Shown: in pieces, positions 1 to 19,710 of the stretch | Layout of the letters: each line of letters opens with the position of its first letter | How positions within the stretch are numbered: position 1 is the first letter of the stretch | Origin: a virus | Direction: 5' to 3' (one strand) | Virus record (IMG/VR): IMGVR_UViG_3300045988_016630 | Span: 1 to 19,710 of that record | Length of the DNA stretch: 19,710 nt | Notes under the pieces: model-generated | Databases searched by the model: none | Told to the model about the DNA's origin: nothing | Seen by the model: the letters and a program-made list of their open reading frames with translations, nothing else | Made by a program: the position numbers and the translations under genes

Positions 1-106
1 AGGGGTATGGATTTGTGTGAAGATTTTCCCTTGTGGTTTTTTTTATTTGTGTATTATTTTTTTGTGTTCTGTGTGGTCCTTGACGTTTTGTTTTGTTCAT
101 GCCTCT

Positions 107-135
107 ATTATATTTTTTTTACGCCTGCATGTCAA
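107..135 (-). promoter_or_regulatory. Consensus sigma70/sigmaA-type promoter in ITR-L, firing outward toward position 1
   Basis: The minus strand reads TTGACA (135..130), a 17-nt spacer, then TATAAT (112..107). An A-rich UP-like tract (aaaataaaaaaag) precedes it. Only about 100 nt remain to the genome end. Confidence 0.6.
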
Positions 136-212
136 CTTTTTTTATTTTCGGGCGTGTCGTTTTTTTATTGACGCTGTGTCAATGGTTGTATATGCAACAA
201 TCTGCGTCCGGC

Positions 213-276
213 TAAGTTACGGTTACGTAACCGTAGCTTACTTACCGTCCGGCCGGTAACTGTCTTTTATTTTTTT
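213..276. promoter_or_regulatory. ITR palindrome cluster: 28-bp near-perfect palindrome plus an adjacent hairpin with a T-run
   Basis: TACGGTTACGTAACCGTA (218-235) is a perfect 18-bp palindrome, extendable to 213-240 with one T:G mismatch. TTACCGtccggcCGGTAA (242-259) follows, then ctgtcttttattttttt (T-run to 276) on the inward-reading strand. Confidence 0.5.
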
Positions 277-314
277 GCCTTGTTTTGTTTTTGGGCGTGC
301 TGCCCGTTTGTTTG

Positions 315-323
315 TGTTATGGT
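315..323 (+). promoter_or_regulatory. Candidate inward extended -10 promoter in ITR-L (TGtTATGGT)
   Basis: TGtTATGGT lies about 35 nt upstream of the ATG at 358. It fits the TGnTAnnnT pattern seen at other intergenic sites in this genome. No -35 element was seen. The RBS gagggaaaggaaaaa follows. Confidence 0.3.
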
Positions 324-357
324 GTAGTTATCCGCTTCGAGGGAAAGGAAAAATAAA

Positions 358-558
358 ATGATTAACGATAGCATCATCAAGGATTACGTCGAGGATTACA
401 TCCTGAACAGCGATCAGCAGCTCGATGGCTTCGATATTGATGCGATTGTTGAGGATCTGCATCATGTGGCTTTGGTCAATGGTATGACCATTGAGGAATA
501 TGCCGATTGTGATTCGTTCCCGTCTGATGATTTTATTGAAGCGTTTGAGGAGGCGTGA
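358..558 (+). CDS. Small, highly acidic hypothetical protein (66 aa); DNA-mimic or anti-defence candidate
   Basis: ATG with an ITR-encoded purine-rich RBS (gagggaaaggaaaaataaaATG). Counted by eye: 19 Asp/Glu against 1 Lys. It is the only plus-strand gene and is followed by a strong terminator. Confidence 0.75.
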   Translation: MINDSIIKDYVEDYILNSDQQLDGFDIDAIVEDLHHVALVNGMTIEEYADCDSFPSDDFIEAFEEA

Positions 559-570
559 GAGATAAAGTAA

Positions 571-602
571 AGCCCCTAGGTTATTAACCTAGGGGCTTTT
601 TT
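571..602. terminator. Rho-independent terminator between convergent genes
   Basis: Stem agcccctaggtt (571-582) pairs with aacctaggggct (586-597), followed by a T-run (597-602). It lies between the 358..558 (+) stop and the endolysin (-) stop, so it probably ends the late operon as well. The T-run on the minus strand is weaker (tttac). Confidence 0.85.
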
Positions 603-613
603 ATGCTGTCAAT

Positions 614-1291
614 TTAGGCGAATACGAGATACCACATTGACTTGTCTGCGGGTGCGAGTGCTACGTATCGGGTTTTGCCTGAATAGCCTATGTAGTGTGC
701 CCAAATGTATCCGTCTGCGATCACACCGCCTTCGGATAGGTTGACTGTCTGTCCGTAGTGGTATTGGGCTACGACTTGTGCTGAGGTTGACGGCGCCGAG
801 CGTACGTTGAGCACGTCTACGTTTACTTTGTAGGTTCCTGGAATGATTGTTGCGTTATTGTTTGCCGGTGCTGGCGCTGGGGCGCTTGTTGAGCGTGGGT
901 GAAAGTAGCCGATAATACCGTTCTTAGTGAGGGTCACGTATCCGGCTTTGTTTGGGTTCTGTGACATGGTTTCCAGGGTTCCGTTGCCGTTGTCTCGTAC
1001 TACGATGGCTACGTGGTTCATGCCGTTGCCGTTCCAGAAGGCCACGTCACCGTAAACCGGCGTGTAGTTGCCTGCTTCTCGGCTAAACGTGTTCTGTAGA
1101 GCGCGGGAGCGGTCGTATCGTGCAGTGTAGACGCTTGCGGCGTATCCGTCTACGGTGTTGGTGTCGGCGGCTGGGATGCCGTATACGTTGCGGGCGTAGT
1201 TGCTCCATAGGTCCCAGCATTGCCCGCCGTATGCGCCGTCCATGTCTACTACTTTGCCGTTAACGTTGTTCATCCATTCTTGAATGTTCAT
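614..1291 (-). CDS. Endolysin: N-terminal CHAP amidase/endopeptidase plus C-terminal SH3b-type cell-wall-binding domain
   Basis: CHAP Cys motif DGAYGGQCWDLW and His motif NHVAIVV. An APAPAPA linker precedes a C-terminal SH3-like segment (YKVNVDVLNVRSAPSTSAQVV...GYIWAHY). It sits directly after the holin (TAA-c-ATG) with RBS ggaaggaaaa. Confidence 0.9.
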   Translation of the reverse strand: MNIQEWMNNVNGKVVDMDGAYGGQCWDLWSNYARNVYGIPAADTNTVDGYAASVYTARYDRSRALQNTFSREAGNYTPVYGDVAFWNGNGMNHVAIVVRDNGNGTLETMSQNPNKAGYVTLTKNGIIGYFHPRSTSAPAPAPANNNATIIPGTYKVNVDVLNVRSAPSTSAQVVAQYHYGQTVNLSEGGVIADGYIWAHYIGYSGKTRYVALAPADKSMWYLVFA

Positions 1292-1292
1292 G

Positions 1293-1664
1293 TTAGTTTT
1301 CCTTCCTATGTTTGGGGGTATTGGTGTTTGCGAATACGCTCATGAATGGTGCGTCTGCTAGTTCGGGGTTGATGGCGGTAATGTTTTCCAGGATGGACGT
1401 AAGTTCGATGAGGCTGATGCCGCCTACGGTGCAGACGAACACGCTGACCGGCAGTCCAAGATCTACATGTAAGTTAATCATGTCCACGAAATAGGCTACC
1501 AAGGTGAGCATGAGATAGGCGAACTTGTGCCATAAGCCTTGCCGCATTTTCTGGGAGCTGAGCGTGTCGTTTAAGATGGCTTTTGCAATGCCTGTCACGT
1601 AGTCCACAATGATGAAGAATATTACTGCGAATATACACCATATGTCCGTTGTCGTCATTGTCAT
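1293..1664 (-). CDS. Holin (phage_holin_4 / LL-H-type family look-alike)
   Basis: 123 aa with hydrophobic segments. The motif VDYVTGIAKAIL...SSQKMRQGLWHKFAYLML is typical of that holin family. It has an M-T-M dual-start arrangement, RBS aaggaaa, and lies immediately upstream of the endolysin. Confidence 0.8.
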   Translation of the reverse strand: MTMTTTDIWCIFAVIFFIIVDYVTGIAKAILNDTLSSQKMRQGLWHKFAYLMLTLVAYFVDMINLHVDLGLPVSVFVCTVGGISLIELTSILENITAINPELADAPFMSVFANTNTPKHRKEN

Positions 1665-1675
1665 TGATTGTTTCC

Positions 1676-2743
1676 TTACTTTCCTAGTAATTCTCCTATG
1701 ATCAAACCAAAGTCGGCTTTTGTTTGTGAGTCGTCGAACCGTATTTTCCCCAGTCGATATCCGGTGGTGAGTCGTCTTATGATATCATCCGATTTTTTGA
1801 CGTACCATGTTTTTTCGTCAACATGGTTCGGGTCTAACGTGTAGACGGGGCGATTGTTGTCTTTGGGTATGCGCCGTGAAACATATTGTGAAACATGTCC
1901 GTCGCGTTCGGACACGGAAACCCATACGCCGAAACGTGCATAGTCGGTAGTGTCCAGCACGTATGAGAGTTCGCCATCGCTAGGTATAGGCGCTAGCAAT
2001 GTGTCTGATTCATCGCGGAATTTGTTTCTGATCGCGTAATCTGCGTAGTCGCTGTCGTATTGTTCCAAGAATCTGCCGAACTTGGATTGTGCGACTTTCG
2101 CACTGAATCCGCCATAGTCGGCCAGTTCGAGACATACGAACCCACCGCAATACAACTTGTATTGTTGCTGGTTGGCTTGCTGGGAACCAATGTCGAGTCG
2201 GTATTTCGCGAAATACGGGTTAGCCTTTTGTACTGCGTTAGAGAGGAATAGAACTTTTGTTCTATCCTGCCAACGGTCAACAGTATTGTAAAACTCGCTG
2301 AAACTGTTCACTTCGTTGCTCAGAAAGCGTAAATTGTCGGGGAAGATCTCGTCGAAAATAATAAGATGCACTTTCGGATAGGCGACCGACTTGAGCCCGC
2401 CCGCTTGCGAGAGCGCGACGAAATAACAGCATGTCCGCCAATCCTTCTCGTCCCATGACGTCTTATGCAATTGCCCTTTTTCACCATTCACGCGAAATTC
2501 GTAGGAGGGGAAGAACTCTTGAATGTCCTTGAAGAACGTTTCCTTACGGTGTTGTTCCACATCTGTGCGGCGCAAATAAATGAACTCATGGCCGTGCTTG
2601 ATGTATTCCTTGATTCCGTATCGTTTCGCGGCGAACGTTTTGCCCAGACCACGCGCGCCGATTATGAAATTCCATGGAGCGTTTCGCGTCAACAGATTAT
2701 GCAGATCGTAATAATCGTTTTCGTCAAGCGTCTGCAATGTCAT
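1676..2743 (-). CDS. DNA encapsidation (packaging) ATPase, phi29 gp16-like
   Basis: Walker A NFIIGARGLGKTFA, Walker B-like LIIFDEIF, and FLSNAV..NPYF, collinear with remembered phi29 gp16 (NFVIGARGIGKSYA, IVFDEF, CLSNAVSVVNPYF). Start moved to ATG 2743, which has RBS tcAGGAGGtttgcaatcATG. The upstream ORF extension has no RBS. Confidence 0.93.
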   Translation of the reverse strand: MTLQTLDENDYYDLHNLLTRNAPWNFIIGARGLGKTFAAKRYGIKEYIKHGHEFIYLRRTDVEQHRKETFFKDIQEFFPSYEFRVNGEKGQLHKTSWDEKDWRTCCYFVALSQAGGLKSVAYPKVHLIIFDEIFPDNLRFLSNEVNSFSEFYNTVDRWQDRTKVLFLSNAVQKANPYFAKYRLDIGSQQANQQQYKLYCGGFVCLELADYGGFSAKVAQSKFGRFLEQYDSDYADYAIRNKFRDESDTLLAPIPSDGELSYVLDTTDYARFGVWVSVSERDGHVSQYVSRRIPKDNNRPVYTLDPNHVDEKTWYVKKSDDIIRRLTTGYRLGKIRFDDSQTKADFGLIIGELLGK

Positions 2744-2765
2744 GATTGCAAACCTCCTGAAACTA

Positions 2766-2801
2766 GTGGAGGGCGTGCGCCATGACTCGCACGCCCTCCA
2801 C
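2766..2801 (-). other. Intercistronic GC-rich hairpin (14-bp perfect stem) between the lysin and ATPase genes
   Basis: gtggagggcgtgcg (2766-2779) pairs with cgcacgccctccac (2788-2801) around an 8-nt loop. The minus-strand tail is only tagttt, so it is at best a weak terminator, attenuator or stability element. Confidence 0.4.
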
Positions 2802-2876
2802 CAACCTATCATCTGGCGGCCGTTCAAAAGGGAAAGGTCATCACATAACCACCGCCATTATCAAGTATACCACACT

Positions 2877-4088
2877 TTAGAACGCTGGCGGATTAGACTT
2901 GCCATCCCACACACTCAATAGCGAATATGCCTGATTATACCGTGTCGTATACGGGCCGAACGGGAACGTGCTCAGAATGTTGTTTTTGAGCTGTTCGAGG
3001 TTCGACGCCTTCGGCACCTTCAACGCGTTCGCCGGTGACTGGTGATATGCCGTCACCCAAAGAATCTGCATTTTCGTGTCGCTATACTCTTTGGGGTAGT
3101 CTGCGTAGTCTTCCGCGAACTGTTTGCGCTGTCCGTCACGCGACTCACTACGTGCCGCCCACGTTCTGAACGCGGCCGCCTCCACTGAGGTGAGGGAACG
3201 TTTGAACGTGCCGCCCGACTCCATGAGCGCGGCTATTTCAGGCGCGGCGGTTTTGAATGCCTCATATCCGGTTGGGTCGGCGGTTTTCATGGCGTTGAGC
3301 ACTTGCAGGCGGCGTTCGAAACTCCATTGCGCAATGCCGATACCTTGCAAATTGGCGGCTTCGACTGCATCCCAGCGCAAACCGGACTCAACCGTGCCGA
3401 CCACATAGAGCGCGTACGAGTTTTCCGTACTGACCGAGCTGGACGGGTGCCCCTGTCCTTGCGAGTCGGACGGCTGGGATTGTGACGCTTTTTCCGAAAA
3501 ATTATTGGCAGTAGTACGGTAAAAGATCCGTGTCCGCGTCCCGGCATTGTCGGTCTCGTGCAAGTAGAGGTTGTCGCCCTGCCAGTGTATCCACGCTCCC
3601 CCGCGTGACGTGTCGGGGTTGCCCTGGTTGTTGTTGCCGGTCGGATTGTCCACGTCCGGTTTCGGCATGGTACGGGGATGCAAGTAGCCTAATAGTCCGG
3701 TGGTGGGGAACCATTTCAACGCGCTGGCGTCGGGGTTTTGTGTGATAACGTAGATTTGCTCGTCTTTTACGCCATCTGCCGCGACTATCGCCACGTGCGT
3801 ATAGGGAGTATACGTGCTATATCCCCATATGGCCACGTCTCCCGCTACGGGCGAGTACCCATTGGCTGGAATGCGTTCGTACACTTGTTCGCACCGTGCT
3901 GACACGGGGTATGCGGTATATAAGCCGCCCGCATAACCGGTGGGGGTTATGCAATCCTGGATACTCATGCCGTACATATCCATGGAATATTTCGCCCATA
4001 GGTCCCAGCATTGCGCCCCGTATGCGCCGTCCATATCCCAGTAGCGGCCTTGCGTCTGCCTAATCCAATCTTCAAAAGTAATAGCCAT
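2877..4088 (-). CDS. Virion-associated peptidoglycan hydrolase (phi29 gp13 position): N-terminal CHAP domain plus C-terminal putative lysozyme/transglycosylase-like domain
   Basis: The CHAP motifs DGAYGAQCWDLW and THVAIVA are closely similar to those of the endolysin. The C-terminal half contains VESGLRWD...GIGIAQWS, which resembles an E-S...G-x-x-Q glycosidase motif (weak call). It lies between the tail fibre and the ATPase, as gp13 does in phi29. Confidence 0.8.
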   Translation of the reverse strand: MAITFEDWIRQTQGRYWDMDGAYGAQCWDLWAKYSMDMYGMSIQDCITPTGYAGGLYTAYPVSARCEQVYERIPANGYSPVAGDVAIWGYSTYTPYTHVAIVAADGVKDEQIYVITQNPDASALKWFPTTGLLGYLHPRTMPKPDVDNPTGNNNQGNPDTSRGGAWIHWQGDNLYLHETDNAGTRTRIFYRTTANNFSEKASQSQPSDSQGQGHPSSSVSTENSYALYVVGTVESGLRWDAVEAANLQGIGIAQWSFERRLQVLNAMKTADPTGYEAFKTAAPEIAALMESGGTFKRSLTSVEAAAFRTWAARSESRDGQRKQFAEDYADYPKEYSDTKMQILWVTAYHQSPANALKVPKASNLEQLKNNILSTFPFGPYTTRYNQAYSLLSVWDGKSNPPAF

Positions 4089-4113
4089 GCCACCATTATA
4101 GTGGCATGGCTAT
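4081..4113 (-). other. 13-bp perfect hairpin spanning the start codon of the virion lysin gene, with TATAAT in the loop
   Basis: atagccatgccac (4081-4093) pairs with gtggcatggctat (4101-4113). The loop on the minus strand is TATAATG. The minus strand reads TATAAT-ggtggc-ATG(4088). No usable Shine-Dalgarno lies at normal spacing. Confidence 0.6.
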
Positions 4114-4130
4114 GTGTGGATTATCGGAGA

Positions 4131-5591
4131 CTAAGCGGCGTAGGATGCCATGAAACTCGCATGCCCTTGGTCGGATACAGTCGGATTATATACTCCCCAG
4201 ATTCCGTCTGGCTGAATGAACCCCAGCCGCGGAGTGTTGGTGGAACCACCTGTGACTATCCACGCCCAAATATTGTGACGTGGATGCGCCCATTTCGCCA
4301 TGGTTCCACCCTTGCCCTCTCCGATTGATGGAATATCGCCCTGTCCGTCTACCGTGACAACTCCGTTTTGCAGAGTGAACTCCACCGGCATGGAGCCGAA
4401 CATGGAGACGGCGTACGCATGTCGGCCGCGATAGCTGTCCCGGCACGCCGTGTAGAGATATTTTGCGATAGATTTGGCTCCAGTCTCGTTAGGGTGAATG
4501 TCTCCCGACGGGAACCAACTGTCTTCGCCCTTGCACCAAACGTAGGCGCTGTCCGCCACCACGACGCGACGGTTTCCGGTCGCGGCGGTGATCGCACCGT
4601 TGAGCAGTGCGTAATATTTCCTCATTCCGCCTTCGTCGAGAGTGGCATGGTCGAAGAGCATTGGGGCGATCACGATGATCGCGTTCGGAAACGCCGTTTC
4701 CATTGCCACAACTACGTCACGCGCCTTGGTTAGTCCGGTGTTGTAGTCCAGGATGTCGTTACGTCCACCGGCGCATACGGCGACCTTGATCTTGTTTTTG
4801 TCCACACTGGTATCGGCCACGCAATTAGCAACCTGCTGGGCAAACGTCGGAATGCCGGACACGTTAAAACCGGCACCGCTCTTCGCATAGTTTTTCCACT
4901 GCAATTTCGGAAACATGGTGGACAATTGGTATGACCACGTATGCTCCCTTTGCGTGCTGTCGGCGTACGAGTCACCAAACGTCACTAAATATCCGTCCTC
5001 ATATTGCGCTTGCCCCAGTTTTTCCAGAATCTGCGCAATCTGCGCGGAATTATTGCCCACCGAAGTGGATAGTGTGGTGATGTCCGTAGTGTTTTTATCC
5101 CACTTCGTCCTGTTTGCGGTGGCGTGCGCGGTGGTGTCGGCCCCTAGCGCGGTGAGGATGGTTTTGTTCGAGTCGGCCTTGCTGATTGCGGTGGTGGCGT
5201 CCACTCCCGCTTTGTCCCACTTGGTTTTCGCGTCGGTGGCGTGCGCGGCGGTGTCCGCGCCGAGCGCGGCGAGAATGGCGCTGTTATTGTCTGCCTTGCC
5301 TGCGGCCGCGGTAGCGGCGGTAGTGGCGGCGGTGGCGTCCACTCCTGCTTTATCCCATTTGTTTTTCGCCGTGGTGGCGTTGTCCACCGTGTTTTCTCCA
5401 AGCAGCGCCTTGACCACTTCCTCATCGTGTGTTTCACGCGACTCCACGGCTTCGATGCGATTAAGATGCGTTTCGAGCGTGGAATCAATGGTGCGCATGG
5501 AGCCGTTATATCCGTCGCGCAAATCAGCGGGGTCGCTGTCGCCGTAAAGATTCAGCCCGTAATTGTCGGTTTTGTCGTAGATGGTGCTCAT
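4131..5591 (-). CDS. Tail fibre/appendage protein with an N-terminal anchor motif, imperfect tandem repeats and an SGNH/GDSL esterase domain
   Basis: N-terminus NYGLNLYGDSDPADLRDGYNGSMRTID. Repeats of type TKWDKAGVDAT...ALGADT.AHAT. SGNH blocks: FGDSYADS (block I), CAGGRND (block III), GDIHPNETG (block V). ATGA overlap with the upstream ORF. Confidence 0.8.
   Translation of the reverse strand: MSTIYDKTDNYGLNLYGDSDPADLRDGYNGSMRTIDSTLETHLNRIEAVESRETHDEEVVKALLGENTVDNATTAKNKWDKAGVDATAATTAATAAAGKADNNSAILAALGADTAAHATDAKTKWDKAGVDATTAISKADSNKTILTALGADTTAHATANRTKWDKNTTDITTLSTSVGNNSAQIAQILEKLGQAQYEDGYLVTFGDSYADSTQREHTWSYQLSTMFPKLQWKNYAKSGAGFNVSGIPTFAQQVANCVADTSVDKNKIKVAVCAGGRNDILDYNTGLTKARDVVVAMETAFPNAIIVIAPMLFDHATLDEGGMRKYYALLNGAITAATGNRRVVVADSAYVWCKGEDSWFPSGDIHPNETGAKSIAKYLYTACRDSYRGRHAYAVSMFGSMPVEFTLQNGVVTVDGQGDIPSIGEGKGGTMAKWAHPRHNIWAWIVTGGSTNTPRLGFIQPDGIWGVYNPTVSDQGHASFMASYAA
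5013..5366 (-). repeat. Imperfect in-frame tandem repeats inside the tail fibre gene (units of 46, 39 and about 33 codons)
   Basis: KWDK-encoding tttRtcccaYtt recurs at 5094, 5211 and 5349 (spacings 117 and 138 nt), with similar flanking sequence. Confidence 0.8.
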
Positions 5592-5770
5592 TGGTTTGCC
5601 CCTTTGGTTTCGCGGATGAGGGTTTCGAGTTGGTGTATGAGTCGGTCGATCATCACCATTGCCCGATTATATCCGTCGCGCAGATCGGACGGGGTATCGT
5701 CGGTGTAGAGAGGTAGTCCGTAGGTTGTGGTGTGCTCGTACATGTCGCGGTTTTCGTCATTTTCATTCAT
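5588..5770 (-). CDS. Small structural protein (60 aa) carrying only the fibre-type N-terminal anchor motif
   Basis: TYGLPLYTDDTPSDLRDGYNRAMVMID parallels the N-terminus of the 486-aa fibre. ATG 5770 overlaps the upstream stop as ATGA, and its own stop overlaps the fibre ATG as ATGA. RBS gagaggaag. Confidence 0.6.
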   Translation of the reverse strand: MNENDENRDMYEHTTTYGLPLYTDDTPSDLRDGYNRAMVMIDRLIHQLETLIRETKGANQ

Positions 5771-6165
5771 TTTTCTTCCTCTCTGATGTAGATGCAGTTC
5801 CCGCATGAATAAAAATCGGTCACCCCGTCCGTGACTATCGTCCCGGCTTTGGTGGGGTTTTCCCCATTTACAAGCGAGTTGAGAAATGCGATGTACGCGA
5901 CTTTGAGTTGTTCACTCCACACGAGAATGACCTGATCCGCCAACGAGTTTGATGCTGAACCCGTTGGAATGTCGTTTATGGACAACACTGTCCCCCCCGG
6001 TAGTGTTGCCCTCACGTTCGTGCCGTCTGGATCCTTTTGCACGTCGAACCCCGCTTGAGAGCATACTTCATCGAGCGCGATATTAAGCTGGGTTTTAAAG
6101 TCGCGGCCTTCGAAAGTCGCCCCATGAACGGTTATCGAGCTTATCGTTTTTTTAATATCCATCAT
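5767..6165 (-). CDS. Hypothetical tail/structural protein (132 aa)
   Basis: ATGA overlaps on both sides, RBS aagggggaATG. No motif recognised. Confidence 0.65.
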   Translation of the reverse strand: MMDIKKTISSITVHGATFEGRDFKTQLNIALDEVCSQAGFDVQKDPDGTNVRATLPGGTVLSINDIPTGSASNSLADQVILVWSEQLKVAYIAFLNSLVNGENPTKAGTIVTDGVTDFYSCGNCIYIREEEK

Positions 6166-6788
6166 TCCCCCTTCTTTTCATGGACGATGAAATATGTCGC
6201 TTGGGTTCCCGGTGACGTGACTCTGTCGACTGGGATATATCCTTTTTCCGGTGATGTCGGTGGCGGTGTCGGCGGCTGATTCTGAGGTCGGGGCGTTACC
6301 CGCGGTTCTTCGTTGCCGAAAATCTCACGGTTGCCTAACACCGCCCAAGTGATGCAATCATGCTGTGCCGCCTGAGCCGTGGTTACGGTAGCCATCTGAT
6401 TAACCCGCGCGCCGAACACGGCCAATTCGCGGTACATGTCACGATTAGTGTTTTTCGAGTCCTCGTACTTGCCACGTGTCGGATTATAGGTAAGGGCACT
6501 GTCTTCGTATTGTCCGACCTGCCTTTCCAAGTCATCCAGGGTTTCATTGATGCGCTCGAACTGCTCGTTGAAACCGGCTATCAGCTGCTTGATGGCTTCG
6601 ACGTCCGCGTTCTCGTCCTTGGCGAGATTGTCGAGCTGTTCCCCGAGCTGGTCGAGATGCTCGGCCACCTCCTGCACGTATCCTAATACGGTCAACGTGT
6701 CGCGGTACGAGAACGGTTGCACGGTGGTGAAATACCGTTGCCGCGGGTCGATATCCAAGGGGGCGGCGCACATGTTGATTCCGTCCAT
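6162..6788 (-). CDS. Hypothetical structural protein with a coiled-coil-like acidic segment and a Pro-rich C-terminal part (208 aa)
   Basis: Start set to ATG 6788 (ttGGAGGatatATG) rather than the TTG at 6809. Heptad-like EQLDNLAKDENADVEAIKQLIAGFNEQFERINETLDDLERQ. PRPQNQPPTPPPTSP near the C-terminus. Confidence 0.7.
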   Translation of the reverse strand: MDGINMCAAPLDIDPRQRYFTTVQPFSYRDTLTVLGYVQEVAEHLDQLGEQLDNLAKDENADVEAIKQLIAGFNEQFERINETLDDLERQVGQYEDSALTYNPTRGKYEDSKNTNRDMYRELAVFGARVNQMATVTTAQAAQHDCITWAVLGNREIFGNEEPRVTPRPQNQPPTPPPTSPEKGYIPVDRVTSPGTQATYFIVHEKKGE

Positions 6789-6821
6789 ATATCCTCCAAT
6801 CTGTCTCAAGTCAAGTATACT

Positions 6822-7634
6822 CTAGTGACCGAGATTGTAGGCAAGACTCGTGCTGTAAAGCTGTGGCACGTTGGTCATGTTGTCGCCACTGCCCCACATA
6901 CCTAAAAAGAGGTCTTCGAGCGAGTTAATGACCATCATGTCGATATTGAGCATGGTGTTACGCCAATCCTGCAACAGCTGTGACTGCGAACCACTGGTAC
7001 CGAACGTGTGTGACGTGCTGTTTCCTTTATCAGACGAATGCGCGTAATCCGTGTTGCTGGTACTGGATGCGGTGGCCGTGCTGTCCTGCTGGGTTGCCGT
7101 ATGCGTGTTGCCGGTTGAATCCGTCTGGCTTGCGGTGGTGGCGTACTTGCGAAAATCGTCGATACGGGTCTGCGGGAACTCCGAATTGAACGTCATGCTG
7201 GAATTGTCGGCGGTAGTGTCGGACGTGCTGTTAGCCGTAGACTCGTTAGACTGTGTGCCGCTCGATTTTCCGCTGGACTCGTTAACACTGGTAGAGTCCA
7301 TCGACTGCTTAATGTCGGACGTAATAAAGGGGTCGAACTCGCGCTGGGCGGACATATAGAGCTGGTTGAAATAGTCCATCTGCTCCCGCATGGTACGCCC
7401 CAAATAAAATATGAACATTTGCGGCGTTTCGCTACCGATTTCACGCAATGCGTAGTGCGCCACGATTTTCTCGTTCAATTTCGCCCTATAGTTTTCGTCG
7501 AAAATCGGATAATATCGGGCGCTCAAATGCAGTTTTTCATCCGTATCGAAACCACGATCGATGAGATTGCCAAGCGTCAACGTGTAATCCGCCATGCTGT
7601 CTTTGATGGCGTACATGCTCAAGTCCTGCACCAT
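6822..7634 (-). CDS. Lower collar protein, phi29 gp11-like
   Basis: The position directly after the portal gene (TAA-at-ATG) and the N-terminal segment YYPIFDENYRAKLNEKIVAHYALREIGSETPQMF match the remembered gp11-family pattern (P-I-F-D-E-x-Y-R...EIGxETP). Ser/Thr-rich middle. RBS ggaagaggaa. Confidence 0.75.
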   Translation of the reverse strand: MVQDLSMYAIKDSMADYTLTLGNLIDRGFDTDEKLHLSARYYPIFDENYRAKLNEKIVAHYALREIGSETPQMFIFYLGRTMREQMDYFNQLYMSAQREFDPFITSDIKQSMDSTSVNESSGKSSGTQSNESTANSTSDTTADNSSMTFNSEFPQTRIDDFRKYATTASQTDSTGNTHTATQQDSTATASSTSNTDYAHSSDKGNSTSHTFGTSGSQSQLLQDWRNTMLNIDMMVINSLEDLFLGMWGSGDNMTNVPQLYSTSLAYNLGH

Positions 7635-7636
7635 AT

Positions 7637-8575
7637 TTATTCCTCTTCCTTGTTTCCGTCAACGTCCAATAGACCACCGGACGTGGTGTCATTCCACTCG
7701 ATACCGATCGGCTTCCCGGAGTCGGCCATTTGCGGCCACAACCGGTTGATCGTGTCGCACGCCTGCTGACGCGCCTTCAAGTAGCTCAGGCGGAACACGT
7801 TCGTACGACTGTTTCCAGCCGTCACTTCCGACTCAAGCAACCTTTCTTTCTTCTCGGTGGTTGAATTGTCGATACCAAGATAGTTCACGAGCTCGTTCCA
7901 GATCTGCGTCTTCGTCGTGATGATCTTATCCGCCAAAAACGGGGTGACGTTCGGGAACGTCTGGAACATGCCAGTAATGTCAGCGCTATCGTACGTGTAA
8001 ATGTACGGGTCGCCGTCTTCACGAGCCTTCATCAAATTTTGGGCGGTCAATTTGTTGGTTTCGGACGTGGCGATAATCAACGGCACCGAAATATTGTCCA
8101 AATTCACGTCCAAAGCGCGGTCTGCGATAGCGAGTCGTGTGGCGTAATTCCACATGACGTCAATCATGGTGCAACGTAATTGGTTGTCCCAGATCGGCAC
8201 GCATTCCTTGCTCCCGATCTGCGGGTGGGAGTAGTTCGTGGCAACCGGTTGGAATGATGTCGGATTATTGTAGTTGTTGACTCCGCCGATATTGCCAGAC
8301 GTGACCATGAAACGATGCACCCCCTTACGTTTGTCGGGGAAAAAGAGCGCCAAACCGTTCTCGAATAGAGTCAGTTCCAAATATCTTTCATCAATGTACG
8401 GGGGTAGGTTAATCCATTTGAAACGGCTTACGGCCAGCATTTCAATCAATTTCATATATTGGTTGATGCGTAATGACTGCCGCATTTCAGGCAGGTTCAA
8501 ATTGCCCCACATGGATCCGAGCACGCTCTGATTATCCCAGTGAGCGGCCTTGCGCGCGTTATTGCGCTTGCTCAT
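7637..8575 (-). CDS. Head-tail connector (portal / upper collar) protein, phi29 gp10-like
   Basis: FKWINLPPYIDERYLELTLFENG compares with phi29 FEWENLPPTINPSFLEKSI. TEKKERLLESEV compares with LEKKERMVTDEV. Basic N-terminus (SKRNNARK). Start set to ATG 8575 (AGGAcggtgaccATG) rather than GTG 8581. Confidence 0.92.
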   Translation of the reverse strand: MSKRNNARKAAHWDNQSVLGSMWGNLNLPEMRQSLRINQYMKLIEMLAVSRFKWINLPPYIDERYLELTLFENGLALFFPDKRKGVHRFMVTSGNIGGVNNYNNPTSFQPVATNYSHPQIGSKECVPIWDNQLRCTMIDVMWNYATRLAIADRALDVNLDNISVPLIIATSETNKLTAQNLMKAREDGDPYIYTYDSADITGMFQTFPNVTPFLADKIITTKTQIWNELVNYLGIDNSTTEKKERLLESEVTAGNSRTNVFRLSYLKARQQACDTINRLWPQMADSGKPIGIEWNDTTSGGLLDVDGNKEEE

Positions 8576-8595
8576 GGTCACCGTCCTTAATATAA

Positions 8596-8629
8596 ATAAT
8601 GGAGAGAGCTATATAACTCTCTCCATTAT
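8596..8629 (-). other. Intercistronic 13-bp perfect hairpin between the tail-knob and portal genes
   Basis: ataatggagagag (8596-8608) pairs with ctctctccattat (8617-8629). On the minus strand it is followed by ttatatt. Possible partial terminator or mRNA-stability element. Confidence 0.5.
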
Positions 8630-8631
8630 AT

Positions 8632-10872
8632 CTAGTATGCGATACCGGCCAATGGCACGTTATCCGCATAATCGGTGACGCCGATCTTATCAGGATCAGT
8701 CCACACCGTCACGCCACTCTCGAAAATTCCCTTCACTGTCAGTCGGTACTCTTCGGGGCACGTGCTCGAACGCACGTACAATTCGTGCAGTTTCCAATAG
8801 GTGAAATTGCTCATTGCCATGAGATTTCCAGGCAATTTCATGAAGCGTTGCACATAGTATCCGTACCTTAACCACACTTCGCCAATGGCTTGCATGGCGG
8901 CCGGTGGTATCTGCCGGAACCGTACCAGCACGCCAATCAAACCGTTCGCGAGATTGAAAGCGTCACCGCCTAACGCGCCGGACGTGGTGGGTGGTACGGT
9001 TTGGGTCTGTTGCACCTGCGCGTTGATACCGGCGATAGTGTTCTCGTAGTCGCCTTGCGCCGTGGCCTGCGCCAATTGCTTGTTCATGTCCGCGAGCTGC
9101 ATAGTCTGCTGATTAGACAGATTGGTCTGCGCGAGACTGTAGGCGTTAGCCTGGGAAGTCGATGCATTGTTCGTGGTTTGCGTGTTCGCCAATTGTTGGT
9201 TAGCGGTCGATACGTTGTTGTCGTAAGTCATTTGGTTTGTCCACGCGCCGATAGCGGTGCCCGCGATGGCTCCGGCCACACCACCAATATTGCCCGTGGC
9301 GGCTGAGCCGACCGCGTTCGCCACACCACTGCCGATCGTGTTCAACTGTGCCATCTGGTTATTGAATCCGAGATTCTTCAACGTCAGATCGGTACCCATC
9401 TGTGCAGACTGGTTGCTGATCGCGTTCATGGCGTTGCGGTTCGACGTTCCAAGACGGTTTTGCTCACTCGCGTACTGTGTGCCGAGCTGGGCTTGAGCGT
9501 AGGCGTTATTGATGCCCATCTGGGTTTTCTGGAAACTCCAATCCGCGCTCTGCTGTGCGTATTGGCGCGTGTACGCGCTGTTCGCAAGCGCCAAAGCCGA
9601 GCCGTTGTTGACGGCCATGAATGTTGGGAAATTGGTTATGCCAAAGGACGCGTTGAGCATTTCGCCCGTATCGATCGGCAACCCTTTGCCGTCCGTCAAT
9701 GGCTGACGTTCGCCAAGGTTTCCCGCATGATATCCGCGCGCGTAGAAATTCAGGCGCGGAGACGGTGGCGCGTAATTCCATGACTCGCGGATAATCAGAT
9801 CGGCAGAAGGTATTTGTTCCGGCTCGTATGTGATCACGGTGCCGTTCAGGCACGAGCATTCGATATAGGCATATGGCGCTGTAAGGAACTTTTTCAGATA
9901 CTTGTAGCGTTCCGGCAACTGGAAAGTGTCGCGGAAATTCTTCAAGTTGATGATGTCCGTGTAGCGGGCGTTGCTATTGTCGTTTCTCTTGCGTAGTTCC
10001 CAACAATTGCCAATAAAACCTACGGAATGTCCGAAAAGTTCCGTTTTTTTCGGCTGACCGTCCAATAACGCTTGCGGCAGATGCGGCACGGCATAGATGC
10101 CGCAAATTCCCTGAGTGACCCATGGTGCGCTCATGCCTTCGGTGAAGAATGTGACAATATCGGCGGGCGTATCCAAATAGTACATGGATGTGCCATTAAG
10201 CTGACTCTCGAACGCGCTACCCGTTGCCGTGTTGACCACCGGATTATCTTTCGTACCGGTATCGGCTTCAAGATCGGTGGTGCTTACGATGATCAGCCCG
10301 TAGGATGTATATTTCACGCCATCATGAGCGCCAATATCCATGAGTGGTTTCCATGCTTCGTTGGTGAGTACGGTGCATTTGCCGGTGTCGAGTCCTTCGG
10401 GAAGATCCAGATACGTTTTCCCATAGTCTTTCCAGGCGTTCTCGTTCGCAACCCCCACATGGCCTCTTTCCACATAGGCGTTGCCAAGCTGGATATCGTG
10501 CTGAAACGACTGCCACACGTCCAGCTGGATATTGAGCTGAGTGGTGTGTGCGTTCACATAGTCGCATGTTTGGATGAAATAATACCAACTGCGGGGGGTG
10601 TCGAAATCATAGTCGTTCGTCGCGATCAGATAATTGTATTTCGACGCTTGCGCGAACGGCACCGGCAGTCGTACCGGAAGGCCATATTTAGCCATAGTGC
10701 AGTCGGTGAACTCGATACCGTCCAATCGGTCGAAATAATCTCTTTGAGCTTGCTCGCTCCATCTGACTATATCCCTGTAGCCCATGTCCCACGGGACGTT
10801 GCAGAGTTTGAATCGTGTGTTTGGTGTCCATTTCGCATAGCTGAAGTTTATAGGCAAGTCGTTCGCGCTCAT
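8632..10872 (-). CDS. Tail knob / distal tube protein, phi29 gp9-like (746 aa)
   Basis: N-terminus NVPWDMGYRDIVRW, WYYFIQTCDYVN..LNIQLDVWQSF and YVERGHV parallel phi29 gp9 (DVPFSNDYKNTRWF, WFYAFVTELEF..FEIDVLQTWMF, IVREHV). The C-terminus WLRYGYYVQR...GVTVWTDPDKIG compares with FHKYGYKINR...GITLWHTDNIG. Start at ATG 10872 with RBS AGGAGaactttt. Confidence 0.9.
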   Translation of the reverse strand: MSANDLPINFSYAKWTPNTRFKLCNVPWDMGYRDIVRWSEQAQRDYFDRLDGIEFTDCTMAKYGLPVRLPVPFAQASKYNYLIATNDYDFDTPRSWYYFIQTCDYVNAHTTQLNIQLDVWQSFQHDIQLGNAYVERGHVGVANENAWKDYGKTYLDLPEGLDTGKCTVLTNEAWKPLMDIGAHDGVKYTSYGLIIVSTTDLEADTGTKDNPVVNTATGSAFESQLNGTSMYYLDTPADIVTFFTEGMSAPWVTQGICGIYAVPHLPQALLDGQPKKTELFGHSVGFIGNCWELRKRNDNSNARYTDIINLKNFRDTFQLPERYKYLKKFLTAPYAYIECSCLNGTVITYEPEQIPSADLIIRESWNYAPPSPRLNFYARGYHAGNLGERQPLTDGKGLPIDTGEMLNASFGITNFPTFMAVNNGSALALANSAYTRQYAQQSADWSFQKTQMGINNAYAQAQLGTQYASEQNRLGTSNRNAMNAISNQSAQMGTDLTLKNLGFNNQMAQLNTIGSGVANAVGSAATGNIGGVAGAIAGTAIGAWTNQMTYDNNVSTANQQLANTQTTNNASTSQANAYSLAQTNLSNQQTMQLADMNKQLAQATAQGDYENTIAGINAQVQQTQTVPPTTSGALGGDAFNLANGLIGVLVRFRQIPPAAMQAIGEVWLRYGYYVQRFMKLPGNLMAMSNFTYWKLHELYVRSSTCPEEYRLTVKGIFESGVTVWTDPDKIGVTDYADNVPLAGIAY

Positions 10873-10883
10873 AAAAGTTCTCC

Positions 10884-10925
10884 TAAAAAATAATAGGTGT
10901 GGATAAAAGTCTATCCACACCTATT
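10884..10925 (-). terminator. Rho-independent terminator immediately after the major capsid gene
   Basis: 14-bp perfect stem aataggtgtggata (10892-10905) pairs with tatccacacctatt (10912-10925). On the minus strand it is followed by attttttagg. Confidence 0.85.
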
Positions 10926-10945
10926 TTACCGGCTAGTTATCATCG

Positions 10946-12661
10946 CTATGCGGTGACGGTGACCTTTGCCGTTCCGACAGCTCCCGCAAACTTCACAGTG
11001 ACGTTGGCGGTGCCCGCTGTGGTTCCGGTCAGCATTCCGTTAGGGGTGACGGTCGCGTGGGCGTCCACCGTCCACGTGGCGAGATTGGTGACGTCAGCGG
11101 TGTTGCCGTCCGTCTTGGTGGCGATCGCTTTAAGAGCCACATGGCCGTTCACTTTGACCGACTTTTCGCCTTGGATCTCAAGAGACTCGATGGCGCCGGC
11201 TTTCCAACCGCCAAGCCAAGTGCCGACCACCGGCACATCGAGCGCGGCGGAAACGGTCTGGTCGATTTCAGGCGTTGCCGGATTGATGTAGGTGGCCTGC
11301 GCGGTGACCTTAAGCGTTTCGGCGGTTTCATCCAAACCACAACGAAGGATACCGTCGTTATCAATGGTCGTGAACTGGGAGGTGGCGCCCTCGACGGCAT
11401 ACTTGATACCCTTTGGCTGGAATGTCGCCGTTTCCTCGTTGGCGCTCGTGATGGTGGACACCACTTGCACCAAGTCTCCACGCGACACGTTCTGCGGAGT
11501 GATGGCCGGCTGACCGTACTTCTGCACCTTCAACTCGAACGTCGGCGTGGAGGTGGTGAGCGTATCCGGCAGAGTCACGGACTCATTGGAGCCCTCACCC
11601 GTCCAGAACAGAATCGCGTTAGCAAAAGGATTAGGGGTGATGCTGCCACGATGCTTATAGAAGATATTGCGCGTGCCGTCAATCGGGTTCACGGGAGAAT
11701 TGGTGGTTTCCAGCATTTCATCCCAGCAGAAGAAAAAGTCTTCCGTGGTCAGCACTGCCTGAACCTTGCCGCCCTCTCCGCCGATACCGAACATATCCTC
11801 AGGAATCGGAATGATACGATACGGAACATTGACTTTATCAATGTTGAACGCGGCGGCCAATGCTTCGACATTGAGCGCGGCGATCACCTGCGGGGTCGCG
11901 AAGAGGATGGCTTCACTATCGCGCCACGGGGTCACCCAACTCATGGCGTTATATCGGGGCATGGCGCTCATTGGCGACGCCTTCAGCTCGTTCGCCATCT
12001 GCTGGATGAGGCGCAGTAGTCCCTTCGCGTCCGCTTCGGTCGAGTCGGCCTTGCCAACGTCCGGGGTATGCACACGGTAGAAACCACCCTTACGAGCGTA
12101 TTCCGCGAATGTCTGCGTCTTCATGAGATACATATCATTCCTATCCGAGAGGATAGGCGCGTTCATGATTTCAGCGATGTAGTCCGACATGCCGCTTTCG
12201 CCGTCGAATGCCGTAAGCAAGGCGTCTTCCGGGATGGTGACGGGGTAATAGTGGTCGAACGTGAGCGGGTGGAATACGCTTGCGGTCGGGAGCGAATAAC
12301 GCCCGTACACGTCGTCGCCTAAGTACTCTTTATTGAAATTGCGGGTGCGTGCCTTGACCAGGCCAACGGCGGCCTGCTCGTAAGTGGAGCCGTAGCGCTT
12401 GAGGGTGCGCGGTGAGCCGATCAGCTTGAGCGGGTCATCCCAGTCGGCGTGCTGGATATAGAGGCCGATCAGTCGCTGAATCAACACTCCAGTAAATTCG
12501 TCGCGAAGGTAGGGGAAGTTGCGCATGGTGTCCACGGCGTTCCGAATATTGCCTTGCGTTGCCGATGGGATACGGGTCTGGAACTGGGGGCTGGTGGCGT
12601 TGCGGACGGCGTTGAAGATCTCAACGTCACCCTTGCCCGCCAATGGTCGAATATTGGACAT
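10946..12661 (-). CDS. Major capsid protein, phi29 gp8-like, with two C-terminal Ig-like (BIG2-type) domains
   Basis: IFNAVRN, NPLK-type segment, EDALLTAF and IMNAPILSDRNDMYLMK are collinear with remembered gp8 (IVNAIRN, DDSLKTAF, NSAEVDEYEYMKL). The C-terminus has two beta-rich T/V/A-rich repeats (KYAVEGATSQFTTIDNDGILRC...LKVTAQA and WTVDAHATVTPNGMLTGTTAGTANVTVKFAG). Confidence 0.92.
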   Translation of the reverse strand: MSNIRPLAGKGDVEIFNAVRNATSPQFQTRIPSATQGNIRNAVDTMRNFPYLRDEFTGVLIQRLIGLYIQHADWDDPLKLIGSPRTLKRYGSTYEQAAVGLVKARTRNFNKEYLGDDVYGRYSLPTASVFHPLTFDHYYPVTIPEDALLTAFDGESGMSDYIAEIMNAPILSDRNDMYLMKTQTFAEYARKGGFYRVHTPDVGKADSTEADAKGLLRLIQQMANELKASPMSAMPRYNAMSWVTPWRDSEAILFATPQVIAALNVEALAAAFNIDKVNVPYRIIPIPEDMFGIGGEGGKVQAVLTTEDFFFCWDEMLETTNSPVNPIDGTRNIFYKHRGSITPNPFANAILFWTGEGSNESVTLPDTLTTSTPTFELKVQKYGQPAITPQNVSRGDLVQVVSTITSANEETATFQPKGIKYAVEGATSQFTTIDNDGILRCGLDETAETLKVTAQATYINPATPEIDQTVSAALDVPVVGTWLGGWKAGAIESLEIQGEKSVKVNGHVALKAIATKTDGNTADVTNLATWTVDAHATVTPNGMLTGTTAGTANVTVKFAGAVGTAKVTVTA

Positions 12662-12679
12662 TACTTATACCTTTCTGTT

Positions 12680-12970
12680 TTAGTCGAACAAATCTTCGAT
12701 GGACTCGCCATCATTGTCGCCGTCGCCATCATTGTCATTGTCGGACGGTGCGGGGTCATTGTAGCCGAGCGTGTCCATCATGGCTTTCAGTCCGGCCAAT
12801 TCCTTTTCGATCGCGTCAAGTCGAGCGGAAACGTCCGGCTCCTGCTTCGGCTCCGGATCCGGTTCGGGTTCTTTCGGCTTTACTTCATCATCTACGGTTT
12901 CAGTCTGCCGTTCCTCTTCGGTCGGCGGCGGAGTAGTGGTTTCCTCTCCGTCATTATCTGGGTCTGCCAT
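12680..12970 (-). CDS. Putative scaffolding protein (acidic, 96 aa; phi29 gp7 position)
   Basis: Very acidic, Pro/Glu/Asp-rich, with a central helix LDAIEKELAGLKAMMDTL. First gene of the late operon, directly upstream of the capsid gene. Start at ATG 12970 (ttAGGAGtttgtATG), not the TTG at 12985. Confidence 0.6.
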   Translation of the reverse strand: MADPDNDGEETTTPPPTEEERQTETVDDEVKPKEPEPDPEPKQEPDVSARLDAIEKELAGLKAMMDTLGYNDPAPSDNDNDGDGDNDGESIEDLFD

Positions 12971-13005
12971 ACAAACTCCTAACAATTGGCAATAGTTCCG
13001 CTAAA

Positions 13006-13014
13006 ATTATATCA
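13006..13014 (-). promoter_or_regulatory. Candidate late promoter, extended -10 TGaTATAAT without a recognisable -35
   Basis: The minus strand reads catGaTATAAT in full context cgacaTGaTATAATttt. It lies about 36 nt upstream of the scaffold ATG and immediately downstream of the early terminator. Confidence 0.5.
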
Positions 13015-13020
13015 TGTCGC

Positions 13021-13055
13021 AAGAAAATAAAATGACCCCGCAATCACGCGGGGTC
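13021..13055 (-). terminator. Rho-independent terminator ending the early operon
   Basis: gaccccgc (13034-13041) pairs with gcggggtc (13048-13055) around a 6-nt loop. On the minus strand it is followed by attttattttctt. Confidence 0.85.
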
Positions 13056-13195
13056 GAAACTGTCTTATGTGAGCGCGGGTTGAAAATCGTAGGGCACTAC
13101 CGCCACGATAGTGATGTTCACGGTCGGCGGCATTCTCAGCCGTGGCAGTCCGACTCATGTTGCTCCCAGTCGAAAATCGACGCTCAGGAAGACAC
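13021..13195 (-). ncRNA. Candidate structured non-coding RNA (about 170 nt) with its own promoter and terminator; possible packaging-RNA analogue
   Basis: No credible ORF. Extended -10 TGcTATAAT lies at 13200-13208. The predicted 5' end UGUCUU-CC-UGAGCG (13194-13181) is complementary to CGCUCA-CAU-AAGACA (13075-13061) just before the terminator hairpin. An internal helix ACUGCCAC/GUGGCGGU is possible (13149-13142 with 13106-13099). Folded by eye only. Confidence 0.4.
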
Positions 13196-13199
13196 AAGT

Positions 13200-13208
13200 A
13201 TTATAGCA
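13200..13208 (-). promoter_or_regulatory. Extended -10 promoter TGcTATAAT overlapping the DNA polymerase stop codon
   Basis: The minus strand reads ggtcaTGcTATAATacttgtg. The TAA stop of the polymerase lies inside the hexamer. Confidence 0.45.
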
Positions 13209-14652
13209 TGACCATTGTTCCGTAATCATCCATGACTTGCGTTCCATGCCTAAACTTCTCGTAGGGGATGGGCTGGGAAAACATGTTTCCGGCCATACAT
13301 ACGTCAACCTCTCCGTCTTCCCTCCATCCCTGATACCGGTTCATACCCAGGATAGTCAGTTTTTCGTATCGTGCGGCGATTTTCCACTTGCCTAGTTCGG
13401 TCGGGTGTATGTCGCATGATTTCACCGGCTCCCAACCGCTCAAAATACAACCGTCCGTATTCGCGTACAATAGCCGATCGGCGTTCGCATGGCACACGTC
13501 CATAAGCTTGCGGCGTGCATAAGCGTTGACCCACACGGGCACTGGCAGATAGTCGGTTTTCAGATTCGATCCCTCGCGCTGGGCGACATCCCAGTCCAAT
13601 GTTATGCCGTCTTTGGAGAAGGGGAGCATGACAGAACCCTTGGGCAGACTCGCCATTTTGCCGACCAGGGCGTTCATGATCAGTTTCGCCATCTGCCGTT
13701 TCTCGCCCGTCGTCCGTTGTTTCAACTCCCCCCATTCATCGATGAACGAACGGAAGAAACCTTTGGAGCGTCGGAATTTCCATCCGCGTACATGCCTATA
13801 TATGCTCACGTCATAGTTTTCATAAAGCAATTGTTGGTCAATGTCGGTCAAGACGCGCGTGACATATCCACGGGTTGAGGTGAGACGGTTCAGTCCGTAT
13901 ATACTGCGATTATCAAGTAGAAATGGGTAGCCGTTTGGCTTGAGTTCCGCACGAAACGTGAGTTCATCGCAATGCAATGGCATGTCATCATCTTGACTGT
14001 ATGCGCCTTCGTACGGTTCCGGTTCGCCCCACGGCAACCACTCGTCCCGCAAAATGCTCGGATACATTGAGTTGCAGTCAACGTCAATAGCCTTGCCGTA
14101 TGCCCCCTCTCTTGCGACCATGAAACCGCCGATATAGGCGTCATGCAACGATTTTTTATCCTCCGGTTCGAGCTGTGGAAATTTGTCGTAAAACCACTTC
14201 CACTCGCCGGACGCGAACGCCTCCATACTCGCGCCACCCGCCGTTATCTTACACAAACCACGGTTATCGTATTCGCGCAGAATGTTGAGCAATTGCATGT
14301 CAGGCATGGAGAGACGGCAATTCTCACGCAACAGATTCGATATATCGAAAAAACGTGCCGAGTTCTCACGGTCGATACGTGCCGTGAAGCTGAAAAACTT
14401 CCCCTTTTTTGAGATGATGGCGTCCCAGCTCAAGTTAGAGTTGTGTTCGTTGTGGGGCAATGCGTGTACGACGTGCGCTATAAATGGGTCAAGCAGTTCG
14501 GGACTAGTCACGTAGACGGTGAGTTTGCCGCCCGTCATTATGTACGCCAAAAGACTCTTAGGCGCGGTGACGTCACGCAAGACGGTTCCGTCCGTAAAGC
14601 GTATGACGTTATCCGCGCACCACAATCCAACTCGATTGTCTTGCCTGGTCAT
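13201..14652 (-). CDS. Protein-primed family B DNA polymerase, phi29 gp2-like (483 aa)
   Basis: Motif A DVDCNSMYPS, motif B KLIMNALVGKMAS, motif C LYANTDGC, and a KxY-like LGMNRY. TPR1/TPR2-like regions are collinear with phi29 (LPWGEPEPYEG vs LPYGEPIVFEG; FIDEWGELK vs FIDKWTYIK). Start set to ATG 14652, because the upstream ORF extension overlaps the terminal-protein gene. Confidence 0.93.
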   Translation of the reverse strand: MTRQDNRVGLWCADNVIRFTDGTVLRDVTAPKSLLAYIMTGGKLTVYVTSPELLDPFIAHVVHALPHNEHNSNLSWDAIISKKGKFFSFTARIDRENSARFFDISNLLRENCRLSMPDMQLLNILREYDNRGLCKITAGGASMEAFASGEWKWFYDKFPQLEPEDKKSLHDAYIGGFMVAREGAYGKAIDVDCNSMYPSILRDEWLPWGEPEPYEGAYSQDDDMPLHCDELTFRAELKPNGYPFLLDNRSIYGLNRLTSTRGYVTRVLTDIDQQLLYENYDVSIYRHVRGWKFRRSKGFFRSFIDEWGELKQRTTGEKRQMAKLIMNALVGKMASLPKGSVMLPFSKDGITLDWDVAQREGSNLKTDYLPVPVWVNAYARRKLMDVCHANADRLLYANTDGCILSGWEPVKSCDIHPTELGKWKIAARYEKLTILGMNRYQGWREDGEVDVCMAGNMFSQPIPYEKFRHGTQVMDDYGTMVML

Positions 14653-14680
14653 GGTATAACTATCCTTTATTTGCCGTCCG

Positions 14681-15643
14681 CTACTTTTCCAGTGCGCCAG
14701 CTTCCGCCAACCACCTGTCAAACTGCTTGCGGGATCGCTGATAGCCCTCGCTGTTGTCACGGAACACTGAAGTAAACCCGTGCCGAACTGGGTCATATAC
14801 CGTCCAGTCGAACACGATTCTGGGTGCGTCCGTCTGCTCGATGACCGCACGTTTTTGTGCGGCTGAGAGTTGACGGAATCGTTTCAGCCGTTTCGAGCCG
14901 AGCGTGGTTGCCAAGATCTTCTCGAACACCTCATAACGCCCCCGACTCATATAGGACGGCCAATCATGATCACCATACAATTCTTTAGTCTGTTTGCTTG
15001 TCTTCCGGTTTTTGGACGGTTTGCTTTTTCGTTTGGTGCGCAACCCTAGTATTTCGGCGGCATCATGCATTTGCTCAAGCAGTTCGTTACGACGCCCGCT
15101 TTCCAGTTGGGAGCGCACGAACGCTTCGTCACTCAACACGTTGGTCATTTGCAGAAAATCAGTGAGCTTCGATGGAATGATCTGATTACGTCCGAAACCC
15201 TCACCGGTGGTTCCGGTGATTTCAGCAACGCGTTGGTCGTACACGCTTTTCGCGGGCACGGCCTGAGCCTTATTCCATTCATTGATCTTGCGCCGTGCCG
15301 CATTGATTTTCCGCTGCTGCTGACGCAAGAGTTTACGTCGCTTCGCCACCGGCTCCGCGTCAATCTGCGCGTTAGTGATGGGTGTGCGCTGTGCAAACAT
15401 GTAGTCTTTCTTCGTGGGCTTTTCCACGGCACTGGCATGGTAGGAGGTTGCTTTCGCTTCCGCTATGGCCTGCCTCTTCTGCCGTTCCCACTCTTTGCCT
15501 AAAGTTTTGGCGATGTTGACTAGTTGTTGGTCCGCGGTTTTGGCGAGATTCGAGCGGGAGTAAGCGCCAAGCTGTTTGATATTACGGGCGGCGCGTGCTT
15601 GCGCGGCCTGACGTGCCTTGACATGCTTTTGCTTCCGAGACAT
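14681..15643 (-). CDS. Candidate terminal protein (320 aa, basic), by position upstream of the polymerase
   Basis: Immediately upstream of the protein-primed polymerase, as phi29 gene 3 is. Lys/Arg-rich with a basic N-terminus (KQKHVKARQAAQARAARNIK). The covalent-priming lifestyle is implied by the ITRs and the pPolB. No residue-level homology could be verified. Confidence 0.6.
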   Translation of the reverse strand: MSRKQKHVKARQAAQARAARNIKQLGAYSRSNLAKTADQQLVNIAKTLGKEWERQKRQAIAEAKATSYHASAVEKPTKKDYMFAQRTPITNAQIDAEPVAKRRKLLRQQQRKINAARRKINEWNKAQAVPAKSVYDQRVAEITGTTGEGFGRNQIIPSKLTDFLQMTNVLSDEAFVRSQLESGRRNELLEQMHDAAEILGLRTKRKSKPSKNRKTSKQTKELYGDHDWPSYMSRGRYEVFEKILATTLGSKRLKRFRQLSAAQKRAVIEQTDAPRIVFDWTVYDPVRHGFTSVFRDNSEGYQRSRKQFDRWLAEAGALEK

Positions 15644-15713
15644 ATGGCACAGTCCTTAAGATGGCGAGAGCACCCAAGATTGGGTGCCCCCTATAGATGA
15701 ACGCTACTCAGTT

Positions 15714-15722
15714 ATTATAGCA
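15714..15722 (-). promoter_or_regulatory. Candidate extended -10 promoter TGcTATAAT upstream of the terminal protein-polymerase pair
   Basis: The minus strand reads gctTGcTATAATaactg, 4 nt after the SSB stop codon and about 70 nt upstream of the ATG at 15643. The leader contains a 7-bp hairpin (15670-15687). Confidence 0.45.
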
Positions 15723-15725
15723 AGC

Positions 15726-16160
15726 TCACTTGGTTTCCTCGTCCACCGGCTCGATGCTGAAAAACTTGAAGCCACGACGGGAACGACGTTCAACCACCTT
15801 GATGCACAGCGGTTCCGTCCACATGTTCGGCGTGCCGAAGATACCGAACATAGTGTTCAGTCCCGCCGCGAGAGTGGGGGAGGTGGCCGCGTACGCCTTA
15901 TTATCGTCGGTCACGATAATGACGCGCACGGTGTTGGAGATTTCGCCCGTCTGATCGTCGGTCACCTGCACGGCCTGGGCGACTGCGTTCGTCATGTTCA
16001 GCGGCTCGTTGAGGTGTTCGTCAAGCTTTTCGGCGTTCTGCAATGCCGAGTAGAGCTTAATCTTGCCTTCGCGAGTGCTTGTGTCGATGAAGTGTTGGAC
16101 GGTGCCGAGTTCGGTGTTCTCGGTGTTGAACGCGACGAGTGCGGTATTAGTGTTTTCCAT
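15726..16160 (-). CDS. Single-stranded DNA-binding protein, phi29 gp5-like
   Basis: It starts MENTN like remembered phi29 p5. GKIKLYSA vs GQIKIFNA, AVAQAVQVTDDQTGE vs AIAQYKQVSDTYGD, and C-terminal KVVERRSRRGFKFFSIEP vs KVVQGTSSKGNVFFSLQ. Syntenic position. RBS aggaaagg. Confidence 0.7.
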   Translation of the reverse strand: MENTNTALVAFNTENTELGTVQHFIDTSTREGKIKLYSALQNAEKLDEHLNEPLNMTNAVAQAVQVTDDQTGEISNTVRVIIVTDDNKAYAATSPTLAAGLNTMFGIFGTPNMWTEPLCIKVVERRSRRGFKFFSIEPVDEETK

Positions 16161-16219
16161 TGTTTAACCTTTCCTAGATTATTGTTATTTTATTTTTTCA
16201 GGCTTGCGCCTAAAATCTT

Positions 16220-16228
16220 TTTATATCA
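16220..16228 (-). promoter_or_regulatory. Candidate extended -10 element TGaTATAAA upstream of the SSB gene
   Basis: The minus strand reads gtgTGaTATAAAaag. It overlaps the stop codon of the upstream gene, in an AT-rich intergenic region about 60 nt before the ATG at 16160. Confidence 0.35.
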
Positions 16229-16543
16229 CACGTCTTCGTTATTTTCAACGTCGGCGTGTCTATTTTTTGTGTGCTCTTCTGGATTCCATTCTTGAGGTTC
16301 CTCAAAGGTAGCATATTTGTAGAACGTTTCCTCATTCATTGAGACTTTTTGCGAAAAAATGTTGATGGAACGCGGAATAAAATTCGGAAACAATCTCTTC
16401 GCACGGATTGAATATGCGCGAGCGTCCTTAAGGCGTCCGTCGATAACGTGCTCCGCTCCCATGAAGTCGCCGTCCACCAATTCCATGCCTTTCAGCACGG
16501 CATAGACGCGCGTGCGGAAAATTTCGGTTTTGGTTCTAGCCAA
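16226..16543 (-). CDS. Hypothetical early protein (105 aa), possible phi29 p6-like dsDNA-binding protein
   Basis: TTG start with a strong RBS (GGGAGGtaagaaTTG). It sits directly upstream of the SSB, as phi29 gene 6 does, and has similar size and an acidic C-terminal tail. The resemblance is loose (IFRTRVYAVLKGMELVDGDF vs ITKTTVNVAKMVMVDGEV). Confidence 0.55.
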   Translation of the reverse strand: MARTKTEIFRTRVYAVLKGMELVDGDFMGAEHVIDGRLKDARAYSIRAKRLFPNFIPRSINIFSQKVSMNEETFYKYATFEEPQEWNPEEHTKNRHADVENNEDV

Positions 16544-16546
16544 TTC

Positions 16547-17065
16547 TTACCTCCCTTGCAGTAAGATTTTTTGCAATTCTACGTCATTATATCGTGTCGT
16601 GTCCAGTCTGTCAAAATTTTTAAACACGGCGATAATGAGATTTTCCGCTTGAGGACTATCAAAAACCGTGCAACAGTCATACGACGTAGCACCCTTGACC
16701 GCGCAGACCGCGCACCAGGCAATCAAATTAGGCGGATTGATGGAACCGTCCAAATATTCCACGTCATACGTGCGAGACATTGCGGCGGCGAGCCCGTCCC
16801 CCATACTCAGACCGCCCGCAATCTGAGACACAGTAATCACCGCTTGCGTAAACCACTCACTAGGTGCTTCACGCCACAACTCGCACAACATATTGACGGC
16901 ACGGCAACACGACTCATAGTCACCATATCCAACGTCATACCGTTTCAGATTCAGCTCACGAGTATGTCCACGCGTGGCCTTGACAATACGAGGAGACTCC
17001 ATGATCGCATCGTCAAAGTCACGCATACGGTAAATAGGCCGCCTATCATCACCACGCCTAAACAT
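16547..17065 (-). CDS. Hypothetical early protein (172 aa)
   Basis: ATG 17065 with RBS GAGGAGcgatattATG. Long ORF in the operon frame. No motif recognised. Confidence 0.75.
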   Translation of the reverse strand: MFRRGDDRRPIYRMRDFDDAIMESPRIVKATRGHTRELNLKRYDVGYGDYESCCRAVNMLCELWREAPSEWFTQAVITVSQIAGGLSMGDGLAAAMSRTYDVEYLDGSINPPNLIAWCAVCAVKGATSYDCCTVFDSPQAENLIIAVFKNFDRLDTTRYNDVELQKILLQGR

Positions 17066-17234
17066 AATATCGCTCCTCAACGTGAAAATAACTGATATTC
17101 TCCGTATGAGACCGGATAGCCGCCCACCGTTTAATCAAATCCGCCGCATCCTTGTATGAGGACGCGTAACCGATCTCGATAGGCGGCTTGCGCGCATCCC
17201 TCAAGTATGCGATAGCCACGAAAGTACTATACAT
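17058..17234 (-). CDS. Small hypothetical protein (58 aa), absent from the supplied ORF track
   Basis: Hand translation gives MYSTFVAIAYLRDARKPPIEIGYASSYKDAADLIKRWAAIRSHTENISYFHVEERYYV. The ATG lies 2 nt after the upstream stop, with RBS tGGAGttttaggcATG. It exactly fills the otherwise empty 17081-17236 gap and overlaps the next start by 8 nt. Confidence 0.5.
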   Translation of the reverse strand: MYSTFVAIAYLRDARKPPIEIGYASSYKDAADLIKRWAAIRSHTENISYFHVEERYYV

Positions 17235-17236
17235 GC

Positions 17237-17440
17237 CTAAAACTCCAATCCATCAACAGGATCACTATCCCCATACAGCCACATGACCTCCCACAACCGC
17301 CGATCAGGGCAACGTTTCGGAGGATTAGTGGCGCTCCGCTTATGCTGTCTCCCAGCCCAAAACGCGCGCAAACGCCAATAACTATCAGCGTCCGGGCACG
17401 TGCCGCACAGCCACGAATGTATCCAACCACGAAAATACAT
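17237..17440 (-). CDS. Small Trp/Cys-rich hypothetical protein (67 aa)
   Basis: ATG 17440 lies one base after the upstream stop (TGA-t-ATG), with RBS ggatagggat. The longer 82-aa version would overlap the upstream gene. Confidence 0.55.
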   Translation of the reverse strand: MYFRGWIHSWLCGTCPDADSYWRLRAFWAGRQHKRSATNPPKRCPDRRLWEVMWLYGDSDPVDGLEF

Positions 17441-17441
17441 A

Positions 17442-17690
17442 TCAATCCCTATCCAGTAGTGGGGTATTGGCAATATCGATAGCATCCAGCATCAAATCAA
17501 CCACCTGAGATCCATCCCCAGCATCATACGCACACAAGGCCGACCCGCCACATACACCTCCGCACGGTGTACAAAACTGGACAGCATACCTCAGTTCATA
17601 CCGTTGACCGTGAGGACAATACCACAGGCGCACACCACCGCCCACAAACGGCGACGCAAACACGGCAACATTCATATCATTCCTACACAT
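17442..17690 (-). CDS. Small Cys-rich hypothetical protein (82 aa), zinc-ribbon-like
   Basis: YCPHG...FCTPCGGVCGG suggests a CxxH/CxxC metal site. The ATG lies one base after the upstream stop (TGA-a-ATG). Confidence 0.6.
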   Translation of the reverse strand: MCRNDMNVAVFASPFVGGGVRLWYCPHGQRYELRYAVQFCTPCGGVCGGSALCAYDAGDGSQVVDLMLDAIDIANTPLLDRD

Positions 17691-17691
17691 T

Positions 17692-17862
17692 TCAAAACCT
17701 TTTCACTACAAAACCCAATACGATAGCCACGCACACAATCAGCATGACCAGAAAACACATTGCGTCACGCATATCACGCGGAGCTTCAGAAAACGCTTCA
17801 GCACCCGCAGCAATCAGCATGATCGCAAACAAGCCAACAACTATAGCCATATCAATCATCAT
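17692..17862 (-). CDS. Small membrane protein (two predicted transmembrane helices); start uncertain
   Basis: MMIDMAIVVGLFAIMLIAAGA...AMCFLVMLIVCVAIVLGFVV. ATGs at 17862, 17859 and 17850 flank the upstream stop (17852-17854). The 78-aa TTG version (17928) would overlap the upstream gene by 77 nt. Confidence 0.5.
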   Translation of the reverse strand: MMIDMAIVVGLFAIMLIAAGAEAFSEAPRDMRDAMCFLVMLIVCVAIVLGFVVKRF

Positions 17863-18106
17863 AACACCACGGTCCACTGTTAAAAGCCCGACTAAGCTCT
17901 TGAAAATCAATGCCATGACAATAAGCAATTCCGTCGTCTACGTCGATAAAATCCATAAAAGGCACCCAACGGCCACGGTCTAGATCAAATATTGCAAAAC
18001 GGTAGTCCACACCGCAGTAGTCACATGGATGCTCACACCGCCGAAAACGACGATCTAACCCCGTGAACGTGTCAACAACAGTAAAATAATGCCATTCCAT
18101 GTTCAT
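17852..18106 (-). CDS. Hypothetical early protein (84 aa), Cys/His-containing
   Basis: ATGA overlap with the methyltransferase stop. RBS aaggaagcaaaATG. Contains CEHPCDYCG and YCHG. Confidence 0.7.
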   Translation of the reverse strand: MNMEWHYFTVVDTFTGLDRRFRRCEHPCDYCGVDYRFAIFDLDRGRWVPFMDFIDVDDGIAYCHGIDFQELSRAFNSGPWCYDD

Positions 18107-19021
18107 TTTGCTTCCTTTGATATGTTTTCAAGTCTTCTACCTAGCCAACGCATAACCGGCACGGCCATGGAATTACCTAACACGCCGATTCGCTCACGGT
18201 ACCTTAGACAGTCAGTCCATCCAGGCGGGAAACCCTGGAGCGCTTCGCACTCTTCAGCAGTAAGACGCCTGAAAGGATACCCGCCACCCCAAACGTAGGG
18301 CGGGTCATTGCGATTATGGCGAAGCAATGTCGGGCAAGCGTCGCTCATTGTTGGCGCAGAAGACTGTGTGTCTATGCGACATTGGACTTTATTGCTTCCT
18401 GACAAACGTCTCTCAAGCCTGCTGGCTCGGAGAGCTTCGGCCTTTTGTCCAGCCTTGCAAGTATCCCCCTGCAAGCTTGCACTGTCATAAAGCACGTCGA
18501 CGGCACGTCTCCAATCGTGAGTATTGATGACAAGGTAGATTCTTTTACGTCGTTGGGGTACTCCGAAGTATTGAGCGTCAAGCACTCGCCATGCCCCCCC
18601 CACCCCCGCGAGCACCCCAGAGTTTTGAAACGGAATTAAGCAATGTTGCAAAGTCTCTGCCACCATTGGAAGAGAGTACACCTGGAACGTTCTCCCAGAT
18701 AATCCACTCCGGGTCAATTTCTGCGCAAGCTCGGAGATATTCGAGCATGAGCTGGCCGCGCAGATCATTAAGCCCTTTTCGTGCGCCTGCGATTGAAAAT
18801 GCTTGGCATGGGCTTCCTCCGACCACAATGTTAGCTGTTCCATGGTATTTACTCCAATCTACTTTGGTGACGTCTCCCAGATTGGGAATGTCCGGAAAGT
18901 TTTTTGCTAGGACTTTTGAGGGTGTTTTATCAAATTCGCAGAATGCTATAGGCTCCCAGCCTAATGGCTTCCACGCGACGCTCGCGGCTTCGATACCGCT
19001 AAAAAGGCTTATGTATTTCAT
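18103..19021 (-). pseudogene. C5-cytosine DNA methyltransferase (Dcm-type), split by a frameshift in a G8 homopolymer
   Basis: The N-terminal ORF (19021..18578) carries motif I LFSGIEA, motif IV GGSPCQAFSIAG and motif VI ENVPG. The C-terminal ORF frame (from about 18595 to 18103) carries motif VIII DAQYFGVPQRRKRIYLV and motifs IX/X RRLTAEECEALQGFPPGW and GNSMAVPV. The frames differ by +1. Removing one G from GGGGGGGG (C8 at 18594-18601) gives a continuous ...WGARGGGGAWRVLDAQYFGVPQRR... of about 305 aa. Confidence 0.85.
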
Positions 19022-19122
19022 ATTACCTTTCAGAAGTTTGATGTGATTGAGTCCAGGTTAAAGGATGTAGTCTTCTTGGATTGAACCGTGTGTGTCTGGT
19101 AGTCACCGTATTTAACCTCCAA

Positions 19123-19353
19123 TCAAACAAGCGAAACTTTGACCATGCCAACCATTGTGCCGTCAAGATCAAACGTGGCATTATCAATATCCACACTCAC
19201 ATTACGCCCAACATAAGCGCTACGAACATGAGACAACACGCCATCTAACGACGCTTTCAACGACACTGTATGAAACATGCCACTAGGCTTCACGCAATCG
19301 GGCAGAATCTCGAATACCTGAAAACCGTTTTCGGTGATATTAAAATACCACAT
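19123..19353 (-). CDS. Hypothetical early protein (76 aa), first gene of the right-end operon
   Basis: The ATG and RBS are supplied by ITR-R, identical to those of 358..558. No motif recognised. Confidence 0.7.
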   Translation of the reverse strand: MWYFNITENGFQVFEILPDCVKPSGMFHTVSLKASLDGVLSHVRSAYVGRNVSVDIDNATFDLDGTMVGMVKVSLV

Positions 19354-19387
19354 TTTATTTTTCCTTTCCCTCGAAGCGGATAACTAC

Positions 19388-19396
19388 ACCATAACA
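19388..19396 (-). promoter_or_regulatory. Candidate inward extended -10 promoter in ITR-R, likely start of the early operon
   Basis: Mirror copy of 315..323. It lies upstream of the shared RBS and the ATG at 19353. Confidence 0.3.
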
Positions 19397-19434
19397 CAAA
19401 CAAACGGGCAGCACGCCCAAAAACAAAACAAGGC

Positions 19435-19498
19435 AAAAAAATAAAAGACAGTTACCGGCCGGACGGTAAGTAAGCTACGGTTACGTAACCGTAACTTA
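19435..19498. promoter_or_regulatory. Mirror copy of the ITR palindrome cluster in ITR-R
   Basis: Reverse complement of 213..276, as a consequence of the perfect ITR. Confidence 0.5.
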
Positions 19499-19575
19499 GC
19501 CGGACGCAGATTGTTGCATATACAACCATTGACACAGCGTCAATAAAAAAACGACACGCCCGAAAATAAAAAAAG

Positions 19576-19604
19576 TTGACATGCAGGCGTAAAAAAAATA
19601 TAAT
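19576..19604 (+). promoter_or_regulatory. Consensus sigma70/sigmaA-type promoter in ITR-R, firing outward toward position 19710
   Basis: TTGACA (19576-19581), spacer tgcaggcgtaaaaaaaa (17 nt), TATAAT (19599-19604). The upstream A tract is cgaaaataaaaaaag. TATAAT-agaggc-ATG puts an ATG (19611) at the expected transcription start. Confidence 0.6.
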
Positions 19605-19710
19605 AGAGGCATGAACAAAACAAAACGTCAAGGACCACACAGAACACAAAAAAATAATACACAAATAAAAAAAACCACAAGGGAAAATCTTCACACAAAT
19701 CCATACCCCT

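What the first reader, a model, noticed from the sequence alone, without database searches (positions are those of the whole stretch)
13021..13208. ORF-less promoter-to-terminator unit (about 170 nt) at the early/late junction: candidate structured ncRNA, possibly a pRNA analogue
About 180 nt between the polymerase stop (13201) and the late promoter (13006-13014) hold no credible ORF. The only ORF is a TTG-initiated 61-aa frame with no RBS that runs through the terminator and the late promoter.

The region has its own signals:
- An extended -10 TGcTATAAT (13200-13208).
- A clean rho-independent terminator (13034-13055 plus a U-run).

The predicted 5' end, UGUCUU-CC-UGAGCG (13194-13181), is complementary to CGCUCA-CAU-AAGACA (13075-13061), which lies 5 nt before the terminator hairpin. 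The transcript ends could therefore close a domain of about 130 nt. Inside it, ACUGCCAC can pair with GUGGCGGU, a small UCGA-UUU-UCGA hairpin is possible, and CGAUUUUC occurs twice.

phi29-family motors (gp10-like portal and gp16-like ATPase, both present here) use a pRNA of about 170 nt whose 5' and 3' ends form a helix. No pRNA is otherwise evident in this genome.
Basis: partly seen in the sequence, partly recalled or inferred. Interest (0 to 1): 0.85.

Follow-up and report, generated by a model that had tools for sequence, protein, structure and literature searches.

The report
Likely packaging RNA in Bifidobacterium phage
Between the DNA polymerase gene and the late genes of this small phi29-like Bifidobacterium phage lies a self-contained gene for a conserved, folded RNA of about 168 bases whose shape closely matches the "prohead RNA" that Bacillus phage phi29 needs to package its DNA, an RNA so far known only from Bacillus phages.

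Summary
Window 13024-13208 (minus strand) is a promoter-to-terminator unit that encodes no protein.

It is present in all 90 related genomes I collected: gut Bifidobacterium picoviruses, with polymerase down to 63% identical. It is as conserved as the flanking genes.

Covariation supports the fold strongly. Of the pair cells, 93% form standard pairs, 37 of 55 pairs show compensatory changes, and 0 of 500 shuffles reach the observed values.

I derived the fold without reference to pRNA. It has:
- a 23-bp helix closing the 5' and 3' ends;
- a three-way junction;
- one arm made of a 9-bp helix, a 7-nt 5' bulge and a 4-bp hairpin;
- a second arm that is a hairpin whose loop (UGGC) is complementary to the bulge (GCCA), with G-C changed to A-U in 10 sequences and never mismatched;
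- a 3' terminator hairpin.

This is element for element the architecture of phi29 and GA-1 pRNA. The gene layout matches too: it lies after the terminal-protein and polymerase genes, and its own promoter overlaps the end of the upstream ORF.

Sequence similarity to pRNA is nil and Rfam's model does not match. That model also misses the genuine GA-1 pRNA, so its silence says little.

The existence of the RNA is shown. A role in packaging is inferred, at about 0.6. The main rival is a regulatory RNA at the early/late boundary.

The parts
13200..13208 (-). Extended -10 promoter TGCTATAAT of the RNA gene; overlaps the last Leu codon (CTA) and the stop codon (TAA) of the polymerase gene
   Evidence: In 79 relatives the third bases of the last two polymerase codons (ATG, CTA) are invariant, while the other third positions in the last 60 nt are 39-97% conserved. 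It is also present in the most divergent relatives (L075, L083). The phi29 pRNA promoter A1 has the same TGCTATAAT.
13193..13195 (-). Predicted transcription start, at the first bases of the closing helix
   Evidence: The distance from the -10 element to the start of helix P1a is 5-6 nt in 80 of 81 sequences. This is an inference; it has not been mapped.
13189..13194 (-). P1a 5' strand UGUCUU (outer part of the A-like helix); pairs with 13061-13066
   Evidence: helix 1: 96% of cells paired, 5 of 6 pairs with changes on both sides.
13180..13185 (-). P1b 5' strand GAGCGU; pairs with 13071-13076 (GCGCUC)
   Evidence: helix 2: 100% of cells paired; G-C to A-U in 10 sequences and C-G to U-A in 7.
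13171..13178 (-). P2 5' strand GAUUUUCG (first CGAUUUUC copy); pairs antiparallel with 13082-13089 (second copy), with three central U.U mismatches
   Evidence: helix 3: the flanking pairs co-vary, and the centre becomes Watson-Crick in L073, L083, L075 and other divergent relatives. C.A alternates with U.G at the adjacent position. A local hairpin remains an alternative.
13165..13167 (-). P3 5' strand GGG; pairs with CCC at 13092-13094; last step of the A-like helix before the three-way junction
   Evidence: helix 4: 100% of cells paired; G-C to A-U at two positions (2 and 3 sequences).
13150..13159 (-). P4 5' strand CAUG-A-GUCGG (C-like helix, 4+5 bp with a 1-nt bulge); pairs with 13119-13127
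   Evidence: helices 5 and 6: 7 of 9 pairs have changes on both sides.
13143..13149 (-). 7-nt 5' bulge ACUGCCA (CE-loop-like); its last four bases GCCA are complementary to UGGC of the P6 loop
   Evidence: helix 7: 97.4% of cells paired; pair 53/104 is G-C 70, A-U 10, G.U 8, with no mismatch..
13128..13142 (-). P5 hairpin CGGC-UGAGAAU-GCCG (E-like: 4-bp stem, 7-nt loop); the most conserved stretch of the RNA
   Evidence: Nearly invariant in 88 distinct sequences. Loop positions 4 and 7 co-vary, G..U with A..C.
13095..13113 (-). P6 hairpin CACUAUCG-UGG-CGGUAGUG (D-like); it abuts the 3' strand of P3 with no unpaired base
   Evidence: helix 9: 99.5% of cells paired; 7 of 7 counted pairs have changes on both sides.
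13061..13094 (-). 3' strands of P3, P2, P1b and P1a (CCC, CGAUUUUC, GCGCUC, AAGACA), completing the 23-bp closing helix
13024..13055 (-). Domain-II-like intrinsic terminator: GACCCCGC-GUGAUU-GCGGGGUC followed by AUUUUAUUUU
   Evidence: In one search (helix 10), 6 of 8 pairs have changes on both sides. The loop is GUGAUU in nearly all sequences and GCGAUU in three; 4 of its 6 bases are invariant.
13006..13014 (-). Next promoter (TGATATAAT), serving the late genes (scaffold-like ORF starting about 12970, then the capsid gene). Not part of the RNA; it marks the unit's downstream boundary
   Evidence: Conserved in the relatives, including as TGGTAGAAT and TGGTATGAT in L083 and L075.

Best explanation
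This is a discrete, abundant class of phage small RNA, about 168 nt long (window about 13193 to 13026, minus strand). It is transcribed from its own extended -10 promoter and ended by its own intrinsic terminator. Most likely it is the prohead/packaging RNA (pRNA) of this phi29-like Bifidobacterium phage.

Proposed mechanism, by analogy with phi29:
1. The three-way-junction domain binds the connector end of the prohead.
2. The GCCA bulge of one molecule pairs with the UGGC loop of its neighbour, closing a ring.
3. The long 5'/3' helix projects outward and docks the small gp16-type ATPase, which pumps the terminal-protein-capped genome into the head.

Shown here: the RNA gene, its fold, the promoter and terminator signals, and its conservation.

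Inferred: expression, ring formation (the bulge-loop contact could equally be within one molecule), binding to proheads, and any role in packaging.
For: 1. It is a real structured RNA.
- 90 homologues match the covariation model at 134-194 bits.
- On 88 distinct sequences, 93.2% of pair cells form standard pairs, 37 of 55 pairs have compensatory changes, and 0 of 500 shuffles reach the observed values. Slid controls give 32-53% paired.
- The RNA is as conserved as the flanking genes: mean pairwise identity 81.3%, against 80.5% for the polymerase 3' end and 77.9% for the next gene.
- It is not coding.

2. The architecture matches pRNA. Shapiro strings:
- This RNA: H7 S4 B7 S5 B1 S4 | H3 S8 | 23-bp closing helix.
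- phi29: H6 S4 B9 S4 B1 S5 | H5 S6 | 22 bp.
- GA-1: H6 S4 B6 S6 B1 S4 | H3 S8.
- By the HIT and coarse-grained tree-edit distances the fold is at least as near to GA-1 pRNA (HIT 44) as phi29 pRNA is (HIT 49); by the full distance it is further (38 against 29).
- In the full-tree measure, none of 1076 folds of shuffled sequence or other genome windows is as close to phi29 pRNA.

3. The bulge-loop complementarity sits where the pRNA CE-loop/D-loop contact sits: the last four bases of the bulge, next to the E-like helix, pairing with the D-like loop.
- All 10 sequences with A in the bulge have U in the loop. Fisher p about 1e-8, not corrected for relatedness.
- At least 3-4 of these changes are independent, for example L213 against its sisters L075 and L237.

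4. The gene layout matches.
- phi29: TGCTATAAT promoter, transcription start at the first base of the A helix, domain I, a linker, and a domain II that is the terminator hairpin.
- GA-1: a promoter overlapping the end of the upstream ORF, then the pRNA, a terminator and the next promoter, all co-directional and downstream of the polymerase gene.
- Gene order here is SSB, terminal protein (assigned by position), polymerase, RNA.

5. The motor parts are present: a gp16-type terminase (phrog_2150, E = 6e-61), an upper collar connector (phrog_2038, E = 1e-54) and a phi29-type capsid protein. The connector N-terminus is basic, MSKRNNARKAAHW.

6. It is the only internal non-coding stretch longer than 100 nt in the window.

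7. pRNAs are known to share only about 12% sequence but a conserved fold (PMC5066667).
Against: - There is no sequence similarity to any known pRNA. Rfam RF00044 gives no hit even at E <= 10. This is weak evidence, because RF00044 also misses the annotated GA-1 pRNA and the PumA1 genome, and scores Nf at only 47 bits against a threshold of 100.
- Three of the four bulge-loop pairs are nearly invariant and so uninformative. Nine sequences carry an uncompensated mismatch at the A-U pair.
- The co-varying loop base can also close the P6 hairpin (G-C changed to A-U in 2 sequences).
- A three-way junction with a loop-bulge contact is not unique to pRNA. My background for fold similarity was random folds, not other natural RNAs.
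- In two other picovirus clades (BadAztec, MT835826), a structured RNA at the same locus has no evident promoter between it and the next gene, and only L228 has a T-run after it. There it looks like a 5' leader.
- There are no expression or biochemical data.
Confidence: 0.6

Rival explanations
1. A trans-acting regulatory or protein-binding small RNA that has nothing to do with packaging. For example, an RNA made at the early/late boundary that titrates or guides a phage or host factor (RNA polymerase, a repressor, a nuclease or a defence protein). Its resemblance to pRNA would then be convergent.
For: - The gene lies exactly between the replication genes and the late genes.
- The invariant P5 loop, the bulge and the terminator loop (invariant apart from one base in three sequences) look like binding surfaces.
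- There is no sequence homology to pRNA.
- Three-way junctions with loop-bulge contacts occur in many RNA classes (general knowledge).
Against: - This reading does not explain the helix-by-helix match to phi29 and GA-1 pRNA.
- It does not explain the shared synteny and gene layout.
- No candidate partner or target was found.
- In the phi29-like Bacillus phages the only annotated non-coding RNA is pRNA (PMC11476376).
Confidence: 0.2
2. A cis-acting leader or antitermination element (in the manner of lambda nut/boxB or HK022 put). The folded RNA would modify the transcribing polymerase, or bind a phage factor, so that transcription reads through the terminator at 13055-13034 into the late genes.
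For: - In the BadAztec and MT835826 clades the equivalent RNA runs straight into the next gene, with no promoter in between.
- Av-1 has a promoter, a short leader and a strong terminator directly before its late genes.
- The P5 loop GAGAA/GAAAA is a GNRNA-type pentaloop like boxB. This resemblance is from my own recall and was not tested.
Against: - In this family a conserved extended -10 promoter (TGATATAAT at 13006-13014) follows the terminator in every member, the most divergent included. The late genes therefore do not need read-through.
- The terminator stem is kept by compensatory changes and has a full T-run.
- A 23-bp helix joining the 5' and 3' ends is typical of a stable free RNA, not of known nut or put sites.
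Confidence: 0.12
3. It is only the structured 3' untranslated end of the polymerase mRNA plus a terminator (stabiliser or insulator), or a DNA-level element such as regulator binding sites, for example the two CGATTTTC copies.
For: - Read-through from the polymerase gene must also cross this region.
- CGATTTTC occurs twice.
- phi29 has regulator (p4) binding sites at its early/late junction (general knowledge).
Against: - 37 pairs show compensatory changes on one strand, including G.U pairs that would be A.C mismatches on the other strand, so selection acts on RNA pairing.
- The two repeat copies change together so as to stay complementary to each other, not identical (L073, L083, L075).
- A dedicated promoter is kept at nucleotide level inside the polymerase stop region.
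- A stabiliser needs only a hairpin.
Confidence: 0.05

Closest known systems
phi29 prohead/packaging RNA (pRNA; Rfam RF00044), Bacillus phages phi29, PZA, Nf, M2, B103, SF5
   Same: - Host genome type: about 19 kb, inverted terminal repeats, protein-primed type B polymerase, gp16-type ATPase, gp10-type connector.
- Size: about 168 nt here against 174 nt.
- Promoter TGCTATAAT, with the transcription start at the first base of the end-closing helix.
- Domain I: closing helix of 22-23 bp; three-way junction; a 9-bp helix with a 1-nt 5' bulge; a 7-9-nt 5' bulge; a 4-bp hairpin with a 6-7-nt loop; and a second hairpin abutting the closing helix.
- Four-base complementarity between the 3' end of the bulge and the second hairpin's loop.
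- A linker, then a terminator hairpin as domain II.
- The gene lies downstream of the terminal-protein and polymerase genes, on the same strand.
   Different: - No detectable sequence similarity, and no RF00044 hit.
- The junction has 10 unpaired bases instead of 4.
- The closing helix carries symmetric internal loops (including UUU/UUU) instead of the CCA and single-base bulges.
- The gene is internal, followed by the late operon on the same strand, rather than at the genome end.
- The host is an actinobacterium.
- Function is untested.
GA-1 pRNA (Bacillus phage GA-1, annotated misc_RNA 1719-1879)
   Same: - The closest fold: H6 S4 B6 S6 B1 S4 | H3 S8, against H7 S4 B7 S5 B1 S4 | H3 S8 here. 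Coarse tree distance is 2.
- An internal, co-directional gene.
- Its promoter overlaps the end of the upstream ORF, it has its own terminator, and the next promoter follows immediately.
- Like this RNA, it is invisible to RF00044.
   Different: - The GA-1 fold used here is a single-sequence minimum-free-energy prediction.
- In GA-1 three small ORFs lie between the polymerase gene and the pRNA gene.
- No sequence similarity.
Structured RNAs at the same locus in other picoviruses: Bifidobacterium asteroides phages BadAztec1/BadAargau2, and the MT835826 clade from human faeces
   Same: - A promoter at or just after the polymerase stop codon: TGCTATAGT/TGCTATAAT in the BadAztec group, TTGACA-17-TACAAT in the MT835826 clade.
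- An RNA of about 115 nt closed by a long 5'/3' helix. BadAztec uses the same UGAGCG...CGCUCA as P1b here.
- Compensatory changes between relatives.
- The MT835826 clade has a co-varying helix, a 7-nt 5' bulge, a 4-bp hairpin (CGGC-GAAGA-GUCG), and a second hairpin whose loop region (UGUA) is complementary to the bulge (UACA).
   Different: - The covariation model R1 does not detect the BadAztec or MT835826 RNAs.
- No evident promoter separates the RNA from the next gene, and only L228 has a T-run after it.
- There are too few distinct sequences to fix the BadAztec fold.
lambda nut boxB / HK022 put antitermination RNAs
   Same: - Position upstream of a terminator at a boundary between temporal gene classes.
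- A conserved purine-rich GNRNA-like loop.
   Different: - Those elements are one or two short hairpins within an mRNA leader and have no helix closing the two ends.
- Here a conserved promoter follows the terminator.
- No N-like or Nun-like protein was identified.
- The resemblance is from recall and was not tested.

Membership tests
pRNA (prohead/packaging RNA of phi29-like phages) | Encoded by a phi29-like phage with a gp16-type packaging ATPase, a gp10-type connector and protein-primed replication | tested here: met
   - PHROG hits: terminase phrog_2150 (E = 6e-61), upper collar connector phrog_2038 (E = 1e-54), lower collar, tail protein, major head protein, SSB.
- Type B polymerase PF03175, and PF25622 Phi29_MCP in relatives.
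- Exact 360-bp inverted terminal repeats.
pRNA (prohead/packaging RNA of phi29-like phages) | Domain I of about 120 nt closed by a long helix (A) between the 5' and 3' ends, interrupted by bulges or internal loops | tested here: met
   The 134-nt domain is closed by P1a+P1b+P2+P3, 23 bp in all. Each helix has compensatory changes. P2 has three U.U mismatches in most members, and a local hairpin is an alternative.
pRNA (prohead/packaging RNA of phi29-like phages) | Three-way junction carrying (i) helix C, a 5' bulge (CE loop) and hairpin E, and (ii) hairpin D | tested here: met
   P4 (4+5 bp), a 7-nt bulge, P5 (4 bp, 7-nt loop) and P6 (8 bp, 3-nt loop) occur in the same 5'-to-3' order, and P6 abuts the closing helix. 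The Shapiro strings are parallel to those of phi29 and GA-1. Covariation is seen in P4 and P6.
   GCCA pairs with UGGC in 97.4% of cells. One pair co-varies (G-C 70, A-U 10, G.U 8, none mismatched; p about 1e-8, not corrected for relatedness). Two pairs are nearly invariant, and one has 9 mismatches. Whether the contact is between molecules or within one cannot be told from sequence.
pRNA (prohead/packaging RNA of phi29-like phages) | 3' domain II hairpin after a single-stranded linker; own promoter and own terminator | tested here: met
   A 5-nt linker is followed by an 8-9-bp hairpin and a T-run. Its stem co-varies and its loop is almost invariant. In phi29, domain II is likewise the terminator hairpin. 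The promoter is conserved at nucleotide level. The signals are predicted, not mapped.
pRNA (prohead/packaging RNA of phi29-like phages) | Match to the Rfam covariance model RF00044 | tested here: not met
   No hit at the gathering score or at E <= 10 on 451 nt. Control: phi29 scores 145 bits, but Nf scores only 47 bits, and the GA-1 pRNA region and the PumA1 genome give no hit at E <= 0.001. The model covers only close relatives of phi29, so this test discriminates poorly.
pRNA (prohead/packaging RNA of phi29-like phages) | Bound to proheads as a ring and required for DNA packaging (RNase-sensitive) | not testable with these tools
   This needs biochemistry or cryo-EM.
nut/boxB-type or put-type antitermination RNA | A cis element in the leader of the operon it controls, with no promoter between it and the regulated genes | tested here: not met
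   A conserved extended -10 promoter (13006-13014) lies between the terminator and the late genes in every family member. The feature is met in the BadAztec and MT835826 clades.
Protein-coding small ORF | Codon periodicity of substitutions and indels in multiples of three | tested here: not met
   Variability by frame position is 0.113, 0.142 and 0.127. Of 192 indels, 189 are 1 nt long.

The most novel reading that the evidence does not exclude
The RNA is not a packaging RNA at all. It is a new class of trans-acting phage RNA, shared by several clades of gut picoviruses, that sits at the early/late boundary and governs the switch to late expression or counters a host factor. Its pRNA-like fold would be convergent, or pRNA itself would descend from such a regulator. 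The evidence does not exclude this, because every functional argument rests on shape and position.
Probability: 0.2. Interest if true: 0.8.

Novelty: new variant of a known kind. Interest (0 to 1): 0.78.

Why it matters
pRNA is the only known case of an RNA acting as a structural part of a viral DNA-packaging motor. It is also a workhorse of RNA nanotechnology. Both the 2016 pRNA review (PMC5066667) and the 2024 review of phi29-like phages (PMC11476376) describe it as confined to phi29 and related Bacillus phages.

Whether other phi29-like phages use an RNA has never been settled. They carry the same truncated ATPase.

A pRNA-shaped RNA that is strongly conserved in abundant human-gut Bifidobacterium phages (more than 170 polymerase clusters at 90% identity, one with 1,209 member sequences) would have three consequences:
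- It would place the RNA-dependent motor in the common ancestor of Firmicute and Actinobacterial picoviruses.
- It would supply a set of natural sequence variants of the three-way junction and the kissing contact.
- It would make the question directly testable, because cultured phage-host pairs exist (BD811P1-3 on B. dentium; BP1 on B. pseudocatenulatum).

It also shows that the Rfam pRNA model is too narrow to find even known pRNAs.

Tried and rejected
- **Rfam** at the gathering score and at E <= 10: nothing relevant.
- **tRNA/tmRNA scan:** none found.
- **Coding potential:** stop-free frames exist on both strands, but there is no codon periodicity and the indels are 1 nt long. Rejected.
- **Metagenome scan** for the conserved 17-mer CGGCTGANAANGCCGCC: 120 hits, all chance matches in unrelated contigs, and none matched the model. 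The scan was wasted.
- **Covariation model R1** against phi29, BadAztec1, Av-1, BadAargau2, MT835861 and MT835826: no hits. The family as modelled is limited to the BD811/BP1-like clade.
- **BadAztec fold:** there are only two distinct sequences and the core is invariant. One closing helix and the 3' hairpin co-vary, but the core fold is unresolved.
- **MT835861:** no gap after the polymerase gene, so the RNA is not universal at this locus.
- **The "packaging RNA" annotated in the Av-1 GenBank record** (16295-16402): it folds no better than shuffled sequence (z = +0.83). It is not a useful comparator.
- **Local UCGA-UUU-UCGA hairpin:** compatible with the data, but its outer pair conflicts with a co-varying P1b pair, and the divergent relatives favour the long-range P2 pairing.
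- **Extending the bulge-loop contact to a fifth pair** (U.G): rejected. That loop base co-varies within P6 instead, and 5 divergent sequences are mismatched.
- **Pairing of the P5 loop with the CGAUUUUC copies or with the terminator loop:** examined by eye; not maintained in L075. Rejected.
- **Mutual-information scan** for other long-range contacts: only the C.A/U.G pair next to P2 stood out.
Full report
**What the window is.**
- The 19,710-bp window is a complete phi29-like (picovirus) genome with exact 360-bp inverted terminal repeats. All long ORFs lie on the minus strand.
- Its closest database relatives are Bifidobacterium phages BP1 and BD811P1-3 and a human-faecal contig, at 74-82% nucleotide identity.
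- PHROG searches identify SSB, a gp16-type terminase/ATPase, upper and lower collar proteins, a tail protein, the major head protein and an endolysin. The polymerase is a type B enzyme (PF03175).
- The order of transcription is: early genes, SSB, a 320-aa ORF (terminal protein by synteny with Av-1), polymerase, the region in question, a small acidic protein, the capsid protein, and so on.

**Checking the observation.**
- TGNTATAAT occurs three times in the genome, against 0.43 expected, always on the gene strand. The other two sites are the late promoter at 13006-13014 and one ahead of the putative terminal-protein gene at 15714-15722.
- The single-sequence fold is -64.1 kcal/mol, z = -3.2.
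- Rfam finds nothing at its gathering scores, and nothing relevant at E <= 10. There are no tRNA or tmRNA genes.

**Conservation.**
- I collected relatives through the polymerase protein from IMG/VR (79 loci), from GenBank phages and from ENA/Logan assemblies.
- Every one has a gap of about 225-233 nt between the polymerase gene and the next gene, and a homologue of the element.
- Mean pairwise identity is 81.3% for the RNA, 80.5% for the last 300 nt of the polymerase gene, and 77.9% for the first 300 nt of the next gene.
- The third bases of the last two polymerase codons (ATG, CTA) are invariant, whereas the other third positions in the last 60 nt are 39-97% conserved. The TATAAT box that contains the TAA stop is TATAAT or TATGAT in every sequence. 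This suggests a nucleotide-level constraint, meaning a promoter rather than only a protein C-terminus.
- The distance from the -10 element to the first base of the closing helix is 5-6 nt in 80 of 81 sequences. The transcript should therefore begin at the helix.
- The region is not coding. There is no 3-base periodicity of variability, and 189 of 192 indels are single bases, even though stop-free frames exist.

**The fold.**
I derived helices from the alignment, built covariation model R1, and re-aligned all homologues to it (A4; A7). On 88 distinct sequences:
- 93.2% of pair cells form standard pairs;
- 37 of 55 pairs have changes on both sides (310 cells);
- no shuffle out of 500 reaches any of the observed measures;
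- sliding the partners by 1-3 columns drops pairing to 32-53%.

The helices are:
- P1a: UGUCUU with AAGACA.
- P1b: GAGCGU with GCGCUC.
- P2: the two CGAUUUUC copies paired antiparallel. There are three U.U mismatches in most members, but Watson-Crick pairs in L073, L083, L075, L229, L232 and L236.
- P3: GGG with CCC.
- P4: CAUG-A-GUCGG with CCGAC-CGUG.
- A 7-nt 5' bulge, ACUGCCA.
- P5: CGGC-UGAGAAU-GCCG.
- P6: CACUAUCG-UGG-CGGUAGUG, which abuts P3.
- A 5-nt linker, then the terminator hairpin.

However, its outer pair conflicts with the co-varying P1b pair, and it has almost no covariation of its own. It may be an alternative conformer.

**The bulge-loop contact.**
- The last four bulge bases, GCCA, are complementary to UGGC (the P6 loop plus its 3' closing base).
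- Across 88 sequences this 4-bp contact is paired in 97.4% of cells.
- The G-C pair is G-C in 70 sequences, G.U in 8 and A-U in 10, and is never mismatched. All ten sequences with A in the bulge have U in the loop (Fisher p about 1e-8, uncorrected for relatedness).
- The A-U state arose several times. L003 has it, while its sister L002 has G.U. L213 has it, while its sisters L075 and L237 have G-C. It also occurs in L080 and in the L073/L083-like clades.
- Two pairs are essentially invariant and so uninformative. Nine sequences have U.U or A.C at the A-U position.
- The loop C/U can alternatively close P6.
- Overall the contact is supported but not proven. Sequence cannot tell whether it forms within one molecule or between molecules.

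**Comparison with pRNA.**
The Rfam alignment of phi29 pRNA and the phi29 sequence show:
- promoter A1 with the same TGCTATAAT;
- a transcription start at the first base of the A helix;
- a domain I consisting of an A helix of 22 bp, a junction, a C helix of 5+4 bp with a 1-nt 5' bulge, a 9-nt 5' bulge, an E helix of 4 bp with a 6-nt loop, a UUU spacer, and a D helix of 6 bp with a 5-nt loop that abuts helix A;
- a linker, and a domain II that is the terminator hairpin followed by UUUUAU.

The Bifidobacterium phage RNA reads, in the same order: 23 bp; junction; 4+5 bp with a 1-nt 5' bulge; a 7-nt 5' bulge; 4 bp with a 7-nt loop; a 5-nt spacer; 8 bp with a 3-nt loop abutting the closing helix; a linker; the terminator.

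In phi29 the intermolecular contact uses the last four bases of the bulge (A45-C48) and the D loop (G82-U85). Here the complementary bases occupy the same positions.

The annotated pRNA of GA-1 folds (single-sequence minimum free energy) to H6 S4 B6 S6 B1 S4 | H3 S8. That is almost identical to H7 S4 B7 S5 B1 S4 | H3 S8 here.

Tree-edit distances are:

| Pair | Full | HIT | Coarse |
|---|---|---|---|
| This RNA vs GA-1 | 38 | 44 | 2 |
| phi29 vs GA-1 | 29 | 49 | 3 |
| This RNA vs phi29 | 41 | 57 | 5 |

In the full-tree measure, none of 500 shuffled-sequence folds or 576 other genome-window folds is as close to phi29 pRNA. The caveat is that this background consists of random folds, not other natural RNAs.

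The GA-1 pRNA gene also has the same layout: a promoter overlapping the end of the upstream ORF, its own terminator, the next promoter immediately after, and the same direction as the polymerase gene, downstream of it.

Reviews state that pRNAs share only about 12% sequence but a conserved fold, that the CE and D loops pair intermolecularly (with two G-C pairs seen by NMR), and that pRNA is known only from phi29 and related Bacillus phages (PMC5066667, PMC4201828, PMC11476376).

**Why the missing Rfam hit says little.** RF00044 scores phi29 at 145 bits. It scores Nf at only 47 bits, below its threshold of 100. It does not report the annotated GA-1 pRNA, or anything in the PumA1 genome, at E <= 0.001.

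**Other clades.**
- *BadAztec1/BadAargau2* (B. asteroides phages; polymerase about 31% identical to the window's). They have TGCTATAGT/TGCTATAAT at the polymerase stop codon, then an RNA closed by UGAGCG...CGCUCA (the same sequence as P1b here). There are compensatory changes in the next helix and in a 3' GC-rich hairpin. No T-run and no promoter precede the next gene.
- *The MT835826 clade.* It has a consensus promoter and a 117-nt RNA with a 19-bp closing helix. Inside are a co-varying 6-7-bp helix, a 7-nt 5' bulge (AGUACAA), a 4-bp hairpin (CGGC-GAAGA-GUCG, which is CCCC-GAAGA-GGGG in L228), and a second hairpin whose loop region UGUA is complementary to the bulge's UACA. Again this RNA runs straight into the next gene.
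- These observations broaden the phenomenon. They also give the leader/antitermination rival its best argument.
- Within the window's own family, though, the terminator and a second, conserved promoter separate the RNA from the late genes. So the RNA must act as a free molecule, or else not on late transcription in cis.
- MT835861 has no gap at this locus. Av-1 has a small ORF and then a promoter, a short leader and a terminator. The "packaging RNA" annotated in the Av-1 record is not detectably structured.

**Verdict.**
- That this is a genuine, independently signalled, structured small-RNA gene is established as far as sequence analysis can establish it (about 0.95).
- That it is the functional counterpart of pRNA is the best-supported mechanism (about 0.6). 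The grounds are the element-by-element architectural match, the correctly placed and partly co-varying bulge-loop complementarity, the shared gene layout and synteny, the presence of the phi29-type motor proteins, and the absence of any other candidate in the genome.
- It is not shown. No sequence homology, expression data or biochemistry is available.
- If it is a pRNA, it is the first well-supported one outside the Bacillus phages.

Noticed in passing
window 1-360 and 19351-19710: The genome ends are an exact 360-bp inverted terminal repeat. Inside it a perfect TTGACA-17-TATAAT promoter faces outward (135 to 107 on the minus strand; mirror copy 19576 to 19604 on the plus strand). It could give only an A-rich run-off transcript of about 100 nt. 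The repeat also holds hairpin-plus-T-run sites at 242-259 and 292-306.
   Followed up: partly
window 15714-15722 (minus strand): A third TGCTATAAT lies between the SSB gene (15726-16160) and the 320-aa ORF at 14681-15643 (terminal protein by synteny). It suggests a promoter class (extended -10, no -35) used for the terminal-protein/polymerase genes, the RNA and the late genes. This class is distinct from the perfect sigma-70 consensus promoters at 16614-16586 and in the terminal repeats.
   Followed up: no
window 13132-13138 (P5 loop UGAGAAU): Loop positions 4 and 7 co-vary: G..U in most sequences, A..C in about 25, G..C in 2. They are only two bases apart, so this is not a hairpin pair. It could be an isosteric wobble-type contact, or joint recognition by a partner.
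   Followed up: partly
window 13042-13047 (terminator loop GUGAUU): The terminator loop is GUGAUU in nearly all collected sequences (GCGAUU in three), while 6 of the 8 stem pairs show compensatory changes. A plain terminator would not need a fixed loop, so the loop probably contacts something.
   Followed up: no
window 13171-13178 and 13082-13089: The repeated CGAUUUUC is explained by the two copies pairing with each other, with a UUU/UUU internal loop. A competing local hairpin is also possible, so the two may be alternative conformers.
   Followed up: yes
window 4081-4113, 8596-8629, 10892-10925, 569-599: There are long perfect hairpins (14-15-bp stems) between late genes, and a bidirectional terminator near the left end. 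They are probably terminators or processing sites.
   Followed up: no
window 13201-14850: The polymerase ORF as listed (549 aa, GTG start) is probably over-extended at its 5' end. More than 100 database homologues are called at 482-487 aa.
   Followed up: no
L086 12690-12853 (minus strand), L088; L091 2790-2906, L218-L228: Two other picovirus clades (the B. asteroides phages BadAztec/BadAargau, and the MT835826-like gut phages) carry a promoter and a conserved, end-closed structured RNA directly after the polymerase gene. In these clades the RNA runs on into the next gene with no promoter in between.
   Followed up: partly
L217 820-980 (GA-1 pRNA), L216 (PumA1), L214 (Nf): Rfam RF00044 ("3WJ core of Phi29 pRNA") does not report the annotated GA-1 pRNA or anything in PumA1, and it scores Nf below its own gathering threshold. 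The family model is too narrow for discovering new pRNAs.
   Followed up: yes
L087 16295-16402 and 4470-4612 (Actinomyces phage Av-1): The "packaging RNA" annotated in the Av-1 record folds no better than shuffled sequence (z = +0.83). Separately, Av-1 has a promoter, a leader of about 60 nt and a strong terminator immediately before its first late gene.
   Followed up: partly

What the first reader, a model, noticed from the sequence alone, without database searches (positions are those of the whole stretch)
13201..14652. Protein-primed DNA polymerase with an apparently degenerate 3'-5' exonuclease domain and a non-canonical motif C
The polymerase is 483 aa against 575 aa for phi29, and the shortfall is mainly N-terminal. 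Aligned by eye to phi29:
- Exo I (C-D-F-E-T-T) corresponds to W-C-A-D-N-V, so no DxE pair is present.
- Exo II (H-N-L-K-F-D) corresponds to T-S-P-E-L-L-D. The Asp is kept and the Asn is lost.
- About 30 residues carrying the Exo III Tyr (YxxxD) are missing, leaving only P-D-M-Q-L-L against N-D-I-Q-I-I.
- Motif C reads Y-A-N-T-D-G instead of Y-x-D-T-D-S. This was verified from the DNA: TAC GCG AAT ACG GAC GGT.

Motifs A and B and the TPR regions look normal. If real, this would be a replicative pPolB lacking proofreading, with consequences for mutation rate and the sliding-back mechanism.
Basis: inference. Interest (0 to 1): 0.65.

Follow-up and report, generated by a model that had tools for sequence, protein, structure and literature searches.

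The report
Phage DNA polymerase without proofreading site
The only DNA polymerase of this small Bifidobacterium phage, and of a whole related group of gut phages, keeps just a shrunken, apparently dead remnant of the error-correcting (proofreading) domain that all other studied polymerases of this protein-primed type carry, so these phages probably copy their DNA without proofreading.

Summary
The gene lies on the minus strand at 13201-14652 and encodes 483 aa. It is the only polymerase in a complete 19.7-kb phi29-like Bifidobacterium podophage genome with 360-bp inverted terminal repeats.

The polymerase half is a bona fide protein-primed family B polymerase (PF03175; phi29 pol E=1e-42; TPR1 and TPR2 present; catalytic Asp192 and Asp400 invariant).

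The first ~128 aa are a homologous but shrunken remnant of the exonuclease domain:
- hhalign gives 95.7% probability, and the domain model matches only phi29 pol (TM 0.52-0.62).
- There is no DxE.
- Ser50 and Leu54 sit at the Exo II Asn and Asp positions.
- A 34-residue deletion removes the Kx2h Lys and the Exo III Tyr.
- Pro117 sits at Asp169.

This is not a one-off. A monophyletic clade of ~465-495-aa polymerases shares the truncation (100/100 bootstrap on the polymerase domain alone). It includes the cultured phages BP1, BD811P1-3 and BadAztec. No conserved acidic residue is left in the domain, yet the domain is under purifying selection.

Motif C Asp to Asn is confirmed.

This is a new variant of a known kind. 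Loss of activity is inferred, not measured.

The parts
13201..14652 (-). Protein-primed family B DNA polymerase gene, 483 aa plus stop
   Evidence: ORF list and translation. PF03175 scores 94 bits against a cut-off of 25.8. phi29 pol 1xhx E=1e-42. The full-length AF2 model has pLDDT 91.5 and matches phi29 pol with TM 0.83-0.85.
14269..14652 (-). Vestigial exonuclease-like N-terminal domain (aa 1-128)
   Evidence: There is no Pfam or phmmer match. hhalign against the canonical exo-domain profile gives 95.7% probability, E=9e-9. The domain-only model has pLDDT 89, and its only hits at E of about 1e-3 or better are phi29 pol chains, TM 0.52-0.62. dN/dS is 0.07-0.24.
14605..14628 (-). Exo I remnant G-L-W-C-A-D14-N-V. 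One Asp is present and there is no DxE.
   Evidence: MAFFT places D14 under phi29 D12 and V16 under E14. Global hhalign instead drops the Exo I strand altogether. In other short-clade members D14 falls in a D-G turn or is absent.
14479..14520 (-). Exo II remnant T-V-Y47-V-T49-S50-P-E-L-L54-D55-P-F57-I
   Evidence: hhalign maps Y47=Y59, T49=H61, S50=N62, L54=D66, D55=G67 and F57=F69. D55 varies (D/N/T) in close relatives. Y47 and F57 are invariant.
14284..14316 (-). Deletion junction and Exo III remnant R-L-S-M | P117-D118-M-Q-L-L-N
   Evidence: A 34-column gap corresponds to phi29 K135-N168, which holds K143 and Y165. P117 aligns with D169. The same gap appears in MAFFT alignments.
14059..14085 (-). 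Motif A D-V-D192-C-N-S-M-Y197-P (catalytic Asp and steric-gate Tyr kept)
   Evidence: D192, N194 and Y197 are conserved in all groups.
13657..13686 (-). Non-canonical motif B K323-L-I-M-N-A-L-V330-G-K, where the canonical form is Kx3NSxYG
   Evidence: The Tyr is replaced by V/I/T/A in 40/40 short-clade sequences. It is Tyr in 23/26 canonical ones.
13450..13467 (-). Non-canonical motif C Y-A-N398-T-D400-G
   Evidence: The DNA was verified. Asn occurs in 35/40 short-clade sequences, against Asp in 26/26 canonical ones. Gly replaces Ser in 36/40. D400 is invariant.
13333..13341 (-). KxY motif reading N-R-Y (Lys lost)
   Evidence: Lys is 26/26 in canonical sequences and 0/40 at this column in the short clade.
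13510..13527 (-). Tx2GR motif reading N-A-Y-A-R-R
   Evidence: Thr is 26/26 in canonical sequences. It is Asn in 31/40 short-clade sequences. The Arg is invariant.
13756..14043 (-). TPR1 insertion (about aa 204-299)
   Evidence: It aligns continuously to phi29 residues ~261-358 in phmmer.
13573..13641 (-). TPR2 insertion (about aa 338-360)
   Evidence: It aligns to phi29 398-420. The model shows a beta-hairpin at E340-345 and E353-358.
14681..15643 (-). Candidate terminal protein (320 aa), immediately upstream of the polymerase gene
   Evidence: The position matches phi29 gene 3. A 300-330-aa ORF lies between the SSB and pol genes in every relative examined. There is no family hit, so the assignment is by synteny only.
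15726..16160 (-). phi29-type single-stranded DNA-binding protein
   Evidence: phrog_6243 E=2.7e-19. PF17427 is found in the orthologues.
1..360 (.). Left inverted terminal repeat
   Evidence: It is an exact 360-bp reverse complement of the right end.
19351..19710 (.). Right inverted terminal repeat

Best explanation
The gene encodes the replicative, terminal-protein-primed family B DNA polymerase of a phi29-like Bifidobacterium podophage.

Its N-terminal ~128 residues descend from the 3'-5' exonuclease domain. They have lost the two-metal DEDDy active site and about a third of their length, including the segment that carries the Kx2h Lys and the Exo III Tyr. The enzyme therefore most likely polymerises without intrinsic proofreading.

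The remnant is probably kept as a structural module (inferred). With TPR2, palm and fingers it would close the downstream-template tunnel needed for strand displacement. It would also keep the Tyr59 and Phe69-equivalent residues that phi29 uses to bind the terminal protein.

The loss happened once, in the ancestor of a deep clade of ~465-495-aa polymerases. It is accompanied by changes at primer-terminus and nascent-base-pair residues of the polymerase site:
- motif B Tyr to Val/Ile
- motif C first Asp to Asn
- KxY Lys lost
- Tx2GR Thr to Asn

These changes are consistent with relaxed or altered constraints once no pol-exo primer shuttling is needed.

Shown: homology, the truncation, absence of conserved carboxylates, clade-wide distribution and purifying selection. 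Inferred: absence of exonuclease activity, the scaffold role and lower fidelity.
For: - Identity as a pPolB: PF03175 at 94 bits. phi29 pol E=1e-42 over aa 129-439, including TPR1 and TPR2. Full-length model pLDDT 91.5, TM 0.83-0.85 to phi29 pol.
- Genome context: complete genome with an exact 360-bp ITR. SSB, TP-sized ORF and pol are in phi29 order. No other polymerase or exonuclease gene was found by Pfam or PHROGs.
- The N-terminal domain is homologous to the exo domain: hhalign 95.7%, E=9e-9. The domain-only model matches only phi29 pol at E of about 1e-3 or better, TM 0.52-0.62.
- Catalytic positions: S50=N62, L54=D66, P117=D169, and K143 and Y165 are deleted. There is no DxE.
- Canonical pPolBs keep N62, D66, K143, Y165 and D169 in 26/26. 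The short clade has no N-terminal column with at least 85% D/E, and only Asn106 is invariant.
- The clade is monophyletic on the polymerase domain alone, 100/100 NJ bootstrap.
- It includes plaque-forming phages BP1, BD811P1-3 and BadAztec/BadAargau, so the enzyme supports viable replication.
- dN/dS of the N-terminal domain is 0.07-0.24.
- Y47 and F57, equivalent to phi29 Tyr59 and Phe69 (TP-binding; Eisenbrandt 2002, cited in PMC1635332), are invariant in the close family.
- The phi29 active-site residues and the tunnel role of the exo domain are described in PMC4974454.
Against: - No biochemical data exist.
Equivalences therefore rest on profile alignment.
- Asp14, Asp55 and Asp118 each lie at or one residue from a canonical carboxylate position. 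Asp14 and Asp118 are invariant within the close family, so a residual or remodelled metal site in this particular family is not strictly excluded.
- dS is saturated in most pairs, so the dN/dS values are rough.
- The canonical comparison set is only 26-27 sequences.
- The scaffold and TP-binding role is by analogy with phi29.
Confidence: 0.8

Rival explanations
1. The N-terminal domain is still a working 3'-5' exonuclease. It would use a remodelled site, for example Asp14, Asp55 or Asp118 plus other family-specific residues such as the His60/His63/His67/Glu69/His70 cluster.
For: D14, E69, D77, D94, D103 and D118 are invariant in the 20-sequence close family. D14 aligns with phi29 D12 in MAFFT. 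D55 and D118 are one residue away from D66 and D169 in the profile alignment. The domain is under purifying selection.
Against: None of these residues is conserved across the monophyletic short clade, and D55 varies even among close relatives. The segment carrying the catalytic Tyr and auxiliary Lys is deleted. In phi29 each of the four carboxylates is part of the two-metal site (PMC4974454). No Pfam nuclease family matches the domain.
Confidence: 0.07
2. Proofreading is not lost but outsourced. A separate phage protein of unknown function, or a host DnaQ-like exonuclease, would edit the primer terminus in trans.
For: About ten small early ORFs (16226-19694, minus strand) have no recognisable function. 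One of them is 177 aa (16547-17080), about the size of a DnaQ-like domain, and it is conserved in BP1 and BD811P1. Trans-acting proofreading subunits exist in bacterial replicases (established knowledge).
Against: No Pfam or PHROG exonuclease signal appears in any window ORF, even at permissive thresholds. The Pfam families recorded for relatives' genomes show none either. A closed TPR2 and thumb ring around the DNA, as in phi29, would hinder access of an external nuclease (inference).
Confidence: 0.1
3. Artefact: a wrong start codon, a frameshift, an assembly error or a decaying pseudogene makes an ordinary polymerase look truncated.
For: An in-frame GTG at 14850 would give 549 aa, close to canonical length. 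The same contig carries an apparently frameshifted methyltransferase.
Against: The 66-aa extension overlaps the upstream ORF, has no exo motifs and is interrupted by stops in BP1, MT836241, L007, L008, L009 and BadAztec1. More than 120 independent 90%-identity clusters have the same 482-484-aa protein. GenBank isolates annotate 483 aa. dN/dS is far below 1. The model is confident through the N-terminus.
Confidence: 0.02

Closest known systems
Bacillus phage phi29 DNA polymerase (gene 2 product; PDB 1XHX, 2PYJ, 2EX3), prototype protein-primed PolB
   Same: It shares the polymerase-domain fold and order of motifs, the TPR1 and TPR2 insertions, and the catalytic Asp pair (D249/D458 = D192/D400). 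The gene sits next to a TP-sized gene and an SSB gene in a ~19-kb linear genome with ITRs. TM is 0.83-0.85.
   Different: The exonuclease domain is shorter by 52 residues (128 aa, where the equivalent phi29 segment is 180 aa). D12/E14, N62, D66, K143, Y165 and D169 have no conserved counterparts. Motif B Tyr390 is Val, motif C Asp456 is Asn and Ser459 is Gly, KxY Lys498 is Asn, and Tx2GR Thr434 is Asn. The C-terminal palm and thumb are ~32 aa shorter. The ITR is 360 bp rather than 6 bp.
Family B polymerases with naturally inactivated exonuclease domains (eukaryotic Pol alpha and Pol zeta; inactivated modules discussed in PMC2669801 and PMC7544198)
   Same: The exonuclease-fold domain is retained as a structural module after loss of the catalytic residues.
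   Different: Those enzymes are RNA/DNA-primed, multi-subunit cellular polymerases. They are either backed by other proofreading polymerases or specialised for translesion synthesis. Here the sole replicase of a virus is affected, and it is protein-primed.
Family A polymerases with vestigial 3'-5' exonuclease domains (Taq and Bst DNA polymerase I large fragments)
   Same: A shrunken, carboxylate-less exonuclease-like domain persists between or beside active domains. This comparison rests on established knowledge and was not tested here.
   Different: They belong to a different polymerase family and fold lineage. They are repair or lagging-strand enzymes, not a viral replicase.
Engineered exonuclease-deficient phi29 polymerases (e.g. 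D12A/D66A, N62D)
   Same: The predicted phenotype is the same: a processive protein-primed PolB without proofreading.
   Different: Those carry laboratory point mutations in a full-size domain. The natural enzyme has a deletion plus co-evolved polymerase-site substitutions.
PolB_SITDG group (Kazlauskas et al. 2020, PMC7544198)
   Same: The first Asp of motif C is replaced in a natural PolB lineage.
   Different: That group is not protein-primed, occurs in cyanobacteria and algae, and has a hydrophobic replacement rather than Asn.

Membership tests
Protein-primed family B DNA polymerase (Pfam PF03175 DNA_pol_B_2; phi29-type pPolB) | Significant match to the family profile | tested here: met
   94.4 bits against a gathering cut-off of 25.8, aa 136-383. 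phi29 pol E=1e-42.
Protein-primed family B DNA polymerase (Pfam PF03175 DNA_pol_B_2; phi29-type pPolB) | Catalytic carboxylates of motif A (Dx2SLYP) and motif C (second Asp of DTD) | tested here: met
   D192 and D400 are invariant in all 66 aligned sequences.
Protein-primed family B DNA polymerase (Pfam PF03175 DNA_pol_B_2; phi29-type pPolB) | TPR1 and TPR2 insertions specific to protein-primed PolBs | tested here: met
   Both regions align continuously with phi29 261-358 and 398-420. The model shows the TPR2 hairpin, and overall TM to phi29 pol is 0.83-0.85.
Protein-primed family B DNA polymerase (Pfam PF03175 DNA_pol_B_2; phi29-type pPolB) | Linear genome with inverted terminal repeats and a terminal-protein gene | tested here: inconclusive
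   An exact 360-bp ITR is present. The 320-aa ORF upstream of pol is TP-like by position only and has no family hit. Covalent linkage cannot be tested in silico.
Protein-primed family B DNA polymerase (Pfam PF03175 DNA_pol_B_2; phi29-type pPolB) | Canonical motif B (Kx3NSxYG), motif C (YxDTDS), KxY and Tx2GR | tested here: not met
   The motifs read KLIMNALVG, YANTDG, NRY and NAYAR. All four deviations are clade-wide.
DEDDy (DnaQ-like) 3'-5' proofreading exonuclease domain of PolBs | Exo I DxE carboxylate pair | tested here: not met
   Only D14 is present, in C-A-D-N-V. It is not conserved in the wider clade.
DEDDy (DnaQ-like) 3'-5' proofreading exonuclease domain of PolBs | Exo II Nx2-3(F/Y)D | tested here: not met
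   S50 sits at the Asn position and L54 at the Asp position. The neighbouring D55 is variable.
DEDDy (DnaQ-like) 3'-5' proofreading exonuclease domain of PolBs | Exo III Yx3D and the auxiliary Kx2h Lys | tested here: not met
   A 34-residue deletion removes both the Tyr and the Lys. P117 sits at the Asp position.
DEDDy (DnaQ-like) 3'-5' proofreading exonuclease domain of PolBs | RNase H-like alpha/beta fold homologous to the exo domain | tested here: met
   hhalign 95.7%, E=9e-9. The domain-only model matches phi29 pol chains only, E=3e-4 to 1.5e-3, TM 0.52-0.62. The similarity is moderate, which fits a truncated remnant.
DEDDy (DnaQ-like) 3'-5' proofreading exonuclease domain of PolBs | 3'-5' exonuclease activity | not testable with these tools
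   This requires a biochemical assay on recombinant protein.

The most novel reading that the evidence does not exclude
An ancient, diversified clade of tailed dsDNA phages (phi29-like podophages of human-gut and bee-gut Bifidobacterium and uncultured relatives) may replicate entirely without proofreading. They would use a protein-primed polymerase whose dead exonuclease domain serves only as a strand-displacement and TP-binding scaffold, and whose nucleotide-binding pocket has been rebuilt (no motif B Tyr, no KxY Lys, Asn in motif C). Two outcomes are possible. These would be dsDNA viruses running at mutation rates one to two orders of magnitude above Drake's constant. Alternatively, the rebuilt polymerase site would achieve high fidelity by base selection alone.
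Probability: 0.5. Interest if true: 0.72.

Novelty: new variant of a known kind. Interest (0 to 1): 0.6.

Why it matters
Protein-primed PolBs are treated as proofreading enzymes by default. Surveys of tens of thousands of Polinton pPolBs report intact Exo I-III (bioRxiv 10.1101/2023.08.22.554363), and all biochemically studied phage enzymes (phi29, Nf, GA-1, Cp-1, PRD1) have the activity (PMC1635332).

A natural, viable, long-lived lineage without the active site would do three things:
1. It gives a test case for how much fidelity a ~19-kb dsDNA virus needs.
2. It separates the structural roles of the exonuclease domain (strand displacement, TP binding) from its catalytic role. In phi29 these are hard to disentangle by point mutation.
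3. It offers a naturally exonuclease-free, presumably strand-displacing polymerase scaffold. This matters for applications such as single-molecule sequencing and modified-nucleotide incorporation, which currently rely on engineered exo-minus phi29 mutants.

Cultured members (BP1, BD811P1-3, BadAztec) make it directly testable.

I found no paper describing this in six full-text literature searches that bear on it. That is absence of evidence within the held library only.

Tried and rejected
- Plus-strand reading of the given coordinates: full of stops. The gene is on the minus strand.
- Longer 549-aa ORF from GTG 14850: rejected.
- Direct sequence matching of the N-terminus to exonuclease families (Pfam, phmmer against PDB): nothing. 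Only profile-profile and fold comparison detect the relationship.
- Search for a separate exonuclease among the other window ORFs (PHROGs, Pfam): nothing.
- Residue-level structural superposition on phi29: not possible. Model coordinates are not exposed and fold search gives only summary scores.
- Comparing genome termini of relatives to judge sliding-back. BP1 and BD811P1 records have no terminal repeat at their deposited ends, and the metagenomic contig L007 starts elsewhere, so this was uninformative.
- First NJ bootstrap script timed out. It was redone with numpy.
- Literature searches for prior descriptions of exonuclease-less pPolBs or of the Bifidobacterium phage polymerases. Only general genome reports and reviews turned up, and none mentions the exonuclease domain.
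Full report
**What is at the coordinates.** The interval 13201-14652 is an open reading frame on the minus strand (the plus strand is full of stops). It encodes 483 aa from an ATG at 14652, preceded by AAGGA nine bases upstream. It starts 29 nt after the stop of a 320-aa upstream ORF. An in-frame GTG at 14850 would give 549 aa. That extension overlaps the upstream gene, has no recognisable motif and is interrupted by stop codons in six relatives. All 120 listed database homologues are 464-484 aa, nearly all 482-484, and GenBank annotates 483 aa in phage BD811P1.

**Context.** The window is a complete linear genome of 19,710 bp with an exact 360-bp inverted terminal repeat. It is 80.6% identical at the DNA level to Bifidobacterium phage BP1 and about 76% to the B. 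dentium phages BD811P1 and P3. Gene order is that of phi29-like podophages: SSB (phrog_6243), a TP-sized ORF, polymerase, scaffold-sized ORF, phi29-type major capsid protein, tail, connector, packaging ATPase, holin and lysins. It contains no second polymerase and no recognisable nuclease.

**The polymerase half is orthodox in architecture.**
- Pfam PF03175 scores 94 bits against a cut-off of 25.8.
- phmmer against PDB finds only phi29 DNA polymerase, E=1e-42. The alignment is continuous from aa 129-439 to phi29 181-499 and so includes TPR1 and TPR2.
- An AlphaFold2 model built on a 66-sequence alignment has mean pLDDT 91.5 and pTM 0.89. It matches the phi29 polymerase structures with TM 0.83-0.85, E about 1e-41.
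- The two catalytic carboxylates named for phi29 (Asp249 and Asp458; PMC4974454) correspond to Asp192 and Asp400, which are invariant.

**The N-terminal domain.** Neither Pfam nor phmmer sees anything in aa 1-128.
- A profile of this region from 40 short polymerases, compared by hhalign with a profile of 26 canonical exonuclease domains headed by phi29, gives 95.7% probability, E=9e-9. Part of that score comes from the linker after the domain.
- A separate AF2 model of aa 1-135 (pLDDT 89) finds only phi29 polymerase chains at E of about 1e-3 or better in the PDB, with TM 0.52-0.62 at 9-10% identity.

So the domain descends from the exonuclease domain and keeps its core fold. It is 52 residues shorter than the equivalent phi29 segment.

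**The profile alignment maps the catalytic positions as follows.**
- Exo II: Tyr47=Tyr59, Thr49=His61, Ser50=Asn62, Leu54=Asp66, Asp55=Gly67, Phe57=Phe69.
- A 34-column gap corresponds to phi29 Lys135-Asn168. It removes Lys143 (Kx2h) and Tyr165.
- Pro117 aligns with Asp169 and Asp118 with Ile170.
- For Exo I, MAFFT aligns Asp14 with Asp12 and Val16 with Glu14. Global hhalign instead aligns the first strand of the window protein with phi29 strand 2, which would mean the Exo I strand is missing.

Either way there is no DxE.

**Comparison with canonical pPolBs.** In 26 canonical pPolBs, N62, D66, K143, Y165 and D169 are each 26/26, and E14 is 24/24 where the N-terminus is present. Actinomyces phage Av-1 and Eggerthella phage LE1-1, which are phi29-like phages of other Actinobacteria, also keep canonical Exo I-III.

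**It is a clade, not an accident.**
- An exhaustive search of 1.84 billion representatives returned a set of ~454-496-aa polymerases, 26-41% identical to the query, as its best hits below the query's own family. Their alignment runs into the N-terminal domain. Canonical 550-600-aa enzymes align only from about aa 125 onwards.
- In alignments of these short enzymes the N-terminal domain has a single invariant residue (Asn106). No column reaches 85% Asp/Glu.
- Asp55 is Asn or Thr even in 4 of 19 close relatives. Asp14 and Asp118 are invariant only in the close family.
- A neighbour-joining tree on the polymerase domain alone (341 columns, N-terminus excluded) separates the 41 short from the 27 long enzymes in 100/100 bootstraps. 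This argues for one ancestral loss. The canonical sample is small.
- Members sit in 16-20-kb phi29-like genomes with the same SSB, TP-sized ORF and pol order. They include the cultured phages BP1, BD811P1-3 and the bee-gut B. asteroides phages BadAztec and BadAargau. The enzyme therefore sustains productive infection.
- Nei-Gojobori dN/dS for the N-terminal 128 codons is 0.07-0.24, against 0.04-0.13 for the rest. dS is often saturated. The remnant is under purifying selection.

**Polymerase-site peculiarities.** The non-canonical motif C is confirmed and is clade-wide. The first Asp is Asn in 35/40 short enzymes and Asp in 26/26 canonical ones, and Ser is replaced by Gly in 36/40. Since Asp249 and Asp458 are the catalytic pair in phi29, Asp to Asn does not remove a catalytic ligand. 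Another PolB lineage with a substituted first Asp is known (PolB_SITDG; PMC7544198).

- Kx3NSxYG reads KLIMNALVG. The Tyr equivalent to phi29 Tyr390, which forms the nascent-base-pair pocket with Tyr254 (PMC4974454), is V/I/T/A in 40/40 short enzymes and Tyr in 23/26 canonical ones.
- The KxY Lys is absent (0/40, against 26/26).
- The Tx2GR Thr is Asn in 31/40.

These positions contact the primer terminus or the incoming nucleotide. Their joint change with the loss of the exonuclease site suggests co-evolution (inference).

**Mechanistic reading.**
- Shown: this is a protein-primed-type PolB with an intact polymerase catalytic core and a truncated, carboxylate-poor but selected exonuclease-fold domain.
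- Inferred: the enzyme has no intrinsic proofreading. In phi29 the exonuclease domain, TPR2, palm and fingers encircle the downstream template and force strand separation (PMC4974454). The remnant is probably kept for this reason.
- Inferred: Exo II residues Tyr59 and Phe69 are essential for terminal-protein binding (Eisenbrandt et al. 2002, cited in PMC1635332). Their equivalents Tyr47 and Phe57 are invariant in the close family.
- With insertion discrimination of 1e4-1e6 reported for phi29, a 19.7-kb genome copied without editing would accumulate roughly 0.02-2 errors per replication. That is well above Drake's ~0.003 per genome. This is an inference and was not tested.
- The suggested link to sliding-back is not supported. 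In phi29 the exonuclease cannot act on the TP-dNMP initiation product, and sliding-back itself provides the check at the ends.

**Rivals.**
- A remodelled active exonuclease (Asp14, Asp118, or the His-rich loop) cannot be excluded for the close family without biochemistry. It is disfavoured by lack of conservation across the clade and by the deletion of Tyr and Lys.
- Trans-proofreading by an unassigned early protein or a host nuclease remains possible, but no nuclease signature was found.
- An annotation or assembly artefact is effectively excluded.

**Novelty.** Inactivated exonuclease domains are known in other PolBs (Pol alpha and zeta; PMC2669801, PMC7544198) and, from established knowledge, in family A enzymes such as Taq. 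For protein-primed PolBs the literature I could search treats Exo I-III as universally conserved. Genome reports and a 2024 review that cover these Bifidobacterium phages do not mention the polymerase's exonuclease domain. I therefore rate it a new variant of a known kind. It is experimentally tractable because cultured phages exist.

Noticed in passing
window 18103-19021 (minus strand): A C5-cytosine DNA methyltransferase is split into two overlapping ORFs. ORF 18578-19021 holds the N-terminal half (phrog_116 E=6e-50). ORF 18103-18843 shows homology only from about aa 79. The frame change lies near a Gly-rich, G-run stretch at about 18580-18620. This could be a frameshifted pseudogene, a homopolymer sequencing error or a slippery site. 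BP1 has no methyltransferase at this position.
   Followed up: partly
window 1-360 and 19351-19710: The exact 360-bp ITR is far longer than the 6 bp of phi29. The termini read 5'-AGGGGTATGG, so nucleotide 1 (A) is not reiterated as a sliding-back mechanism would require, although GGGG follows (compare PRD1, 3'-CCCC). Either the assembled ends are off by a base or initiation differs. Relatives' deposited ends were not comparable.
   Followed up: partly
window 14443-14475 (minus strand; aa 60-70 of the polymerase): A His-rich segment A-H60-V-V-H63-A-L-P-H67-N-E69-H70 lies at the end of the second helix of the vestigial domain. It is almost invariant in the close family but not in the wider clade. 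It could be a metal-binding or interaction site.
   Followed up: no
window 14681-15643 (minus strand): The 320-aa candidate terminal protein has no hit in Pfam or PHROGs. It is conserved in size and position (300-330 aa between SSB and pol) in all relatives examined.
   Followed up: partly
window 614-1291 and 2877-4088 (minus strand): Two proteins share very similar N-terminal regions (M..W......G...DMDGAYG.QCWDLW...), which look like lysin catalytic domains. BP1 annotates both orthologues as endolysins. One lies next to the holin and the other next to the tail genes, so the second is probably a tail-associated lysin.
   Followed up: no
window 16547-17080 (minus strand): A 177-aa early protein of unknown function is conserved in BP1 (gp18) and BD811P1. 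It has no family hit. Its size is compatible with a small nuclease or a DNA-binding protein, and it is worth a structure prediction to exclude a trans-acting proofreader.
   Followed up: partly
L001 (BP1) 13200-14651 and L004 (BD811P2) 201-1652: The GenBank annotations of the BP1 polymerase (start at 14615, 471 aa) and the BD811P2 polymerase (446 aa) begin downstream of the conserved start. The full 483-codon frame is open in both, with GTG in BD811P2. The deposited proteins are therefore probably N-terminally truncated annotations.
   Followed up: partly

What the first reader, a model, noticed from the sequence alone, without database searches (positions are those of the whole stretch)
18578..18620. 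C5-cytosine methyltransferase interrupted in a G8 homopolymer: sequencing error, phase variation or recoding
All canonical Dcm motifs are present but split between two overlapping frames that switch within GGGGG-T-GGGGGGGG (plus-strand C8 at 18594-18601). Deleting one G restores a single enzyme of about 305 aa.

Homopolymer tracts in methyltransferase genes are classic slipped-strand phase-variation switches. A phage-borne methyltransferase is a plausible anti-restriction self-protection device, so an ON/OFF tract would be biologically meaningful.

The alternatives are a homopolymer sequencing error or a +1 ribosomal frameshift.
Basis: partly seen in the sequence, partly recalled or inferred. 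Interest (0 to 1): 0.65.

Follow-up and report, generated by a model that had tools for sequence, protein, structure and literature searches.

The report
Slippery G-run switch in phage methylase
A gut Bifidobacterium phage carries a DNA cytosine methyltransferase gene that is switched off here by one extra G in a run of Gs, and related phages in other samples carry runs of 6, 7, 8 or 9 Gs, so the run most likely acts as a natural on/off switch rather than being a sequencing error.

Summary
On the minus strand a C5-cytosine methyltransferase gene (18103-19021) is split at GGGGG-T-GGGGGGGG (plus-strand C8, 18594-18601). Removing one G gives a 305-aa enzyme (Pfam PF00145, 5e-48).

The window is a complete 19.7-kb phi29-like Bifidobacterium podovirus with 360-bp inverted terminal repeats. 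Its capsid protein is 92% identical to that of phage BP1.

About 100 alleles of this gene at 93-96% identity occur in public metagenomes. They sit in podoviruses and in unrelated ~30-kb siphovirus-like phages.
- G7 (in frame) is the commonest state, in about two thirds of distinct alleles.
- G6, G8 and G9 (all frameshifted) recur on backbones 0-1 aa from in-frame alleles.
- Outside the run only one lineage has another frame-breaking indel.
- dN/dS is about 0.22 in both halves, including between OFF alleles.
- A 65%-identity sister clade has its own G8 (ON) / G6 (OFF) pair at the same codons.

The window's G8 is reproduced in three assemblies, one at 103x coverage.

Verdict: a hypermutable homopolymer, most likely a phage contingency locus toggling DNA methylation, with the window in the OFF state. 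Sequencing error and programmed frameshifting are unlikely. Non-adaptive recurrent inactivation remains the main rival. It is a new member of a known kind.

The parts
18594..18601 (-). G8 homopolymer (plus-strand C8): the variable run. G7 would be in frame, so G8 is the OFF state.
   Evidence: Sequence. Length polymorphism G6/G7/G8/G9 at this exact site in related loci.
18602..18607 (-). The G5 run (18603-18607) and the single interrupting base (18602; T here, A in other alleles) immediately 5' of the G8 on the coding strand. Together they encode the Gly run GGGG(G).
   Evidence: The T/A difference is synonymous in frame A (GGT/GGA).
18578..19021 (-). N-terminal reading frame of the methyltransferase (147 aa) with motifs I, IV (catalytic Cys72) and VI. 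It ends at a premature TGA at 18578-18580, four codons after the run.
   Evidence: PF00145, 5.7e-32, profile positions 1-132.
18103..18594 (-). C-terminal coding part in the +1 frame (163 codons plus stop). It carries motif VIII (QRRKR), the target-recognition region, motif IX and motif X (GNSMAVPV).
   Evidence: dN/dS is 0.22 across alleles, including OFF-OFF pairs.
18100..19109 (-). A ~1.0-kb cassette (methyltransferase gene plus ~88 nt upstream) shared at 93-97% nucleotide identity with ~30-kb siphovirus-like Bifidobacterium phages. It is absent from the cultured relatives BP1 and BD811P2.
   Evidence: BLASTN boundaries. Annotated relatives lack it.
17852..18106 (-). Downstream 84-aa ORF whose ATG overlaps the methyltransferase stop (ATGA). 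Its expression may be translationally coupled, and so reduced when the switch is OFF (inference).
   Evidence: The coupling itself is inferred and was not tested.
1..360 (.). Left inverted terminal repeat of the linear phage genome.
   Evidence: 360 nt, 100% complementary to 19351-19710.
19351..19710 (.). Right inverted terminal repeat. The methyltransferase is the second gene inward from this end, in the early-gene region.

Best explanation
The G run is a hypermutable simple-sequence repeat (a contingency locus) inside an orphan C5-cytosine DNA methyltransferase gene. The gene travels as a ~1-kb cassette among Bifidobacterium phages.

Mechanism: slipped-strand mispairing during DNA replication adds or removes single Gs. 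G7 gives the full 305-aa enzyme (ON). G6, G8 and G9 shift the frame just before motif VIII, leaving a fragment without the target-recognition domain (OFF). The window is a G8 (OFF) variant of a phi29-like podovirus.

Shown here:
- The run varies in length repeatedly and independently in nature.
- The rest of the gene stays intact and constrained.

Inferred:
- The switching is reversible.
- It is kept because it hedges bets. Methylated progeny would escape hosts' Type II restriction enzymes. Unmethylated progeny would escape methylation-dependent (Type IV) restriction or avoid the enzyme's cost.
For: 1. DNA-verified run lengths in independent assemblies:
   - G7: L001, L002, L010/L019, L082, L083.
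   - G8: window/L009/L017, L003, L004, L020, L084, L085.
   - G9: L005.
   - G6: L006.
2. Protein clusters: 65 distinct full-length alleles, against about 30 distinct frameshifted ones. The frameshifted ones end GGGGHGECL (G6), GGGGGMASA* (G8) or GGGGGHGECL (G9).
3. Switching is recurrent. P0152 (G9) is identical over 136 aa to P0123 (ON). Several G6 alleles and a G8 allele are 1 aa from ON alleles.
4. In a 10-allele DNA alignment the run is the only frame-breaking indel, except in one lineage.
5. dN/dS is 0.235 for the N-terminal half and 0.22 for the C-terminal half. OFF-OFF pairs give 0.22-0.30 for the half that is not translated in them.
6. Both states occur within the podovirus lineage: L082/L083 are ON; the window and L085 are OFF.
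7. A 65%-identity clade has a run at the same codons, G8-T in frame in L022 and G6-T frameshifted in L023. L021 (63% identical) and the 54%-identity homologue L086 have no run.
8. GGG is the rarest glycine codon in this phage, at 12%.
9. The run encodes a Gly turn between a helix and the motif-VIII strand. It aligns as a 4-residue insertion relative to M.HhaI.
10. G-run replication slippage is an experimentally shown ON/OFF switch in the host genus (PMC9187656).
11. Homopolymer contingency loci in a phage DNA-modification gene (T2 agt) trade off between restriction systems (bioRxiv 10.1101/2025.10.21.683753).
12. Bifidobacterium breve strains carry m5C Type II restriction-modification systems (PMC5829577).
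Against: - No reads were available, so heterogeneity within one phage population, reversibility and switching rate are not shown.
- The window's own strain is G8 in every assembly found (10 contigs carry the identical C-terminal ORF). This fits a fixed OFF state as well as a switch.
- A sister podovirus (L018, 6 contigs) has deleted the C-terminal half starting at the run.
- One siphovirus lineage (L007/L008) has an interrupted run plus two further frameshifts.
- Cultured relatives lack the gene. The gene is therefore dispensable and sometimes lost.
- G8 alone is not statistically unusual in the window.
- Sequencing platforms of the public runs are unknown.
- Methylation, target site and any restriction trade-off are untested.
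Confidence: 0.65

Rival explanations
1. Non-adaptive mutational hotspot. The G run is simply the weakest point of a dispensable accessory gene. OFF alleles are recurrent loss-of-function mutations on the way to gene loss, and the window's copy is a young pseudogene.
For: - The window strain is uniformly G8 in all assemblies found.
- L018 deleted the C-terminal half from the run onward.
- L007/L008 has three lesions.
- BP1 and BD811P2 do without the gene.
- The distribution centred on G7, with G6 and G8 next, is what mutation-selection balance would also give.
Against: - dN/dS is about 0.22 in the C-terminal half even between OFF alleles. OFF lineages are therefore evolutionarily short-lived or revert.
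- No secondary lesions occur in 8 of the 9 distinct allele sequences aligned; L007/L008 is the exception.
- The run persists at the same codons in a 65%-identity clade, although synonymous GGC/GGT/GGA codons would remove it, and GGG is the rarest Gly codon.
- About one third of distinct alleles are OFF, which is high for plainly deleterious mutations.
Confidence: 0.22
2. Sequencing or assembly error. The true sequence is G7 and the extra G is a homopolymer miscall.
For: Homopolymers are error-prone on several platforms. G-run lengths in Bifidobacterium databases are known to be unreliable (PMC9187656). The platforms of the public runs were not checked.
Against: - An identical G8 appears in the window, in a JGI contig (19,431 nt) and in a SPAdes contig labelled cov_102.9 (19,699 nt), and 10 contigs carry the identical C-terminal ORF.
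- The same states are recovered by different assemblers and archives.
- No indels occur at the other G5 or T5 runs of the gene in any OFF allele.
- Four different lengths on many backbones is not an error pattern expected of consensus assemblies.
Confidence: 0.05
3. Recoding. The G8 allele still makes full-length enzyme, by +1 ribosomal frameshifting on GGG-GGG-G or by RNA polymerase slippage on the G run.
For: Runs of identical bases allow tRNA re-pairing and transcript slippage. A low level of such rescue cannot be excluded from sequence alone.
Against: - Programmed sites are conserved in length and require the shift. Here the commonest allele is simply in frame (65 distinct full-length proteins).
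- G6/G9 alleles and G8 alleles would need shifts of different sign.
- No stimulatory element was sought or seen.
Confidence: 0.05

Closest known systems
Phage contingency loci: the A9 run in the coliphage T2 agt (alpha-glucosyltransferase) gene (Gomez, Barrick & Waters, bioRxiv 10.1101/2025.10.21.683753)
   Same: A homopolymer inside a phage DNA-modification gene. Plus or minus 1 frameshifts switch the modification off and back on. The proposed pay-off is escape from restriction systems with opposite requirements.
   Different: There it is an A run in a glucosyltransferase of a large lytic coliphage, with reversion measured in the laboratory. Here it is a G run in a C5-methyltransferase of small Bifidobacterium phages, known only from natural polymorphism across metagenomes. 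No rates or phenotypes are available.
Hypermutable polyG runs of Campylobacter Fletchervirus phages (Sorensen et al. 2021, Cell Rep 35:109214, cited)
   Same: G7-G11 runs in phage coding regions create ON/OFF subpopulations.
   Different: Those runs sit in receptor-binding protein genes and change host recognition. They do not affect DNA modification.
PolyG run in a methylase gene of Bordetella phage BPP-1 (Liu et al. 2004, J Bacteriol 186:1503; known here only second-hand through)
   Same: A phage-borne DNA methylase gene containing a polyG run.
   Different: According to the citing preprint it was noted but never studied. I could not read the original, so the degree of resemblance is unverified.
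Intragenic G-run replication-slippage switches of Bifidobacterium pilus genes (B. breve UCC2003 bbr_0113 and bbr_1889; PMC9187656)
   Same: Same host genus, and the same mechanism: an intragenic G run whose length decides whether two ORFs fuse. It was shown by error-corrected sequencing.
   Different: Those are chromosomal pilus genes with G10-G12 runs replicated by the host replisome. Here the gene is a phage gene with G6-G9. In the podovirus it is replicated by the phage's own protein-primed polymerase.
Bacterial phase-variable methyltransferases / phasevarions (Type III mod genes of Haemophilus, Neisseria, Helicobacter; polyG methyltransferases of Campylobacter and Helicobacter)
   Same: Simple-sequence-repeat frameshifting switches a DNA methyltransferase on and off.
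   Different: Those are chromosomal, mostly N6-adenine Mod subunits of restriction-modification systems that act as global regulators. This is an orphan C5 enzyme on phage genomes with no adjacent nuclease gene.

Membership tests
C5-cytosine DNA methyltransferase (Pfam PF00145 / TIGR00675 dcm) | Profile score above the curated cut-off | tested here: met
   The restored 305-aa protein scores 164.6 bits on PF00145 (cut-off 22) and 165.9 bits on TIGR00675 (cut-off 100.65).
C5-cytosine DNA methyltransferase (Pfam PF00145 / TIGR00675 dcm) | Catalytic motifs I (FxGxG-type), IV (PCQ with catalytic Cys), VI (ENV), VIII (QRR), IX and X (GNS) | tested here: met
   FSGIEA, GGSPCQ (Cys72), ENV (110-112), QRRKR (156-160), RRLTAEECEALQGFP and GNSMAVPV are all present. 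These residues are invariant in a 53-sequence alignment.
C5-cytosine DNA methyltransferase (Pfam PF00145 / TIGR00675 dcm) | One uninterrupted reading frame encoding both domains | tested here: not met
   In the window, motifs I-VI and VIII-X lie in different frames (G8). The feature is met in G7 relatives such as P0001 and P0126.
C5-cytosine DNA methyltransferase (Pfam PF00145 / TIGR00675 dcm) | 5-methylcytosine formation at a defined target site | not testable with these tools
   The target-recognition region does not align with M.HhaI or M.HaeIII. Site counts in the genome were uninformative.
Simple-sequence-repeat contingency locus (phase-variable gene) | Repeat run within the ORF whose length sets the reading frame | tested here: met
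   G7 is in frame; G6, G8 and G9 are out of frame.
Simple-sequence-repeat contingency locus (phase-variable gene) | Run length differs among close relatives, recurrently, while the rest of the gene stays intact and constrained | tested here: met
   Four lengths were verified at DNA level. OFF alleles sit 0-1 aa from ON alleles. No other frame-breaking indels occur except in L007/L008. dN/dS is about 0.22.
Simple-sequence-repeat contingency locus (phase-variable gene) | High-frequency, reversible switching within a clonal population | not testable with these tools
   No read-level data were available. The window strain is uniformly G8 in the assemblies found.
Simple-sequence-repeat contingency locus (phase-variable gene) | A phenotype that differs between ON and OFF and is selected both ways | not testable with these tools
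   Inferred only, by analogy with T2 agt and from the m5C restriction-modification systems of Bifidobacterium.
Programmed ribosomal frameshift site | A conserved slippery sequence at which the shift is required in all or most members | tested here: not met
   Most alleles are in frame without any shift (65 distinct full-length proteins). OFF alleles need shifts of different sign.
Programmed ribosomal frameshift site | A stimulatory element (downstream structure, internal Shine-Dalgarno sequence, or slow codon) | not tested
   Not examined, because the first criterion already fails.
Phasevarion (phase-variable Mod of a restriction-modification system controlling a regulon) | The methyltransferase is part of a restriction-modification system with a cognate nuclease gene | tested here: not met
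   The neighbours are small phage ORFs, or DUF3310 in the siphovirus-like phages. No nuclease gene is adjacent.
phi29-like podovirus (genomic context) | Protein-primed family-B DNA polymerase, gp16 packaging ATPase, gp10 connector, phi29-type capsid and tail-knob proteins, and a linear genome with inverted terminal repeats | tested here: met
   PF03175, PF05894, PF05352, PF25622, PF20934 and PF17427 all hit. The inverted terminal repeat is 360 bp. The capsid protein is 91.8% identical to Bifidobacterium phage BP1. No packaging-RNA (pRNA) family hit was found in Rfam.

The most novel reading that the evidence does not exclude
The G run is a selected, portable switch. A ~1-kb cassette made of an orphan C5-methyltransferase with a built-in hypermutable run moves between unrelated Bifidobacterium phage types (phi29-like podoviruses and ~30-kb siphovirus-like phages). 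Each burst would then contain both methylated and unmethylated genomes. That would be a phage-side epigenetic bet-hedging device against hosts armed alternately with Type II and methylation-dependent restriction. The mutable run itself would be maintained by selection, having been kept or re-evolved in a 65%-identity sister clade.
Probability: 0.4. Interest if true: 0.7.

Novelty: new member of a known kind. Interest (0 to 1): 0.55.

Why it matters
Phage contingency loci have only recently been proposed, from laboratory coliphages and Campylobacter phages. This locus offers a natural, population-scale example in the human-gut genus Bifidobacterium, and it sits in a DNA-modification gene.

If the switch works as proposed, one phage stock contains methylated and unmethylated subpopulations. 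That would affect host-range measurements, restriction barriers, and any use of these phages or their methyltransferase to help transform Bifidobacterium.

It also has a practical lesson for annotation. The split gene in this genome should be recorded as a phase-variable gene in the OFF state, not silently corrected or called a pseudogene.

Tried and rejected
- **Megablast of the gene region against GenBank phages:** no match. The gene is absent from the cultured relatives.
- **Exact-pattern scans for the run with its flanks:** one IMG/VR hit, and none in the JGI metagenome or GTDB genome collections.
- **Protein-guided scan of representative bacterial genomes for a prophage copy, to name the host:** only relatives at 37% identity or less. 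The host was instead inferred from capsid and portal similarity to Bifidobacterium phages.
- **Protein-guided scan of JGI metagenome contigs:** only distant relatives.
- **Chance test:** G8 alone is not significant, so the argument cannot rest on the run's mere presence.
- **Guessing the target site from palindrome under-representation:** uninformative. The PDB sequence search aligned only the catalytic domain.
- **Reading the original Bordetella phage paper:** not held in the library.
- **Rfam scan of the whole window:** no hits.
- **A first attempt at frame repair by alignment-column editing was wrong**. It was replaced by a regex-anchored split of the two halves.
- **Sampling caveat:** the loci I fetched were chosen by protein state, so their ON:OFF ratio is not a frequency estimate. 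Only the cluster sizes are used for that, and those count distinct proteins, not samples.

Full report
**1. The observation**

The coordinates and sequence are as described. Plus strand 18594-18601 is C8, 18602 is A and 18603-18607 is C5. The coding (minus) strand therefore reads GGGGG-T-GGGGGGGG.

Frame A (18578-19021, 147 aa) carries methyltransferase motifs I, IV and VI. It stops four codons after the run (...GARGGGGGMASA*). The +1 frame continues from the run to 18103 with motifs VIII, IX and X.

Deleting one G gives a 305-aa protein. It scores 164.6 bits on Pfam PF00145 and 165.9 bits on TIGR00675. It aligns with M.HhaI and M.HaeIII over the catalytic domain.

A G8 run alone is not unusual for this window. 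Shuffles expect 0.41 runs, and 55 of 200 shuffles have one. Significance has to come from context.

**2. What the window is**

Positions 1-360 and 19351-19710 are a perfect inverted terminal repeat. All substantial genes lie on the minus strand and include:
- a phi29-type single-strand-binding protein
- a family-B (protein-primed type) DNA polymerase
- a phi29-type major capsid protein
- a gp9-like tail knob
- a gp10 connector
- a gp16 packaging ATPase
- a holin and CHAP-SH3 lysins

The capsid protein is 91.8% identical to Bifidobacterium phage BP1, whose host is B. pseudocatenulatum. It is 84% identical to the B. dentium phages BD811P1-3. These are the only cultured podoviruses of human gut bifidobacteria (PMC12694917).

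The window is therefore a complete genome of a phi29-like Bifidobacterium podovirus. The methyltransferase is the second gene in from the right end, in the early region. BP1 and BD811P2 do not have it.

**3. The gene elsewhere**

A search with the restored protein found many alleles at 93-96% identity in public metagenome assemblies. At DNA level the run differs between independent assemblies:

| Run | State | Loci |
|---|---|---|
| G7 | in frame | L001, L002, L010/L019, L082, L083 |
| G8 | frameshifted | window, L009, L017, L003, L004, L020, L084, L085 |
| G9 | frameshifted | L005 |
| G6 | frameshifted | L006 |

One lineage (L007/L008) has the run interrupted (GGGGGCGGTGGGG).

The 90%-identity protein clusters hold 65 distinct full-length proteins. 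They also hold about 30 distinct frameshifted products whose sequences read exactly as expected for G6, G8 or G9.

The states are interspersed on the backbone. Over the 136 residues before the run, P0152 (G9) is identical to P0123 (ON). P0150, P0153, P0157 and P0159 (G6) and P0156 (G8) are each one residue from P0121/P0124 (ON). P0160 and P0161 (G6) are each one residue from other ON alleles. The length has therefore changed many times independently.

**4. Is the gene decaying?**

In a 10-sequence DNA alignment, the only frame-breaking indels outside the run are two extra Gs in L007/L008, the lineage with the interrupted run. The one other indel is an in-frame codon.

Nei-Gojobori dN/dS is 0.235 for the part before the run and 0.22 for the part after it. 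Pairs of OFF alleles give 0.22-0.30 for the part they do not translate. OFF alleles therefore have not sat as pseudogenes for long. Either they revert or they are replaced.

Loss does occur, however:
- A sister podovirus (L018, six contigs) has a deletion that starts at the end of the run and removes the C-terminal half.
- L007/L008 is a true pseudogene.
- The window's own strain is G8 in every assembly found.

**5. Error or recoding?**

The window's G8 is reproduced at 100% identity in a JGI contig of 19,431 nt and in a SPAdes contig of 19,699 nt labelled cov_102.9. Ten contigs carry the identical C-terminal ORF. Different assemblers and archives recover the same states. Other short homopolymers in the gene show no indels in OFF alleles. 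A miscall is therefore unlikely, although I could not inspect reads or sequencing platforms.

Programmed frameshifting is contradicted by the data. The commonest allele is simply in frame, and G8 alleles would need a shift of different sign from G6/G9 alleles. Low-level rescue by ribosomal or RNA polymerase slippage cannot be excluded.

**6. Is the run itself maintained?**

Homologues at 54% identity encode ...PHGGAAW... with GGC-GGG and have no run (L086). L021, at 63% identity, also has none.

A 65%-identity clade does have a run at the same codons. L022 reads GAT-G8-T in frame, and L023 reads GAT-G6-T frameshifted.

GGG is the rarest glycine codon in this phage, at 12%.

The run encodes a Gly-rich turn between a long helix (residues 114-138) and the strand leading to motif VIII in an AlphaFold model (pTM 0.81). 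It aligns as a four-residue insertion relative to M.HhaI. Two of the glycines are conserved family-wide. That explains G-rich codons here, but not a pure homopolymer.

**7. Mobility**

Nucleotide similarity between the window and the ~30-kb phages is confined to window 18100-19109, at 93-97% identity. This is the gene plus about 88 nt upstream.

The ~30-kb phages carry ERF, YqaJ, RusA, SSB, DUF3310, portal and terminase genes, and a GH25-CW_7-LysM lysin. Their portal is 52% identical to those of B. asteroides siphoviruses.

Podoviruses whose backbones are only 82-88% identical to the window share the gene at 96%. The cassette, with its run, moves between phage lineages.

**8. Mechanism and comparison**

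The best-supported reading is a simple-sequence-repeat contingency locus, with the window in the OFF state.
- G-run replication slippage is an experimentally shown ON/OFF switch for pilus genes in Bifidobacterium (PMC9187656).
- Phage contingency loci were recently demonstrated in T2/T4. They include an A9 run in the DNA-glucosyltransferase gene agt, which trades sensitivity between two Type IV restriction systems (bioRxiv 10.1101/2025.10.21.683753).
- That preprint also cites polyG runs in Campylobacter phage receptor-binding genes, and an unstudied polyG run in a Bordetella phage methylase gene.
- B. breve strains carry m5C Type II systems with motifs RTCGAY, CCWGG and GGCGCC (PMC5829577).

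By analogy, ON phage would be protected from a cognate Type II enzyme. OFF phage would avoid methylation-dependent restriction or the enzyme's cost. That pay-off is inference.

From my own recollection, not tested here: Actinobacteria lack MutS/MutL mismatch repair. That would favour homopolymer instability.

The methyltransferase stop overlaps the next gene's start (ATGA at 18103-18106). OFF alleles may therefore also lower expression of the 84-aa downstream ORF (inference).

**9. Verdict**

Sequencing error and recoding are unlikely. The main open alternative is recurrent non-adaptive inactivation of a dispensable gene.

The finding is a new member of a known kind: phase-variable methyltransferases and phage contingency loci. 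It is of moderate interest because it gives a natural, gut-phage example in a DNA-modification gene on a mobile cassette.

Noticed in passing
window 1-360 and 19351-19710: A perfect 360-nt inverted terminal repeat, so the window is a complete linear phi29-like genome. The repeat is far longer than phi29's 6 bp and is rich in A7-A8/T7-T8 runs.
   Followed up: partly
window 19576-19604 (+), mirrored in the left repeat at about 107-135 (-): A 12-of-12 match to the sigma-70 consensus (TTGACA, 17 nt, TATAAT) lies inside the terminal repeat and points outward towards the genome end. In phi29 the packaging RNA is transcribed outward from near one end (from memory). Rfam gave no pRNA or other hit anywhere in the window.
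   Followed up: partly
L018 (ENA ERZ27258348, 17.8-kb podovirus) versus window about 17531-18586: A sister podovirus has a ~1-kb deletion whose left breakpoint is at the end of the G run. It fuses the methyltransferase N-terminus to a homologue of window ORF 17442-17690, which itself encodes a GGG stretch.
   Followed up: partly
L007/L008 10001-10920: A siphovirus-like phage allele has the run interrupted (GGGGGCGGTGGGG, in frame) and carries two additional single-G insertions downstream. It is a genuine pseudogene, found in two assemblies.
   Followed up: yes
L022 and L023, about 6405-6425: A methyltransferase clade only 65% identical, in ~30-kb IMG/VR phage contigs, has its own G run at the same codons. 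It is G8 in frame in L022 and G6 frameshifted in L023.
   Followed up: partly
window 5992-5998: The only other long G/C homopolymer: a G7 on the coding strand inside the 132-aa ORF 5767-6165 (codons CCG-GGG-GGG-ACA), in the tail/structural region. BP1 and BD811P2 have no nucleotide similarity there. It could be a second slippage-prone site.
   Followed up: partly
window 18100-19109: The methyltransferase gene is more conserved (96%) than the surrounding podovirus backbone (82-88%). It is shared with unrelated siphovirus-like phages, which indicates recent horizontal exchange of a ~1-kb cassette.
   Followed up: yes
window 16226-16543 (-); BP1 16324-16638: The homologous 105-aa protein of phage BP1 is annotated 'DNA methyltransferase' in GenBank. 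The window's copy has no Pfam hit, so the annotation looks unsupported.
   Followed up: no
whole window: There are no CTGCAG (PstI-type) or CTCGAG sites, and GGCC occurs at 0.6 of expectation. This may reflect restriction-site avoidance but was not analysed statistically.
   Followed up: no
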